Source: an uncultured delta proteobacterium (GTDB lineage: Bacteria > Myxococcota_A > UBA9160 > SZUA-336). Taken from it: 64,000 bases of DNA. Under the pieces are notes generated by a model that had not been told where the DNA came from, ran no database searches, and saw only the letters and a program-made list of their open reading frames with translations. Shown here one piece after another: positions 1 through 64,000 of this stretch. Where the stretch lies: positions 224,001 to 288,000 of the forward strand of contig CAVPHD010000004.1 of the NCBI GenBank assembly GCA_963704165.1. The letters run 5' to 3'. A program made the position numbers and the translations under genes. Numbering within the stretch: the first letter of the stretch is position 1; each line of letters starts with the position of its first letter.

Positions 1-41
1 GGATCTTCGGCGTCTGGCGCGCCTTTCGGATCGGACTCTAG
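1..41 (+). CDS. 3' end of a NirF-like heme d1 biosynthesis protein (partial)
   Basis: Frame 3 reads IFGVWRAFRIGL*, resembling the NirF C-terminus (GIFxxxRAxxIGL); directly upstream of the NirDLGH-like gene. Only 12 codons are visible. Confidence 0.55.
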   Translation, partial: IFGVWRAFRIGL

Positions 42-43
42 CG

Positions 44-1051
44 ATGGGACTGTCCGATTCGGATCGAAATCGGCTGGTGCGGCACGTGCAGGACGCGATT
101 CCGTTCGTCGAGAAGCCGTTCGGAGTGATCGCGTCCGATCTCGGGCTCGACGAAGCCGAAGTGCTCGCGGAGCTCTGCGCGCTGCGGGAGTCGGGCCTGC
201 TCCGCGAGATCTCTGCCGTGCTCGAGGGGAGCGCGCTCGGGTACGACAGCGCGCTGGTCGCGGGCACCGTCGCCCCGGCCGATCTTGCGCGCGTCGTCGA
301 GGTGGTCAACGCGCACCCGACGGTGACGCACAACTACCTGCGGGAGCACGCGTACAACCTCTGGTTCACGATCGCGGTCCCGGTCGAGATGGGCCTCGAC
401 GCGACCTTGCGCGCGCTCGCTCGCGCAGCCGGAGTCGAGACCTTCCACGCCCTGCGGCGGACCGTGACCTTCAAGATCGGCGTCAACTTCGATCTCGAGA
501 CCGGCACCAACAAGACCGAGGCCCAGGAGATCGTCCCGGTCGCACCGATGCACGCGAGCGAGCAGGACCGCCGGATCTTCCGCGCGCTGCAGACGCCGCT
601 GCCGCTCGTCGCGCGCCCGTTCGACGAGGTCGCGCGCTCGTGCGGATGCTCGACCGACGAATTGCTGCGTTTCGCTCGCTCCCACCTCGGTGGCGCGATT
701 CGCCGCTACGTGGGCACGCTTCGGCACCGCAAGGCGGGCGTGCGCGCGAACGGAATGGCGGTCTGGCAAGTCGAAGGCGGCGACGTGGAGCGGGTCGGCC
801 GCAGGCTCGCTGCCGCTCCCGAGGTCAGCCACTGCTACGCGCGAAATTCGATCGCCGGATTCCCGTACACCGTCTACAGCATGCTGCACGCGCCCACGCG
901 CGAGGCGTGCCTGTCGATCGCGGCCGGGCTTTCCGAGCAGATCGCCGTCTCCGACTACGTGGTCCTGTTCAGCGTCGAGGAGTACAAGAAGGTCAGGCTT
1001 CGCTACTTCCTGCCCGAGCTCGACCAGTGGTGGGAGGCGCATCGCCGCTAG
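44..1051 (+). CDS. Fused siroheme decarboxylase (AhbA/AhbB, NirDL/NirGH-like; two Lrp/AsnC-type repeats)
   Basis: Two repeats of P+xxxPFxx+A HTH followed by VTHNYLREHAYNLWFT and VSHCYAR...FPYTVYSMLH. Confidence 0.88.
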   Translation: MGLSDSDRNRLVRHVQDAIPFVEKPFGVIASDLGLDEAEVLAELCALRESGLLREISAVLEGSALGYDSALVAGTVAPADLARVVEVVNAHPTVTHNYLREHAYNLWFTIAVPVEMGLDATLRALARAAGVETFHALRRTVTFKIGVNFDLETGTNKTEAQEIVPVAPMHASEQDRRIFRALQTPLPLVARPFDEVARSCGCSTDELLRFARSHLGGAIRRYVGTLRHRKAGVRANGMAVWQVEGGDVERVGRRLAAAPEVSHCYARNSIAGFPYTVYSMLHAPTREACLSIAAGLSEQIAVSDYVVLFSVEEYKKVRLRYFLPELDQWWEAHRR

Positions 1052-1084
1052 CGCATCCGACCGAATCGATCCCGCGCACGACGG

Positions 1085-2224
1085 TCACTTCGACTCGATC
1101 ACCCCCGGTGCCTTGATCTGCTCCAAGAGATCGTTGTCCCACTCGCCCTCGACCACGACGTGCGCCGCGGCTCCCTTCAGGACCGCGTCGATCAGGTTGT
1201 GGTTCAGGTACACGTACAGACCCGGCTGCTCGAACGTGTAGAGAGCCGCTCCAGCGGTTCCGCCCGGAATGAACCAGGTCTCCTGGTTCGTCTGGGGCGG
1301 ATCGTTGAAGGAGCCCGTCGCCCACACGAAATCCCCGTGACCGCCGATCAGGTGCGGTCGAGTGTCTCGATTGGCCTGCGAGTGGAGGAACAGGACGGTC
1401 TCTCCGACGTTGGCCTTGAGTGCATGCTCGCCGGTCAGCGCGCCCACGGCGCCATTGAACACGACATGGCTGGGCTCGTTGGTGAGCATCACTTCGAGCG
1501 TGTCGGGCATGGCGGTCAAGACCGAGTCGAAGTTCTTGTACTTCCCATCGCTACCCTTGGGAATGTAGAGATCCTGCTCGCCGATGTAGTACGCGCGGTC
1601 GTAGTGTAGCGGGTTCCCCTTCGGATCCTTCAGGCCGTCGCGTGGAAGAACCATGATCGCGCCGTTCATTCCCGTCACGACGTGGTAGGGGATCATCGCG
1701 CCGCCGGGCGCACAGTGGTAGACGAAGACGCCGGGCTTGGTCGCCTTGAAGCGAATCGTCGCTTCCTGGCCGGGAGCGATCAGCGAGAGACCCGCGCCCC
1801 CGAGCGCGCCCGTGGCGGCGTGGAAGTCGATGTTGTGACTCATCACGTTGCCAGGGAAACCATCCCAGTGCTCCGGATTTGCGACGCCGGGCGCTTTTCG
1901 GGGTCTGTTGACCAGTGTGAGCTCCACGTAGTCGTTCTGGTGCACGACGATCATCGGCCCCGGAACGGTTCCCTGAAAGGTCATCGCATTGATCGTCGTT
2001 CCGTCCGGATCGATGACGAGCCTGCGTTCCTCGACCTCGAGTCGGACCTCGACGATCCTCGGGCCACCGTCGGCCTTCTGCGAGTGCTTCGGGAGCAACG
2101 GCGGTGCCACGAGGACCTGCTTCACGCGCGGAAGCCCCTTGGCCTTCGAAGGCTTGTCCGCCAGCACCGTGGCTGCGGGGAAGCAGATGGCAACGGCCAG
2201 GAACGCGCAGGCGACTCGTTTCAT
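1085..2224 (-). CDS. nirK: Copper-containing nitrite reductase
   Basis: Signal peptide; HNIDFH, YHCAP...[22 protein letters not shown] and YLNHNLI copper-ligand/catalytic motifs. Confidence 0.97.
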
Positions 2225-2976
2225 TTCCTGTTCTCCTCGGTGTCTCGATCATGGTGTGGAAGTGGAGGGTTGGCGGGGTGTTCGACCGCCTTGGAATCAC
2301 ATCCGGAAGTCACATCGCACGGCGCGCCGTCCGTCGCCTGCGCGAGCAGCGAGCGCACGGCACGCTCCATCTCTGGAAGCGGTGACCCCGAGAAGAAGAG
2401 CCCACGTGTGCGGCCATCGCCGTCGAGCAGGTAGATCTGCTGCGCGTGGGTGTAGAGGTACGACTTCTCGGTGAACGACTTCGAGCGGTGGTACTCCGTG
2501 CTCACCTCTACGTCGTGCGTGCGATGGTGTTCCGCCATGTAGAGGGCCGCGATCCGGTTGATCTGCTCGGGAGTTCCGGTGAGACCCACGAAGCGGGAGT
2601 CGAACTGCGCGAGATACGTCGCGAGTGTCTCCGCGGTGTCGGTCTCGGGGTCGACGGTGACGAAGAGAACTTGCACGCCTTCCGCCGCCGTCCCGAGGCG
2701 ACCGACCAGCGCATCGAGGTGAGCGAGCGTGACCGGGCAGACATCCTGGCAGCTCGTGTACCCGAAGAAGAGCAGCACGACCTTGCCGCGGTAGTCGGTC
2801 GTACGCACCTCGTGACCGAGACTGCTCGGCGCAGCGAAATCGCCCCCGATGCCGTCGAGGATCGGCAGTGCTTCGTCGGAATTCGCGCGTACCGCAGAGG
2901 CAGCGCCGAGGCTCAGCGTCAGGAGCGCGCCGGCGAGAAGCAGATAGGCGCGCACTCGGCAACGCGGCTCAATCAC
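2221..2976 (-). CDS. SCO family copper chaperone
   Basis: [12 protein letters not shown] (CxxxC), FVTVDPETD, downstream His ([11 protein letters not shown]); probable GTG start at 2976 overlapping the upstream stop. Confidence 0.9.
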
Positions 2977-3508
2977 AGACGATCCGCGGCCCGGTCCCGG
3001 GGAACGGAAGGGCGAGACGCTGATCGATCTGCACCACGCTGGGCACACCGTCGGCGCTGAAGCGCAACCGCCAAGTCTGGTCGAAGCGAGCAACGTGGAT
3101 GGATCGGTCCGCGAAATGCGCTCTCCGCTCGACTTCGAATCGGGCACGGTACAGGCCGCCGGGCTCGAGCGTGATCCGTATCGAGTCGATGGCGTATTCG
3201 ACTCGCGCGCTCGACGGCCGAAGCTCTTCGAGCCAGATCGCGACATCGTCCGTGCGCCGCCCGGCCGTGTCGGCGACGGAGATCTCGAGCGACGACCCGA
3301 GTTCAAGTGCCGCCAGCGACCGTTGCTGCGCCGGGGCGGCCGCGAGCTCATGGAACCAGTCGCGGATTCGGGACTCGATCGCGTCAGCGGGCGCCTGAAC
3401 GACCTCGGGGCTCAGGCTCGAGTCCGGTTCGCCCTTGGTCGCTGGGACCGCGGCGATCAAAACCACAAGGGTCGTGAGAAGCGATGAGGTGCTCGAGGAT
3501 CCGCTCAT
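2969..3508 (-). CDS. Secreted hypothetical protein (possibly NTF2/SnoaL-like), first gene of the nirK unit
   Basis: Hydrophobic N-terminal signal; helix followed by beta-rich pattern; overlaps the SCO start. Confidence 0.6.
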   Translation of the reverse strand: MSGSSSTSSLLTTLVVLIAAVPATKGEPDSSLSPEVVQAPADAIESRIRDWFHELAAAPAQQRSLAALELGSSLEISVADTAGRRTDDVAIWLEELRPSSARVEYAIDSIRITLEPGGLYRARFEVERRAHFADRSIHVARFDQTWRLRFSADGVPSVVQIDQRLALPFPGTGPRIVCD

Positions 3509-3702
3509 TTAGGGCTCATTCGAGGCGTGTCACGGGCCTCGTCGTCAAACCGTGTAGAAGAGAACGTGAGCAGCAATCGGCCTGGTCGGGAATGCCCCTA
3601 GCCTGCCATGCGGATTCGGTTGCAGATCCAGCGCGCGAACTCGTTCGCGGATATCGCCCCCTCGCTCGCTCAAACAGCCTCGCACCCGAACCGCTCGCCG
3701 GA

Positions 3703-3718
3703 TATGACCGCGGTCATA
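3703..3718. promoter_or_regulatory. Crp/Fnr-type palindrome TATGAC-N4-GTCATA upstream of the nirK unit
   Basis: TATGAC-CGCG-GTCATA; identical arms recur at 17531-17546 beside the Crp/Fnr gene. Confidence 0.7.
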
Positions 3719-5066
3719 GGGGCGGTCCGCCGCGCCGCACCGCATTCGCGAGGCCGGCGAGGAGCGCGAGCCCGGTCGTCATGAGAAGTACACCCGCGGC
3801 GCGAGCGAGCGAGTCGGAGCGCAGCGCGATCGCCAGTCCGCCGACGACCAGCGTCGTCGAGTGCAGCGCGAAGCAGGTCTGCGTCCACGAATCGGGAAGG
3901 AGCGCGCGGGCCGAGGGCACGCCGGGCTCACCGGCGCGCGGTGCAAATCGGTGCAGCCATACCAGGAACGGAACGATCCGCCCGAGCATTCCGTGGACGA
4001 TCATCCCGGCCCAGCCGAAGAGCGCGAGCCAGCCGAGCAATACGCCCCAACGCGGATCGGCGGCGAAGTAGGCGACCACCGCGACGATCCCGCAGAAGGG
4101 CGCGACGAGAAGCGCGGTGTTCCAGAAGAGCAGGTTCGGATCCGAGCGGCGTCGCCGTCGCACGCGAAGGCTCCGGAGGATCACGAACGGATGAATCCCC
4201 CAAACCGCGACGACCGCGGGGAGCGCCGCGGCTGCGGCCAGGCGCGAGGCGTGGACGTCGCTGTCGCCGATCGCGCCCGTGTAGAAGAGCACGAGCACGA
4301 CGACCGGAAGCAGCGCGCCGGCAGTCGCGAGTCCCGCCACCCAGCGCCTCGAGGTCGGGTGAACCTGCGGCGAGAGAGTGAAGAGCGGGAGCACCTGCCA
4401 CGAGACCGCGACGATCAGGCCTCCGACCCAGCCGAGCAGTCCCACGCACAGGTGCACCTGGATGAACAGCCCGCGTGGCCCGGGAAAGCGCATGCCGCTG
4501 TGGCCGTGCGCCATCCAGAGACCGAGCAGCGCCGTCAAGAAGAAGGCGAGCAGGGCGGCCATCATCCCGACCACGGTCTCGTTTCGCACGGGAGCGCGGA
4601 AGAGCGCGCGCCCGATCGGAATCACGAAGAGCAGCACGGCGGGGGTGATCAGCGCGATGGCCCAGAAGACCAGGCGCGGAAATCCTCCCACGATGCCGAC
4701 GATCAGGCCCGCGACCCCGATCACGAAGAGCGCGTGAACGGTGTGCCCGACACGGATACGGCCGACCGGGTTGCCCGCGATGACCGCCGTCATCTGGTAG
4801 AGCGCGCCCATCATCACGAGCGTCAAGAATCCGAGTGTTCCGAGGTGCGCGATCGCGAGCGTGATCGACGCGAATCCCGTTGCGATCGAGTACTCCCCGT
4901 AGGTGGCGAGCAGCGCCCCGGCCGCGAGGAAGGCGAGCGGTGCCGTCAGGAAGAACGAGAGCGGAACCCAGAGTGGTGGCGCGCTGGAGAGTTGGAGCCC
5001 GTCGGTCTTCAACGCGATGGACTCAATCGTCGGCCGGACGCTCGACGTAGACGAGTCCGCTCCCAT
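3714..5066 (-). CDS. Polytopic membrane protein with conserved His residues (NnrS/heme-Cu-oxidase-like family, usually next to DUF2249 genes)
   Basis: About 12 hydrophobic segments; HLGTLGF, GALYQM, HLCVGLLGW, GMLGRIVPFLVW. Confidence 0.7.
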   Translation of the reverse strand: MGADSSTSSVRPTIESIALKTDGLQLSSAPPLWVPLSFFLTAPLAFLAAGALLATYGEYSIATGFASITLAIAHLGTLGFLTLVMMGALYQMTAVIAGNPVGRIRVGHTVHALFVIGVAGLIVGIVGGFPRLVFWAIALITPAVLLFVIPIGRALFRAPVRNETVVGMMAALLAFFLTALLGLWMAHGHSGMRFPGPRGLFIQVHLCVGLLGWVGGLIVAVSWQVLPLFTLSPQVHPTSRRWVAGLATAGALLPVVVLVLFYTGAIGDSDVHASRLAAAAALPAVVAVWGIHPFVILRSLRVRRRRRSDPNLLFWNTALLVAPFCGIVAVVAYFAADPRWGVLLGWLALFGWAGMIVHGMLGRIVPFLVWLHRFAPRAGEPGVPSARALLPDSWTQTCFALHSTTLVVGGLAIALRSDSLARAAGVLLMTTGLALLAGLANAVRRGGPPL

Positions 5067-5436
5067 CGGACTCTTCGACAGCCGCCCAGAGCAGCCGCTT
5101 CTGCTCGAGGATGGGCAGGAGCATCCGCGGGAGTCGCGGTGTCCGCGCGGCGATCGCAGCTCCGGGGGCGAGACTCGCGCAGGCTCCGAGGATTCTCTCC
5201 ATCGGTTCGGGTGCAGGCAGGTCGCGCAGGTCGAGAACCGCGTCCGGGGGAAGGCGACTCACTCGCGCGAAGAACTCCGCGGCGTCGACGGAGTTCCGAA
5301 AGCCCGGGGCTGCGACGAATGACGGATGTGCGCCCGTCTCCGATCCGCTTCCCTCCGTCGGACGGGAAGGCTTGCGCTCCGATCTGTCGTTGCTCACGTC
5401 GCGCGATACCCTACCCGCAATCACGGAGGTTCGCAT
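5023..5436 (-). CDS. DUF2249 (TusA-like) domain protein; true start probably downstream of 5436
   Basis: LDLRDLPAPEPMERILGACASLAPG...PRLPRMLLPILEQ. Confidence 0.72.
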   Translation of the reverse strand: MRTSVIAGRVSRDVSNDRSERKPSRPTEGSGSETGAHPSFVAAPGFRNSVDAAEFFARVSRLPPDAVLDLRDLPAPEPMERILGACASLAPGAAIAARTPRLPRMLLPILEQKRLLWAAVEESDGSGLVYVERPADD

Positions 5437-5884
5437 GACGGACGCGGCTCAGGGACTCGTAGAGCACTTCACGAACGACCATCGAACCTGTGACGAACTC
5501 TGGGGCGATGTCGAGGCCGCGGGCGAGGCAGGCGATCGCGCGCGGACCGAGGCCGCGTGGAAGCGCTTCGACCTCGCCATGCGCACCCACCTCGGCCACG
5601 AGGAGGAAACCCTCTTTCCCGCGTTTGAAGCCGCGACGGGAATGACGAACGCCGGGCCGACCTTCGTGATGCGCTCCGAGCACGTGCAGATGCGCGCGCT
5701 GCTCGACCGGATGCAGGCCGCGGTCGATCGGGGCGATCTCCGCGAGCTGCTCGATCAGGGGGATTCACTCCTGATCCTGATCGGGCAGCACAACTCGAAA
5801 GAGGAAGGGATGCTCTACCCGTTGGCGGAGCGCGCCCTCGCCGCGAAGTGGCCGGAGATCCGCGCGCGCGTCCAGGCGCGCTAG
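5435..5884 (+). CDS. Hemerythrin/HHE cation-binding protein
   Basis: DHRTCD, HLGHEEETLFP, EHVQMR, QHNSKEEGMLYP; GGAGG RBS before ATG 5435. Confidence 0.9.
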   Translation: MTDAAQGLVEHFTNDHRTCDELWGDVEAAGEAGDRARTEAAWKRFDLAMRTHLGHEEETLFPAFEAATGMTNAGPTFVMRSEHVQMRALLDRMQAAVDRGDLRELLDQGDSLLILIGQHNSKEEGMLYPLAERALAAKWPEIRARVQAR

Positions 5885-5890
5885 CCGGGA

Positions 5891-7168
5891 TCAGCGGCCG
5901 CCGGCCAGCAGCGCCGCGACGGTGGCGTGGGGCTCGAGCGTAGCTTCGCGGCGACGCACGGCGGCAAACGCCTCGTCGCTGACGGCCAGCGTCTTGTCGA
6001 CGTCTCCCTCCCCGAGGGCCGCGCACACGAACATGTTGTGCCACGGGTGCAGATAGACACCGCGCTTCACCGCTTCCCCGGTCCAAGCAAAGCCGCGCCG
6101 GAAGTCCGGGTCGTCCTCGAACCGGACGAGCGGCATCTGCGCGGGCCCGGTCTGGCGCAGCCGATAGCCATGCGCGGCGGCCAGCTCCGCCAGTCCCTGG
6201 CGCAGTCTCGTTCCGAGGCTGCGCGTGCGTTCCAGATAGTCGGACTCGCGAACCCGTCGAAGGGTCGCCAGGGCGGCGGCCATCGGCGCGGCCTGGAACC
6301 AGAACGAGCCCGTGACGTACAGCCGGCTCGCAGCCGCGCGCACGTTCTCGGAACCGAGAAGGGCCGAGATCGCGTGCCCGTTCGCCAGGCATTTTCCCCA
6401 GGCGGAAAGGTCCGGAGCAACACCGAGGTGTGTCCAAGAGCCATCGCGAGACAGGCGAAATCCGCCGCGCACCTCGTCCAGGATCAGGAGCGCGGAGCTC
6501 CGGTCGCAGTGTTCGCGGACCGCGCGCGCGAATTCCGGCGTGGGAAGCTCCTGGTCGACGAAGGCATCGTGCTTGAATGCCGAGACGAACACACCCGCGA
6601 GATCGGTGCCGGCCTCGCGGACGGCGCGCTCGAGGCTGTCGAGATCGTTGTAGACGAACGAGATCAGGTGAGCGCGGTCCTCCGCCACGACGCCCGCCGG
6701 CACCGGCGTGCTCCAAGGCTGCGCGCCGTGGTACGCGCCCTTCGCGATCAGGATCTTGCGGCGGCCCGTGTGCGCGCGCGCTGCCATCATCGCGAGCGTC
6801 GTCGCGTCACTGCCGTTCTTGCAGAACATCGCCCAGTCCGCGTGTGCGACCATCGCGACCAGCTCTTCCGCGAGGTCGACCATCAGCTCCGTCGGTCCGG
6901 TCAGCGCGTCGCCGCGCGCGAGCTGCTCGATCGCGGCGCGGTCGATCTCGGCGTCCGCGTAACCGAACAGGTTCGGTCCGTAGGCGCACATGTAGTCGAT
7001 GTATTCGTTGCCGTCCGCGTCCCAGAGCCGCGAGCCAGCGGCGCGCGAGAAGAACTGCGGATACCCCGCGGGCAGAAGCGCCGTCGATTCGTGCCCGTAC
7101 ATCCCCCCGGGGATCACGCGCGCCGCGCGTTCCCGCAGCTCTGCATCCCGGCTCATCGATCGCGGCAT
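5891..7168 (-). CDS. Class III PLP aminotransferase (GSA-aminomutase-like)
   Basis: WDADGNEYIDY, KNGSDAT, YHG, LILDEVRGGFR, WGKCLANG. Confidence 0.9.
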   Translation of the reverse strand: MPRSMSRDAELRERAARVIPGGMYGHESTALLPAGYPQFFSRAAGSRLWDADGNEYIDYMCAYGPNLFGYADAEIDRAAIEQLARGDALTGPTELMVDLAEELVAMVAHADWAMFCKNGSDATTLAMMAARAHTGRRKILIAKGAYHGAQPWSTPVPAGVVAEDRAHLISFVYNDLDSLERAVREAGTDLAGVFVSAFKHDAFVDQELPTPEFARAVREHCDRSSALLILDEVRGGFRLSRDGSWTHLGVAPDLSAWGKCLANGHAISALLGSENVRAAASRLYVTGSFWFQAAPMAAALATLRRVRESDYLERTRSLGTRLRQGLAELAAAHGYRLRQTGPAQMPLVRFEDDPDFRRGFAWTGEAVKRGVYLHPWHNMFVCAALGEGDVDKTLAVSDEAFAAVRRREATLEPHATVAALLAGGR

Positions 7169-7217
7169 CGGGTCATGGCCTCCGCGGCTGTTGCGTCTCC
7201 ACTATACCGTGACGGAG

Positions 7218-7280
7218 TTGACGTCGGGTCGCGAACCGGTCTAGCATGCGCTTGAAAACGAAATCGCGTTTCTGTTTTTC
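7218..7280 (+). promoter_or_regulatory. Sigma70 promoter plus A/T-rich imperfect palindrome (probable TetR operator)
   Basis: TTGACG-18-TAGCAT followed by GAAAACGAAA-TCGCG-TTTCTGTTTTTC over the predicted +1. Confidence 0.55.
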
Positions 7281-7309
7281 TCGTCTCTGACGTATTTCGG
7301 GAGGAAGCG

Positions 7310-8491
7310 ATGAGCGGAACGACGAGGTTGGAGTTGGTCGAGCGGGCGCGGAAGCTGGCGCCGGCGCTGGCGGCGCGGGCCGAGGAGTGCGAGCGACTGC
7401 GGCGGCTCCCGGACGCGACGATCGAGGATTTCCGCCGCGAGGGCCTGCTTCGCGCCTTCGTCGCGCCGACGTACGGCGGTTACGGGCTCGAACTCGCGAC
7501 GGTGATCGAGACCTCGCGCGAGATCGGACGGGCGTGCGGCAACAGCGCATGGTGTCTGGCGATCTGCACGCTCCACAATCACATCGTGTCGGCCTTTCCG
7601 GACGCGGTGCAGGCTCAGGTGTTCGCGCGGGGTCCCGATCCGGTCGTCTGCGGCGTGTTCGTGCCGGGCGGGACGGCCGTCGCGACGGACGGCGGCTACC
7701 GCCTCTCGGGACGCTGGGACTTCGCCAGCACCTGCGACCACGCGGACTTCGCGGTGCTCGCCGCCTTCGTGGTCCCGGCGCCGGGCGCCGAGCCGACGGG
7801 CATGGCGAGCTTCCTGATCGAGCGCGCGCAGTTCTCGATCGAGGACAATTGGCACGTGTCGGGCTTGTCGGGCACCGGGAGCAAGCGCGTCATCGTCGAC
7901 GACGTGACGGTCGCGGCCGAGCGCGCGCTGCCCACGTCGCTCGACGCCGCGATCACCGGCGATCGCGAAATCACGGCGCGCGGCCGGCAGTCGGCCGGGC
8001 TTCCCGGAAGCTCGGTCGCGACCCTCGGGCTCGCCGGAGTGGCGCTCGGTATCGCGTACGGTGCGATCGACCGCTTTCGCGAGCGACTGTCGAGCAAGCT
8101 GCGAATCGCGTCGCCGAAGTCCGTCGAGCAGAACGTCGGCGCGCAGCTTCGCTTGGCCGAAGCGGCGACCGAGGTCGACGCCGCGGAGCTGCTCGTGCTT
8201 CGGGACTGCGAGGAAATGACCGCCGACGCGCAGGCCGGGCGACCCGCGACCCTGCTTCAGCGCGCTCGCTACCGGCGCGACGCTGCGTGGGCGGTGCAGA
8301 CCTGCGCGCGTGCGGTGCAGCGGCTGCAGCCGGCCGCCGGCGCGCACGGAATCTTCCTGGATCAGCCGATCCAGCGCGCGACGCGCGACATCCAGGCCTT
8401 CGCCGCGCACGTCGTGTCCGACTGGGACGCGAGCGGTGAGTCCTACGCGCGCGCGCTGCTCGGCCTGCCGAAGAACGATCCCCTGGTCTGA
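7310..8491 (+). CDS. Flavin-dependent monooxygenase, acyl-CoA dehydrogenase fold (HsaA-like)
   Basis: RRLP, GYRLSGRWDFASTCDHAD, DNWHVSGLSGTGS, IQRATRD. Confidence 0.88.
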   Translation: MSGTTRLELVERARKLAPALAARAEECERLRRLPDATIEDFRREGLLRAFVAPTYGGYGLELATVIETSREIGRACGNSAWCLAICTLHNHIVSAFPDAVQAQVFARGPDPVVCGVFVPGGTAVATDGGYRLSGRWDFASTCDHADFAVLAAFVVPAPGAEPTGMASFLIERAQFSIEDNWHVSGLSGTGSKRVIVDDVTVAAERALPTSLDAAITGDREITARGRQSAGLPGSSVATLGLAGVALGIAYGAIDRFRERLSSKLRIASPKSVEQNVGAQLRLAEAATEVDAAELLVLRDCEEMTADAQAGRPATLLQRARYRRDAAWAVQTCARAVQRLQPAAGAHGIFLDQPIQRATRDIQAFAAHVVSDWDASGESYARALLGLPKNDPLV

Positions 8492-8509
8492 AACGAGGAG
8501 GGCATCCCG

Positions 8510-9025
8510 ATGGCATCGCCGAAGAAGCTCGCGCACATCGCGCTGGCGACGAACGACGTGACCCGAATGCGAGACTGGTACTGCCGCGTGCTCGAGGCGC
8601 GCGTGGTCTTCGAGAACGAAATGCTCTGCTTCACGACCTACGACGACGAACACCACCGGGTGGTCTTCGCCAAGCCGCCGGGATTCGAGGCGAAGCCCGG
8701 CACGGCGCAGAACCTGCACCACTTCTCGTTCACGTACGCGACGCTGGGCGAGCTGCTCGCGACGTACGAGCGACTGCGAGACGACGACATCCGACCCTGG
8801 TGGACGATCCACCACGGCCCGACGCTGTCGATGTACTACCGCGACCCCGACGGGAACAACGTCGAGCTGCAGATCGACACCATGACGATGGATCAGGCCG
8901 GCGAGTTCCTCCGCAGCGGCGCGTTCGCGAAGAACCCGATCGGAATTCCGTTCGACCCCGAGGAGCTCGTCTCGCGTCATCGAGCGGGTGCGAGCGAGAC
9001 GGAGCTCTTGCGGTATGGCAGCTGA
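8510..9025 (+). CDS. VOC family protein (extradiol dioxygenase-like)
   Basis: LAHIAL, TYDDEHHR, HHFSF, HGPTLSMYYRDPDGNNVELQID. Confidence 0.88.
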   Translation: MASPKKLAHIALATNDVTRMRDWYCRVLEARVVFENEMLCFTTYDDEHHRVVFAKPPGFEAKPGTAQNLHHFSFTYATLGELLATYERLRDDDIRPWWTIHHGPTLSMYYRDPDGNNVELQIDTMTMDQAGEFLRSGAFAKNPIGIPFDPEELVSRHRAGASETELLRYGS

Positions 9026-9668
9026 CTCCGCCCTCGGCGCTTCGGCCGACCGGCTCGAATCCGTCGTCGAGACCGCGGAACGGCTTTTCGCGTCGCGTGG
9101 CTTCGAGAAGACCGGAATGCGCGAGCTGGCGGCCGAGACGGGGATCTCGACCGCGACGATCTACGCGCGATTCCGAAGCAAGCGGCGGCTGCTCGCGGAG
9201 ATCGTCGAACGTCGCCTCGACGAGGCGCTGCAGATCGCGGACGGATTTCCGGTCGCGACCGACGACTCGTCCGGACCGACACACCCGCTCGACGTGTATC
9301 TCGACACGATCCGCAGACTCAATCGTCACTTCTCCGGCGACCCGTTGCTGCGCCGGATCTTCGCGTTCGAGAGCCACGTGCGCGACCGCCGCGTCCTGCA
9401 GCACGCTCGGCGGGTCGATCGAGAGCTGACCGCGCGTTCGGCCGCCACGCTCGCGCGCCTGTCGGCCGACGGCTGGATCCGCTGCGAAGACCCGGAGGCC
9501 CTCGCGCACTTGATCAGCCTGAGCGTGCAGGGCTGGCTCGCCTACGAGAGCCGCCACGGCGCACCGCTCAGTGAGGAGCGTCTGACCGCCGCGTTGATCG
9601 AGTCACTTCGCGCGCTGGCGCTTCCCGGGCCGTCGCGATCCCGAACCACCACGAGGAGACCCAGATGA
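9015..9668 (+). CDS. TetR family regulator
   Basis: AERLFASRGFEKTGMRELAAETGISTATIYARFRSK HTH. Confidence 0.9.
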   Translation: MAADSALGASADRLESVVETAERLFASRGFEKTGMRELAAETGISTATIYARFRSKRRLLAEIVERRLDEALQIADGFPVATDDSSGPTHPLDVYLDTIRRLNRHFSGDPLLRRIFAFESHVRDRRVLQHARRVDRELTARSAATLARLSADGWIRCEDPEALAHLISLSVQGWLAYESRHGAPLSEERLTAALIESLRALALPGPSRSRTTTRRPR

Positions 9669-10213
9669 CGTCCCCGATCCCGAAGCTTCACTTCAGCCAC
9701 CTCGGATTCCAGGTGCGCGACATCGACCGCATGATCGAGTTCTACACCGGTCAGCTCGGCTTCGTGCTCACCGACCGCGGGCACCTCGAGGTGCTGCCGG
9801 GAAAGCCGCAGATCGCCTTCCTCAGCCGTGACCCCGACGAACATCACCAGATCGCGCTGGTCGAAGGACGGCCGCCGACCGGCGAGGGAACGGTGAATCA
9901 GATCTCGTTCCGCGTCGATAGCCTCGCGGACTTGCGCGCGCTGCGCGCGCGCCTCGAGGCCGCGGGCGTGACGCGCTTCCTGCCGTTGAGCCACGGCAAT
10001 GCCTGGTCGGTCTACTTTCCGGACCCCGAGGGCAACGCAATCGAGTGTTTCGTGCCGAGCCCCTTTCACACGCGACAGCCGGTCGCGGACCCGCTCGATC
10101 TCTCGCTCAGCGACGAGGAGATCGTGGCGCAGACCGAAGCGAAGTACCGCAACTCACCCGACTTCCAGCCCCGCGCGAGCTGGCGCGCGGCCTTCGAGAA
10201 GCGGCTGGGCTGA
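9665..10213 (+). CDS. VOC/glyoxalase family protein
   Basis: FSHLG, DEHHQI, HGNAWSVYFPDPEGNAIE. Confidence 0.88.
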   Translation: MTSPIPKLHFSHLGFQVRDIDRMIEFYTGQLGFVLTDRGHLEVLPGKPQIAFLSRDPDEHHQIALVEGRPPTGEGTVNQISFRVDSLADLRALRARLEAAGVTRFLPLSHGNAWSVYFPDPEGNAIECFVPSPFHTRQPVADPLDLSLSDEEIVAQTEAKYRNSPDFQPRASWRAAFEKRLG

Positions 10214-10258
10214 CCTGCGCGCGCGGAGCCGGTAGATTGGCGGAGGGAGGACCGAGCC

Positions 10259-10760
10259 ATGAACCATGACATCGACCGAGCGCGAGGATCGATCAGTCGC
10301 CGCGAGATCCTGCTGGGAACGGCCGGACTCGCGACCGCGGCAGTCGCGATGAGGGTCTCTGCCGCCGAGGAGCACGCAGGCCACGCCGCCGGAGCCGAGC
10401 CGAAGTACTCCGAGGCCCAGGCGTACAAGAGACACGCAGCCGCCGTCGCGGCGGCGGAGAAATGCCTGAGCACCGGCCGCGCATGCCTGAGCCATTGCTT
10501 CGAGACGTTCGTCGCCGGCGACACGACGATGGCGAAGTGCGCGGCGTCCGTCGCGCAGATCGATCCGCGTCTGCGACGCATTTGCCTACCTCGCGGCGAA
10601 CGGCTCGAAGCAGCTCGCCCCGATGGCGCGTGCGTGCATCGCGGTCTGCGAGGACTGCGAGAAGGAGTGCCGCGTGCACGAGGACCACCAGCCCGAGTGC
10701 AAGGCCTGCGCGGATGCCTGTGCGGAGCTCGTCGTCGAGGCGAAGAAGCTGATCGCCTGA
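10259..10760 (+). CDS. Tat-exported four-helix-bundle copper storage protein (Csp1/2-like), frameshift near 10565
   Basis: SRREILL Tat motif; CLSTGRACLSHC, then in the shifted frame CIAVCEDCEKECRVHEDHQPECKACADAC. Confidence 0.85.
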
Positions 10761-11919
10761 TCAGAGCATCGCCTTCTCGGTGCCGATTCCGAGAAGCACG
10801 CGGCCGACGACTTCGAGCGTCGGCTCGGCGACCATGAGGTGTTGCGTGGCGACGTGCACGTCGCGGAAGCAGCGCGAGAGCGGGCTCGCGTCGTAGATCG
10901 CGGTGCCGCCCGCGGCCTGGTAGACCTGATCGACCGCATGGGCGGAGCGCCAGGTCGCGTGCGTGGCCGCGAGCCGCAGCAGCGCGCGCGCCTCGGTGTT
11001 CAGCGCTCCGCGCTGCGCGACCGCCCACACCTCGTCGAGCACCTCGAACAGGAACGCGCGCGCCGCGCGCAGCGAGGCCTCGGCATCCGCGACGGCGCGT
11101 TGCGCAAGCGGTCGGTTCGCGAGCGTGCGCGCGCTGCCCGTCGGCACCTTTCCGACGGCGAGCGCCAGGAACTCCTGGATCGCCCGGCGCGCGATCCCGA
11201 GCGACACCGACGTGACGCCGAGCGCGAGCAGTCCCAGCGTGGGGAACTGGAAGAGCGGCCCCTCGATGCGCGGGCGTCCGCCGAGCAGGACGGATCGGCC
11301 CTCGGGCACGAAGGCGTCGTTCACTTCGAAGTCGTGGCTTCCCGTGCCGCGCAGACCCGACGTGTGCCAGGTGTCGAGCACGCGGACCTGTCCGGGCTCG
11401 AAGAAGAACAGCCGTCGTCTCGCTGCCGGACGGCCCCGTCGCGGCAGTCTCGCCGTTCGCCTCGGCGACGACGCAACCGCCGGCGATCCAGTCGGAGTGG
11501 TGGATGCCGCTGGCGAACGGCCAGCTGCCGCGCACCACGTGGCCACCGGCGACGGGCCGCGCCACGCCGCCGGAACGCACGACGCCGCAGGTCGCGACGT
11601 TCGGATCCGAGCCGTAGATCTTGCGCGCCCATTCGTCGGGGAGCGAGCTCGCGAGCAGCCCGGTCGTCGCTCCGATCATCGTACACCAGCCGGTGGAGCC
11701 ATCGGCGCGACCGATCTCCTCGATCACGCGCACCACGTCGCGGACGTGACGCTCGCTGCCCCCGTAGCGCGCCGGGACGCAGACACGGAACAGGCCGGCC
11801 TCGGCCAGCTTCCGCGCCAGGTCGCGCGGGATCGCGCGCTGCACGTCTCCCTCTGCGGCCCGCTCCGAGATCAGATCCGCCAGACCCCGCGCTGCTTCGA
11901 ACTCCGGGCACTCATTCAT
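10761..11919 (-). CDS. Second HsaA-like flavin monooxygenase, frameshifted near 11420
   Basis: ADGSTGWC, GSWPFASGIHHSDW; shifted frame LDTWHTSGLRGTGSHD, RCFRDVHVATQH. Confidence 0.82.
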
Positions 11920-12907
11920 CGCGCGATCTTGATCCGTCGGTCGGTCCCCACGCAACCGGCGCCGAGTGCCGCAGCGCATCGATCCGCACGCGATGTGCGA
12001 TTCCGATCGGGCAGCTCTCCTCGCAGGCTCCGCAGCCGGTGCACGCGTCGAGGACGCTCCTCGGAATCGCGCGCGCGGCCGGATCGGAGCGCTGCGCGAG
12101 CAGCAGCCGCATCGGCGAGAGCGGATGCCCCTCGCGCGCGGGGGGCAGGCGACATCGCAGCGAGCGCAGCCGCTGCACGCGGCGAGCTGCAAACGCAGCC
12201 GCCACGGGAGTCGTCCACGCGCGTCGATCGCAGGAGGAACGGCGGGCTCGCGCGCATTCAGCAGGATCGAAAGCGGCGCGGCGAGAACGTGGCGAAGCCT
12301 CGTGAACGGGATCGCCGCGAGCAGCGCGGTGGCGGAGGCGATGTGAGCGACGTGGAGGACGCCGAAAGTCGCGGCACCCGCGAGTCCGGATCGCACGAAG
12401 AGCCGCGCGAGTGCGTGCCCGAGCCAGAGCTCGGCCTGCGCGTCGGCCGGCACGAGGGCGAGGCGTGCCCCTTCGACGAGAAATCCGCTCACGGGCACCG
12501 CCAGCAAGAGGACGAGCACGAGACCATCTCCGGGGAGGTCGACCTGCAACCGCTGCCAACGCCGCACGAAGCGGCGGTACAGGGCCATGGCCCCGCCGAG
12601 TGCCAAGGCCACTCCCGAGATCTCGCGCGTCAACGGAAGCCAGGCCTCGAGCGCGTGGAGAACGGCCGGCCGTGAAACGCCGGCGTGCGCCCAACGCTCG
12701 AGCGCCGTCGCCACGACGAGTCCCGCGGCGCCCCAGGACAGAAGCGAGTGCATCAGCGGTGCCCGCCAGCCTCCGCGGCGAATTCCGGACTGGACGATTG
12801 CGCGCTGCCAGAATTCGGTCGAGCGCGCCCCCCCGGCCCGGCGCGCTCAGCACCCGGGAGTCGATGATCCCGTCCCCGGTTCGAAAACCTGGTCCGTGTG
12901 CGAGCAC
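11912..12907 (-). CDS. Membrane Fe-S oxidoreductase (NarI-like TM region plus 2x[4Fe-4S]), frameshifted; start uncertain
   Basis: MHSLLSWG, SGFLVEGAR, IPFTRLRH, CSGCARCDVACP and CTGCGACEESCPIGIAH in different frames. Confidence 0.68.
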   Translation of the reverse strand: MLAHGPGFRTGDGIIDSRVLSAPGRGGALDRILAARNRPVRNSPRRLAGTADALASVLGRRGTRRGDGARALGARRRFTAGRSPRARGLASVDARDLGSGLGTRRGHGPVPPLRAALAAVAGRPPRRWSRARPLAGGARERISRRRGTPRPRAGRRAGRALARARTRAALRAIRTRGCRDFRRPPRRSHRLRHRAARGDPVHEASPRSRRAAFDPAECARARRSSCDRRAWTTPVAAAFAARRVQRLRSLRCRLPPAREGHPLSPMRLLLAQRSDPAARAIPRSVLDACTGCGACEESCPIGIAHRVRIDALRHSAPVAWGPTDGSRSRDE

Positions 12908-13086
12908 CGTTCAGCTTTCCGAACGCGGGATTTCCCCTTCGCGAGCGGCCGTCTTCCGGCCCCGCGTCCGGTGCGCCCGAGGGAGCGTTCGAATCGTCGA
13001 ACCGGGGCGCGGGTGGCTCGGATCAGCACTTCGAAAAACCTCAGCATCTTCAACCGGTTTCGTGTGTCGCGAAATCGAGATCCCAA

Positions 13087-13102
13087 CGGCAAGCAACTTG
13101 CA
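13087..13102 (+). promoter_or_regulatory. Sigma54 (-24/-12) promoter for the WD40 genes
   Basis: CGGCAAGCAACTTGCA = GG-N10-GC with TTGC, about 50 bp before the GGAGGA RBS and GTG. Confidence 0.65.
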
Positions 13103-13153
13103 TTCCGACCCGGCTTGCGGCCGTGGGGATCGCGATGGGGATGGGAGGAACGT

Positions 13154-14968
13154 GTGGAGATTCGTGCATCGGAGGACGCGGCGGCCGGACACTCCGCGCC
13201 AACGTGGATGGTGAGCTGGAGCCCCGACGGGACGACGCTCGCGTCGAGCTCCGAGGATGGCTCGGTGATTCTCTGGGACGCGCGAACGGGCGCTCCGCTC
13301 CGGCGGCTCTCTGGACACGACCGCGCCGTCTGGTCGGTCACGTGGCGCCCGGACGGGAGACGCCTGGCGACGGGCAGCGACGACGGGACCGCGGCGATCT
13401 GGGATCCGGCCGACGGCCGGCGCGTTCACGTGCTCACCGGTCATGCGGCCGGGGTCTGGGCGACCGGCTGGAGTGCCGACGGCCGACGGCTCGTCACGGG
13501 CGCGAGTGACTCGCGAATGTGTGTCTGGAACGGTGACAGCGGCGAGCTCGTCGCCGTGATCGAAGATCACCCGGCACTGCCGAAGGATGCGCGCTTCTCG
13601 CCCGACGGTCGCTGGCTCGCGACCTGTTGCGACGACCACCGGGTGCGCATCTTCGACGCGACGAACTTCACGCTGACGTGCGAGCTCGAAGGCCACACGC
13701 ATCACGTCAACACCGTCGATTGGACCCCGGATTCGCGATTCGTGGTGAGCGCTTCACACGACCGCACCGTGCGCGTCTGGGACGCGCTCGAACACCGACC
13801 GGTCCGCACGATCGAAGCCCACGAGGACGACATCGACGCCGCCAGCGTTTCTCCCGACGGGCGGCTGATTGCGAGCGCGGGGCACGATCGCGACCTGCGC
13901 GTGTGGGATCTTGCGACGGGCCGGCGCGTCGCCAGCCTCGCCGGGCACACGGACGAGATCGAGTGGGTTTCGTGGTCGCCCGACGGCCGACGTCTGGCCA
14001 CCACGTCGATCGACGCCCGGGTCCGGATCTACGACTTCGAACGCCGCGAGCTGCAGCACGTTCTGCCCGGACGCAATCGCTCGGTGTCGCGCGTGCGGGT
14101 CGCGCCCGGCGGTGAACGCATCGCCATCGCCGGAGCCGATCGATCGCTGCGCGTGCTCGACGGCTCGGGCGCGCCGATCGAAGCGCTCGACGACGTGCAC
14201 CCGAAGGCCGTCAAGGGAATGGAATGGTCGCCCGACGGTCAGCGCCTCGCGACCACGTCGCTCGACGGGGGTGTCGCCGTCTGGGAGTCGAGCCCGAGCG
14301 GCGTCGATTCCGTTCCGACGCGTTTCCAGCTCCCCGTCGGTGTCTATGCCGTGACCTGGTCACCCGACGGGCGGCGCCTGGCGGTAGGATTGGAGGACGG
14401 CGCGGTCGAGGTTCTCGACGCGCGAAGCGGGTCGAGGATCCGCAGCTTCCGCGATCACGACGAGCCGGTCTACTGCGTGGCCTGGTCGCCGGACGGCGAG
14501 TGGATCGCGTCGGCCTCGCGCGACGCCACGGTGGGAATGCACTCCGATCGCGACGACCGCCGCATCGAGTGTCGCGGACATACCGACCTTCTCTTCTCCA
14601 CGACCTGGTCGCCCGACGGCCGGCTGCTCGCGTCGAGCTCGCGCGACCGCACGACCCGAATCTGGGATCTCGACGGACGCTGCCTTCGGGTGCTCGACGG
14701 GCACGCGCTCAGCGTCTGGGACGCGCGCTTCTCGCTCGATGGAAAGCGCATCGCGTCGTGCTCCTTCGACGCCACGATCCGCGTCTACGACGTGGTCACG
14801 GGCGAGTCACTCGCTTGTCTGCACGGGCACACGCGCCAGGTCTCCAGCATCGACTGGGGCCCCGACGGGAGGCTGTGGAGCGGCAGCCGCGACGGGACCT
14901 GTCGCGTGTGGGACCTCGATCGCGGGACCCACGAGGTGCGAATTCCGAATCCGACGGAGATCTCATGA
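13154..14968 (+). CDS. WD40 repeat protein (about 14 repeats)
   Basis: Repeated GH...V..V.WSPDG..LA....D...R.WD; GGAGGA RBS before GTG 13154. Confidence 0.9.
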   Translation: MEIRASEDAAAGHSAPTWMVSWSPDGTTLASSSEDGSVILWDARTGAPLRRLSGHDRAVWSVTWRPDGRRLATGSDDGTAAIWDPADGRRVHVLTGHAAGVWATGWSADGRRLVTGASDSRMCVWNGDSGELVAVIEDHPALPKDARFSPDGRWLATCCDDHRVRIFDATNFTLTCELEGHTHHVNTVDWTPDSRFVVSASHDRTVRVWDALEHRPVRTIEAHEDDIDAASVSPDGRLIASAGHDRDLRVWDLATGRRVASLAGHTDEIEWVSWSPDGRRLATTSIDARVRIYDFERRELQHVLPGRNRSVSRVRVAPGGERIAIAGADRSLRVLDGSGAPIEALDDVHPKAVKGMEWSPDGQRLATTSLDGGVAVWESSPSGVDSVPTRFQLPVGVYAVTWSPDGRRLAVGLEDGAVEVLDARSGSRIRSFRDHDEPVYCVAWSPDGEWIASASRDATVGMHSDRDDRRIECRGHTDLLFSTTWSPDGRLLASSSRDRTTRIWDLDGRCLRVLDGHALSVWDARFSLDGKRIASCSFDATIRVYDVVTGESLACLHGHTRQVSSIDWGPDGRLWSGSRDGTCRVWDLDRGTHEVRIPNPTEIS

Positions 14969-16816
14969 GACCGGACGATCGACCGTCGGAAGGCGCTGCG
15001 CACGTCGCGCCGATCAGCTGCGCGACGGTATCGGCCGACGCGCGCTGGATCGCGTCCGGAAGTTACGACGCGACGATCCGAATCTGGGACGCGACGACGG
15101 GAAGCGTGGTCCGCGTGATCGAAGCGACGAGTCTCGTGAACGGGATCGACTTCTCGCCGGACGGGCGCTTCATCGCGAGCGGAGAGTGCGATCACGTGGC
15201 GTACCTCCGCGACGTCGAGAACGGGGAGCACGCTCCGCGACGCTGCGCGGTCACACCGATGACGTGAACACCGTCGCGTTCTCGCCCGACGGCAGGAGCC
15301 TGGCGACGGCGAGCTTCGACGACACCGCGCGGATCTGGGATTTGGAGAGCGGCGCTTGCCTGCACGTACTCGCGGGGCACGCCGACGACGTCAACGGCGT
15401 GCACTGGAGCCCCGACGGCAGCACTCGTCTCCACCGCCTCCGACGACGGCACCGCGCGCCTGTGGGAAGCCGAGACCGGCAAGCAGCTCGCGGTTCTCGA
15501 AGGCGCGCAGGACTGGTGCGATCAAGCCCCGTTCTCGCCCGACGGCCGCCACATTCTGTGCTCGTCGATGGACGGACGTGCGCGGATCTTCTCCGTGCCC
15601 GATGGCCGACTCGTGCGCGTGCTGGCGGACCACGGCGGCCCGGTGAAGGCAGCGGCGCTGGAGCCGCGACGGGCGTCGAATCTGCACGGCGAGCTACGAC
15701 CATCGCCTTCGCGAGTTCGTCGCACGAATTCGGGAGAGCTGCTCCGCGAGACCTCGAGCGCGTGGATGTGGACTCGGACCATCACCGAGATCGGCACCGG
15801 GCGCGGCTGGGTCACCGGCTCGTTCGAAGGTGCGCCGATCGTCTGGAGTCCCGACGGCGAAGCGCAGGGGCTCGTCGCGGCGCCGACGCACGGCGCGGGC
15901 GCCGCGGCGGTCTCGCCCGACGAACGCCTCGTCGCGGTTCCGTCCGACGACGGCTTCACCGGCGTGTATCGATTCGAAGACGGCGTGCGCGTGGCTTCGC
16001 TTCGCGGTCACGCCGGTCCGCCGATCTGCGCCGCCTTCTCGCCCGACGGTCGCCGCCTCGCCACCGGCATCCTGGGACGACTCCGTCGCGGTCCACGACA
16101 CCGCGAGCTTCGAGCTCGTGACGCGGATCCGGGGCCTGAACGACATCGTCTGTGCGCTCGCGTTCTCGGCAGACGGACGGGAGATCGTCACCGCGCATTA
16201 CTCCGGCGCCGTGGTTCGATGGGATGCCTCGAGCGGGCAGATCATGGGCCTGCTCACCTCACACCATGGATCGGCGAAGGCGCTCTGCCTCGGCCCGGAC
16301 GGCAGCTACCTGAGCGCCGGGCGAGACGGAGCCGTTCATCGCAGTCACGGGACCGGGGCTCCGACACGCTGGTCGCTCGCGCGAACGATCGTGAACGGCG
16401 TCGCGCTCGATCCCGCCGGACGACGATTCGTGACCGGCTCGCGCGACCACGGAGTCCGCGTTCACGATGTCGTGACGGGTGACGTGCTCGCCTCCTACGA
16501 CGGTCACGAATGCTCGGTCAAGACGGTGGCGTGGTCGTGCGATGGGACGCGCGTGGCCGCGGGCTACTACGACGGCTGCGTGCTGCTCTGGGAGCCGGAG
16601 AGCGGACGTGCGCGCGTGGTGTCACCCGTGAACGGCCATTCGGTGAGTCAGGTGACGTTCAAGAGCGACGGCGGGCTCGTGATCTCGTCCTGGAATCCGA
16701 CCGGCGAGATCGCGGTGACCGATGCCGACGGGATCGTGCGCGCGACCTTCGGAGGCACCGGGCATTCACTGGAGCGAAGCGTCGGAACGTGCCTGTCCGC
16801 GTCGGACGCGGCCTAG
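14965..16816 (+). CDS. Second WD40 repeat protein, several frameshifts
   Basis: ATGA overlap with the previous gene; WD repeats distributed over three frames. Confidence 0.78.
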
Positions 16817-16823
16817 CGCAGCG

Positions 16824-17489
16824 TCAGGTCCCCGCGTCCTCGCCGCCACGGGCGATCCTCTCGAGCTCGGGCCGATCGACGATTCGCACCCAGCCGACGC
16901 CGCCCTCGATCCAGCCGGCCTTCTCGAAACGCCGAAGCACGCGGATCGCGGTCTCGACGGTCGTACCGGCGGACTCGCCGAGCACGCGCCGCGTGGTCTC
17001 GATGCGATCATCCTCGGCCGTTTCGAGCAGGGCGCGCGCCATCCGTGCCGTGACGCTGTCGTGCGCGAACGAGCAGAGCCGATCGTGCGCCCGCTGCAGC
17101 CGCGTGGCGACGATCGCGAGAAGCGCGCGACTCACGTCGGGGTTCTTGTCCATGAGCGAAATCACGACGCGCCGGGGCACGCACCAGGCCTCGGAGGCGG
17201 TGACCGCCTGGGTGCTCTCGGTATAGGCGGCGTCCGCGCTCAGCGAGGCCATCCCGAACGGATCGCCCGGGTGCAGCGTCTCGAGGGTGATCACGCGCCC
17301 CGATGCGCTGGCCTTCAGCGCGCGGACCTCCCCGCTGCGCATGGTCCAGAAGCGCGCCGCGGGCTCCCCCTCGTGGTACAGGTAACGGCCTTCCGCGAAC
17401 TTCTTGAGGGTCAGGTAGGGCCGGAGCTGGTCGATCTTGGGCAGGAAGATCTTGTAGAGGGAGGTCTTCTCCAGCGGCGTCGACTTCAC
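16824..17489 (-). CDS. Crp/Fnr family transcriptional regulator
   Basis: cNMP-binding barrel (LYHEGEPA, GDPFG) plus HTH GTTVETAIRVLRRF; probable GTG start 17489. Confidence 0.9.
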   Translation of the reverse strand: MKSTPLEKTSLYKIFLPKIDQLRPYLTLKKFAEGRYLYHEGEPAARFWTMRSGEVRALKASASGRVITLETLHPGDPFGMASLSADAAYTESTQAVTASEAWCVPRRVVISLMDKNPDVSRALLAIVATRLQRAHDRLCSFAHDSVTARMARALLETAEDDRIETTRRVLGESAGTTVETAIRVLRRFEKAGWIEGGVGWVRIVDRPELERIARGGEDAGT

Positions 17490-17530
17490 GTCGGGCCCCC
17501 GGCGGGGCGCAGACAGCGCGAGGCGACGGT

Positions 17531-17574
17531 TATGACAGGCGTCATACGGCACATCCTCGCACACTGTTTACACT
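17531..17574 (+). promoter_or_regulatory. Crp/Fnr box TATGAC-N4-GTCATA with -10 TACACT (class II geometry)
   Basis: TATGAC-AGGC-GTCATA centred about 42 bp before the predicted +1; TACACT at 17569-17574. Confidence 0.7.
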
Positions 17575-17583
17575 GAATTTCTG

Positions 17584-18008
17584 ATGGCGGAAAAGCGCGC
17601 GGGCGAACTCGCCGTTCGAGAGAACCTCGATCGATGGTGGGAGGAGCACAGCGAACTCGACCGGCTGGTCGCGGCGCTGGAGGAGTCGCTGAACGGGGGC
17701 CGGATCGAGGCGAACCGCGGCGCGCTCGACGAGCTGGCGGCGGCCTTCGAGTCCCACTTCGACGTCGAGGAGCGCGTCTATTTCCCCTGATCGAGCGCTT
17801 CTCGCCCGAGCACTCCGTGAGCGTGCGAGCGGCGCGCCTTGCGCATTCGAAGGTCGCGGAGACCCTCGAGAGCCTGCGCGCCCTGATCGAGCACGGAGAC
17901 CTCCCCGAGGCCCGCAGCGTGCTTGCTTTCCTGCTCGACAACTTCCGCACCCACGAAGCGGCAGAAGCCAAGCTCATCGCCGCACTCGAGCGCAGTCGGG
18001 CCTCCTGA
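17584..18008 (+). CDS. Hemerythrin domain protein, frameshift near 17785
   Basis: EEHSELD, HFDVEERVYFP then LAHSKV, THEAAE. Confidence 0.75.
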
Positions 18009-18054
18009 CGTCCCGGTCGTGCGTGCCGGTCCGGGTCGCTGGTAGCATGCCCGG

Positions 18055-19497
18055 ATGGACGACCTGACGTACGCGACCGCGGGCGAGCTCGCGCGCAAGA
18101 TCCGAAACAAGGAGCTCGGCTCCCTCGAGCTGACCGATCACTTCATCGCACGGATCGAACGGATCGACGCCGAGCTGAACGCCGTGGTCGTGCGCGACTT
18201 CGAGCGCGCACGCGCGGCCGCGCGTGCAGCCGACGCGGCGCCCCGAAGCGACGCCCCGCTGCACGGGGTGCCGATGACGATCAAGGAGTCGTACGACATC
18301 GCGGGTCTGCCGACGACCTGGGGATTCCCGATCTTCAAGGGCAACGTCGCGGCGACGGACGCGCAGGCGGTTCAGGCGTTCAAGCAGGCCGGTGCGGTGT
18401 TCATGGGGAAGACGAACGTTCCCCTCGGCCTCGCCGACTTCCAGAGCTACAACGAGATCTACGGCACGACCCGAAACCCCTGGGACCTCGCTCGGAGTCC
18501 CGGTGGCTCGTCCGGTGGAGCGGCGGCAGCGCTGGCGTCGGGGATGACCCCGCTCGAGTGCGGCTCCGACATCGGTGGGTCGATCCGGAACCCCGCCCAC
18601 TACTGCGGCGTGTACGGACACAAACCGACCTGGGGAATCGTGCCGCCGCAGGGACACGCGCTTCCCGGAATGGTCGCTGCGTCCGACATCGCGGTCTGCG
18701 GTCCCCTCGCGCGCAGCGCGGAAGATCTGCGTCTGGCGCTGGACGTGCTCGTCCGGCCGGAGCCCCTCGACCGACGTGGCTGGCGGATGCACCTGCCCGC
18801 GCCGACGAAGACCGCGCTTCGCGACTTCCGGGTCGCCATCTGGCCGACCGACGCTCGCGCACCGGTGACCTCCGAGATTGCCGACCGCGCGGCCCGAATC
18901 GGTGACATGCTCGCGCGTCGCGGCGCCAGGGTGTCGGATTCGGCCCGGCCCGAGATCGATCCCGGACTGGCGAACATCACCTACCTGAACCTGCTCAACT
19001 CGATCATCGGTGCGGGCGTCCCGCCCGAGATCTACGCGCGATCGCAGGCGCTCGCGGCGCAGACCGACCCGAACGATCTCTCCGATCCGGCCGTGATGGC
19101 GCGCGCCGCCGTCCTGAGCCACGCCGACTGGCTCCGGGCCGACAATGCGCGGGAGCTGCTCCGCTACGCCTGGCGGAAGTTCTTCGACGAGTGGGACGTT
19201 CTGATCTGCCCGCAGGTCGCCACGCCGGCCTTCGAGCACGACCACGCTCCAATCGATCAGCGCGTTCTCGAGGTCGATGGGGAGGAGCAGCGCTATTTCC
19301 AGCAGCTCTTCTGGGCGGGGCTGATCACCGGTCCGTACCTGCCAAGCACGGTGTTCCCGACGGGTCTCTCGGTCTCGGGCCTGCCGATCGGGCTTCAGGC
19401 CGTCGGCGCCGAGTACGACGACCTGATCACGATCGACTTCACCCGGCTCGTCGCGCAGGAGATCGGCGGCTTCGTGCCGCCACCGGCGTACCGCTAG
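18055..19497 (+). CDS. Amidase signature family protein
   Basis: LHGVPMTIKE, GKTNVP, GGSSGGAAAA, GSDIGGSIRNPA. Confidence 0.95.
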   Translation: MDDLTYATAGELARKIRNKELGSLELTDHFIARIERIDAELNAVVVRDFERARAAARAADAAPRSDAPLHGVPMTIKESYDIAGLPTTWGFPIFKGNVAATDAQAVQAFKQAGAVFMGKTNVPLGLADFQSYNEIYGTTRNPWDLARSPGGSSGGAAAALASGMTPLECGSDIGGSIRNPAHYCGVYGHKPTWGIVPPQGHALPGMVAASDIAVCGPLARSAEDLRLALDVLVRPEPLDRRGWRMHLPAPTKTALRDFRVAIWPTDARAPVTSEIADRAARIGDMLARRGARVSDSARPEIDPGLANITYLNLLNSIIGAGVPPEIYARSQALAAQTDPNDLSDPAVMARAAVLSHADWLRADNARELLRYAWRKFFDEWDVLICPQVATPAFEHDHAPIDQRVLEVDGEEQRYFQQLFWAGLITGPYLPSTVFPTGLSVSGLPIGLQAVGAEYDDLITIDFTRLVAQEIGGFVPPPAYR

Positions 19498-19640
19498 ACA
19501 CGTCGTCGTTCCGAGCGGGTGGAAGTTGGAACACTTCGTGTTGACTTCTCCCCACCCGATGCTCACGCTGCGCCGTGCTCGCGGTGGTTTTGACGGTGGA
19601 GTCGGACGCGTTCCCGATCTTCGGTCGGGCGCGGGAGGTC

Positions 19641-20333
19641 ATGAGAATGGGCGCGGTATCGGCAGTCGCAGGGGTTCTCGCATCGGCGTTCGTCGTGCTC
19701 GGCGTCGGGCAAGCCCATGCGGCGGTGGTCACGTTCACGGGCGGGACCGTCACGCGTCTCGACGCGACGACGCAGACCACGAACAATTCGATCGACTGGG
19801 ACAACGTCGACTACTACGAGGAGAACGGATTCCGCTTGGACTTCGCGCCGAACTCCGGAAGCGCGTTCTTCTCCACTCACGTCGGCGATTACTATTCGGC
19901 CGGGAACGACGTGATTCACGGTCATTGGGCGACCGGTGACTTCGGTTTTCTCACCGCGATCGAGATCACCAAGATCGGCGGCGGCACGTTCGACCTCAAC
20001 TACTTCATCCTCGTGTCGAACACCGAAATCGGCGGAGGCCCGGCCAGCGGGTTCGAGCAGGCGTGGATCGAGGGCTTCAACTCCAACGTCAGCACCGGTT
20101 CGCCCGTGCTGCTTCCGTCCGAGAACTGGGCTTTTCCGGCGACGCAGATCTACCTGGGTTCCAATTTCGACTCGGTCGATCTGGTTCGCTTCTACGTCAC
20201 GAACGCGGTCGACTGCTACGGCATGGACGAGTTCTACATCGACGAGCCCGCGCCGGTGCCCGAACCCTCGACCGCTCTCCTCGCGGTTGTCGGGTTCGCA
20301 GCGCTTTTCGCCGGAGCTCTTGATCGCCGGTAG
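19641..20333 (+). CDS. PEP-CTERM surface protein
   Basis: Signal peptide; C-terminal VPEPSTALLAVVGFAALF...RR. Confidence 0.85.
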   Translation: MRMGAVSAVAGVLASAFVVLGVGQAHAAVVTFTGGTVTRLDATTQTTNNSIDWDNVDYYEENGFRLDFAPNSGSAFFSTHVGDYYSAGNDVIHGHWATGDFGFLTAIEITKIGGGTFDLNYFILVSNTEIGGGPASGFEQAWIEGFNSNVSTGSPVLLPSENWAFPATQIYLGSNFDSVDLVRFYVTNAVDCYGMDEFYIDEPAPVPEPSTALLAVVGFAALFAGALDRR

Positions 20334-20521
20334 GGATGCGAGCTGAAGCGCCCCATCGCCTCGGATCGGCGACGTGCAGGCCGCGTGCAGCTCTGGTTCC
20401 GACACCGCCGGGTGACGGGGGCTTCTGAAGATCGCTGAGCCCGCCGGCGCCGGCCGCGAGCTTCCGCTTCGCTCACGGGCGGACCTGGCAGGGTGTATCG
20501 TGGTGCAGACGGAGTTCGAAG

Positions 20522-21568
20522 GTGGCTGAATCCAAAGCGAGGGCTGCGCCGCCTCGAGGCGCGGGAGGTGGCAGCCGCTCCGGCCTGCTCGACGTCGTGC
20601 GGCTCTTCTCCGGCTTCGACATCGTGGCCTTCCACACGAGCTCTGCCCTCGGTGACAGCTCCGCGTTCCGACTCGGCATCGGAATGGCGATCTTCCTGTT
20701 GATGAGCGCGGTGAGCGTGGGGATGTACGCCGGTGAGCGCCCGTTCCGTCCATTCCTCGCGGAGCGCAGCCGACGCTACCTGATTCCCTACGCGTTCTGG
20801 TGGGTCGTGTACTTCGTCATCAAGACGGCGATGGCACTTCGGCACGACGAATCGGCGTTCGGCTGGTTCGATCCGAGCATGCTCTGGCAGGGAACCTACT
20901 ACCACCTCTGGTTCATGCCGGTGGCGCTCGGTGTCTGCGTCGCGGTAGAGGGACTCCGGCGCGCGACGCGGCAGGTGTCGACCGGGGGCTTCCTCGCCGT
21001 CGTCCTGTTGCTGTCGCCGCTCTTCTTCTACGCCGGTCCCACTCTGCGCCCGATCGTCGGGGTCGGTTGGTTCCAATGGGTCTGGATGATTCCCGCGGTA
21101 CCGATGGGGGTGGCGTTCGGGCGGATCATCGCGCTACCGAGGACGCCGCGCTGGGGCTTCGCGATGCTCGTCTTCTCCGGCGTGCTCGCCGCGAGCGGTG
21201 TCGCCGTCTGGTCCGCCGTCGACGACACCTACCCACTGCGTTTCGCGCTGGGTGCGCTCCTGATCGGAATCGGCTTCGCGATTCCCTTTCCCTCGAATGC
21301 GTTTCTGTACCGCGCTCGGACGGTGTCTGCCGGCATCTTCCTGTGCCACCCGATGGTCCTGCGCGTCATGCTGCGCTTCTTCGATCAGCTTCCGATCGCG
21401 TTGGTCGCGGCGGTCATGTGGGCTCTTTCCGGCTGCTTGACGCTGTCGCTTCAGCGAACCCGTCTCGCGCGCTTCGTCGGCGACCCACCCGCCGCCGGGA
21501 GCATCGTCCCGAAGCGGGTTCGGAGTCCTGAGCTCCGAGATACTGTGCGGAGTCACTCGGTAACCTAG
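20522..21568 (+). CDS. Acyltransferase family 3 (membrane O-acyltransferase)
   Basis: LDVVR...VAFH, RSRRYLIPY, YYHLWFMP, GIFLCHP; multiple TM segments. Confidence 0.85.
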   Translation: MAESKARAAPPRGAGGGSRSGLLDVVRLFSGFDIVAFHTSSALGDSSAFRLGIGMAIFLLMSAVSVGMYAGERPFRPFLAERSRRYLIPYAFWWVVYFVIKTAMALRHDESAFGWFDPSMLWQGTYYHLWFMPVALGVCVAVEGLRRATRQVSTGGFLAVVLLLSPLFFYAGPTLRPIVGVGWFQWVWMIPAVPMGVAFGRIIALPRTPRWGFAMLVFSGVLAASGVAVWSAVDDTYPLRFALGALLIGIGFAIPFPSNAFLYRARTVSAGIFLCHPMVLRVMLRFFDQLPIALVAAVMWALSGCLTLSLQRTRLARFVGDPPAAGSIVPKRVRSPELRDTVRSHSVT

Positions 21569-21648
21569 AGCTTGCCGAGAACGGCGGCGCGCGGCTCGAC
21601 GAATGGGGACCATCGCCCGTCCGCAAGCGGATGAGTGCCGGAGCTGGC

Positions 21649-21677
21649 GTGACTTCTACCCTACACCGGGGTATGTT
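21649..21677 (+). promoter_or_regulatory. Sigma70-type promoter of the riboswitch leader
   Basis: GTGACT-17-TATGTT about 10 bp before the aptamer. Confidence 0.5.
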
Positions 21678-21686
21678 ACGCGCGAA

Positions 21687-21815
21687 GCATTCAGAGTGGC
21701 TCGACCGATCGAGCCCGGCAACCTGGGGGGCCAACCCAAGGTGCCAATCCCACCGAGATCAGGTCTGGGCGGGAGATGCGGTCACGGCGGGGAGCCGTGG
21801 CAAGCGAAGTGGCCC
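21687..21815 (+). ncRNA. SAM-I/IV riboswitch
   Basis: P1 GCAT/ATGC, J1/2 AGAG, P2 GGCTCGA/TCGAGCC, P3 GGCAACC...GGTGCC, AA-P4, P5 hairpin GTCACGGC/GCCGTGGC, and L3 GGGCCA (21728-21733) complementary to TGGCCC (21810-21815), the PK-2 pseudoknot. Confidence 0.88.
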
Positions 21816-21872
21816 AAGCGACTCGTTCGAGTCGCCCGGAACTCGGATGCTTCCTCGATAGGAGAGGGCATC

Positions 21873-22508
21873 ATGGCATCCGACGACGAGGCGCTCGAAG
21901 AGTACGACTGGGAGACCGAGTCGGAAGACGACGACGATCTCGACGACGACGAGATCACCCTCGCCGCCTTGCTCCAGACGCTCGAAGGTGAGATCCAAAG
22001 CTTTCCGCTCGCCGACGGATCGACGGCCCTTCGCTTGGCGGAATGCGCGTACACCCTCGAGCACTGCCTCGGCTCCGACTTCTCGGAGTTGTTCAAGATG
22101 TTCTTCCTGCACCAGCACTACTCGAGCGACCTTGCGCGCGCGGGCTTCGCTTCCGAGACGCTGGCGTCGATCGGATTCGGCAACACGGCTCCAGGGATGT
22201 CCGGGTCGGTGGACCTCACCGTCCTCATTTTCCCTTTCGGCCTGCGCGTGTACCTCGGGCGGAACGACTGGGACGGGTGCCGACTCCTCGGTGGCGGCGT
22301 ACCGAACGAAGCTGAGGGTGCAGATCAGCTCGCCGCGCGCGGGCTCGAGGAAGTGGTGCGCGGCCGCGATCTCCCTCCACACATCCGCGACGCGCTGCTC
22401 GCCGTGCTGGAGTGTGCCGGCACCGCGGCCCTCGAGAACCTGGAGCACCGCGATGTGGTGTCACTCTGGCTGGAGGAGGTGCGCCCACTCCGCAGTCGCA
22501 GCGAGTGA
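21873..22508 (+). CDS. Hypothetical protein with an acidic N-terminus
   Basis: GGAGAGG RBS; 211 aa; no motif recognised. Confidence 0.65.
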   Translation: MASDDEALEEYDWETESEDDDDLDDDEITLAALLQTLEGEIQSFPLADGSTALRLAECAYTLEHCLGSDFSELFKMFFLHQHYSSDLARAGFASETLASIGFGNTAPGMSGSVDLTVLIFPFGLRVYLGRNDWDGCRLLGGGVPNEAEGADQLAARGLEEVVRGRDLPPHIRDALLAVLECAGTAALENLEHRDVVSLWLEEVRPLRSRSE

Positions 22509-22543
22509 CCACGACCGAGCGCGATCGCTCCGACGTTGCTTCT

Positions 22544-22588
22544 TGCTGGCGCAGCTCGGGATCGAACCGGGGAGCGGCGGATATTCAG
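22544..22588 (-). repeat. Degenerate direct repeat of the 3' half of tRNA-Phe (att-like)
   Basis: 39/45 nt identical to 23708-23752. Confidence 0.85.
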
Positions 22589-22590
22589 AG

Positions 22591-22617
22591 TGGAGTTGCC
22601 CCACCTAGGTGGACACC
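22591..22617. mobile_element. Orphan IS3-like terminal inverted repeat
   Basis: TGGAGTTGCCCCACCTAGGTGGACACC resembles the MITE end TGGAGTCGACCCGGTTTCGTGGACTCC. Confidence 0.5.
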
Positions 22618-22657
22618 TTCGCGCTGGAGGGCTCGGCTTCAAGGGCGATCCCACCGC

Positions 22658-23410
22658 CTACTCTCGGCCCGGCTCGCGCCCCAGCACCATCAACGGATCG
22701 GCATCACGTACGGCGATCCACCGCTCGAGGAATTCGAGTCTGGGAACGAGCCGTGCTCCCAAGGCGATTTTGTAGTCCATCCACGGGTATCCCATGTTCC
22801 AGAACACATAGCCCAGGTTCCGCAGCCTCTCGGCCAACAAGACCATCTGCAGGGTTCCAAAGTGCTTCCAGCGCTCCTCACCCCGAACACAGAATCCCGA
22901 GAGGCTCGTGTAGCTACGCCCAATGGTGTAGCCCAACTCGCCCGCAATCAGCCGTCCGGCCTTGTTCGACCACAGCTCGATCCCGTGAATCGCGAAGTGC
23001 GGATAGGCGCTGCGCTCGAGTTCCCGAACGAGTTCGCAGTACGGCGGCAGCAGCCAGGTTCGTGGGCGGTGATAGTCGACTAGACGCTCCAGCACCTGTG
23101 AGCAATCGGGGGCAACTCGAAGCTCGACTTGCTCCTCAGCGAGCCGCCCCGATGCGATGAGCCAACGCAGGTTTCTCGACAGGTGGAGGTTTCGCCAATC
23201 GAGAACCGCAAAGGTCTTCTCGAGTTCAGGAAGCAGTACGACGCCCAGGTCTGCTTCGTCGCTCGCGATCGAGATGAATCCCGCTCGCGCAAGCGAGACG
23301 TAGAGTCGCGGATCCCAGGAGTCAGACCAGAAGTGCGTCCGAGGCGCGCGGGGATAGATGCGGGAGTGGAGGAGATCCTCCCGAATGTGGGCTAGTGCAA
23401 TCCGCTCCAT
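22658..23410 (-). CDS. Leucyl/phenylalanyl-tRNA-protein transferase-like (Aat/GNAT) protein
   Basis: LHLSRNLR, TWL, HGIELW...LIAGELGYTIG..YTSLSGF, GTLQMV, FWNMG..MDYKIALGA. Confidence 0.72.
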   Translation of the reverse strand: MERIALAHIREDLLHSRIYPRAPRTHFWSDSWDPRLYVSLARAGFISIASDEADLGVVLLPELEKTFAVLDWRNLHLSRNLRWLIASGRLAEEQVELRVAPDCSQVLERLVDYHRPRTWLLPPYCELVRELERSAYPHFAIHGIELWSNKAGRLIAGELGYTIGRSYTSLSGFCVRGEERWKHFGTLQMVLLAERLRNLGYVFWNMGYPWMDYKIALGARLVPRLEFLERWIAVRDADPLMVLGREPGRE

Positions 23411-23475
23411 CTTGAACCTGCGTTCGTTGCCGGGAGGGTGGGTCGGTAGTCTAAGGCGATCGGCGGCTGGATGTC

Positions 23476-23653
23476 TGGAGTCGACCCGGTTTCGTGGACT
23501 CCTGATCGCGGCTCGACCACGCCCACGTCCCGCCTTCTCGAGCTCTGTCAGCCGGCGTCGCAGCTCAGCCGGGTACCGCGACGGATGTCCTCCCGGAATC
23601 TCGAACGCCCTGATCCCAAGTGGCCAGGAGTCCACGAAACCGGGTCGACTCTA
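23476..23653. mobile_element. 178-bp IS3-derived MITE
   Basis: 29-bp terminal IRs (23476-23504 and 23625-23653, one mismatch); GTC target duplication on both sides; internal minus-strand remnant RYPAELRRRLTELEKAGR like an IS3 OrfA N-terminus. Confidence 0.88.
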
Positions 23654-23707
23654 GTCGCCGCCGTCCGCACGCCCGCGTCGAAAAGCGAGCACCGTCGCGC
23701 TCTTCCC

Positions 23708-23783
<76 letters not shown>

Positions 23784-23801
23784 GTGGGCGCGCAGTATGG
23801 C

Positions 23802-24383
23802 TCAGCGGGGCTCGACCGTCACGCTCTCGACCCGGACGTCGGCGAGCGGGCGGTCGTTCGCGTCACGCGGGGCGGCCGAGATGCGATCGACGACGTCCTG
23901 GCCCGAGACGAGCTGGCCGAAGACCGTGTACTGGCCGTCGAGCTGCGGGCGCCACGCGTCGGAGGCGGTGGTCATGATGAAGAACTGCGAGCCGGCGGTG
24001 TCGGGGCCGGAGGCGCGGCCCATCGAGACGGTGCCCGGAAGATGGGGGACGTCGTTGAACTCGGCCTTCAGGGCGTAGCCGGGGCCGCCGAAGCCGTCGT
24101 TCGTCGGGTCGGCGTCCTTCGAGTTCGGGTCGCCGCCCTGGATCATGAAGCGCGGGATGACGCGGTGAAACGTGGTGCCGTCGTAGAAGCGCGCGGCGGC
24201 GAGCGACTTGAAGCTCGCGACGTGGCGCGGCGCCTGGTCGGCGAGAAGCGCGAAGCGGATCTCGCCGAAGTCACGCACGCGGACGACGGCGATCTCGCGG
24301 GTTGCGGGCGTTTCCGAGCCGCATGCGAGGAGCACGGACGCGGCGCACGCGGCGAGCAGCGGAAGCAGCCGATGGGGACGCAC
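23802..24383 (-). CDS. Cyclophilin-type peptidyl-prolyl isomerase (probable lipoprotein)
   Basis: FYDGTTFHRVIPRFMIQGGDP, AGSQFFI, LDGQYTVFG; LLAC lipobox. Confidence 0.92.
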   Translation of the reverse strand: MRPHRLLPLLAACAASVLLACGSETPATREIAVVRVRDFGEIRFALLADQAPRHVASFKSLAAARFYDGTTFHRVIPRFMIQGGDPNSKDADPTNDGFGGPGYALKAEFNDVPHLPGTVSMGRASGPDTAGSQFFIMTTASDAWRPQLDGQYTVFGQLVSGQDVVDRISAAPRDANDRPLADVRVESVTVEPR

Positions 24384-24433
24384 GGCCGCGAACGCTAGCA
24401 CGCGCGCGAGAGCGCGTGATACGGTCCGCGACC

Positions 24434-26156
24434 ATGCGCAGTTTCTCTCGCGTCCTCGGTCCCGTCGTCGGCATCTTGCTTCTGCTCGCGCCGCTCGCGC
24501 TCGCGGTCGAGCCCGGGCCGGCGTGGGGCCATCGCGGCATGGTCGTGACGTCGGTCGGGCCGGCGGCGTCCGCCGGGCGCGAGATCCTCGGGCGCGGCGG
24601 AAACGCGGTCGACGCGGCGGTCGCGACGGCGTTCGCGGCCGGGGTCGCGCACCAGTACAGCTCGGGAATCGGCGGCGGCGGATTCGCGGTGGTGTACATG
24701 GCGGAGTCCGGCGAGGTGACGACGCTCGACGCGCGCGAGACCGCGCCCGCTTCGGCCAACGAGCTGCGTCTACCTCGACGATCAGGGAAAGCCCATCCCC
24801 CGCGCGACGCTCGCCGGTCCTCGCGCGGTGGCGGTGCCGGGACTCGTGCAGGGACTCTACGAATTGCACCAGCGCTACGGCTCGCTCGAATGGCACGAGC
24901 TCTTGAAGCCGGCGATCCGGCTCTGCCGCGACGGCGTCGAGATCGCGCCCGCGGAGCGGCGCATGCTGCAGATCGTCGCGCCGCGGCTCGCCGATTTTCC
25001 GGAGACCGCGCGCATTCAGCTCGACGCCGGGCAGGTGCCGCCGCTCGGCTGGCGGCTCTACCAGCCCGATCTCGCGCGCACGCTCGAGCAGATCGCGGCG
25101 CGCGGCGGCTTCGCGCTCGTCTACGGCGACCTCGCGCGCAAGATCGTCGACGCGACCGGTGGCGCGCTCACGCTCGACGACCTCGCCGGCTATCAGCCGA
25201 TCTGGCGCGATCCTGTGCGCGGCACGTACCGCGGGCTCGAGATCGTCTCGATGCCGCCGCCGAGCTCGGGCGGCGTGCTGCTCGTCGAGATGCTCAACGC
25301 CCTCGAGCCCTACGACCTCGGTGCGCTCGGTCTGAACTCGAGTGAGACGGTGAATCTCGTCGCCGGCGCGATGAAGCTCGCGTTCGCGGACCGCGCCGAG
25401 TATCTGGGCGATCCGGGATTCGTCCGCGTCCCGACCGACCATCTCGCCTCGAAGGCGTACGGACACGAGCTCGCCGCGTTGCTGCGGCCGCCCTTCTTTC
25501 TGCTGCGCGCGCCGTGGAACTGGGGCAAGCCGGTGATTCCGAACACGCGCCGCGCAGCGCCCGCGCCGCCCGACGACGGCGGCACGACACAGATCTCGGT
25601 CGTCGACGAGCAGGGCAACGCCGTCTCTCTCACGCAGACCGTGAACACGCTCTTCGGCTCGCTGATCACCGTGCCGGGGACGGGCATCGTTCTCAACAAC
25701 GAGATGGACGACTTCTCCCTGCCCGGTACGCCGAACGCGTGGGGCGCGGTGGGGCAGTCGGCGAACTCGATCCAGCCCGGAAAGCGACCGCTCTCGAGCA
25801 TGACGCCGACGATCGTGCTCGAGAACGGCGAAGTCCGGTACGTCCTCGGCAGCCCGATGGGGACGTTCATCATCTCGAGCGTGCTGCAGACGCTGCTCAA
25901 CAGCGTCGACTTCAAGCTCGGTCCCGAGCAGGCGGTGTCGATGCCGCGCTTCCACCACCAGTGGAGCCCCGACACGCTGATGGTCGAGCCGACGCACCCG
26001 CGCGACGTCGTCGAGAAGCTGCGCGACTGGGGCCACACCGTCGAGCCGAGTCGCTTCCCGATGGGGGCCGTGCAGCTGATCGTCCGAGACAAGCCGTCCG
26101 AGACCTGGTTCGGCTCGACCGATCCGCGCCGCGATGGCGCGGCGCTCGGGTACTGA
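24434..26156 (+). CDS. ggt: Gamma-glutamyltransferase, frameshift(s) near 24765-24800
   Basis: GGNAVDAAVA, SGIGGGGF, TTQISVVD, LNNEMDDF, PGKRPLSSMTP. Confidence 0.92.
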
Positions 26157-26165
26157 CGGGGCCCG

Positions 26166-28807
26166 CTACTTCACGATCGCGATCACCGGCGCGTCGAGGT
26201 GGATCACGCGCTTCGCGACGCGCTTCACGTCGTCGACGGTGACCGCGCTGATCCGCTCGTCGTAGTCCAGGTGGTGCGTGGCTCCCAGGCCATAGAGAGC
26301 GTCGAGCGAGAGCAGGCTCGCCTGCGTGCCGAACCGCTGCAGCGAGACGGCCTGGCTCCCGATCAGGTACGCCTTCGCGCGCGCGAGCTCCGCGTCGGGA
26401 ATCGGATCCTCGACGATCTTCGCGAGCTCGCGCTCGATCCCGCTCGTCATTTCGCCGAGCTTCGCGGGCTCGCCGGCGATGTAGACGCCCCAGATGCCCG
26501 CATCCACTCCTTCGAGGTCGAACGCGGTAACCGTGTAGGCCAGACTCTGCTTGTCCCGGAGCTCGAGAAAGAGCCGCCCACCCTGGCCGGAAAGCACTTG
26601 CGTCATCACGTCGAGGGCCGGCAGATCGGGATCTCCGATCGTGAGGGCGAGGAAGCCGTAGACGACGTGCGCCTGGTTCTTCTTCTTCTCGAGCACGACC
26701 TCGCGCTCGCGCATCGGTGACTCGGGAGTCGCGCGGGCCGGGAGCGCGACGGGTCCGGTGTCCGACCATCCCGACAAGTGCGAGGCGATCGCGGCGACGA
26801 TTCGATCCGGATCGGCGGCTCCGACCACGCTCAGCACCCCGTTCGACGGCTGCGCGTAATGCGCGAAGTATCGGGCCAGGGATTCGCGGTCGAGCTTCTC
26901 GATCGACTGCGCGGTTCCGATCGACGAGAAGCGGTACGGATGCGCAGGGTAGATCGCCTGCTGAAACAGCTCGAACGCCTTCGTCGACAGGCTGTCCTCG
27001 CGTCGGCGCAACGCGGCCATTCGCTCGACCTTGACCTTGGTGATCTCTTCCTGCGGAAACGCCGGGTGCAGGAGCACGTCGGAAAACAGATCGAGGCCGG
27101 TGTCGAGCGAGTTGGCGAGGAACTCCGCCTGCAGTCCGAAGCTGTTGCGCCCCGCGAAACCGGAGAGATCGCCCGCGATGTCGTCGATCTCGGTCGCGAG
27201 CTGCGTCGAGCTTCGCGACGTCGTCCCGCGCGAGAGCATCTCGGCGACGAACGAGGTGATGCCCTGCGTGCTCTCGGTCTCGGCGAGCAGTCCGCCGAGG
27301 AACGACAGGCGCATCGAGACGAGCGGCACGTTCTCGTTGCGCTTCACCACCACGCGCAGGCCGTTCGGGAGCTGGTACTCGCGAATTCCGTCGCGGAGCT
27401 CCTTCCACGTGAGGGACGGACCGGCGCTGCCGTAGCCGCGCGCGAGCGCCGCGAGAAGCCCGGCTGGATCGACCGAGCCATTCGCATCCTTCGCCGTCAG
27501 CGCGACACCGTCGCGCGCTCGGGCGTCAGGTACGTCTGCGCGACCCGCTGAAGATCGGCTTGCGTGGCGCGGCGCACGCTCTCGAGGTACGTCGCTTCGG
27601 CCTCGATCCCGCCTGCGAGCACCTCGAAGTAGCCGAACTTCTGCGCCTGTCCCTGCATCGTCTCGCGCTCGTGCACCTGGCTCGCGAGCAGATTCGTGCG
27701 CGCGCGCTCGAGCTCCGCTTCGGACGGACCGAGATCGCGCACGCGCCGGATCTGCTCGGCAATCGCGCCGACCGTGGCGTCGATCTTGTCCGCGTCGAGC
27801 TCCGCATCGACGACGAAGAGCCCGGGATCGAGCGGCGTGTAGGAGCTCGCGTGTATGCCGTGGACGAGCTGGTCGCGGTCCTTCACCTCGCGGTAGAGCC
27901 GCGAGCTGTCGCCCGAGCCGAGCACCATTCCCAGCAGGTCGAGGTACGGCGTGTCCTCGTGCCGGAAGGCGGTGATCTTCCAGCCGATGCCGAGCAGGGA
28001 TTGCTCGAACTCGCTCTGCACGACGGCAGCGCGCGCCACGGACTGCTCGGGCTCGGATGCGCGCGGGTGCGCGAGATCCGCGCGCGGCTTCGCGCTCGCG
28101 AACGCGCTCTTGATCTGCTCGAGCACGGCGTTCGGGTCGAAGTCGCCGACCGCGATGAAGGTCATGTTGTTCGGCACGTACCACGCGCGGTAGAAGTCGA
28201 GCAGACCTTCGCGTGTGAAGCTCCGCACACTCGCCTGCGTGCCGATCACGTCCTTGCGATAGGGGTGTGTCTCGAACGCGGTCGCGAAGAGCTTCTGAGA
28301 CAGGACGTTGTCGGGCGAGTCGTCGGAGCGCCGGATCTCCTCGATCACGACCTCTTCTTCCTTCGCGAGCTCGGCGGCGTCGAAGGTCGAGCTCTGCATC
28401 GCGTCCGCGAGTACGTCGATGCCGACCGAGACGTCACGGCTCGCCATCGTGATGTGGTAGACGGTCATGTCGTACGAGGTGAAGGCGTTGATGTTCCCGC
28501 CCGCTCCCTCGACCGTGCTCGCGATCTCGCCGACGCCGCGGCGCTCGGTGCCCTTGAAGAGCATGTGCTCGTGCACGTGCGCCATGCCCCACTGCTCGTC
28601 GCGCTCGTCGGCGCCGCCGACCCGCACCCAGACGTTCATCGCCACGACCGGCGCCGAGTGGTCCTCGACCAGGATGACCTCGAGACCGTTGGGCAGTGTG
28701 GTTTGGAGCATTCCGTCCTTCTTCGGGGCCATCGGTTCGGGGCTCGAGGGCAGGAGCGCGCATGCGCTCTGCAGACACAGCAAGGCGATTCCAAGGCTAT
28801 GACGCAA
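26166..28807 (-). CDS. M16 (insulinase-family) zinc peptidase, frameshift near 27500
   Basis: HVHEHMLFKGT (HxxEH), NAFTS; second half LPNGLRVVV, HPYR. Confidence 0.88.
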
Positions 28808-28853
28808 TCTCTCGCTCCCCCCTACGCGCTTCGGGGCGCATAGGATACGGGCG

Positions 28854-30038
28854 TTGGCTTCCCAGACAAGCGGCGCCGAGGGCGCAGGTGACCTCGGACT
28901 GTACGTCCACGTGCCGTTCTGCGAGCACGTCTGCCCGTACTGCGACTTCGCCGTACTTCCCGTGCGCCAGCTCTCGGAGCGGGACGAGCGGGAATTCGTC
29001 GATCTCGTGCTTCGCGAGTTCGGGCGCGTTCGCGAGAGGGTCGCGGGTCGCGAGGTCGCGAGCGTCTACTTCGGGGGCGGCACGCCGTCCCTGCTCCGGG
29101 CGGAGTCGGTCGCGCGCTTGCTCGAAGCCTTTGCCGCCGACCTCCACTTCGCATCGCCCGAGATCACCGTCGAGCTGAACCCCGGCCAGCTCGAGGTCTC
29201 GCGCGTGCCGGGGTTCCGCGCGGCCGGCGTGACGCGCCTGTCCGTCGGCGTGCAGGCGTTCGACGACGCGGTGCTGCGAAAGCTCGGCCGCGCTCAGAAG
29301 GGTAGGGAGGCGCTCCACGGGCTCGAGGCCTGCCTCGCGGCCGGCTTCGACTCGCTCTCCGTCGACCTGATCTACGGCGCGCCCGGTCAGACGCTCGACG
29401 CGTTGCTCGGCGACGTCGAGACCGCGATCGATCTCGGCGTTCCGCACGTCTCGGCCTATGCGCTGACGCTCGAGCCCGGTACGCCGATCGCGCTCGGAGT
29501 CGAGCGAGGCGTGATCGAGCTACCCGACGAGGACACCGTGCTCGAAATGAGCCGGCTTCTGCGCTCGCGCCTCTCGGCGGCTGGGATCCCGCAGTACGAG
29601 ATCTCGAGCTACGCGCGTCCCGGGCACCGCTCGCGCCACAACGAGCGCTACTGGCTGCGCCGTGACGTGCTCGGGCTCGGCCCGTCGGCGGCGAGCCTGA
29701 TCGGCGCGACGCGCTCGCAGAACGTTCGCGCGCTTCGCGAATGGAAAGCAGCACTCGTCGAGGACCGGCCTGCGGTCTCGGAGTCCGAAACCCTGAGCGA
29801 AGCCGCGGCACGGCGCGAGACGCTCTTCCTGGGGCTGCGCCGCCTCGACGGTGTCCGGCGTGCGGACTTCCTGCGTCGCTTCGGTGCGGCGCCGGAGGCG
29901 TTCTTCTCGACCGAGCTCGAGGCGCTGCGGGGTCGAGGCCTCGTCCTGGAGGAGGCCGGTGCGATCCGGCTCTCCGAGCGGGGAATCCTCTTCGCGGACG
30001 AGGTTTTCGCCGGCCTGCTCGGCGACGACGAGCGTTGA
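28854..30038 (+). CDS. hemW: Radical SAM heme chaperone
   Basis: LYVHVPFCEHVCPYCDF, YFGGGTPS, YEISSY, HNERYW; upstream of hrcA. Confidence 0.9.
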   Translation: MASQTSGAEGAGDLGLYVHVPFCEHVCPYCDFAVLPVRQLSERDEREFVDLVLREFGRVRERVAGREVASVYFGGGTPSLLRAESVARLLEAFAADLHFASPEITVELNPGQLEVSRVPGFRAAGVTRLSVGVQAFDDAVLRKLGRAQKGREALHGLEACLAAGFDSLSVDLIYGAPGQTLDALLGDVETAIDLGVPHVSAYALTLEPGTPIALGVERGVIELPDEDTVLEMSRLLRSRLSAAGIPQYEISSYARPGHRSRHNERYWLRRDVLGLGPSAASLIGATRSQNVRALREWKAALVEDRPAVSESETLSEAAARRETLFLGLRRLDGVRRADFLRRFGAAPEAFFSTELEALRGRGLVLEEAGAIRLSERGILFADEVFAGLLGDDER

Positions 30039-30071
30039 CACGATGAATCGGGCGCGGCTAGCCTCGATTCC

Positions 30072-31130
30072 GTGAGAACCGTGGCCGAGCCGAGCGCAGC
30101 CGTGCACGAGCTTCGCGAGCTGCCCGAGCGCCTCTCCGAAGTGCTGCTCGCCGTGCTGCGCGCCTACGTCGAGAGCGGGCAGCCGATCGGCTCACGCGAC
30201 GCGCGCGAGCAGAGCAGCCTCAAGGTGTCGTCGGCCACCGTGCGCGGGGTGATGGGCGAGCTGATGGATCTCGGCCTGCTCGAGCAGCCGCACACGTCGG
30301 CGGGACGGATTCCGACCGACGCGGCGTTCCGGCTCTGGGTCGATCAGCTGCTGCACGCTCCCGGGCACGGTCGAGCGGTGCCGCGAGATCTCTCGCGCGA
30401 GTTCAGCGAGCCGGTCGCCGCGGTCGAGGACGGACTGCGGCGTGCGGCGGACGTGCTCACGCACGTCACCGGCCAGCTCGGCTTCTGCGTGGCGCTCGAG
30501 AGCGAGCGCGTGCGTCTGAAGTGCCTGCGCTTCGTGCGCGTCTCGAGCGAGCGCGTGATGGCGCTCCTGGTCTCGGAAGGCGACGTCGTGCGCACGCGTC
30601 TGCTCGACGAGCGAGAGTGTGACCAGCGCAGGCTCGATCGCATTTCGGGCTCGCTCTCGCGGCTGGTCGCCGGCCTGACGCTCGAAGACGCCCGCGCCCG
30701 ACTCTCGGCCGAGATCGACGGCGATCACGCGCAGCGCGACGCGCTCTGGCGAAAGCACCTCGCGCTCGGCCGGCTCGGGCTCGACGTCGAGATCGAGGCG
30801 GAGCTGTACGTCGGTGACCGCACGCAGATTCTCAACCAGCCCGAGTTCGAAGACGGCGCGCGGCTGCGCGAGCTGCTTCGCGCTCTCGACGAGAAGCAGC
30901 GCATGCTGGCGCTACTCGACAACGTCTTGAAGGCCGGCGAGATGCGCGTCGTGATCGGAGAGGAGCTCGGCGATCCTCGTGTCGCGCGCTGTGCCGTGGT
31001 GGCGGAGCCGGTCGGCTCGGCACCCCTGCGTGGCGGGCTCGGCGTGATCGGTCCGGTGCGCATGCGCTACGATCGGGTGATCCCGATGGTGCGCTACGTA
31101 TCCGGGAAGCTCGGACCCGCCCTCGCCTGA
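30072..31130 (+). CDS. hrcA: Heat-inducible transcription repressor
   Basis: YVESGQPIGS, SSATVR, LEQPHTSAGRIPT, GVIGPVRMRY. Confidence 0.93.
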   Translation: MRTVAEPSAAVHELRELPERLSEVLLAVLRAYVESGQPIGSRDAREQSSLKVSSATVRGVMGELMDLGLLEQPHTSAGRIPTDAAFRLWVDQLLHAPGHGRAVPRDLSREFSEPVAAVEDGLRRAADVLTHVTGQLGFCVALESERVRLKCLRFVRVSSERVMALLVSEGDVVRTRLLDERECDQRRLDRISGSLSRLVAGLTLEDARARLSAEIDGDHAQRDALWRKHLALGRLGLDVEIEAELYVGDRTQILNQPEFEDGARLRELLRALDEKQRMLALLDNVLKAGEMRVVIGEELGDPRVARCAVVAEPVGSAPLRGGLGVIGPVRMRYDRVIPMVRYVSGKLGPALA

Positions 31131-31163
31131 CACTTCACGGCGCGCGAGTCCGAAGGATAGGGA

Positions 31164-31721
31164 ATGAGCGACGCGAAGGGACCGAAGGTCGAGCTGCCCG
31201 AAGATCTGATGGCGGAACTCGAACACTCTGGCGAAGCCAGACGGGAGTCCGCTCCGGAAGGGCCAGTCGTCGACGCGGCCGAGCTGGCCGACCTGAAGGA
31301 GCGCTATCTGCGCCTTGCCGCGGAGTACGACAACTTCCGCAAGCGGAATCTTCGCGAACGCCAGGATCTGCTCAACTACGCCAACGAGAGCATCGTCAAG
31401 GAGCTGTTGCCGGTCGTCGATAACCTGGAACGAGCCGTCGTCCACGGTCGCAGGGAGGAGCAGCAGGCCGACAGCGAGAATCTTCTGCAGGGGGTGGAGC
31501 TCACCCATCGGTCGCTCATGCAGATCCTCGGGCGCTTCGGCGTCGTCGAGATCGAGGCCGAGGGCAAGGAGTTCGATCCCCAAGTCCACGAAGCGGTGCG
31601 CCGAGTCGCGACCAGCGAGCATCCTCCCGGCACCGTCGTCGAGGTTCACCAGAAGGGTTACTTGCTGAAGGACCGACTGCTCCGCCCGGCCATGGTCGCG
31701 GTCGCAGGCGAACCGGGATAG
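31164..31721 (+). CDS. grpE: Nucleotide exchange factor GrpE
   Basis: [47 protein letters not shown]. Confidence 0.97.
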
Positions 31722-31768
31722 ATCGAGCCGAAGAGCCGACACACATCCCGGTGCGCGGATCGGGAGTG

Positions 31769-33631
31769 ATGGGAAGAGTCGTCGGAATCGATCTCGGCAC
31801 CACGAACAGCTGCGTGGCGATCCTCGAGCGAGGGGAGCCGGTCGTCATCGCGAACAGCGAGGGCAGCCGCACCACCCCGTCGATCGTCGCCGCGAACATG
31901 AGTGGTGAGAGACTCTGCGGACAGATCGCAAAGCGCCAGGGGGTGACCAACCCGGCGAATACGGTCTACGCGGTGAAGCGCCTGATCGGCCGCCGCTTCG
32001 ACGACGAGTGCGTCGAGCGCTTCCGCGCCGTCGCCCCATTCGAGATCTGCGAAGCACCGAGCGGTGACGCCTGGGTGAAGCTGCACGAGAAGGAGTGCAG
32101 CCCCGAGGAGATCTCTGCGCTCATCCTGAAGCGCATGAAGGAAACGGCGCAGGACTACCTCGGCGAGGAGGTGACCGAGGCCGTCATCACCGTGCCGGCC
32201 TACTTCAACGACGCACAGCGCCAGGCCACCAAGGATGCCGGCCGGATCGCGGGCCTGAACGTGCTGCGCATCATCAACGAGCCGACCGCCGCGGCGCTGG
32301 CCTATGGGCTCGAGAAGGAAGGGCGCGAGACGATCGCGGTCTTCGATCTCGGCGGCGGAACCTTCGACGTCTCGATCCTGCGCATCGGAGACTCGGTCTT
32401 CGAGGTGCTCTCCACCAACGGCGACACGTATCTCGGCGGAGAGGACTTCGATCAGGTGATCATGAACTGGCTGGCGGACCGGTTCGCCGAGAAGAACCCG
32501 GGCAGCGATCTTCGTACCGATCCGATGGCGTTGCAGCGGCTCAAAGAAGCCGCGGAACGCGCCAAGCAGGAGCTCTCGTCTTCGGAAGAGACCGACGTGA
32601 ACCTGCCGTTCATCGCCGCCGACGCCTCGAGCCCGAAGCACCTGACCGAGGTGGTCACGCGCTCCCAGATCGAGACGTTGGTCGCGGAGCTGATCGAGCG
32701 ACTGGAAGCGCCCTGCGTGGCCGCGCTCGCGGACGCGGGCCTCGAGGCGAGCCAGGTCGATCGGGTGATCCTGGTCGGCGGAATGACGCGCATGCCGAGC
32801 GTGCAGGCGAAGGTCGAGCAGATCTTCGGCAAGGCACCGCATCGCGGTGTGAACCCGGACGAGGTCGTCGCGGTCGGAGCTGCGATCCAGGCGGGTGTGC
32901 TGAAGGGCGAGGCGGCGGACGTGCTGCTGCTCGACGTCACGCCGCTCTCGCTCGGCGTCGAGACGCAGGGCGGGATCATGACCAAGATCATCCTGCGCAA
33001 CACGACGGTCCCGACCCGGAAGAGCGAGGTCTTCTCGACCACCGAGGACAACCAGAGTCTGGTTCGCATCCACGTCTTGCAGGGCGAGCGCGAACTCGCC
33101 GCCGACAACCAGACGCTCGGCCGCTTCGAGCTGATCGGCATTCCCCCGGCGCCGCGTGGCGTGCCGCAGATCGAGGTCAGCTTCGACATCGACGCGGACG
33201 GCATCCTGAACGTGAGTGCCAAGGAGCTCGGCACCGGTCGCGCGCAGCAGATCCGGGTCTCGGCCTCCGGCGGGTTGAGCCCGGACCAGATCGACCGGCT
33301 GGTCGAGGACGGCGCGACCCACGCGGAGAAGGACGCGGAGCGAAAAGCGGCGGTCGAGCTGCGAAACACGGGCGAGGGCCTGATCTACTCGGTGGAGCAG
33401 GCGCTCGATCTCTACGGTGCCCAGCTCGAGGCGAGCGAGCGCGCCGAGGTCGAGAGCGCCGTCGGGCGCGCGCGAAAGGCGCTGGCCGCCAGCGACATCG
33501 ACGAGCAGCGCGTGGCCGTCGAGGATCTGCAGCAGCTCGCCTACCGGATGACCGAGGCGATGTACGAGCGGATCGACGGGGGCACCGCGGTCGCGGATCC
33601 GGCCTCGGACGACGAACTGATCGAGGATTGA
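31769..33631 (+). CDS. dnaK: Chaperone DnaK
   Basis: [35 protein letters not shown]. Confidence 0.98.
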
Positions 33632-33686
33632 GGCCGGCGGCCGGGCTTGCGCGGGACGATCGAGGCCATAGCCTAGGCGCGCCCCG

Positions 33687-34787
33687 ATGAAGCGCGACTA
33701 CTACGAGATCCTGGGTGTGGCGCGGGACGTGAGCCCGGAGGACCTGAAGAAGGCCTACCGAAAGCTCGCCCATCAGTTCCATCCCGACAAAAACCCCGGC
33801 AACCCGGAGGCCGAGGCCGAGTTCAAGGCGGCCAGCGAAGCCTATGCCGTGCTCTCGGACCCGGAGAAGCGCGCGCAGTACGACCGGGTCGGGCACTCCG
33901 CGTTCGGGGCCGGTCAGGGCGGCGACCCGTTCGCGGGCTTCGATCCGTTCACGAGCTTCGGCGATTTGTTCTCCGAGTTCTTTGGCGGCGACATCTTCGG
34001 CCGGAACGGCCGCGGCGGGCGGGGCCGGCGAGGGGCGGACCTGCGCTACGACCTCGAGGTCGATTTCGGAGTCGCCGCCCTCGGCGGCGAGCAGACGCTG
34101 AAGATCCCCAAGCACAAGGCGTGCGCCGCCTGCTCGGGTGTGGGCGGTGAGCGCGAGACCTGTCCGCGCTGCGGCGGCCGGGGCCAGATCGCGCTGCAGC
34201 AGGGCTTCTTCCGCATGGCGCGAACCTGCGACCGCTGCAGCGGGCTGGGCCAGAGCCTGAAGCGCGCCTGCGCGGAGTGCCGCGGCAAGGGACGGATCGA
34301 GACGCTGCAGTCGCTCACCGTGCGCATTCCCGAGGGCGTCGATACGGGGGTGCGGCTGCGGCTCCAGAGCGAAGGCGAGGCTGGCTACGACGGCGGCCCG
34401 CCGGGCGATCTCTTCGTCGTCATCCACGTCCGGGAGCATCCGCTCTTCGAGCGTGACGGCACGGATCTCCACTGCGAGATCCCGATCTCGATCGCGCAGG
34501 CGGCGCTCGGCTGCGAGGTCGAGGTGCCCAACCTCGACGGCAAGGAAACCGTCACGCTGAAGGCGGGCACGCAGTCCGGCGATCTCGTCCGCTGCCGCGG
34601 TCGCGGGCTTCCGAGGCTCGGTGGCGGTCCGCGTGGCGACATCGTCGCGCGAATCTTCGTCGAGGTCCCGTCGAAGCTCGACGCCCGCCAGCGCGAACTG
34701 CTCGAGGAGTTCGCGAGGATCACCGGCGACGAGGTCTCGCCACGCCGACGGGGATTCCTCGACAAGCTTCGGGACCTGTTCGAGTGA
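33687..34787 (+). CDS. dnaJ: Chaperone DnaJ
   Basis: J domain HPD, G/F region, four CxxCxGxG. Confidence 0.98.
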
Positions 34788-36745
34788 GCGCGCGGCCGCT
34801 CGCCCGGGCGGCGCTCGTGGCTGCGCTCGCGTTGTCGTGCGCGCAGCCGTCGGTCGTGCGCGAAGGTCGGGCGGTGGCCTACGAGAGCGCCGCGAAGTCC
34901 GATCTCGACGCCGCGCGGGCATGGCTCGCCAAGGGCGACCCGGCGCGTGCGGAGCAGGTTCTGGTCCGGTTCCAGACCGAGCTTGCCAAGAGCAAGCACG
35001 CCGACGAGGCGCTCTACCTGATGGGCGAGGCGCAGCTCGCCAGGCGAGAGCCCGCGCGCGCGGCTTCGAGCTGGCAACGACTCGTCGAGACCTACCCCAA
35101 GAGCCCGTACAACGTCGATGCCGCGATGCGCGCCGCCACGATCTACGGCGAGCTCGATCGGCCCGACGACGGGCGAAGGTTGCTCGAGCGCTCGAGCTTC
35201 GAGAGCGTGACGGCGCCGCGGCGCGCGCGCCTGTTCCGATTGCAAGCGGACCTCGCGCGCGCCTCGGGCGACTGGCCCGCGGCGGTGTACGCGCTCGCTC
35301 TCACGCGACGGGACTCCCGCAAGCCGGCCAAGCTCGCGGAGCTCGACGCCGAGATCGACGAACTCATCGATGGCCGCTTGCGCGAACCCGAGCTCGACGC
35401 GCTCGCACGCAAGCTGCCGCGTGGGCCCGTCAGCGATCGGGTGAACCTGACGTTGGCGAGCCGCGCGCTCGCGCGCAACGACACCGCGACCGCGCGCAAA
35501 GCGCTCGCGCGCCTGCCGAGTCAGCTCTCGGACGGCGATGCGGCCGCTCGCGATCGTCTGCTCGCGCGTGCCTCGGACCAGGGCGCCGGGGTCGGAGCGA
35601 CACTCGGGCTGGTTCTTCCACTCTCGGGTCCATACGAGAGGATTGGCGAATCGATCCTGCGCGGGTTCGTCCTCGCCTCGGAGATCTACGGCGAGACGCC
35701 CTCGCGGCTCCGGCTGCTGGTCCGGGATTCGGGCGGCGATGCCGACCGCGCGGCCGAGGCCACGCGCGAGCTCGCGGCCGCGGGTGTCGTCGCGGTCGTC
35801 GGCCCGGTGCGCTCGAGCGAGACCGCCGCCGCCGCAGTGGTCGCCGAGGAGGCGCGGATACCGCTGCTCAGCTTCGCGCGTCGCGACGAAGTGGCCGATC
35901 TCGGTGAGTTCGTATTTCGCCTCGGCCTCACACCCGCGGACCAGGCGTTCGAGCTCGCGCGCTTCTGCGCGGAGCAACGCGGTTGCCGCCGCTACGCGAT
36001 CCTGTATCCGGACGACGACTACGGAACGAGCTTCAAGAACCGCTTCTGGGATGCGATCGAGGCCAACGGCGGAAGCGTCGTCGCGATCGAGAGCTACCCA
36101 CCCGGCTCCGTCGATTGGCAGAGCCAGATCAAGCTCCTCGTCGGGCTCGAGCCGCTTTCCCCCGGTGAGCGCGAGCGCGTGAAGGAGCGCGACAAGCTGC
36201 GCAGGAACGCGGTCGCGAACGCCGAGCGCTTGGCCGCACCCGAGCTGATGGGTCTTCCACCCTACGTCGATTTCGACGCGATCTTCATCCCCGATGACGC
36301 CGCGAGCGTCGGATTGATCCTGCCCCAGCTGCGCTTCTTCGACGTTCGCGACGTGGTGGTTCTCGGCGGCAGCGGCTGGAACGACCCGGCGCTGGTGAAG
36401 ATCGCTTCGCGCGAGGCGACGCGTTCGGTGTTCACCGACGAGTTCTTCGCGGACAGCGCGCGACCCGAGGTGGCGGAGTTCGTGCGCCGGTTCAGCGAGA
36501 GCTTCGGCAACACGCCGGACGCGTACGCCGCCGAGGGATTCGACGCCGCCGTGGTCCTGCGTGCCGCGCTGATCGACGGCGAAGGGGCCGACGGTCGCTT
36601 CGTTCGCGATCGACTGCTAGCACTACCCGTGCGTGCCGGCGTCACCGGACTCGGATCGTTCGACGCCGCGGGCAGCGCCCGCAAGTCACTCGAGTTCCTG
36701 ACCGTGCGCGGTTCCGCCATCGTCGCCACGACGCCTCCGGAATAG
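34784..36745 (+). CDS. LpoA-like lipoprotein (TPR/BamD-like N-terminus plus periplasmic-binding fold)
   Basis: LALSC lipobox, TPR helices, [21 protein letters not shown]. Confidence 0.78.
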
Positions 36746-36803
36746 GCGCTGCGCGCAGGTCTGCGCATCAAGATCCGAAGATCGCGAGTCGATTTCCTAT
36801 CTC

Positions 36804-39206
<2,403 letters not shown>

Positions 39207-39253
39207 CGGGGCCGGGCGCTGCGCGCCGCGATCGCCGCGCCTAGTATCGGCGC

Positions 39254-40267
39254 GTGGACCTGCGAACCCTGGGCGAGTTCGGGCTGATCGAGGCCATCCG
39301 AAGGCGCGCGCGCGTCGATCGGCGTGTCTGGCGGCTCGGAATCGGCGACGATGCGGCGATCCTGCGCGCGCGTCCGCGAGAGGACCTCGTTCTGACGACG
39401 GACGCGCTGGTCGAGGACGTGCACTTCCGCTGGATCACGACGGACGCGCGCTCGCTCGGTGAGAAGTCGCTCGCCGTGAATCTCTCGGACATCGGCGCGA
39501 TGGGCGCGAAAGCGCTCGGATGTCTGCTCACCCTCGGCGTGCCCGGGAGCGTCGAGTCGTCGCAGCTCGACGGCTTTCTCTCGGGTCTCCTCCGGCTCGC
39601 ACGTGCGAGTCACTGCCCGCTCGTCGGAGGAGACACCGTGCGAGCTCCGCAGTGGCTGATCAACGTGACCGTCGTCGGCGCGGTCACGAGCGGCCGCGCA
39701 TTGCTGCGCTCGGGCGCGCGCGCGGGCGACCGGATCTTCGTCACCGGGGACCTCGGCGGCGCGGCGGCGGGGTTGGCGCTCCTCTCCGGTCCCGGTGTTT
39801 CGACGGCCGCCGAGCGACGCCTGGCCGCACGTCAGCTGCGGCCGCGTCCGCCATTCGGCGCCGGCTCGGCGCTCGTGCGCGGTCGGCTCGCGCGCGCCGC
39901 GATCGACGTCTCGGACGGGCTCGTCCAGGACCTGGGCCACGTCGCGCGGGAGAGCGGCGTGGCCGCGCGCGTCGATGTCGAGCGCGTCCCGATCGCGAGC
40001 GGACTCGCGCGCACTGCCTCGCGGTTGGGTCTCGATCCACTCGGCCTCGCGCTCGCGGGGGGCGAGGACTACGAGCTGCTCTACGCGTCGCCCCCGGAAC
40101 GGGGAACGGCGGCTTCTCATGCCCGCAAGCTCGGCTGCCGCGTCACGGAGATCGGAGTTTTCACCCCGGGCTCCGGTGTGCATTTCGTGCGCGCCGGGCG
40201 CAGATACGAGCCCGAAGCTGCCGGTTTTCAGCACTTCAAGCCGGCCCGCGCAGACTCCGAGAAGTAG
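39254..40267 (+). CDS. thiL: Thiamine-monophosphate kinase
   Basis: [36 protein letters not shown]. Confidence 0.95.
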
Positions 40268-40311
40268 CGAGATGGCCGCATTTCGCGGCGAACTTGCGTT
40301 CGGAAGGGCTC

Positions 40312-41562
40312 GTGCGGTTCGACCTCTCCCAGAAGCTCGTACTCGGCTTCACCACGGCAATCGCCATCGGTGCTGGAATCACTCCGGCTCTGCACTGGCT
40401 CGGCGTGCCCGGGTGGGGCGCGTTCTTCGTCGTGATGCTGCTCGGGATCGGGCTGGGCTGGGTCTACGCGGGACAGATCACCGCGAACTTCCGCACGCTG
40501 CGCGGCTGCACCGAGCGGATCAGCCGCGGCGACCTGACGGCCGAGATCGACATCGAGGCCGGGCGCCGATTTCCGGACGAAACCGTGGACCTCGCGCGTT
40601 CCGTCGGTGGGATGCTGCAGAAGCTCCGCGAGCTCGTCGATCACATCCAGCGCGCGGCCGAGGAGGTCGCACAGTCCTCGCGTGACGTCGCGACCTCGTC
40701 GCAGAGCGTGAACAGCACGAGTCACGCACTCGGCGCGACCATGGAGACCGTCTCCTCCGGCGCCGGACAGCAGCAACGGGACGTCGAGCAGATCCGAGCG
40801 CGCATCCACGACATCGCCGACTCACTGCGCGCGAACGCCGATGCCGCACGCCGTGCGTCGTTGCTGACGAGCGAGGCCAGCCAGAGGGCGACCGCGGGCG
40901 TGGACGTCTCGCGGCTTTCGCAGGCGAAGATGGAGAGCCTGTTCGAGCGAATCGAGCAGGCGGGGCACCGGGTCGAGAGCTTCGAGGGCAAGATCCACTC
41001 GGTCCATCGCGTCACCGAGATGATCTCGAGCGTCGTCGAGAAGACGCACCTGCTCTCGCTCAATGCGTCGATCGAGGCGGCGCGTGCGGGAGACGCGGGC
41101 CGGGGTTTCTCGGTCGTCGCCGAGGAGATCCGCAAGCTCGCCGAGAGCGCGGGCAGCTCCGCCGAGCAGATCGAGGATCTGATTCGCGAGCTCGAAGAGG
41201 AGTCGAAGCGGATTTCGCAGGCGACGCTCGCGATGCGCGACGACGTGCGCGGTGGCCGACAGGACCTCGAGGCGATCTTCGTCGCGCTCGAGAAGGTCCA
41301 GGGTGCGGTCACCGAGGCCTCGAATCGCGCCGAGGACATCTTCCAGAAGGCCGGCAGCCAGGCCGCGGACTCCGAGCGCATGGTCGGCGACGTCGAGCGC
41401 GTGGCGATGGTCGTCGGGCAGAACGCCAAGGCGATGAACGAGATGCGCGGCGGACTCGCCGCCCAGACACGCACGATGGAACAGCTGGTGCGCGAGGCCG
41501 CGCGCCTGTCGGACATGTCGGTCGAGCTCGGCGAGGTCGCTCGCCGGTTCCGGACCCGGTAG
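40312..41562 (+). CDS. DifA-like methyl-accepting chemotaxis protein (no periplasmic domain)
   Basis: Two adjacent TM helices, [35 protein letters not shown]. Confidence 0.9.
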
Positions 41563-41576
41563 GCGAGGGCGGGAGC

Positions 41577-42044
41577 ATGGAAAAGACCCCATGGCTGCGC
41601 TTCGAAGTCTCCGGGCAGGCGTACGCGATTCCGCTCGCGTCGGTCGTCGAGGTCACGGGTGCCGTTCGTCCGCACTTGATCCCGCGCATCCCGCTCGACA
41701 TCGGCGGGGTTCTCAACGTGCGCGGCGAACCGCTGCCCGCGGTCGACGGCGGCGCGCTGCTGACGGGATCGAGCTCGAAAGGACACCGTCACGTGTTGGT
41801 TCTCGAGCGCAGCGCGCTGCGGATCGGCGTGCTGGTCGGACAGGTGCGACGGATCGAACGCGAGCTCGCGACGGAGCCGCAGGCGCAAGGCTCGGCGGAA
41901 GCCGAACTCGTGCGTTGGGTGAATCAGGATGATTCCGCCCTGGGGCTGGTCGACCCCGAAGGGCTGATCGAACGGGCGACGATGCTGCTCACGGATCAAC
42001 GCAAGCAGCCGGGAGGACAGGAGTCATGGCACACCGGATTCTGA
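41577..42044 (+). CDS. cheW: CheW (DifC-like)
   Basis: [25 protein letters not shown]. Confidence 0.88.
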
Positions 42045-42400
42045 TCGCGGACGACGCTGCATTCATGCGTGAGATGCTGCGCGACATACTGACGGACGGG
42101 GGCTACGAGATCGTGGGCGAGGCCGCCGACGGCAACGAGGCCGTCTCGGCCTTCGCCAAGCATCTCCCCGACCTGCTGACACTGGACATCGTGATGCCGC
42201 GCAAGAGCGGCCTCGAGGCGCTGCGCGAGATCACCGCGGCGCATCCGGGCGCTTGCGTGGTGATGTGCAGCGCACTGGGCCAGGAAGCGCTCGTGATGGA
42301 AGCTCTCGAGGCCGGTGCGCGCGACTTCATCGTCAAGCCCTTCAAGCCGGACCACGTTCTCGAGGTGGCGCAGAAGGCTCTCGCGAAGTCCGACGACTGA
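42026..42400 (+). CDS. cheY: CheY-like response regulator (DifD-like)
   Basis: [29 protein letters not shown]. Confidence 0.92.
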   Translation: MAHRILIADDAAFMREMLRDILTDGGYEIVGEAADGNEAVSAFAKHLPDLLTLDIVMPRKSGLEALREITAAHPGACVVMCSALGQEALVMEALEAGARDFIVKPFKPDHVLEVAQKALAKSDD

Positions 42401-42413
42401 CCCGGGACCTCTC

Positions 42414-44011
42414 CTGAACCTCGAGAAGTACAGGACGCTCTTCGTCGACGAGGCGGGTGACCATCTCCAGGAGATGGGTCGCGCGCTCGCGGCGCTGTCC
42501 GCCGGCGACGAACCGGTCGAGAGCGCGATCGACACGCTCTTCCGCATGGCCCACTCGATCAAGGGCATGGCGGCGTCTCTCGACTACGATGCGGTCTCGT
42601 CGCTCGCACATCGGCTCGAGGACTGGATGGAGCCGCTTCGCGCGGGCGCCGACTTCGATCGTTCGCAACTCGATCTGCTCGCCGAGGCGATCGCCGCGCT
42701 CGAAGAGATGGTCGCCTGTGTAGACGAGAACGGTGTTCCCGCCGAGGCGCGCGAGGATCTGCTCGCGCGGCTCGCGCAGAAACGCGAAGACGCGACCGCG
42801 ATTCAGCCCGGGCTCAAAAAAAAACTTCCGAGACCGCGGCAGCGCCGCTCCCACGCACGGTTCGCGTTCGCACGGAGGCGATCGACCGCTTCCTGGCCGC
42901 GGTAGGCGTGCTGATGCAGGGCCAGGCTCGCCTGGAGGAACTGCACCGGGAGGCGCCCTACTGGACCGGACACGGCGCGTTCAACGACGAGCTGGACCAG
43001 CTCGCGCGCGTCGTCCGCGACCTGCGCCGCCATGCGCTCGACATCCGAATCACTCCTGTGCGGCGAATTCTGGAGCGCTTGCCGCGCGTGGCGCAGGACC
43101 TGGCCCGCGAGCTCGGGAAGCTCGTTCGCGTCGAGTTGGTCGGGGAAGAGGTCGAGGTCGATCGGGCGGTGCTCGACCACCTCGACGATTCGCTTCTGCA
43201 CCTCGTCCGCAACGCGATCGACCACGGTCTCGAGACCGAGGCGGAGCGACGGGCCGCGGGCAAGGATCCCGTCGGGACGCTGCGCATGCGCGCGTCGCGC
43301 GTGGCCGGCCGGCTGCAGATGCGGCTCGAGGAGGACGGGCGCGGGATCGAGATCGAGAAGGTCCGCCGGCGCGCCATCGAGCGCGGTCTCCTGCTCGAGA
43401 TGGTGGCCGAGGATCTGCCGCCGGGTCGGATTCTCGAGTTCATCTTCGAGCCCGGAATCTCCACACGCGACAGTGTCAGCGACATCTCCGGCCGGGGCGT
43501 CGGACTCGACGCCGTGAAGCGACAGATCGAAGCCCTCGGTGGAACGATCTCCGTCGAGAGCAGCCCCGGAAAGGGAACCGCGTTCCTGCTGGACCTGCCC
43601 TCGATGGTCGCGTTGCAGCGGGTGCTCGTGCTGCAGGTGGCGGGTGAGCGCGTCGCGCTGCCGATCTCGACCGTCGAGGCGGTGCTCTCGGTCGAGGAAG
43701 CGGCGATCGAGCGGGCCGGTGTCGACGCCTTCTTCATGCTGAAGGAGGAGCCCCTGCCGCTCGTCGATCTGGGACCGCGACTCGGCGTGGCCAGGACTCG
43801 CGCGACGGGCGGCTGTGTCGTCGTCGTGGAGGCGCGCGGCTTCAAGCTCGGTCTGCTGGTGGACCGCGTGATCGACGACCTCGAAGTCTTCGTGCGCGAG
43901 ACGCCGCCACCCCTGCGCGAGCTGGCACCGCTCGGCGGCGTCGCGATCCTGCGCGACGGCACACCCGTCTTCCTGCTCGAGATCATCTCGCTCGTGGAGA
44001 ACTTTCCATGA
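42414..44011 (+). CDS. cheA: CheA histidine kinase (DifE-like), -1 frame change at the A9 run 42816-42824; start uncertain
   Basis: Hpt FRMAHSIKG in one frame; TVRVR, HLVRNAIDHG, SGRGVGLD and CheW domain in the -1 frame. Confidence 0.88.
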
Positions 44012-44562
44012 GCGATGCGTCCGATCGGCTCGCCGAGATCGCGAACATCTGCGCGGGCCACGCCTCGAGCGCGCTCGCGGAGCTGCTCGACGCGACGCTC
44101 CTGTTCGAGCCGCCGACCGTCCATCGGCTCGCCGCCGGTCGGCCGCTCGATACGCTCTTCGACCGCGAGGACCGCGTCGCCGCCGTCTTCGTCGAGCTCG
44201 AGGGCGTGTTCTGCGCGGAGGCCGCGATCCTGCTTTCCGCGACCGCGGTCGAGGAAGTGCTCGCGCGCGTCGCCGGCAAGAGCGCGGACGAAACCTCCGA
44301 GGTCTCCGCGCTCACGGTCCTCGCAGAAGTCGGAAACATCGCGCTCTCCGCCGCAGCGAATGCGCTCGCTCTGCTGCTCGGCGGGCGATCCCTTCCCTCG
44401 GTGCCGCGCGCGGGCTACGCGCGTCAGGGCAGGTTGACGATGCATGAACTCTCGCGCAGCTCGCCCGACGCTCGCACGGTGGTGGTCGTGGAGCTGGTCG
44501 AACGCGCGGGTCCGCTGCGTCTGCATTTCGCGATCGCGCCAGCGGACGAGGCGATCGACTAG
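44008..44562 (+). CDS. cheC: CheC-like phosphatase (DifG-like)
   Basis: EIANICAGHASSAL and EVGNIALSA (ExxN motifs), PSVP. Confidence 0.85.
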   Translation: MSDASDRLAEIANICAGHASSALAELLDATLLFEPPTVHRLAAGRPLDTLFDREDRVAAVFVELEGVFCAEAAILLSATAVEEVLARVAGKSADETSEVSALTVLAEVGNIALSAAANALALLLGGRSLPSVPRAGYARQGRLTMHELSRSSPDARTVVVVELVERAGPLRLHFAIAPADEAID

Positions 44563-44573
44563 ACTCTCTCGCG

Positions 44574-45323
44574 ATGGATCGCGATCGGCTCAACGCACTC
44601 CTCGAGAGCTTCGCGCGCGGCGACCTCCAACGCGAAGAGTTCATGGAGACGCTCGCGAAGCTTCCGTTTCAGATGCTGGGCGACGCGCGCGTCGATACGC
44701 ATCGCTCGCTGCGAACCGGTTTTCCCGAAGTCGTTCTCGCCACCGGCAAGACCGCCGATCAGATCGCGCGGATCGTACGCGTGCTTCGCGACGCCGGCGG
44801 CGACGTTCTCGTGACGCGCGCGACGGCCGAGCAGGCGAGAGAGCTGTCCGGCACCGTTCCAGAACTCCAGTACCTGTCGGAGGCCCGCTTGATGGTGCTC
44901 CGACAGACGCCGCTCGTCGTTCGTGGGCGCGGGGTGATCGCGGTGGTCTCGGCCGGGACGTCCGACCTGCCCGTCGCCGAGGAGGCGGCCCTCATCGCAG
45001 AGCACTTCGGGAACAAGGTAGAACGCATCTACGACGCGGGCGTGGCCGGACTGCACCGGTTGCTCGCGTCGCTCGACGTGCTGCGCGGCGCCTCGGTGGT
45101 GATCGCGATCGCGGGCATGGAGGGAGCCCTCGCTTCCGTCGTCGGCGGACTCGTGGCCGCGCCGGTGATCGCAGTGCCGACGAGCATCGGCTATGGTGCG
45201 TCCTTCGGTGGTGTCGCGGCGCTGCTCGCGATGCTCAATTCCTGCGCCGCGAACGTCACGGTGGTGAACATCGACAATGGCTTCGGAGCCGCGTACGTCG
45301 CGTCGCTCATCAACCGCGCCTGA
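44574..45323 (+). CDS. larB: Nickel pincer cofactor biosynthesis protein LarB
   Basis: AGTSDLPVAEEA, AGMEGALAS, PTSIGYG, VVNIDNGFGAA. Confidence 0.93.
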   Translation: MDRDRLNALLESFARGDLQREEFMETLAKLPFQMLGDARVDTHRSLRTGFPEVVLATGKTADQIARIVRVLRDAGGDVLVTRATAEQARELSGTVPELQYLSEARLMVLRQTPLVVRGRGVIAVVSAGTSDLPVAEEAALIAEHFGNKVERIYDAGVAGLHRLLASLDVLRGASVVIAIAGMEGALASVVGGLVAAPVIAVPTSIGYGASFGGVAALLAMLNSCAANVTVVNIDNGFGAAYVASLINRA

Positions 45324-45330
45324 ATCCGGC

Positions 45331-46513
45331 GTGCGCGGCGATCGCGTCCTTCATTTCGACTGCTTCTCTGGCGCGTCTGGCAACATGCTGCTCGGCGCGC
45401 TCCTCGACGTCGGTGCACCGGCAGCTTCGGTGCGAAAAGCGATCGCAGGACTCGGGGTCGGGCCGGTCCGGATGAAGCTCTCTCGCGTCGAGCGCGGCCC
45501 GATCAGCTCCCGCTACGTCGCGTTCTCGGCCCGAGAGCACGACCATCACGGCCGGACCTTTCGCACGGTCCGCGCGATCCTGCGCAAGGCTCGTCTCTCC
45601 GAGCGCGTGCGCGAGCGCAGCCTCGACGTCTTCGAGCGACTCGCGCGTGCCGAGGGCCGAATTCACGGCGTTCCGATCGAGCGCGTGCACTTCCACGAGG
45701 TCGGAGCGATCGACGCGCTCGGCGACATCGTCGGGGTCTGCGCTGCCGTGGAGTCGCTCGACGTCGCGCGCATCAGCTGCTCGCCGCTGCCCCTCGGGCG
45801 TGGCGCCGTGGCGACCGAGCACGGAACGATCCCGCTTCCCGCACCGGCGACGCTCGAGCTCTTGCACGGTGTGCCCACCTTGCCGCTCGACGTCCGCTGG
45901 GAGACCGTCACGCCGACCGGCGCCGCACTGCTGACGTCGCTCAGTCGACGAATTCGGCGCGATGCCCGCGCTGCGCACGCTCGCCCAGGGCTTCGGCGCG
46001 GGCGACGACCGCAAGGGCCCGCTTCCCAATGTGCTGCGAGCGGTGCTCGGAGAACTCGAGCCGGGTCTCGGGCGCGATCACGTCGCCTTGCTCGAGACGA
46101 ATCTCGACGACATGAGCCCGGAACACATGCCGTTCCTGATGGAGCGTCTGCTCGACGACGGCGCCTTGGACGTCTCGCTCGTTCCGCAGCTGATGAAGAA
46201 GGGCCGGCCGGGCCAGCTTCTGCGCGTGCTCGCCAGACCCGCGGATGCCGATCGGCTCGCGCGCCGCGTGCTCTCGGACTCGAGCGCCCTCGGTGTGCGC
46301 GTTCAGATCGTTCCGCGACTCCTGCGTGCGCGCAGCGCGCGCACGGTGGCGACCCCGTACGGCGCGATCCGCGTCAAGCTCGCCGGACTCGAAGGCAAGG
46401 AGATCAGCGTGAAGCCCGAGTACGAGTCGTGTGCGCGAGCGGCGCGGCGTCACGGTGTGCCGATCGCGAGAGTCACGCGAGCGGCGGATCGCGCCGCGCG
46501 GGAGCTCGAATGA
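45331..46513 (+). CDS. larC: Nickel insertion protein LarC, frameshift near 45945
   Basis: DCFSGASG, HFHEVGAIDA, PAPATLEL, TPTGAALL; ETNLDD, MKKGRPG, KPEYE. Confidence 0.9.
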
Positions 46514-47271
46514 AGGCCGACGGAACCGCCTTTCGACTCGGCGACCCGCGCGGTGGCGCCGCGCCCGCCGTGCTCTGCGTCCACGGTCTCACCGGCACGC
46601 CCTACGAAGTTCGGCCCCCGGCCGAAGCGCTGGCCGAGGCCGGGTTCTTCTGCGAAGGACCGGTCCTTCCCGGCCACGGCACCCGCCATCAAGATCTGGC
46701 TTCGACGCCGCGCGACGCCTGGGTCGGAGCCGTCGTTGCCGCACACGACTCCCTCGCCGATCGACACGAACGTGTGTACGTCCTCGGTCTCTCGCTGGGC
46801 GGACTCCTGGCTCTATCGCTCGCGCAGCGACGGGCGGTTTCGGCCGCGGTCGTGCTGGCCGCTCCGATCGACCTCGGGCCGTTGATTCGGAACGCCGTGC
46901 CCTGGCTCTGGCCGCTCGTGCGATCGCTTCCGAAGACGCCCGCGATCTTCGACGACGCCGCACGGGAGCGTCATCCGGGTTACGACCGGATGCCGATGCG
47001 TGCGGTGAACGAGCTGATCCGTCTCGCGCGCGAGGTCGAACGCGATCTGCGCGAGGTGCGCGCCCCGGTTCAGCTCATCTTCAGCCGACGTGACCCGACC
47101 GTTCCCGTTCACAACGCCGAGCGGATCCTATCCGCGCTACCGCCCGGCGATCGAGAACTCCACTGGCTCGAGAATTCCGCACACGTGCTGCCCGTGGATC
47201 GGGAGCGCGACCTGGTCGCCCGCCGAGTGGTCGAGTTCCTGCTTCGGCAGGAGAAAACTGCGAGTGGTTGA
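46510..47271 (+). CDS. Carboxylesterase (alpha/beta hydrolase)
   Basis: HGLTGTP, LPGHGT, GLSLGG nucleophile, DPTVP, SAHV. Confidence 0.9.
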   Translation: MKADGTAFRLGDPRGGAAPAVLCVHGLTGTPYEVRPPAEALAEAGFFCEGPVLPGHGTRHQDLASTPRDAWVGAVVAAHDSLADRHERVYVLGLSLGGLLALSLAQRRAVSAAVVLAAPIDLGPLIRNAVPWLWPLVRSLPKTPAIFDDAARERHPGYDRMPMRAVNELIRLAREVERDLREVRAPVQLIFSRRDPTVPVHNAERILSALPPGDRELHWLENSAHVLPVDRERDLVARRVVEFLLRQEKTASG

Positions 47272-47335
47272 CGGCAGCGTCCGGGCTGGGAATCCTAGGA
47301 CACGAACCACGAACGGTTCCGGGGGCGAAGACGTA

Positions 47336-47548
47336 ATGGCGGAGATTCCCGCGGCCGCAGTGAAGCGGCTGCTGACCAAGCATGGCAGTGAACTGAGAAC
47401 GTCCGGGACGGCAGTCGAGCTGGCCGTGGCCGCAGCTGAAGAGTACATCGCGCGGCTCGCCCAAGAGGCGAGCGCATCGGCTCAGCGCGAGAAGCGCAAG
47501 ACGATCATGGACGACGACATCAAGAAGGCCCGGCAGGTCGTCGGCTAG
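47336..47548 (+). CDS. Histone-fold protein, HMf/archaeal-type (70 aa)
   Basis: MAEIPAAAVKRLL...LRTS...EE...EA...RKTIMDDDIKKA aligns with HMfB (ELPIAPIGRII...ERVS...EE...EA...RKTIKAEDIELA); upstream TTGACG-17-AATCCT. Confidence 0.88.
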   Translation: MAEIPAAAVKRLLTKHGSELRTSGTAVELAVAAAEEYIARLAQEASASAQREKRKTIMDDDIKKARQVVG

Positions 47549-48899
47549 GGGTCGCCTTCGACTCTCGATCGCTCCGCTCCGCGAGCGCCTCGATCACGCG
47601 AATCCAGCGTGGCTCGCCGCCGTCGAGAAAACTGCGAAAGCGGATTCCCGCGAGCACGCTGGCGTAGCCCGGAAGCGTCACGCGCGACATCACGTCGCCT
47701 TCGACCTCGATCGGAGCGAACGGGGAAGGCAGGTCGATCCGGTAGCGCTCGACCGCGCCCGGCAGGATGTCTCGACGCGTGCGCAGACAGACTCCACCGC
47801 GAGCGACGAGCTCGGTGAGTTCATCCCAGTTCTCCGCGGTGGAATCGGTATGCACCACGAGGCGCGCCGGGAAGCGCCGGTATCGTCGATGGGCTGCGTG
47901 GTCGAGGAGGTCGAGCAGCGGCTTCTCGAGTTCTTCCCAACGAAGCGGCTTTGCGACGTAGAGAGCCGCACCCGCATCGCGCGCGGCCGATCGATTCGCG
48001 TTGCTCTCGCGTTCGTCGATGAGCACGATCGGCAACGTCTCCAGCCCCGGAAGCTCGCGAAATCGCATCGCCAGCTCGAAGCCATCCGCCCGACCCAGAC
48101 GCACGTCGATGAACAAGAGCGGGTAGCTCGTCTCGCGGAACGCGGCGAGTCCGCGGGCGGGATCGCGAAGGAGGTCGAGTTCGATCGACCGCTCGGCCAG
48201 GTGGCTCTGCAGGCCGGCGAGCGCCTCGGGTGAGGATGTGACCGCAAGCACCCGGCGTACGCGCTTGGATGAAATCGGGCGTGCATCGCCGGGCGGAGAT
48301 GGTGCGGGCACGAGTGCACTGCGTGCGGCTCGCTCGCGCATCGCCGATCCGATGGAGAGCGCGAGGTCATTCGCGGTTTCGAGACTCGCGAGCGGTCGGT
48401 AGCGCCGCTCGCTCGGGTCCGTGAGCGAGCGCGCGGAGAGCTCGCCGCTGCTCGGCAGCAAGAGCTCGCGAGGCGAACGCACCTCGATCGCCCCCGCCGT
48501 CTCGTCGAGAAAGCGAAGTCGAGCGCCACCCGCGGCCAGCTCCGTCGGCGCGCGCACGCGTTGGAGCCACACGAGTGCCTCGCCGAGGTCCCGAAGTGCG
48601 GATGCCCAGGCACGCCGCAGGACGGCCTCGATGTCCGCGGCCGACTCGCAGCGCGTGACGTCGAGGGCGGGTAGGTCGAAGAAGATCGCCGGGTGGAACA
48701 GCTTCAGCCGGTTGTGGCCCAGGGTGTAGAAACGCACCCGCTCGATCACGATCGGCCGAGGGGAGAGTGTCTCGAGCGGCGTGGGCCCGAGCGGCAGCGA
48801 GCCCTCGGCCGACGTGGCCCCGCGAGCAAGCTCCACGCTGAGCCCGAATGCGCGCAAGCGCTGCACCAGGAACTCCGCGTGACGTTCGGCGAACGACAT
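47520..48899 (-). CDS. Unknown N-terminal domain plus receiver plus PilZ-like domain
   Basis: LLFIDVRLGRADGFEL...YVAKP receiver; RRYRRFP and ARGGVCL PilZ-like motifs. Confidence 0.75.
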   Translation of the reverse strand: MSFAERHAEFLVQRLRAFGLSVELARGATSAEGSLPLGPTPLETLSPRPIVIERVRFYTLGHNRLKLFHPAIFFDLPALDVTRCESAADIEAVLRRAWASALRDLGEALVWLQRVRAPTELAAGGARLRFLDETAGAIEVRSPRELLLPSSGELSARSLTDPSERRYRPLASLETANDLALSIGSAMRERAARSALVPAPSPPGDARPISSKRVRRVLAVTSSPEALAGLQSHLAERSIELDLLRDPARGLAAFRETSYPLLFIDVRLGRADGFELAMRFRELPGLETLPIVLIDERESNANRSAARDAGAALYVAKPLRWEELEKPLLDLLDHAAHRRYRRFPARLVVHTDSTAENWDELTELVARGGVCLRTRRDILPGAVERYRIDLPSPFAPIEVEGDVMSRVTLPGYASVLAGIRFRSFLDGGEPRWIRVIEALAERSDRESKATPSRRPAGPS

Positions 48900-48995
48900 C
48901 CCGCCTTCGCTCCCCCGGAGTCTCCATCGGCGAGGCTCCGGGGGGGCTGAAGGCTTGGACTGGGACTCGGCCTTGGGCCCGAATCCCGGCTCGAC

Positions 48996-50916
<1,921 letters not shown>

Positions 50917-50946
50917 GGTGCCGTTCTCCCTCTCGCGTTCGGTTGG

Positions 50947-50973
50947 TTGGCACTCTCGAAGTCGGAGTGCCAG
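50947..50973. promoter_or_regulatory. CIRCE element (HrcA operator) upstream of groS
   Basis: TTGGCACTC-N9-GAGTGCCAG. Confidence 0.9.
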
Positions 50974-51006
50974 GCGCGGGCGAAGGTACGGCCGTCGCGA
51001 TCGAAG

Positions 51007-52866
51007 TCAACGCCCCGCAGGGAGCGGCGGAAGGCCTTCGAGTCGCTTCAGAATCGCCTCCGGGCGCGAGAACGGCCCGCGAGGAATCGCCCGCTCGAGC
51101 GCGGTCCGTGCGCGCGGCAGATCGCCGATCGCCTGGTAGGCGATCGACTCGAAGAGACGGAGAGACTGCGTCGAACGCGGCTCGGCTTCGATCCCGCGTC
51201 GGATCGCCTCGGCAATTCCCGCCGGGTCGTTCTCGCGCGCGTGAACGTCCGCGAGCTGCCCGTAGGCTCGAACGAAGAGCGGCTCGCGCTCGATCACGGC
51301 TTCGATCAGTGCGCGGCCATCGGCCATTCGCCCGGCGTCGAGCGCGGTGACGGCGCGCACGAGGAGCCAGTCCGGCTCGTCTCGCAAGACCTCGTCGGGC
51401 GAGGGCAGCGCTCGCCGCAGGCGCGGTGAGTTCGGGGGCAGGAGGATGGTCGCGACCAGATCCGAATAGACCACTCGCCAACCGTGCCGCGGACTCGAGA
51501 GTGCGTCGGCGAGTCGGCCCGAGCCGTAGGGGATCAGGGCGGCATCCACCGGGTACTGCGCCAGCCTCGCGGCGAGCCCATCGCGTGCCGCGCTGAGCGC
51601 GAGGTAGTCGAGATAGGTCTTGTCGTCGTAGAGCGTGTTTGCGCGGCCGTCGATGAAGACCTTGAACTCCGGAGCGTGAAGCATCACGTAACCGCCCCAG
51701 TTGTAGTGATTGAGCAGGCGAGGGCCGGGATCGAGGGCGCGCAGGTAGCGAAGCGCCGCGCGCGGATAGAGCTGTGACTCGGTCCAGCGCTCCAGCAATC
51801 CCGGAGTGAGTCGGACGTCGCGCCACAATCCGCCGGCGATCAGAAGCGCTGCGAGGGGTGCTGCGGCCAGAATGCGCCCGGCGAGCGGGGCCGGCACACG
51901 CCCCAGGACTTGATCGCGAATCGCCGTGAGCAGCCCGGCGAGCAGCGGCAGCGCCGTGAGCGCGAAGAGGGGAATGAACCGGCGCGAGGTGAGCGCCATC
52001 GCGCAAGAGACTCCCGCGAGCAAGACGAGGTAGACGTCGCGCTGCCGTCGGCGAAGCTCGAGAACCGCAGCGGCGACGGTCGCGCCGAGCAGCCAGGTGA
52101 ATCGGCCCGAGAAGCCGCGCACGTCGAGGCTGAAGCCGGGTGGTTGCCACTCGAGGATCTCGCGAAACGGCGAGCTCGAGTCGAGATAGGCGACGGGATA
52201 CTCGAGGATCCGCCAGCCCCACGGGTTGCAGAGGAACGCGAGTCCCGTGAGCGTGACTCCGATCCAGAGCCGCGCGTCGATCGAAACCCTCCGCGCCGAG
52301 ACCGACGCGCGGGCGGTCTCGACCAGAGCGAAGAGGCCGATCGCGCCAAAGCCGAATACGAAGCCACCGTGCAGATTGCACCAGAGCGCCATCAGCGGCG
52401 GCCAGAGCCAGGGCGCCCATCGCTTCTGGCGCGTCCACAGAACGAAAGCGACGAAGAGCAGGGTCAGCTCGTGCGGGCGGATGTCGAGAAACCAGTGCGA
52501 GGTCGCTGCGGCCGCCCAAAGAGCGCCGCCAGCGCCCAACGCGGAGCCGCAATGCCGCCGCGCGACCTCGAACCCGGCTGAGAACGTCGCCAGCAGCAGT
52601 CCGAGGTTCGCCCATGCGACGACCTGCGGATCGATTTCGTAGGCGAGCCAGTAGCCGACACCCCAGACCCACTCGTGATGCATCCACGGACGGCCCGCGA
52701 AGGTGAACGAGAAGTGATCGACGGTCGGCAGTTGCAGGCCCTGCCAGATCTCGCGGCCGGCAGCGAGGTGCCACCAGAGGTCCGAGCCCGCAACGGAAGG
52801 CTGAAACCAGGCCGCGGCGCCGAGGATCGCCGCCAGGGCTGCGACCCAGCGATTGATTTTCGCCAT
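51007..52866 (-). CDS. Polytopic membrane protein, putative GT-C glycosyltransferase with C-terminal TPRs
   Basis: DLWWHLAAG, HHEW, WCNLHGGF, NHYNWGGY, FIDGRA; TPR-like tail. Confidence 0.65.
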   Translation of the reverse strand: MAKINRWVAALAAILGAAAWFQPSVAGSDLWWHLAAGREIWQGLQLPTVDHFSFTFAGRPWMHHEWVWGVGYWLAYEIDPQVVAWANLGLLLATFSAGFEVARRHCGSALGAGGALWAAAATSHWFLDIRPHELTLLFVAFVLWTRQKRWAPWLWPPLMALWCNLHGGFVFGFGAIGLFALVETARASVSARRVSIDARLWIGVTLTGLAFLCNPWGWRILEYPVAYLDSSSPFREILEWQPPGFSLDVRGFSGRFTWLLGATVAAAVLELRRRQRDVYLVLLAGVSCAMALTSRRFIPLFALTALPLLAGLLTAIRDQVLGRVPAPLAGRILAAAPLAALLIAGGLWRDVRLTPGLLERWTESQLYPRAALRYLRALDPGPRLLNHYNWGGYVMLHAPEFKVFIDGRANTLYDDKTYLDYLALSAARDGLAARLAQYPVDAALIPYGSGRLADALSSPRHGWRVVYSDLVATILLPPNSPRLRRALPSPDEVLRDEPDWLLVRAVTALDAGRMADGRALIEAVIEREPLFVRAYGQLADVHARENDPAGIAEAIRRGIEAEPRSTQSLRLFESIAYQAIGDLPRARTALERAIPRGPFSRPEAILKRLEGLPPLPAGR

Positions 52867-52967
52867 TCTTTCGGCTAGCGTCGATCCCCGAAAGTCATTC
52901 ACCGCCGAGGACTTTCGCAGGTTAGAGTAGGAAGGCGCGCCCCGGTCCCGGGGCTACGGGGGTTCGA

Positions 52968-53570
52968 ATGCATCTCACCAAGCGACAGAAAGAGATCTTC
53001 GATTTCATCTGCGAGTACTTGGAACGAGAAGGGTACGCACCCAGCCTCGAGGAAATCGGCGAGCGCTTCGGGCTCTCGTCGGTGGCGACGGTTCACAAGC
53101 ACGTGCAGAACCTCGTCGAAAAGAATCTGCTGCGGAAGGCCTGGAATCGCAGTCGCTCGATCGAGGTCGTTCGCGACGAGCCGGCGCCGACGAGTATCGA
53201 GATCCCTCTGCTCGGGCGCGTCGCCGCGGGACGGCCGATCGAAGCGATCGAAGTTCCGGACACGATCGCCGTCCCGCCCGACATGGTCGCGCGCCGAGAC
53301 TGCTTCGCACTTCGGGTCGCCGGTGACTCGATGATCGATGATCACATCGTCGACGGCGACGTGGTCGTGCTCGAAGCGCGCAAGACGCCGCGCACGGGAG
53401 AGACGGTCGTCGCGCTGATCCGAGGCGAGGAGTGCACACTGAAGCGCTTCTTCCAGGACGGGGGAAAGGTACGGCTCGTGCCCGCGAACGCGATGCTCTC
53501 GCCCATGGAGTTTCCGGCCGAGGACGTCCAGGTGCAGGGCGTCGTGATCGGGCTGGTCCGAAACTTCTGA
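52968..53570 (+). CDS. lexA: SOS repressor LexA
   Basis: LTKRQ wHTH, GRVAAG cleavage site, GDSM (Ser) and TLKR (Lys). Confidence 0.96.
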   Translation: MHLTKRQKEIFDFICEYLEREGYAPSLEEIGERFGLSSVATVHKHVQNLVEKNLLRKAWNRSRSIEVVRDEPAPTSIEIPLLGRVAAGRPIEAIEVPDTIAVPPDMVARRDCFALRVAGDSMIDDHIVDGDVVVLEARKTPRTGETVVALIRGEECTLKRFFQDGGKVRLVPANAMLSPMEFPAEDVQVQGVVIGLVRNF

Positions 53571-53601
53571 ACCGGATCGAGCGTTCGAGGCTGCGACGAT
53601 C

Positions 53602-53952
53602 GTGCTGATCACCCGCCGCATGGAGTTCTCGGCCTCGTATCGCGACGGATCGGGCGCCACGTCAGGGCACAATTGGGAACTCGAGGTGACGCTCTCGGGT
53701 CCCGTCGACGAAGAGACCGGGATGGTGATCGACCTCAAGGACCTCAAGGAGGTCATGGAGCGCGAAGTCGAGGCACGCTTCGACCATCGGTCCCTGAACG
53801 ACGACACGCCGTACTTTCTCGACCGCCCCCCGACGCCCGAGGGCTTTGCCGTGCTGATCTTCGAGCTGCTCGACAAGGCCCTGCCCATCGGCCTCCTGCA
53901 CCGCATACGGCTCAGCCCGACGCGTGACCTGACGGTCGAGGTAGACCGGTGA
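53602..53952 (+). CDS. Degenerate 6-pyruvoyl-tetrahydropterin synthase-like protein
   Basis: [30 protein letters not shown]; lacks the first His and the Cys. Confidence 0.78.
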
Positions 53953-54335
53953 TCCGCACGATACGACGCTACGGGTTCTCGGCTGCGCACGTGCTCGCAC
54001 GTTCGGATTGGAGCGACGCGCGAAACCAGAGCGTATACGGGAAGTGTGCGAACCCGGCGGGACACGGTCACAACTACCGGATCGAGCTCACGCTCGAGAA
54101 CGTCAGCGCGCCGGGAAGTGCGATCGACGAGATCGTCGAGCGACGCCTCATCACGGAACTCGACGCGCGCCTGCTGAACGAGCAGGTCGCGGCCTTCGAG
54201 CGTGTCGTACCGACGGCGGAGAACATCGCGCGGCACATCTGGGATACGCTCGGCTCGGCGCTCGCGCCGACGCGCCTGGCCAGTGTGCGCCTGATCGAGA
54301 CGAGCAAGAACTCGGTCGAGTACTTCGGGAGCTGA
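53949..54335 (+). CDS. 6-pyruvoyl-tetrahydropterin synthase family protein
   Basis: [29 protein letters not shown]. Confidence 0.88.
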
Positions 54336-54343
54336 CGGCACAG

Positions 54344-54898
54344 ATGAGCAGGGTCGAGGAGTTGATCGAAGAGCTGCTGCGCGAGATCGGCGAGGATCCC
54401 GCGCGCGAGGGACTTCAGCGCACGCCCGGCCGCGTGGCTCGATCCTTCGAGTTCCTCACGCAGGGGTATCAGCTCGATCCTCAGAAGATCCTGAACGAGG
54501 CGGTCTTCGAGGAGTCCTACAACGAGATGCTGATCGTGAAGGACATCGACTTCTACAGCCTCTGCGAGCACCACATGCTGCCCTTTTTCGGTCGGGCGCA
54601 CGTGGCCTACGTGCCCAACGGTCGGATCGTCGGCCTTTCGAAGATCCCGCGGCTGGTCGAGATGTACTCCCGGCGGCTGCAGGTGCAGGAGCGGCTGACC
54701 AACGACATCGCGAACGTGATTGAGAAAGTTCTGCAACCGCGAGGAGTTGCGGTGATCATCGAAGCCCAGCACCTGTGCATGATGATGCGCGGAGTGCAGA
54801 AGCAGAACTCGTCCGCGATCTCGAGCGCGATGCTCGGGGAGTTCGAATCCGACTCCAAGACGCGGGCCGAGTTCGTGCATCTGATCCACAAGTCCTGA
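54344..54898 (+). CDS. folE: GTP cyclohydrolase I
   Basis: [40 protein letters not shown]. Confidence 0.97.
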
Positions 54899-55039
54899 AG
54901 CGCTCGAATCGACTTACGGCGGGGTGCGTCAGAGCCGGCGTGTCAGGTTGGAGTCGGGGCGAAATTGCCTGTCGAAGAGAGCCCATCGAGACCTGGCAAG
55001 TCCTTGTACGCCGAGGTGCGGAGGCTTCGATCTTCTTTC

Positions 55040-55068
55040 TTGACAGGGAGGCTCAAGTCTCATAGGGT
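55040..55068 (+). promoter_or_regulatory. Sigma70 promoter upstream of the sigma-factor leader
   Basis: TTGACA-17-TAGGGT. Confidence 0.6.
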
Positions 55069-55327
55069 CGGCGACGAAAAGCAGGCAGCGGAGCCCTGCT
55101 CTTCGGAACCGGCCCCCCCTTCGGCACGTCTCGCGAGATCGCCGGAGTGTGTGTGGAGCCGTTTTTTTGCACTTAGATTTTGACACGCTGCGTCGAGTGC
55201 AGGCGAAGCGAGAGGTCGGTAGCGGTGCTGCGGGGGTGGCACTGCACGAACCACGAAAACCGAACTCGGCCGCGAGGCATCTCAAGATGGCCCCGCGAGA
55301 TCCGGGCAGGAGACGAAGGCAAGCATC

Positions 55328-56776
55328 ATGAGCCAGGGACGCTGGACCGAGACAAAGACGACCGATCGGGAGCACTCGAACGTGGACCCGGACGAGGAGG
55401 CGGCGCGCAATCGCAACACGCTGCTCTCCTACTTCAACGACATCGCGAGCATTCCGACGCTGACGAAGGATCAGGAGGTCATGCTCGCGAAGGAGATGGA
55501 GTCCGCGACTCACGAGATGCGCTCGGGCATCCTCTCTGTCTCGTTCACCTGGCGAGAAGCGATCGACATCTGGCGTGGACTCCAGACCGAGAACCGAGTG
55601 ACCGCGAAGATGTCCGAGGCCTACGGCTCCGGAACCCCGGAAGGTGAGGAGCGCGGCGAGAAGCTCGACAAGTGCCTGAAGAAGGTCGAGGCGCTGCTCG
55701 CGAAGTACGACGACCTCGCGGCTTCCGGGAAGGAAGACAAGGCCGGACTCGACAAGCTCGGCGTGAGCATCCAGAAGGCGCTACGCGAGGCAGATCTCTC
55801 GATGCAGATCTTCGAGCGCATCCGGCGCAAGCTGCGCGGAGCCCGCGACACGATGGCGAGCTACGAGCGGCAGATCCGCGATCTGAAGTCGCCCAAGCGT
55901 GCGCCGAAGACCGAGAAGGGGAAGGTCGATCGCGAGCGCGATCTCCGCACGCTGCGCAAGCAGCTTCGCGAGGTCGAGTTGTCGATGGGCGTCCGCGCAC
56001 CCGACTTCATCCAGCTGATGGATACCGTCGATCTCGCCTACGACCGGCTGATGTTCCACAAGAACAAGTTCGTCCAGCACAACTTGAAGCTCGTGATCGC
56101 GATCGCCAAGGACTACCGCAACATGGGGATCGCGTTCCAGGACTTGATCCAGGAGGGAAACCTCGGGCTGATCCGCGCGGTCGAGAAGTTCGACTACCGG
56201 CGTGGCCACAAGTTCTCGACCTACGCCCTGTGGTGGATTCGGCAGGCGCTCATCCGCGCGATTCAGAACCAGTCGCGGACGATCCGCATCCCGAGCCACA
56301 TGCACGACACGCTGCTCAAGTACTACCGAACGTACAACGCGCTCTCGAAGCGACTCGGTCGAGAGCCGAAGACGTCCGAGCTCGCCAAGGAGCTGAAGAT
56401 CACGGTCGAGCAGACCGAGCGGCTGCAGAAGATGACGCGCGAGCCGGTCTCACTCGAGACTCAGGTCAAGGGAACTGACTCGAAGGTGCTCAAGGACTTC
56501 GTGAAGGATCCCGGAACGGTCTCGCCGCTCGAGAGCCTCGATCGCCTGCGACTCGAGCGCGCAACCGAGGAGTCGATCTCGCAGCTGAACGAGCGAGAGC
56601 GGAACATCCTGCGCTGGCGCTTCGGAATGAAGGGCGAGCAGGACCATACGCTCGAGGAGATCGGCGAGAAGCTGGGCCTGTCGCGTGAGCGTGTTCGCCA
56701 GCTCGAGGCCCGCGCGATCGAGAAGCTGCGCCACTCCTCCAAGCAGCGGCTGCTCGAGGCCTTCGCCGAACTCTGA
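55328..56776 (+). CDS. RpoD-family sigma70 factor lacking region 1.1 (group 2-like)
   Basis: Region 1.2 [45 protein letters not shown]...SRERVRQLE. Confidence 0.92.
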
Positions 56777-56802
56777 GTTCGCGGCGCACGCAATCGGGAC
56801 GC

Positions 56803-56846
56803 AAGAGCCCCTGGACGCCCATCTGGCCTCCAGGGGCTTTCTCTTT
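56803..56846 (+). terminator. Intrinsic terminator after the sigma gene
   Basis: AGCCCCTGGA/TCCAGGGGCT stem plus TTCTCTTT. Confidence 0.75.
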
Positions 56847-57036
56847 GGCGAGATTGGCCGCTCGAGTGGGAAAAAGGCGCCACATTCCCACAGAGGGCAC
56901 CACCTATATGCAGGGAAGAGCCTCTCGTGGAGTGGGGTTCCAGCCCCAAAAAAGGCTTGGATTCCAGTCTTGGGTATGAGAGGGTTCGAAAGCGCTCGTG
57001 GCGCCGAGGGAGTTTATGAGTTCAAAGGGAGGGGAA

Positions 57037-60000
57037 ATGGTCGCTCTACGACTTTTCGCGCTGATCCTACTGACGGGGTCTTTGGCCCTGTCTGCGCGTG
57101 CGGACTTGTTTCCGTACGAGAACGTGGGAACTGGCGGAGACAACAATACGATCGATTCGAATGCGCTCTCGTGTGATACCGGCGAAGGCTGTTACACGAC
57201 GACGGGTGCGCGCTGTTCAGACAACCCAAACCAGCTCTGCAACCTGCAGATCGTTCCCGCGGGACGCTGCACCTACGGCAGCCTGACCAGCGGCGTCGGT
57301 CCGGGCGGCACGAGCTGCGTGTTCCCGCACTGGGCGGGACGCTGCACCGGCAATACGAAGGTCGGCTGCTTGAGCAACGCTCAGTGCGCCGATGCCGGCG
57401 GTACCTGCGACCTCACGATCTCGGTGTTCGGTGAGCTCGCGGCCGGGTACGCCGGAGAGTGCAACTGCCAGGGCACGAACTCCGCAGGCGCCGACTTCGA
57501 GATCGCGGTCTGCGGCAGCGGCCTCTCGGTCTGCTCCGATGGCGATTCCGATCGCGACGTGGGTGGCTGGGGCACGGGGCTTGGCGTCGAGCTGAAGACC
57601 GGTGGTCCGGGCTCCCAGACGTTCGCGAACATGGGACCGGCCATTACCGGCGAAGCGACACCGAAGAGCACCCCGCCCTTCGCGATCGAGAACCCGCCGA
57701 CCAACTTCGACCCGCAGCGCGATGCCGGTAGCATCGCCCGCACGCCGGCGCAGGGTACGGGACCGATTCACCCGGTCCGCACTACCGACGCGCGCGAGCT
57801 CGGTCCGTACGTCCATCCGACGATCGGCACCTCCGTCGACGTCCGGAAGATGAAGTCGCACGGAGACTCCTACTGGAGCGACACGGGGTTCGCCTCCGCG
57901 GCGGTCACCGGTACGTACAACACGCACATCGTGACCTACCCGTGCGATCCGCCCGTCGGTTGGACGCCCGGTGCAGTGGTCAGCGGCGGTTTGTACTGCC
58001 ACCAGGTTGCGATCAGCGGCATGAGCTTCCTCTGGGGTTCGGATCTCACCCCGGCTCAGGTCACGGCGTACACGTCGGGTGGGCAGCGCGTCTGCCCGCC
58101 GAACTGCAACAAGGACTTCAATCTCTCGACGATGGAGCTCCAGGCCTTCGTCGATGCCGGTGCCGCCGATCCGAACGCGGGCATCCAGCTCGCGATCCAG
58201 AGCGGCGAGGAAGCGGCCGGTCGTCAGGCGGGAACGCGTGACGTCATCGGCGTTGCCGCGATCACCTCCCTCACTTGGCTGATCGACACCGACATCCGCT
58301 GCAAGATGGGCGGTTGGGGCAACGCACCCGGCGTCGTCGGGCGCTGCAACAACGGTCCGCGCGTCTGCACGCCGGGCACCGCGGGCGACGCGGCTTGTGC
58401 GGTCGCTCCGAGCAACGGCTCGAGCTGCCGACCCTGTGTCGGTCCCTTTGATGCAGGCACCAACCCGCTCGGTCTCCCGATCGGCTACAACACCCATGGC
58501 CGCGCCGAGCTCGATCTCGTCGCCGGCAAGCGCATCGGCAGCATCCCCGGCCCGACGGCCGGGGTGCGGGTCCCGCTCTTCGTCGTCGGCACGACCGGCA
58601 ACGCGGCGGCGGACTTCCGCGATATCGCAGGCCAGGGCGCGCCAGATGTCGATCTCTCGGACCTCGGTCCGGTCGATCCGGGTGGTGCGGCGTTCGCCAG
58701 CGGCGTCGGTACGGGTGGGTCGTTCCCGAACGGAACGCCTCTGAACATCGCCGAGCCCTGCTGCCTGAGTGCCGGCGCCATCGCGTGGTCGGCTGAGGCA
58801 GGCGGCGAGGTCGTCCCCGGATCCGAGGACGGCTTCAGCTATCGCTACGACGCCGGCGGCGGAGACGTGCACCTCAGCGATTGGGCGCTCGTCTACGACA
58901 AGGGTCCCGGTCCGGACGGTATTCCGGGCTGCATCGGCGACAACGTCAACGTGCTGAACGGAAGCGCGGCCTGTAATTCGCGCCTCGGCAAGACGCCGGA
59001 TGGTGCGAAGACCAACGGCTACTACGCCACGGGTCAGGACGACCGCGCGCTTCGCCACACCGTTGGTGCGGCACTGCTCCCGGCCGTGTCGTCCCGGTTC
59101 CAGTACCGCGACGCCTCTCCGGCGGTCATGACGTACTTCGGGACGGCGCAGAATCCGCCGACCATCAACACGGCCGCGGCGTTCACCCTGCGTGACGTCG
59201 CCGTCTTCGTGCCGCGCAGTGCGGACATCCTGGTGAAGACCAACACGACGGCGTGCCCGCTGACGAGCAGCGGTCCGGTCTGCACCCCGGCGGGGGATCC
59301 GTGCGCCGGCCTCGGTGGTGACACCGACGGCGACGGGGTCTGCAACGACAACGACAACTGTCCGTCGATTGCGAACGCGGGCCAGACGAATGGCGACGGC
59401 GACACGCTCGGTGACGCCTGCGACAACTGCCCGACGGTGACCAACGAGGCGCAGACCGACGGCGACGTCGATACGGTCGGCGACGCCTGCGACAACTGCC
59501 CGACGGTGGCGAACACCAACCAGGCAGACGGAGCGGCGGGTCTCGAGATTCCGCCGGACGGCGTTGGCGATGCGTGCGACAACTGCACCCGGGTCAACAA
59601 CCCGCGCGTGGCCTCGAACTTCCTCTCGACCAACCAGTGGGCGACGCTCACCGGCGGCCAGAGGGACGACGACCACGACGGCTACGGCAACAAGTGCGAC
59701 GCGGACTTCACCGCGGCGGGCTTGTTCGTCGGATCGGGCGATCTGGCGCAGTACCGCATCAGCAGCGGCAAGAACCGCACGGGTGACACCTGCGGTACGG
59801 TCGGCACGCAGCCCTGCGCTCGGTACGACCTGGATGAGGCCGGACTGTTCCTTGGCTCGGGCGATCTCGCCCTCTACAGGGGTCTCAGCGGCAAGCAGGC
59901 AGGTCCGCGCTGCGCCACGTACTGCACGGGAACGGGCTCGGCCACGCTCCCCTGCACGGCGGGTACGGCAGGATCCTGCACGCACGTTTTCAGTCCGTAG
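57037..60000 (+). CDS. Large secreted Cys-rich protein with thrombospondin type 3 repeats and a dockerin-like C-terminal module
   Basis: Signal peptide; DxDGDGVxDxxDNCP-type repeats; duplicated D-F/L-x-x-x-G-x-x-V/L-G-x-x-D-L motif. Confidence 0.85.
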   Translation: MVALRLFALILLTGSLALSARADLFPYENVGTGGDNNTIDSNALSCDTGEGCYTTTGARCSDNPNQLCNLQIVPAGRCTYGSLTSGVGPGGTSCVFPHWAGRCTGNTKVGCLSNAQCADAGGTCDLTISVFGELAAGYAGECNCQGTNSAGADFEIAVCGSGLSVCSDGDSDRDVGGWGTGLGVELKTGGPGSQTFANMGPAITGEATPKSTPPFAIENPPTNFDPQRDAGSIARTPAQGTGPIHPVRTTDARELGPYVHPTIGTSVDVRKMKSHGDSYWSDTGFASAAVTGTYNTHIVTYPCDPPVGWTPGAVVSGGLYCHQVAISGMSFLWGSDLTPAQVTAYTSGGQRVCPPNCNKDFNLSTMELQAFVDAGAADPNAGIQLAIQSGEEAAGRQAGTRDVIGVAAITSLTWLIDTDIRCKMGGWGNAPGVVGRCNNGPRVCTPGTAGDAACAVAPSNGSSCRPCVGPFDAGTNPLGLPIGYNTHGRAELDLVAGKRIGSIPGPTAGVRVPLFVVGTTGNAAADFRDIAGQGAPDVDLSDLGPVDPGGAAFASGVGTGGSFPNGTPLNIAEPCCLSAGAIAWSAEAGGEVVPGSEDGFSYRYDAGGGDVHLSDWALVYDKGPGPDGIPGCIGDNVNVLNGSAACNSRLGKTPDGAKTNGYYATGQDDRALRHTVGAALLPAVSSRFQYRDASPAVMTYFGTAQNPPTINTAAAFTLRDVAVFVPRSADILVKTNTTACPLTSSGPVCTPAGDPCAGLGGDTDGDGVCNDNDNCPSIANAGQTNGDGDTLGDACDNCPTVTNEAQTDGDVDTVGDACDNCPTVANTNQADGAAGLEIPPDGVGDACDNCTRVNNPRVASNFLSTNQWATLTGGQRDDDHDGYGNKCDADFTAAGLFVGSGDLAQYRISSGKNRTGDTCGTVGTQPCARYDLDEAGLFLGSGDLALYRGLSGKQAGPRCATYCTGTGSATLPCTAGTAGSCTHVFSP
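59566..59991 (+). repeat. Copy 1 of a shared C-terminal module (copy 2 at 61511-61933)
   Basis: Manual alignment: 121/142 identical residues. Confidence 0.95.
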
Positions 60001-60010
60001 GGCAATGGTT

Positions 60011-60066
60011 CTCCTGGGTCAGATTTCCAGCGGGAAATCGGTGGAAATCTGACCCAGGAGGTTTTT
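60011..60066 (+). terminator. Long hairpin terminator
   Basis: Perfect 19-bp IR CTCCTGGGTCAGATTTCCA/TGGAAATCTGACCCAGGAG plus GTTTTT. Confidence 0.8.
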
Positions 60067-60171
60067 CGATGTGGTAGGCTGCGCTTCAAGGTGCAGCGCA
60101 GGGGCTCGAAGCAGATGTCGCATCGACGGTTTCTGGCAGAGTCCAAATTCACTGGAGGGAAGGAACTAGGT

Positions 60172-60708
60172 ATGAGAAAGCTAATGGCAGTGGTCGCGGT
60201 CGCGGCCGGATTGATGCTCGGTTCGGTTGCGAACGCAGCCCAGATCGACATCTTTCTGACCCAGACCAGCGCGACCGATTGGGATCTGACGGTCGACAAC
60301 AACGGCGGCGTGGACCTCGGCGCGGTCAACGTGTGGGTGTCGAACAACCTGACCGCGATGACCCTGAATCCGCTCAACGCGGGGATCAGCATCGGCGACA
60401 GCTCGTTCAACTACGACGCGTTTCCGCCCGACAGCTTCGTGATCATCAGCAACGCCAGCGCGGCGGGCACGATCGCGGCGGCGGGTGCGCAGGACGTCCT
60501 GTTGGCGTCGTTCACGGGCACCGGCGGTCCGGTCGTGTTCCAGGACAGCACGTTCGTTGGATCGGACACCGCGTTCGACAACAACCTGGTGGCGATCGGC
60601 GATTACTCGCTCACGGTGGTCCCGACCCCGCCCGTGCCGGAACCGGCGTCGATGGTTCTGCTCGGCCTCGGTCTCGCGGCGTTCGGTCTGGTTCGCCGCT
60701 CGGCCTGA
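60172..60708 (+). CDS. PEP-CTERM protein with a possible cohesin-like beta-sandwich
   Basis: Signal peptide; about 125-aa beta-rich domain; VPEPASMVLLGLGLAAFGLVRRSA. Confidence 0.88.
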   Translation: MRKLMAVVAVAAGLMLGSVANAAQIDIFLTQTSATDWDLTVDNNGGVDLGAVNVWVSNNLTAMTLNPLNAGISIGDSSFNYDAFPPDSFVIISNASAAGTIAAAGAQDVLLASFTGTGGPVVFQDSTFVGSDTAFDNNLVAIGDYSLTVVPTPPVPEPASMVLLGLGLAAFGLVRRSA

Positions 60709-60742
60709 TTCTCTGTCTCTGAGATCGCCCGGTGATCTCGAA

Positions 60743-60782
60743 AGGGGCGGTGTCGCGAAAGCGGCACCGCCCCTCTGATTTC
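60743..60782 (+). terminator. GC hairpin terminator
   Basis: AGGGGCGGTGTCGC-GAAA-GCGGCACCGCCCCT. Confidence 0.7.
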
Positions 60783-60877
60783 TGCGACGCTGCACCGCGC
60801 GTCTTGACCTTGCCCCCGGTGCGTGTTCAGATCGAAGCGGTCGTCGATGAACGACTCGCACACAGGAAGGGAACGCC

Positions 60878-61936
60878 ATGCTCCGCAGCTCGTTCATTCT
60901 GATCTCCGCGACGTTCGCGCTCTCGCTTGCGGGATCCTCGAGCGCCGCGGTCACGGTCTTCCAGGATCCGAGCTGCACGCTGCCGTGCACGGCGGGAACT
61001 CCCGGCGCGCCGCCGGCGGCGGTGGTCGTTGGCGGGCCGTCGGTCGCGCTGAACCTCTTCTACCAGGGAGGCTCGGTCGCCTCGACCGGCAATCCGTGCC
61101 TGTCCGGCAACGGCGAGGAGACCTGCGGCTGGGACATCCACGTCTCGACGAGCGGCCCCGGCGTCGTCTTGCAGAGCTTCACGCCCGACACGAACCCGGG
61201 CTCCGACATCGTCGCCGCGATCACGGGGAACGTCCTGCGTGCGAACGGCGGCCTGCCGACGACGGGTGAGCTCGGAATCCGCCGGATCGGCACGCTCGTC
61301 GTCGGCGCGACCGCGCCGGGCTCGGTGACCGTCTCCGGAAACCTGTACGTGACGGCCAGTCTTCAAGCCGCGCCGGTGACGAGCGGAAACACGCTCGCGG
61401 TCGCCGCGGCCGGCGGACCCGACACGGACGGCGACGGCGTCGACGACGCGAGCGACAACTGCCCGACGGTCGCGAACCCGACCCAGCTCGACCTGGACGG
61501 CGATCTGGTCGGCGACCTCTGCGACAACTGCGTCGAAGACTCGAACCCGCGCGTGGCCGGGGACTTCCTCTCGACCAACCCGTGGGCGACGCTGACCGGT
61601 GGCCAGAGGGATGACGACCACGACGGCTACGGGAACCGCTGCGACGCGGACTTCACCGCGACGGGCTTGTTCGTCGGCTCTGCGGATCTGGCCCAGTTCC
61701 GCGTCAGCAGCGGCAAGAACCGCACCGGCGACACCTGCGGCACGGCCGGCACGCAGCCCTGCGCGCGCTACGACCTCGACGAGTCGGGGCTCTTCCTCGG
61801 CTCGGGCGATCTCGCCGTCTACCGGGGGCTGAGCGGAAAGCAGGCGGGGCCCCGGTGCGCGGCCTGCACCGGAACCGGATCCGTCCCGCTCCCCTGCACG
61901 GCGGGCACGGCGGGATCCTGCACGCACACTTTCTAG
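60878..61936 (+). CDS. Secreted protein: beta-sandwich domain plus TSP3 repeats plus dockerin-like module
   Basis: Signal peptide; [16 protein letters not shown]-terminal module shared with 57037-60000. Confidence 0.85.
61511..61933 (+). repeat. Copy 2 of the shared C-terminal module
   Basis: Aligns with 59566-59991 at both protein and DNA level. Confidence 0.95.
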
Positions 61937-63402
61937 CGCCGCGCGGAGAGCTCGAACTGGCTGATCTTCCCCTGGGCCTCGAGCTCCTTCATCCGCTCGT
62001 TGAACCAGAGCCCGATGGTGAGCCCGCGCTCGCGCTGTAGCAGGCGATCGCGCGTCCCCGCGAACTCCTGCTCGATCCGCGCGGGATCGGGCTCTTCTCG
62101 GGCGAGCAGCGAGACGACGTAGAGGTTCTCGCCGTCGCTGAAGACGCGATTCGCGCTCGGCCGGACCTGCGTGAGCGCGAATGCCTCCTGCTTCAGGTCC
62201 GCGACCCCGGAGAGCCCGGGCACGCTCGGGTCGCGGATGCCGAATGGGGCCGTGACGCCGACGGGAAGCCCGAGGCCGTCCGCCGCGGCCACGAACGGCT
62301 TGCCCTCGGCCAGCTCGACGATCAGCGTGTTCGCGGCGGCCCGGGCGGCGTCGGCGGCCCGATCGTCGCGCAGGATGTCGATCGCCAGAAGCTCCGCGAC
62401 CTCCTCGAAGGGGGTCTGGCTGCCGGCGTCGTGGCTCTCGACCCAGATCAGGTGCACGCCGCGCTCGGTCCTCACGGGGCCGCTGGGCTTGCCGGGCTCG
62501 AGCGCGAACGCGGTCTCGTCGAACGCCGCCATCATGCGGCCGCGCGGAAAGCTGCCGAGGTCGCCGCCGTCCTCGCGTGTCGCGGCGTCGGCCGAGAGCT
62601 CCCGGGCGAGGTCCGCGAAGCTCTCTCCCGCCTCGAGCCGGCCTCGCGCCGTGATCGCGTGCGCCTCGGCATCCTCCCCCGTGAAGAGAATGTGGCGCGC
62701 GTGCACCTGCTCCGGTTTCGAGAAGTCGGCGATGCGCAGCTGGTAGGCACCGCGAACACGATCGGGGTCGTTCGCGACGAGCGCCTTCGCGTCGTCGGGT
62801 GTGATGACGACCCGCTCGCGAAACGCGCTCTTGCTCGCGGTCGCGTAGCGAAGGCTGATCCGCGTCTCGGCCCGCAGGATCTCGTCGCGCACCGCAGCGT
62901 CGGAAATCAGCACCGGCGAGGCGACCAGGCGCGAGAAGTTGCGCAGCAACAGGTCGCGCCGGTGCTGTGCGGCGTACTCGCGCGGCCCGAGTCCGGTGCG
63001 CGAGATCTGCCGTTCGGCCAGCTCTCGATCGAACTTCCCGTCGCGGAGCAGGCCGGGCGTGCTCTGGAAGTCGGCCTTGAGTGACTCGTCCGAGACGCCG
63101 AGCCCGAGTGACTCGGCTTCCTGCGACAACACGTAGCGGCGCACGAGGGATTGGCGCGTCTGCTGGTCGATCATCGCCGAGAGCTGATCCGCGTCGATGC
63201 CCTGCTGGCTGAACTCGCGGAAGGCCTGCTCGTTCTGCTCGCGGAAGAACTCGAAGACGTCGCGCGGGATCGACTGGCCGTTCACCTGCGCGACGGGTGC
63301 GGTCGAAGGATCGGAGCCCTCCGGCTGGCCGAAGAAGAACGCGAACACGACGAGCACGCCGATGATCGCCAGGTTGCGCAGCCAGATTCCGATCCGCCCC
63401 AT
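61933..63402 (-). CDS. PpiD/SurA-like periplasmic chaperone with parvulin domain
   Basis: N-terminal [42 protein letters not shown]. Confidence 0.88.
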
Positions 63403-63491
63403 CTCGATCTCCCCTCCGAAGTCGCGGCAAGCTGCCGTTTTCCGAGCTTTGCACAAGGCTCGTGCTTGCGCCGAATCGGCATCGCTCGTAG

Positions 63492-64000
<509 letters not shown>

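Follow-up and report, generated by a model that had tools for sequence, protein, structure and literature searches.

Riboswitches hint at the function of the genes they control. What, then, does a SAM-I/IV riboswitch do ahead of a gene for a 211-aa acidic protein in an uncultured delta proteobacterium, and is that gene under its control? The locus lies in a stretch of 64,000 nucleotides, here called the window, for which an initial annotation had proposed a complete SAM-I/IV riboswitch preceding either a new SAM-related protein, or else a switch orphaned or recruited beside a tRNA integration hotspot. Searches of the open literature, a scope outside which key papers lie, listed no description of a SAM-I/IV switch ahead of genes of this kind, nor one of the capture of the 5' strand of P1 that is predicted here. 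The features of the locus are collected in Table 1.

Table 1. Features of the switch, the orphan gene and its surroundings (window positions)
Feature	Position	Strand	Basis or remark
Promoter-like site	21649-21677 (-35 21649-54, 17-nt spacer, -10 21672-77)	+	sequence, inferred
Switching strand (P1 5' strand and J1/2)	21684-21696	+	pairs in P1 or with 21842-21853
P1	21687-91/21775-79	+	fold and sequence
P2	21696-21716	+	no kink-turn, undivided; fold and sequence
P3	21717-27/21735-45	+	fold and sequence
PK-2, 6 bp	L3 21728-33 (5' strand) with 21810-15 (3' strand)	+	complementarity, covariation
P4	21748-74	+	fold and sequence
P5, 8 bp, 3' of P1	21781-21801	+	fold and sequence
Spacer hairpin, 7 bp	21818-21835	+	between aptamer and expression platform; fold
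Dual-use arm	21842-21853	+	pairs with P1 5' strand (predicted ON) or RBS/start region (predicted OFF)
Shine-Dalgarno GGAGAGG	21861-21867	+	ATG 5 nt further 3'; sequence
P0001, 211-aa acidic orphan	21873-22508	+	acidic tail of 27 residues; core predicted as alpha/beta; transmembrane helices absent
Att-like scar, degenerate tRNA-Phe 3'-half duplicate	22544-22588 (approx.)	-	35 nt past orphan stop
aat, Leu/Phe-tRNA-protein transferase (PF03588)	22658-23410	-	islet between scar and tRNA; not under switch
tRNA-Phe(GAA)	23708-23783	-	carries integrase elements in two same-genus genomes

Class membership and architecture of the aptamer

A scan of the whole window with Rfam returned two RNAs, tRNA-Phe and a full-length SAM-I/IV aptamer. 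The latter matched RF01725 over the full model (1-99) at 21682-21817 of the plus strand, with 46.3 bits against a gathering score of 41.1 and an E value of 2.3e-4; this is the covariance-model search that the initial annotation had proposed. The aptamer fold has a z-score of -3.3, and 0 of 200 shuffles were equally stable. Against the SAM-I model (RF00162) the RNA reached 29.6 bits, below the cut-off of 44.4, and its undivided P2 lacks a kink-turn. The SAM-IV model (RF00634) gave no match, and P4 is present, unlike in SAM-IV. All elements claimed at the outset, including P5 and the pseudoknot between L3 and the 3' side, were recovered as P1 to P5 and PK-2. The inner P1 pair is U·G. At positions that we take to correspond through SAM-I numbering, the SAM-contact equivalents are complete (6/6): U21690 (U7), G21694 (G11), A21720 (A45), U21742 (U57), G21743 (G58), and U21777 (U88).

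The contact list is that of the supplement of PMC2864571, the description of the class by Weinberg et al. 2010, as far as excerpts of that paper go. Excerpts of PMC6890682 give the SAM-I/IV architecture as an undivided P2, a P4 and no PK-1. With RF01725 as portrayed in these two sources the window aptamer shares its score, the SAM core, the undivided P2, P4, P5 and PK-2, and the lack of PK-1. By every feature tested it is a member of the SAM-I/IV class, and an RNA with this sequence would very probably bind SAM. It departs from a typical RF01725 representative in the singleton gene that it would control, and in that the core Met genes checked in this genome are without a switch.

Leader layout and predicted switching

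The leader had been credited with its own promoter. A promoter scanner with a threshold of 9/12 found 0 sites, and the candidate GTGACT-17-TATGTT agrees with 8 of 12 consensus positions; promoter-like boxes occupy the same position in six homologous leaders, which speaks for the claim where the scanner does not. Transcription is predicted from the sequence to start near 21684. The hairpin described over the RBS (GATGC...GCATC) is real, with the correction that its 5' arm begins one base earlier than stated (21846 instead of 21847); the partner of this arm is 21866-21872.

By computation, and beyond what the initial annotation described, the 5' leader and its expression platform form two mutually exclusive folds. 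Three pairings are open to the dual-use arm: with the 5' strand of P1 plus J1/2 (12 bp, -17.3 kcal/mol), with the RBS side (-10.8 kcal/mol), or with codons 1-4 of the ORF (9 bp, -14.9 kcal/mol). The last is equalled by 11 of 1074 gene starts. In pairing with the 5' strand, the real platform was matched by 0 of 5000 random genome 57-mers. Opening the Shine-Dalgarno sequence costs 6.2-8.7 kcal/mol with P1 enforced versus 3.1-4.3 kcal/mol with the alternative helix, and this sequence is partly paired even in the predicted ON fold. Computed for four transcript 3' ends, the two states lie -6.0 to +3.6 kcal/mol apart in ensemble energy, the favoured state changing with transcript length in a folding model that includes neither pseudoknots nor ligand, both of which would favour P1.

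With SAM bound, P1 and PK-2 would keep the aptamer locked, so that the arm stays free to cover the Shine-Dalgarno sequence and the start codon and to block translation. Without SAM, the 12-bp helix between the arm and the 5' strand of P1 plus J1/2 would form and dismantle the pocket, the RBS would be loosened, and the orphan gene would be translated. P5 and PK-2 occupy the 3' side, and the platform seems to capture the 5' strand of P1 instead. The prediction is an ON state when SAM is low and an OFF state when it is high. The switch probably controls the 211-aa ORF, and the RNA most likely works, and on this gene.

Two described systems are close to this scheme. SAM-I_Xcc of Xanthomonas campestris is, in excerpts of PMC7270179, a translational OFF switch whose bound state hides the Shine-Dalgarno sequence and AUG, and whose Shine-Dalgarno sequence is partly paired without ligand, as in the predicted ON fold of the window. 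According to the same excerpts it differs in belonging to the SAM-I class, in having a kink-turn and no extra pseudoknot, and in controlling a met operon; it additionally senses uncharged initiator tRNA. In the model of P1-regulated riboswitches outlined in part of PMC11477058, P1 excludes a downstream regulatory helix, as in the window. There, switching usually involves the 3' strand of P1, whereas in the window the predicted target of the platform is the 5' strand together with J1/2.

Conservation in related leaders

A metagenome scan of the leader sub-lineage gave 120 loci and, from these, 103 leaders. A start codon followed within 130 nt in 76 of the leaders, among which there were 68 distinct ones. 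The duplex between the 5' strand and the leader's own platform averaged -18.4, versus -9.7 with shuffled platforms, and was the better one in 67 of the 68 leaders; in 53 of them it was also stronger than the average over foreign platforms. The window's own duplex (-15.1, versus -10.3 with foreign platforms) ranks 3 of 68. One compensatory C-G pair in its PK-2 is unique among the 68 leaders, 51 of which have A-U and 7 G-C at this place.

On an alignment of seven class leaders, pairing reaches 98.9% over P1, P3, PK-2, and the RBS hairpin, and 6 of 27 pairs are changed on both sides; 0 of 500 shuffles matched this, a count that is not a probability, the structure having been drawn from the window and the rows being kin. 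The ON helix is 77% paired on the same alignment, a value reached by 7 of 500 shuffles, and its number of double-sided changes was reached by 149 of 500. A one-base register shift in the window explains part of this weaker score. Both PK-2 and the RBS hairpin show compensatory changes particular to the window. Among the 25 non-Met and 48 Met leaders of the genome set, 14 and 15, respectively, have complementarity to the 5' strand at p <= 0.02, compared with 0 and 4 for the 3' strand at the same level.

The window has the longest branch in a tree of 104 leaders (0.77 versus a median of 0.025). It stands nearest to seven metK leaders, on a long branch and with unstarred support (84/98), and these are 78% identical to it over 125 columns. 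From promoter to start codon, the window leader can be aligned with leaders of other genes.

Genes behind related switches

Rfam scans covered 221 of the 225 class genomes and gave 14 matches, 8 of them above the cut-off. The first genes are HHLW, our working label for a small DUF6538-like protein (6 matches), a MoxR ATPase (4), a 97-aa ORF followed by MoxR (1), unknowns (2), and the window orphan (1). Four class operons run on via DUF2201 to a MetK paralogue. SAM-I/IV-led operons with MoxR (3/4), a DUF2201-type gene and a divergent MetK paralogue were recorded at L177:87-4471, L179:110-4899, L184:5218-10093, and L178:8097-12845. A pattern search matched 17 of the 225 class genomes, namely 13 HHLW cassettes, the window locus, and three chance matches in coding regions. 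All 13 genomes with an HHLW gene (L312-L324) carry the same leader sub-lineage, of which the Rfam scans reported 6, so database counts of SAM-I/IV are low.

A GTDB scan listed 121 of about 520 loci, 80 of them with flanks. First genes in these 80 were grouped as Met/SAM/sulfur (48), other (25), or ungrouped (7), after 36 proteins had been checked against Pfam and the rest assigned by likeness. The initial statement that such switches normally precede Met genes holds only in part, for 48 of these 80 loci, and not in the class, where 0 of 14 matches have a core Met gene directly behind the switch. A picked ORF was available for 106 of the 120 metagenome loci (74 HHLW, 10 MetK-family, 6 MoxR, 5 TPR, and 11 other, with a few evident mis-picks). 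By these counts, a SAM-I/IV switch ahead of accessory genes is a common arrangement.

The leaders of HHLW and of the MoxR-DUF2201-MetK-paralogue operons belong to the same sub-lineage as the window leader, share its platform logic, and are alignable with it from promoter to start codon. The window differs from these cassettes in its first gene, its single-gene unit, and its lack of a MetK paralogue and of the TATGACAC box. No HHLW, MoxR, DUF2201, or MetK-paralogue gene was found at the locus behind its switch, and a search of the genome found no HHLW. Of the HHLW leaders, 56 of 67 from the metagenomes and all 10 scored in the class have the TATGACAC box 8-12 nt 5' of the -35 (L187-L306, L312-L324); leaders of other genes have it in 4 of 28 cases, some of which are likely mis-picked HHLW loci. 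The box may serve as an operator for HHLW, in which case HHLW would regulate itself under the gate of a riboswitch. A search for a wider TATGACAC regulon returned the HHLW promoter in 10 of the 13 HHLW genomes and 8 other matches, with no regulon evident. Elsewhere, two SAM-I/IV switches lie 5 kb apart on one contig with orphan genes behind them (L046 and L047), and further switch-led orphan families (L223/L236; L027/L037/L085; L025/L065) consist of an acidic protein of 233 aa and two families rich in Cys.

The orphan protein

To judge from its composition, the ORF codes like a genuine gene. It has a GC3 of 0.83, fits the codon usage of the genome better than the other five frames, and shows a codon adaptation of 0.62, compared with 0.69-0.76 in core genes and 0.46-0.63 in its neighbours. 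The protein has a pI of 4.2, with 43 D+E versus 14 K+R; acidity is concentrated in the tail, 17 of the first 27 residues being acidic. None of six simple motifs sought, including GxGxG, the radical-SAM motif, and GHPD, is present, which bears out the description of an acidic protein lacking a recognisable Met/SAM motif. The highest 19-residue hydropathy is 1.28.

Pfam and NCBIfam profiles assigned the ORF to 0 families, and PHROGs and PADLOC gave no match. A word-index search at near, longer, and shorter lengths left it alone in its own cluster among 5.8 billion proteins. No credible homologue was found by phmmer in 1.84 billion representatives, one other match (E 3e-4) being discarded as a short alignment to ankyrin-like repeats, or in the ESM Atlas, PDB sequences, plasmids, phages, and viral contigs. 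Three matches in the 225 class genomes (E 0.003-0.007) were judged to be chance, and the one inspected lies in an unrelated long ORF. A set of 360 loci gave no credible homologue, and forced alignment with three other switch-led orphans gave nothing convincing. The initial annotation had named an ORF without homologues as evidence against its reading, and a singleton is what every search returned. Two single-sequence models (pLDDT 55 and 53) both show helices, a four-strand sheet, and three C-terminal helices; a fold search with these low-confidence models reached best Z values of 5.3 and 6.4 against helical fragments only, which does not imply a new fold.

Because of the switch, the genes under sister leaders, and the lack of catalytic motifs and membrane helices, the orphan may serve a low-SAM response as a soluble accessory factor, acting through binding to another protein, and not as an enzyme or transporter of the Met pathway. 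We give this joint reading about an even chance. That the protein has a real role in the low-SAM response at all appears similarly balanced.

Genomic context

The orphan forms a unit of its own; beyond this single gene lie the att-like scar and the convergent aat. The core of the scar is identical to tRNA-Phe at 26 of 27 positions, and 0 of 100 shuffles gave two matches. A tyrosine integrase adjoins this tRNA-Phe in 2 of 11 relatives' regions (G007, G008). The suggested tRNA integration hotspot is upheld by the duplicated tRNA-Phe 3' end and by these integrases at the same tRNA in two same-genus genomes. The integrase elements span L147:690-4900 and L148:1323-3238, and that of G007 also has a Toprim and AAA_25 primase-helicase gene. 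No second scar was found within the window, so the switch and ORF lie beside the islet, just outside the scar, and are not shown to lie inside one.

The aat gene occurs in 0 of 11 same-genus genomes. A tight unit of switch and aat was considered and dropped, a switch lying within 1.5 kb in only 2 of 20 aat loci, the window included. A 56%-identical aat adjoins a SAM-I/IV switch in another genome (L370, G156:C183). The upstream acyltransferase has its closest copy in G007 (78% identity), among different neighbours. Elsewhere in the window, at 12587-16816, a long WD40-like repeat region has several overlapping frames after a 793-aa ORF, with possible frameshifts or assembly errors.

The window switch is the only SAM-clan switch found in the genome, which is 84% complete. 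A single metK, metH, metF, and a MetB/MetY-family gene are located elsewhere, and Rfam matched nothing at E <= 1 in the 3-kb regions that surround these genes. Neither Rfam nor the pattern found the switch in 31 same-family genomes, and its distribution is patchy. A standard met gene at this place in relatives, which would have spoken against the initial reading, was not seen.

Alternative explanations

We favour, at somewhat better than an even chance, an intact SAM-I/IV leader with SAM-repressed translation, likely a horizontally acquired, portable leader gating accessory genes. Portability is suggested because the first genes behind sister leaders are unrelated and the switch was not found in the 31 same-family genomes. 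The recruitment considered at the outset gains support from this absence and from the alignment with leaders of other genes, and an orphaned, dead switch is made unlikely by the window's own compensatory changes. These changes cannot be dated relative to the joining of leader and ORF, and with a singleton ORF no conserved linkage of switch and gene can be demonstrated. An RNA that has ceased to respond to SAM, or senses another ligand, might explain a score merely 5 bits above the cut-off, the longest branch among 104 leaders, and the U·G inner P1 pair, but is very improbable with canonical contacts at 6 of 6 positions and changes that are compensatory, not disruptive. A working leader may also have come from a metK or MoxR/MetK-paralogue operon and been fused to an unrelated gene by rearrangement at the tRNA hotspot, which would make repression by SAM accidental. 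The ORF being a singleton, the scar 35 nt downstream that could have removed later genes, the metK genes behind the nearest leaders (78% over 125 columns), and the four class operons continuing to a MetK paralogue are all in keeping with such a fusion. Nevertheless, the leader has diverged far (0.77 versus 0.025) and kept all contacts and pairings, codons 1-4 pair with the arm as in only 11 of 1074 starts, and remnants of a sister cassette, sought in the genome, were not found; we regard the fusion as rather unlikely.

A different role would follow if the switch sensed sudden SAM loss, for example through a phage SAM lyase, and the acidic protein served in defence or as a DNA mimic relieving methylation-dependent restriction. 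The excess of acidic residues (43 D+E versus 14 K+R), the integration hotspot, and the toxin-antitoxin, HNH, or methylase genes near some class loci fit this idea, and there is a precedent in phage T3 SAMase, which defeats type I RM and BREX according to 10.1101/2023.02.27.530186. Against it stand the lack of any PADLOC or PHROG match, N6-methylase families not found in the 84% complete genome, acidity mostly confined to the tail, and 0 matches of the full switch pattern in viral contigs; it seems quite improbable. A looser pattern gave 10 matches in viral contigs, judged by eye to be chance. Marginally less improbable, and still unlikely, is a broader proposal in which the SAM-I/IV leaders of the class would be portable low-SAM alarm cassettes, the orphan a new effector released when SAM is drained, and capture of the P1 5' strand the mechanism.

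Significance

The portable, SAM-repressed leader that we favour adds to the class a new orphan target, a class-wide picture in which the matches obtained included no core Met gene directly behind the switch, and a testable 5'-strand mechanism. The value of the single locus is limited because its protein has no relatives, and the conserved sister cassettes are better targets than the window orphan. The leader itself permits a direct test of how SAM-I/IV switches act, through the predicted capture of the P1 5' strand. A SAM switch on non-methionine genes marks an unexplored low-SAM response in uncultured bacteria, of which the orphan is one candidate member.

Follow-up and report, generated by a model that had tools for sequence, protein, structure and literature searches.

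The window analysed here, a 64,000-nucleotide stretch of DNA from an uncultured bacterium of the Myxococcota, encodes a histone, P0001, that likely represents a kind of bacterial histone undescribed in the available parts of the surveys that we examined. It is of archaeal length, and it would act by dimeric bending of DNA rather than by nucleosome-like stacking. Helix length and tetramer residues, which are confounded in the bacterial histone Bd0055, are separated in P0001, so that the protein offers a natural test of what determines wrapping.

The histone gene and its surroundings

The initial annotation had placed a 70-aa histone gene at 47336-47548 on the plus strand, and its position, strand and length are exact. 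The HMM search that it proposed gives a match of P0001 to PF00808 (CBFD_NFYB_HMF) at 49.7 bits (cut-off 21.4). The match to PF00125, at 44.4 bits, is also above cut-off, and that to the NCBIfam archaeal-histone model NF043032, at 39.4 bits, lies under its cut-off of 50. The features of the locus are as follows.

45962..46513, + strand: C-terminal part of a larC-like nickel-insertion gene, a marker of the site (PF01969; in 75 of 80 related loci)
46510..47271, + strand: upstream neighbour, an alpha/beta hydrolase (esterase) (PF12146; in 39 of 80 related loci)
47268..47273, + strand: -35-like hexamer TTGACG (sequence; TTGAC kept upstream in related loci)
47291..47296, + strand: -10-like hexamer AATCCT, 17 nt past the -35 (sequence; xAxxxT kept in relatives)
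47321..47325, + strand: G-rich ribosome-binding-site-like stretch (sequence)
47336..47548, + strand: full-length histone-fold gene P0001, 70 aa (PF00808, structure model, dN/dS)
47520..48899, - strand: convergent receiver/PilZ gene, whose end overlaps P0001 by 29 nt (in 53 of 80 related loci)
48996..50615, - strand: groEL, bacterial marker of the site (TIGR02348 above cut-off; in 61 of 80 related loci)

A stand-alone gene with its own promoter-like sequence had been described, and the gene is indeed a single-gene unit whose motif is conserved in relatives, though a consensus promoter scan of the window did not call the -35/-10-like site. Of 81 loci, 67 have TTGAC upstream of the histone gene (background windows: 250 of 4000), and in 63 of these 67 it is followed by xAxxxT at a spacer of 16-19 (61 with spacers of 17-18), against 63 of 4000 in the background. 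The esterase gene upstream of P0001 ends with the TGA of TTGACG as its stop codon; TTGAC has this double use in 32 of the 67 loci, and 31 of the other 35 keep the second hexamer. A purine-rich 4-mer is present in the final 16 nt before the gene in 80 of 81 loci, a count that has no background to set it against. Codon usage is no guide to the expression of P0001, since in this genome the ribosomal genes themselves are not set apart.

The larC gene of the window (45277-46513) is broken by a frame change. Because both parts lie in one shared frame in nine relatives, the split is probably an assembly error. Genes for fusA and a copy of tuf on contig C9 look split too, and a second, divergent rpoB lies in pieces at C5:300885-305113, besides the intact rpoB on C9.

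Distribution and inheritance

The Myxococcota class surveyed here is one that we take to be GTDB class UBA9160. A PF00808 match was found in 136 of its 225 genomes, with one match in all but one genome. By family, the long histone is present in 28/31, 35/44, 30/33, 16/17, 13/14, 6/6 and 3/3 genomes, and in smaller families as well, and the same search found it in 0 of 68 genomes of one family and 0 of 3 of another. Its absence from these whole families shows that the class can do without it. Within a sample of 401 genomes of the phylum, this class alone gave matches at E<1e-30; six genomes outside the class gave weak matches, and the two that were examined are other histone types. In one genome (G074) the long histone is encoded twice, by intact genes that differ from each other and lie on separate contigs (loci L141 and L142).

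The gene occupies a fixed site between larC and groEL, where larB is found in 72 of 80 related loci. Where the histone gene has been lost, its neighbours remain: in three loci of the histone-less family the esterase and receiver/PilZ genes adjoin without it, with a gap of about 65 nt in two (two more such loci gave no information). In one histone-less genome the stretch of about 250 nt at the site (L146:475-727) contains a long hairpin together with a ribosome-binding motif and a frame of nine codons. In a quick RpoB tree of 28 rows, whose backbone is without firm support, both histone-less families are nested in gene-bearing groups (SH-aLRT 91 each). This distribution fits one gain near the base of the class followed by two losses. 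A built-in comparison is offered by the large family in which the long histone has gone and the rest remains.

Could the gene nevertheless be an archaeal or eukaryotic contaminant of a metagenome bin, or a recent, transient transfer? The assembly is 84% complete and has frameshift errors, and PMC10627809, in the sections available, warns of long histones in bacterial bins as such cases. The synteny of 80 loci and the presence of the gene in 136 genomes refute this explanation, to which we assign a negligible probability. P0001 lies next to groEL on a 645-kb contig of matching GC, and of 21 pairs compared with the window's copy of the gene, 20 have dN/dS of 0.04-0.21 and one is saturated; judged from these sequences, P0001 is under purifying selection, which also speaks against contamination. 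The taxonomy of the contig, for which the initial annotation had sought confirmation, is thus bacterial.

Predicted fold and homodimer

The AlphaFold2 model of P0001, from a 90-sequence alignment, has a mean pLDDT of 94.6 and helices at residues 6-16, 24-51 and 59-69. The full-length alpha2 and alpha3, which had been claimed as a difference from the Bd0055 type, are therefore present in the model: both are of archaeal length, alpha3 having 11 residues, and the protein aligns without gaps to HPhA from S23 on. A Foldseek search with the model returned histone folds only, none at E<=0.001. The TM scores to HPhA are 0.86/0.91 (rmsd 1.1 A), and those to NF-YB and H3 chains 0.83-0.90.

A four-copy complex prediction scored 0.90, with the best control at 0.00; at least 83% of contacts recur between runs, and pLDDT is at least 89. 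Of 30 solved pairs, 20 reach the mark for such scores, as does 1 of 23 single chains; these counts are rough for P0001, since four copies and a custom alignment differ from the calibration set-up. The confident contacts form a handshake between two copies only, residues outside that list being uncertain, not excluded. The prediction thus supports a handshake homodimer, in line with the dimer that the initial annotation had put forward, and its success may reflect the likeness of P0001 to solved histone dimers.

DNA contacts and the tetramer face

Residues were placed in the HMf register on an alignment with HPhA, a relative of HMfB, with HMfB numbers taken from the available parts of PMC6136690 and PMC10627809. 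The HMf number is the P0001 residue minus 1 up to residue 19 and minus 2 from residue 21; the shift is due to loop L1, which has one residue more than in HPhA (L20) and had been overlooked. In this register the residues said to be kept are in place: P5, R11, R21 and E35/E36 correspond to P4, R10, R19 and E33/E34, and R54-K55-T56 and D61 to the clamp R52-K53-T54 and D59. The 31-residue span from S23 to K53 is likewise full, being ungapped against HPhA. At HMf position E42 the family has E in 91%, and HPhA has K.

Conservation was counted on 321 in-register sequences of 325 distinct family members, four with a different offset being left out. K10, R11, R21, R54, K55, T56, M58, D61 and an acidic residue at position 59 are all conserved at 99-100%; G17, equivalent to the stacking-loop glycine G16 of HMf, is at 97% and K15 at 94%. 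Column entropy, which is 0-0.03 bits at the DNA-contact residues, rises to 1.6, 2.3 and 2.1 bits at HMf positions 46, 49 and 62. The replacement of these tetramer residues, as claimed, is evident in P0001, which has S48, R51 and K64 where HPhA carries F, H and L. Across the 321 sequences position 46 is S in 70%, A in 12% and L in 7% (Leu or Phe in 27 sequences), position 49 is A in 54%, K in 13% and R in 11% (His in 1), and position 62 is K in 48%, R in 22% and A in 15% (Leu in 0). R49 and K62 are therefore the letters of this genome only, and the proposal of a "rewired" tetramer interface is not supported for the family. Since the three positions are lost yet variable, and no conserved replacement interface appears in the sequence, "degenerate" is the better word, though small residues at 46 and 49 could leave room for an alternative tight interface.

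According to the accessible sections of PMC6136690, positions 46, 49, 59 and 62 are required for tetramers, and histones without these residues are suggested to simply bend DNA; in those of PMC10627809, Bd0055 wraps DNA only once tetramer residues are introduced. By analogy with HMfB and Bd0055/HBb, we propose, with modest confidence, that a P0001 homodimer grips DNA and bends it as an accessory packer, without HMf-type hypernucleosomes. P0001 would pair into the predicted handshake homodimer, which would contact DNA by its alpha1 helices and L1-L2 loops (R11, R21, K55, T56, plus K10 and K15) and bend about 30 bp without sequence preference. With the tetramer residues lost, the dimers would fail to tetramerise, and no HMf-type hypernucleosome would arise.

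On the other hand, the dimers, once on DNA, might build tetramers or even longer wrapped fibres, held together by a non-canonical interface of small residues at 46 and 49 and their charged neighbours; P0001 would then be a nucleosome-like bacterial histone. Helices alpha2 and alpha3 are at full length in the model, and the G16 equivalent, needed for stacking, is among the conserved residues. Moreover, positions 50-51 are D/E/N and K/R in 96-100% and R/K66 is kept in 98%, and a sister group with H/C/Y at 46 and A at 49 resembles a size swap. The invariant M58 and acidic 59, with small residues at 46 and 49, could in fact make an interface that column entropy does not see, which counts against the accessory dimer. 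We nevertheless consider stacking unlikely: the three tetramer positions are variable and the DNA contacts nearly invariant, and the HMfB stacking pairs given in the available text of PMC6136690 translate into A32-K63, E36-Q67 and K15-Q50, whose partners vary widely.

Comparison with known histone classes

P0001 and the archaeal nucleosomal histones (HMfA/HMfB, HPhA) are alike in the length of alpha2 and alpha3 and in R10, R19, G16, R52-K53-T54 and D59 (HMf numbering), and HPhA is the best solved prokaryotic sequence match (E 1.9e-9 with the family profile). They differ in that the P0001 family is bacterial, has lost L46, H49 and L62, has the extra L1 residue and, after RKT-x, carries M and D in P0001 where HPhA has K and V. 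With the bacterial dimer histones (HBb/Bd0055, the alpha3 family in the parts of PMC11390915 at hand), P0001 shares its stand-alone form, the RKT motif, the lack of the tetramer histidine and, by analogy, a likely DNA-bending dimer. In contrast to them, its alpha2 lacks the shortening by 4-5 residues seen in the alpha3 class, and its alpha3 has 11 residues against 3-4. The sprocket arginine R19 is invariant in the P0001 family and, in the sections of PMC10627809 available, absent from HBb/Bd0055.

Face-to-face histones (HTkC, HLp) have a truncated alpha3 and, according to the accessible part of PMC11390915, an R/N pair that precedes RxT by six and two residues. P0001 has neither; it carries S48 and E52 at the pair positions, where the family has S/A/L and D/E/N. 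The extra helix, tail, domain or operon partner of the coiled-coil, Methanococcales, RdgC, IHF, phage and ZZ histones is absent as well. Further parallels are Nanosalina HB (PMC6136690) and the "undefined" histones of PMC11390915, which, as far as the available parts of these papers tell, also have a full fold with DNA residues kept and dimer-dimer residues lost; those sources propose that such histones bend DNA or cap fibres. The Nanosalina HB-like examples are archaeal, whereas in the P0001 family the trait has become fixed throughout a class of bacteria, and members of the family may be among the "undefined" histones.

P0001 therefore falls outside both major families, having nucleosomal length and contacts without the tetramer residues, and none of the shortening that marks the alpha3 histones. 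Set against the published classes, as the initial annotation had advised, it shows none of the alpha3-class marks and is nucleosomal except in its tetramer residues and its score under the NF043032 cut-off. Of that reading as a whole, a bacterial, full-length histone with a promoter-like motif, a homodimer, lost tetramer residues and a place outside the alpha3 classes are all supported; "rewired" is not.

In the portions of the published surveys available, nucleosomal-length histones are archaea-only. Since a long histone has been inherited vertically across a bacterial class, the division into archaea-only nucleosomal histones and histones with a shortened alpha3 needs a third entry. In the available part of PMC10627809 a short alpha2 is diagnostic of bacterial singlets, a trait measured after removal of proteins >65 aa. 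Its Table S1, as accessible, lists without comment a family member, UBA6930 (70 aa), a sister-group member from a Lentisphaerae bin (76 aa) and several singlets of HMf type that are scattered over bacterial bins. A description of the family was not found in the available passages of PMC11317129, PMC11789641 and PMC10516927, or of the main texts of the preprints 10.1101/2024.12.06.627149, 10.1101/2025.06.26.661778 and 10.1101/2023.06.01.543357, nor in searches of the openly accessible literature.

Other histones and the apparent loss of HU

The genome encodes two further histones and two proteins of the HU/IHF family.

C12:155285-155491, - strand: face-to-face-type histone P0284, second histone of the genome (motif scan; L105:5283-5492)
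C3:162018-162539, - strand: ZZ-type zinc-finger histone, third histone of the genome
C11:12990-13259 and C2:27503-27772: the only two HU/IHF-family genes of the genome, IHF beta and alpha, above cut-off

The Pfam search does not detect P0284, whose best solved match is the face-to-face histone HTkC. It has a lysine-rich N-terminal tail and one residue after the clamp Asp, against nine in P0001; the span equivalent to R21-R54 is 29 residues, against 33 in P0001 and HPhA. The R/N pair is present in all 28 parsed copies of this second histone (30 loci). The gene occurs in 208 of 225 class genomes and in 116 of 118 good ones, so that the long histone is the more dispensable of the two histones surveyed across the class. 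Its distribution suggests that the face-to-face-type histone would be the main packer, with the long histone as a dispensable supplement.

Might P0001 instead join one of the cell's other histones, face-to-face-type or ZZ, in a heterodimer or a mixed oligomer, and so tune or cap their fibres? Both histones are present in 127 of 136 long-histone genomes, and of the other nine, six are <85% complete. Their co-occurrence is expected anyway, however, because the face-to-face-type (alpha3) gene is nearly universal, and it is still there in 64 of the 68 genomes that make up the family without the long histone. The genes for P0001 and P0284 are on different contigs, their alpha2 lengths are four residues apart, and the two proteins give no BLAST alignment. 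We therefore think such a partnership improbable, less likely than any alternative but contamination.

All 21 HU/IHF-family genes that were classified are IHF, and HU was not found among them: the two of this genome and, in ten more class genomes, 19 of 19 full-length matches, assigned to IHF alpha or beta. Matches per genome number two in 111, one in 5 and three in 5 of 121 class genomes (the third matches in the last five being left unclassified), and five genomes of the phylum outside the class have three to five each. From these sequences HU seems to be missing from the whole class, in which histones are thus candidates for the chief organisers of the chromosome. This apparent absence extends to genomes that do not have the long histone as well as to those that do, and for this reason the face-to-face histone is the stronger candidate to have taken the place of HU. 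A different class of the phylum has a full-length histone, extended at its C-terminus, beside an IHF-like gene (L137; G360:C103:1942-2510), and the protein fits the description of IHF histones.

A packer or a regulator?

The net charge of P0001 is +2, as is the family median, which is low for a bulk DNA packer. The protein is 70-75 aa long in all 80 loci read, without any extension. The eukaryotic NF-YB and H3 are alike in fold, with an equal-length H3 match over residues 9-70, and differ in having tails and only ~30-35% identity; no NF-YC or H4 partner was found. The regulatory role of NF-YB, whose histone fold is among the top fold matches, counts against the accessory dimer. It is worth considering that P0001 is a low-abundance regulator or protein-interaction module, like the NF-YB/TAF histone folds, and not a bulk chromatin protein. 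NF-YB is among the best matches in sequence as well as fold and also lacks the tetramer histidine, and M58 and acidic 59 stand where HPhA has a basic position. Yet the gene has no travelling partner, the neighbours staying behind after its loss; the canonical DNA-backbone contacts are all invariant; and the NF-YB-like QREK stretch is this genome's version, variable in the family. A regulatory role appears distinctly unlikely to us, and we retain the DNA-bending accessory dimer as the preferred reading.

Wider relatives and origin

A family-profile search gave 947 clusters at 90% identity, and intermediate relatives came to light when all 1.84 billion representatives were searched. Those that carry names belong to Acidobacteriota/Vicinamibacterales (a 40-member cluster) and Verrucomicrobiota, with one record labelled "archaeon". 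The Acidobacteriota-type copies adjoin argininosuccinate synthase, and they and the Verrucomicrobiota relatives are likewise without His49. Of 76 sequences of the Acidobacteriota/Verrucomicrobiota sister group (P0449-P0556), four of which are from the core family, 53 have H, C or Y at position 46 and 63 have A at position 49; the pattern is possibly a swap at the tetramer face.

The family and its Acidobacteriota- and Verrucomicrobiota-type relatives form one clade, with support of 96/92 in one tree and 64/92 in another (70 columns), and eukaryotic rows fall outside it in both. The likeliest source of the family would be among archaeal HMf-like histones. It is tempting to go further and propose that the class swapped HU for histones, combining a face-to-face tetramer with an archaeal-length histone whose new small-residue interface would let it wrap DNA in nucleosome-like form, and that with the Acidobacteriota and Verrucomicrobiota sisters this is a third major family of prokaryotic histones, next to the nucleosomal and alpha3 ones; we hold this broader view to be doubtful.

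A 209-aa protein of a 175-kb viral contig (L106:2674-3303) combines a full-length histone fold with a long acidic stretch at its N-terminus; it shares the PNA-VKR and RKTIMD motifs, at 42% identity.
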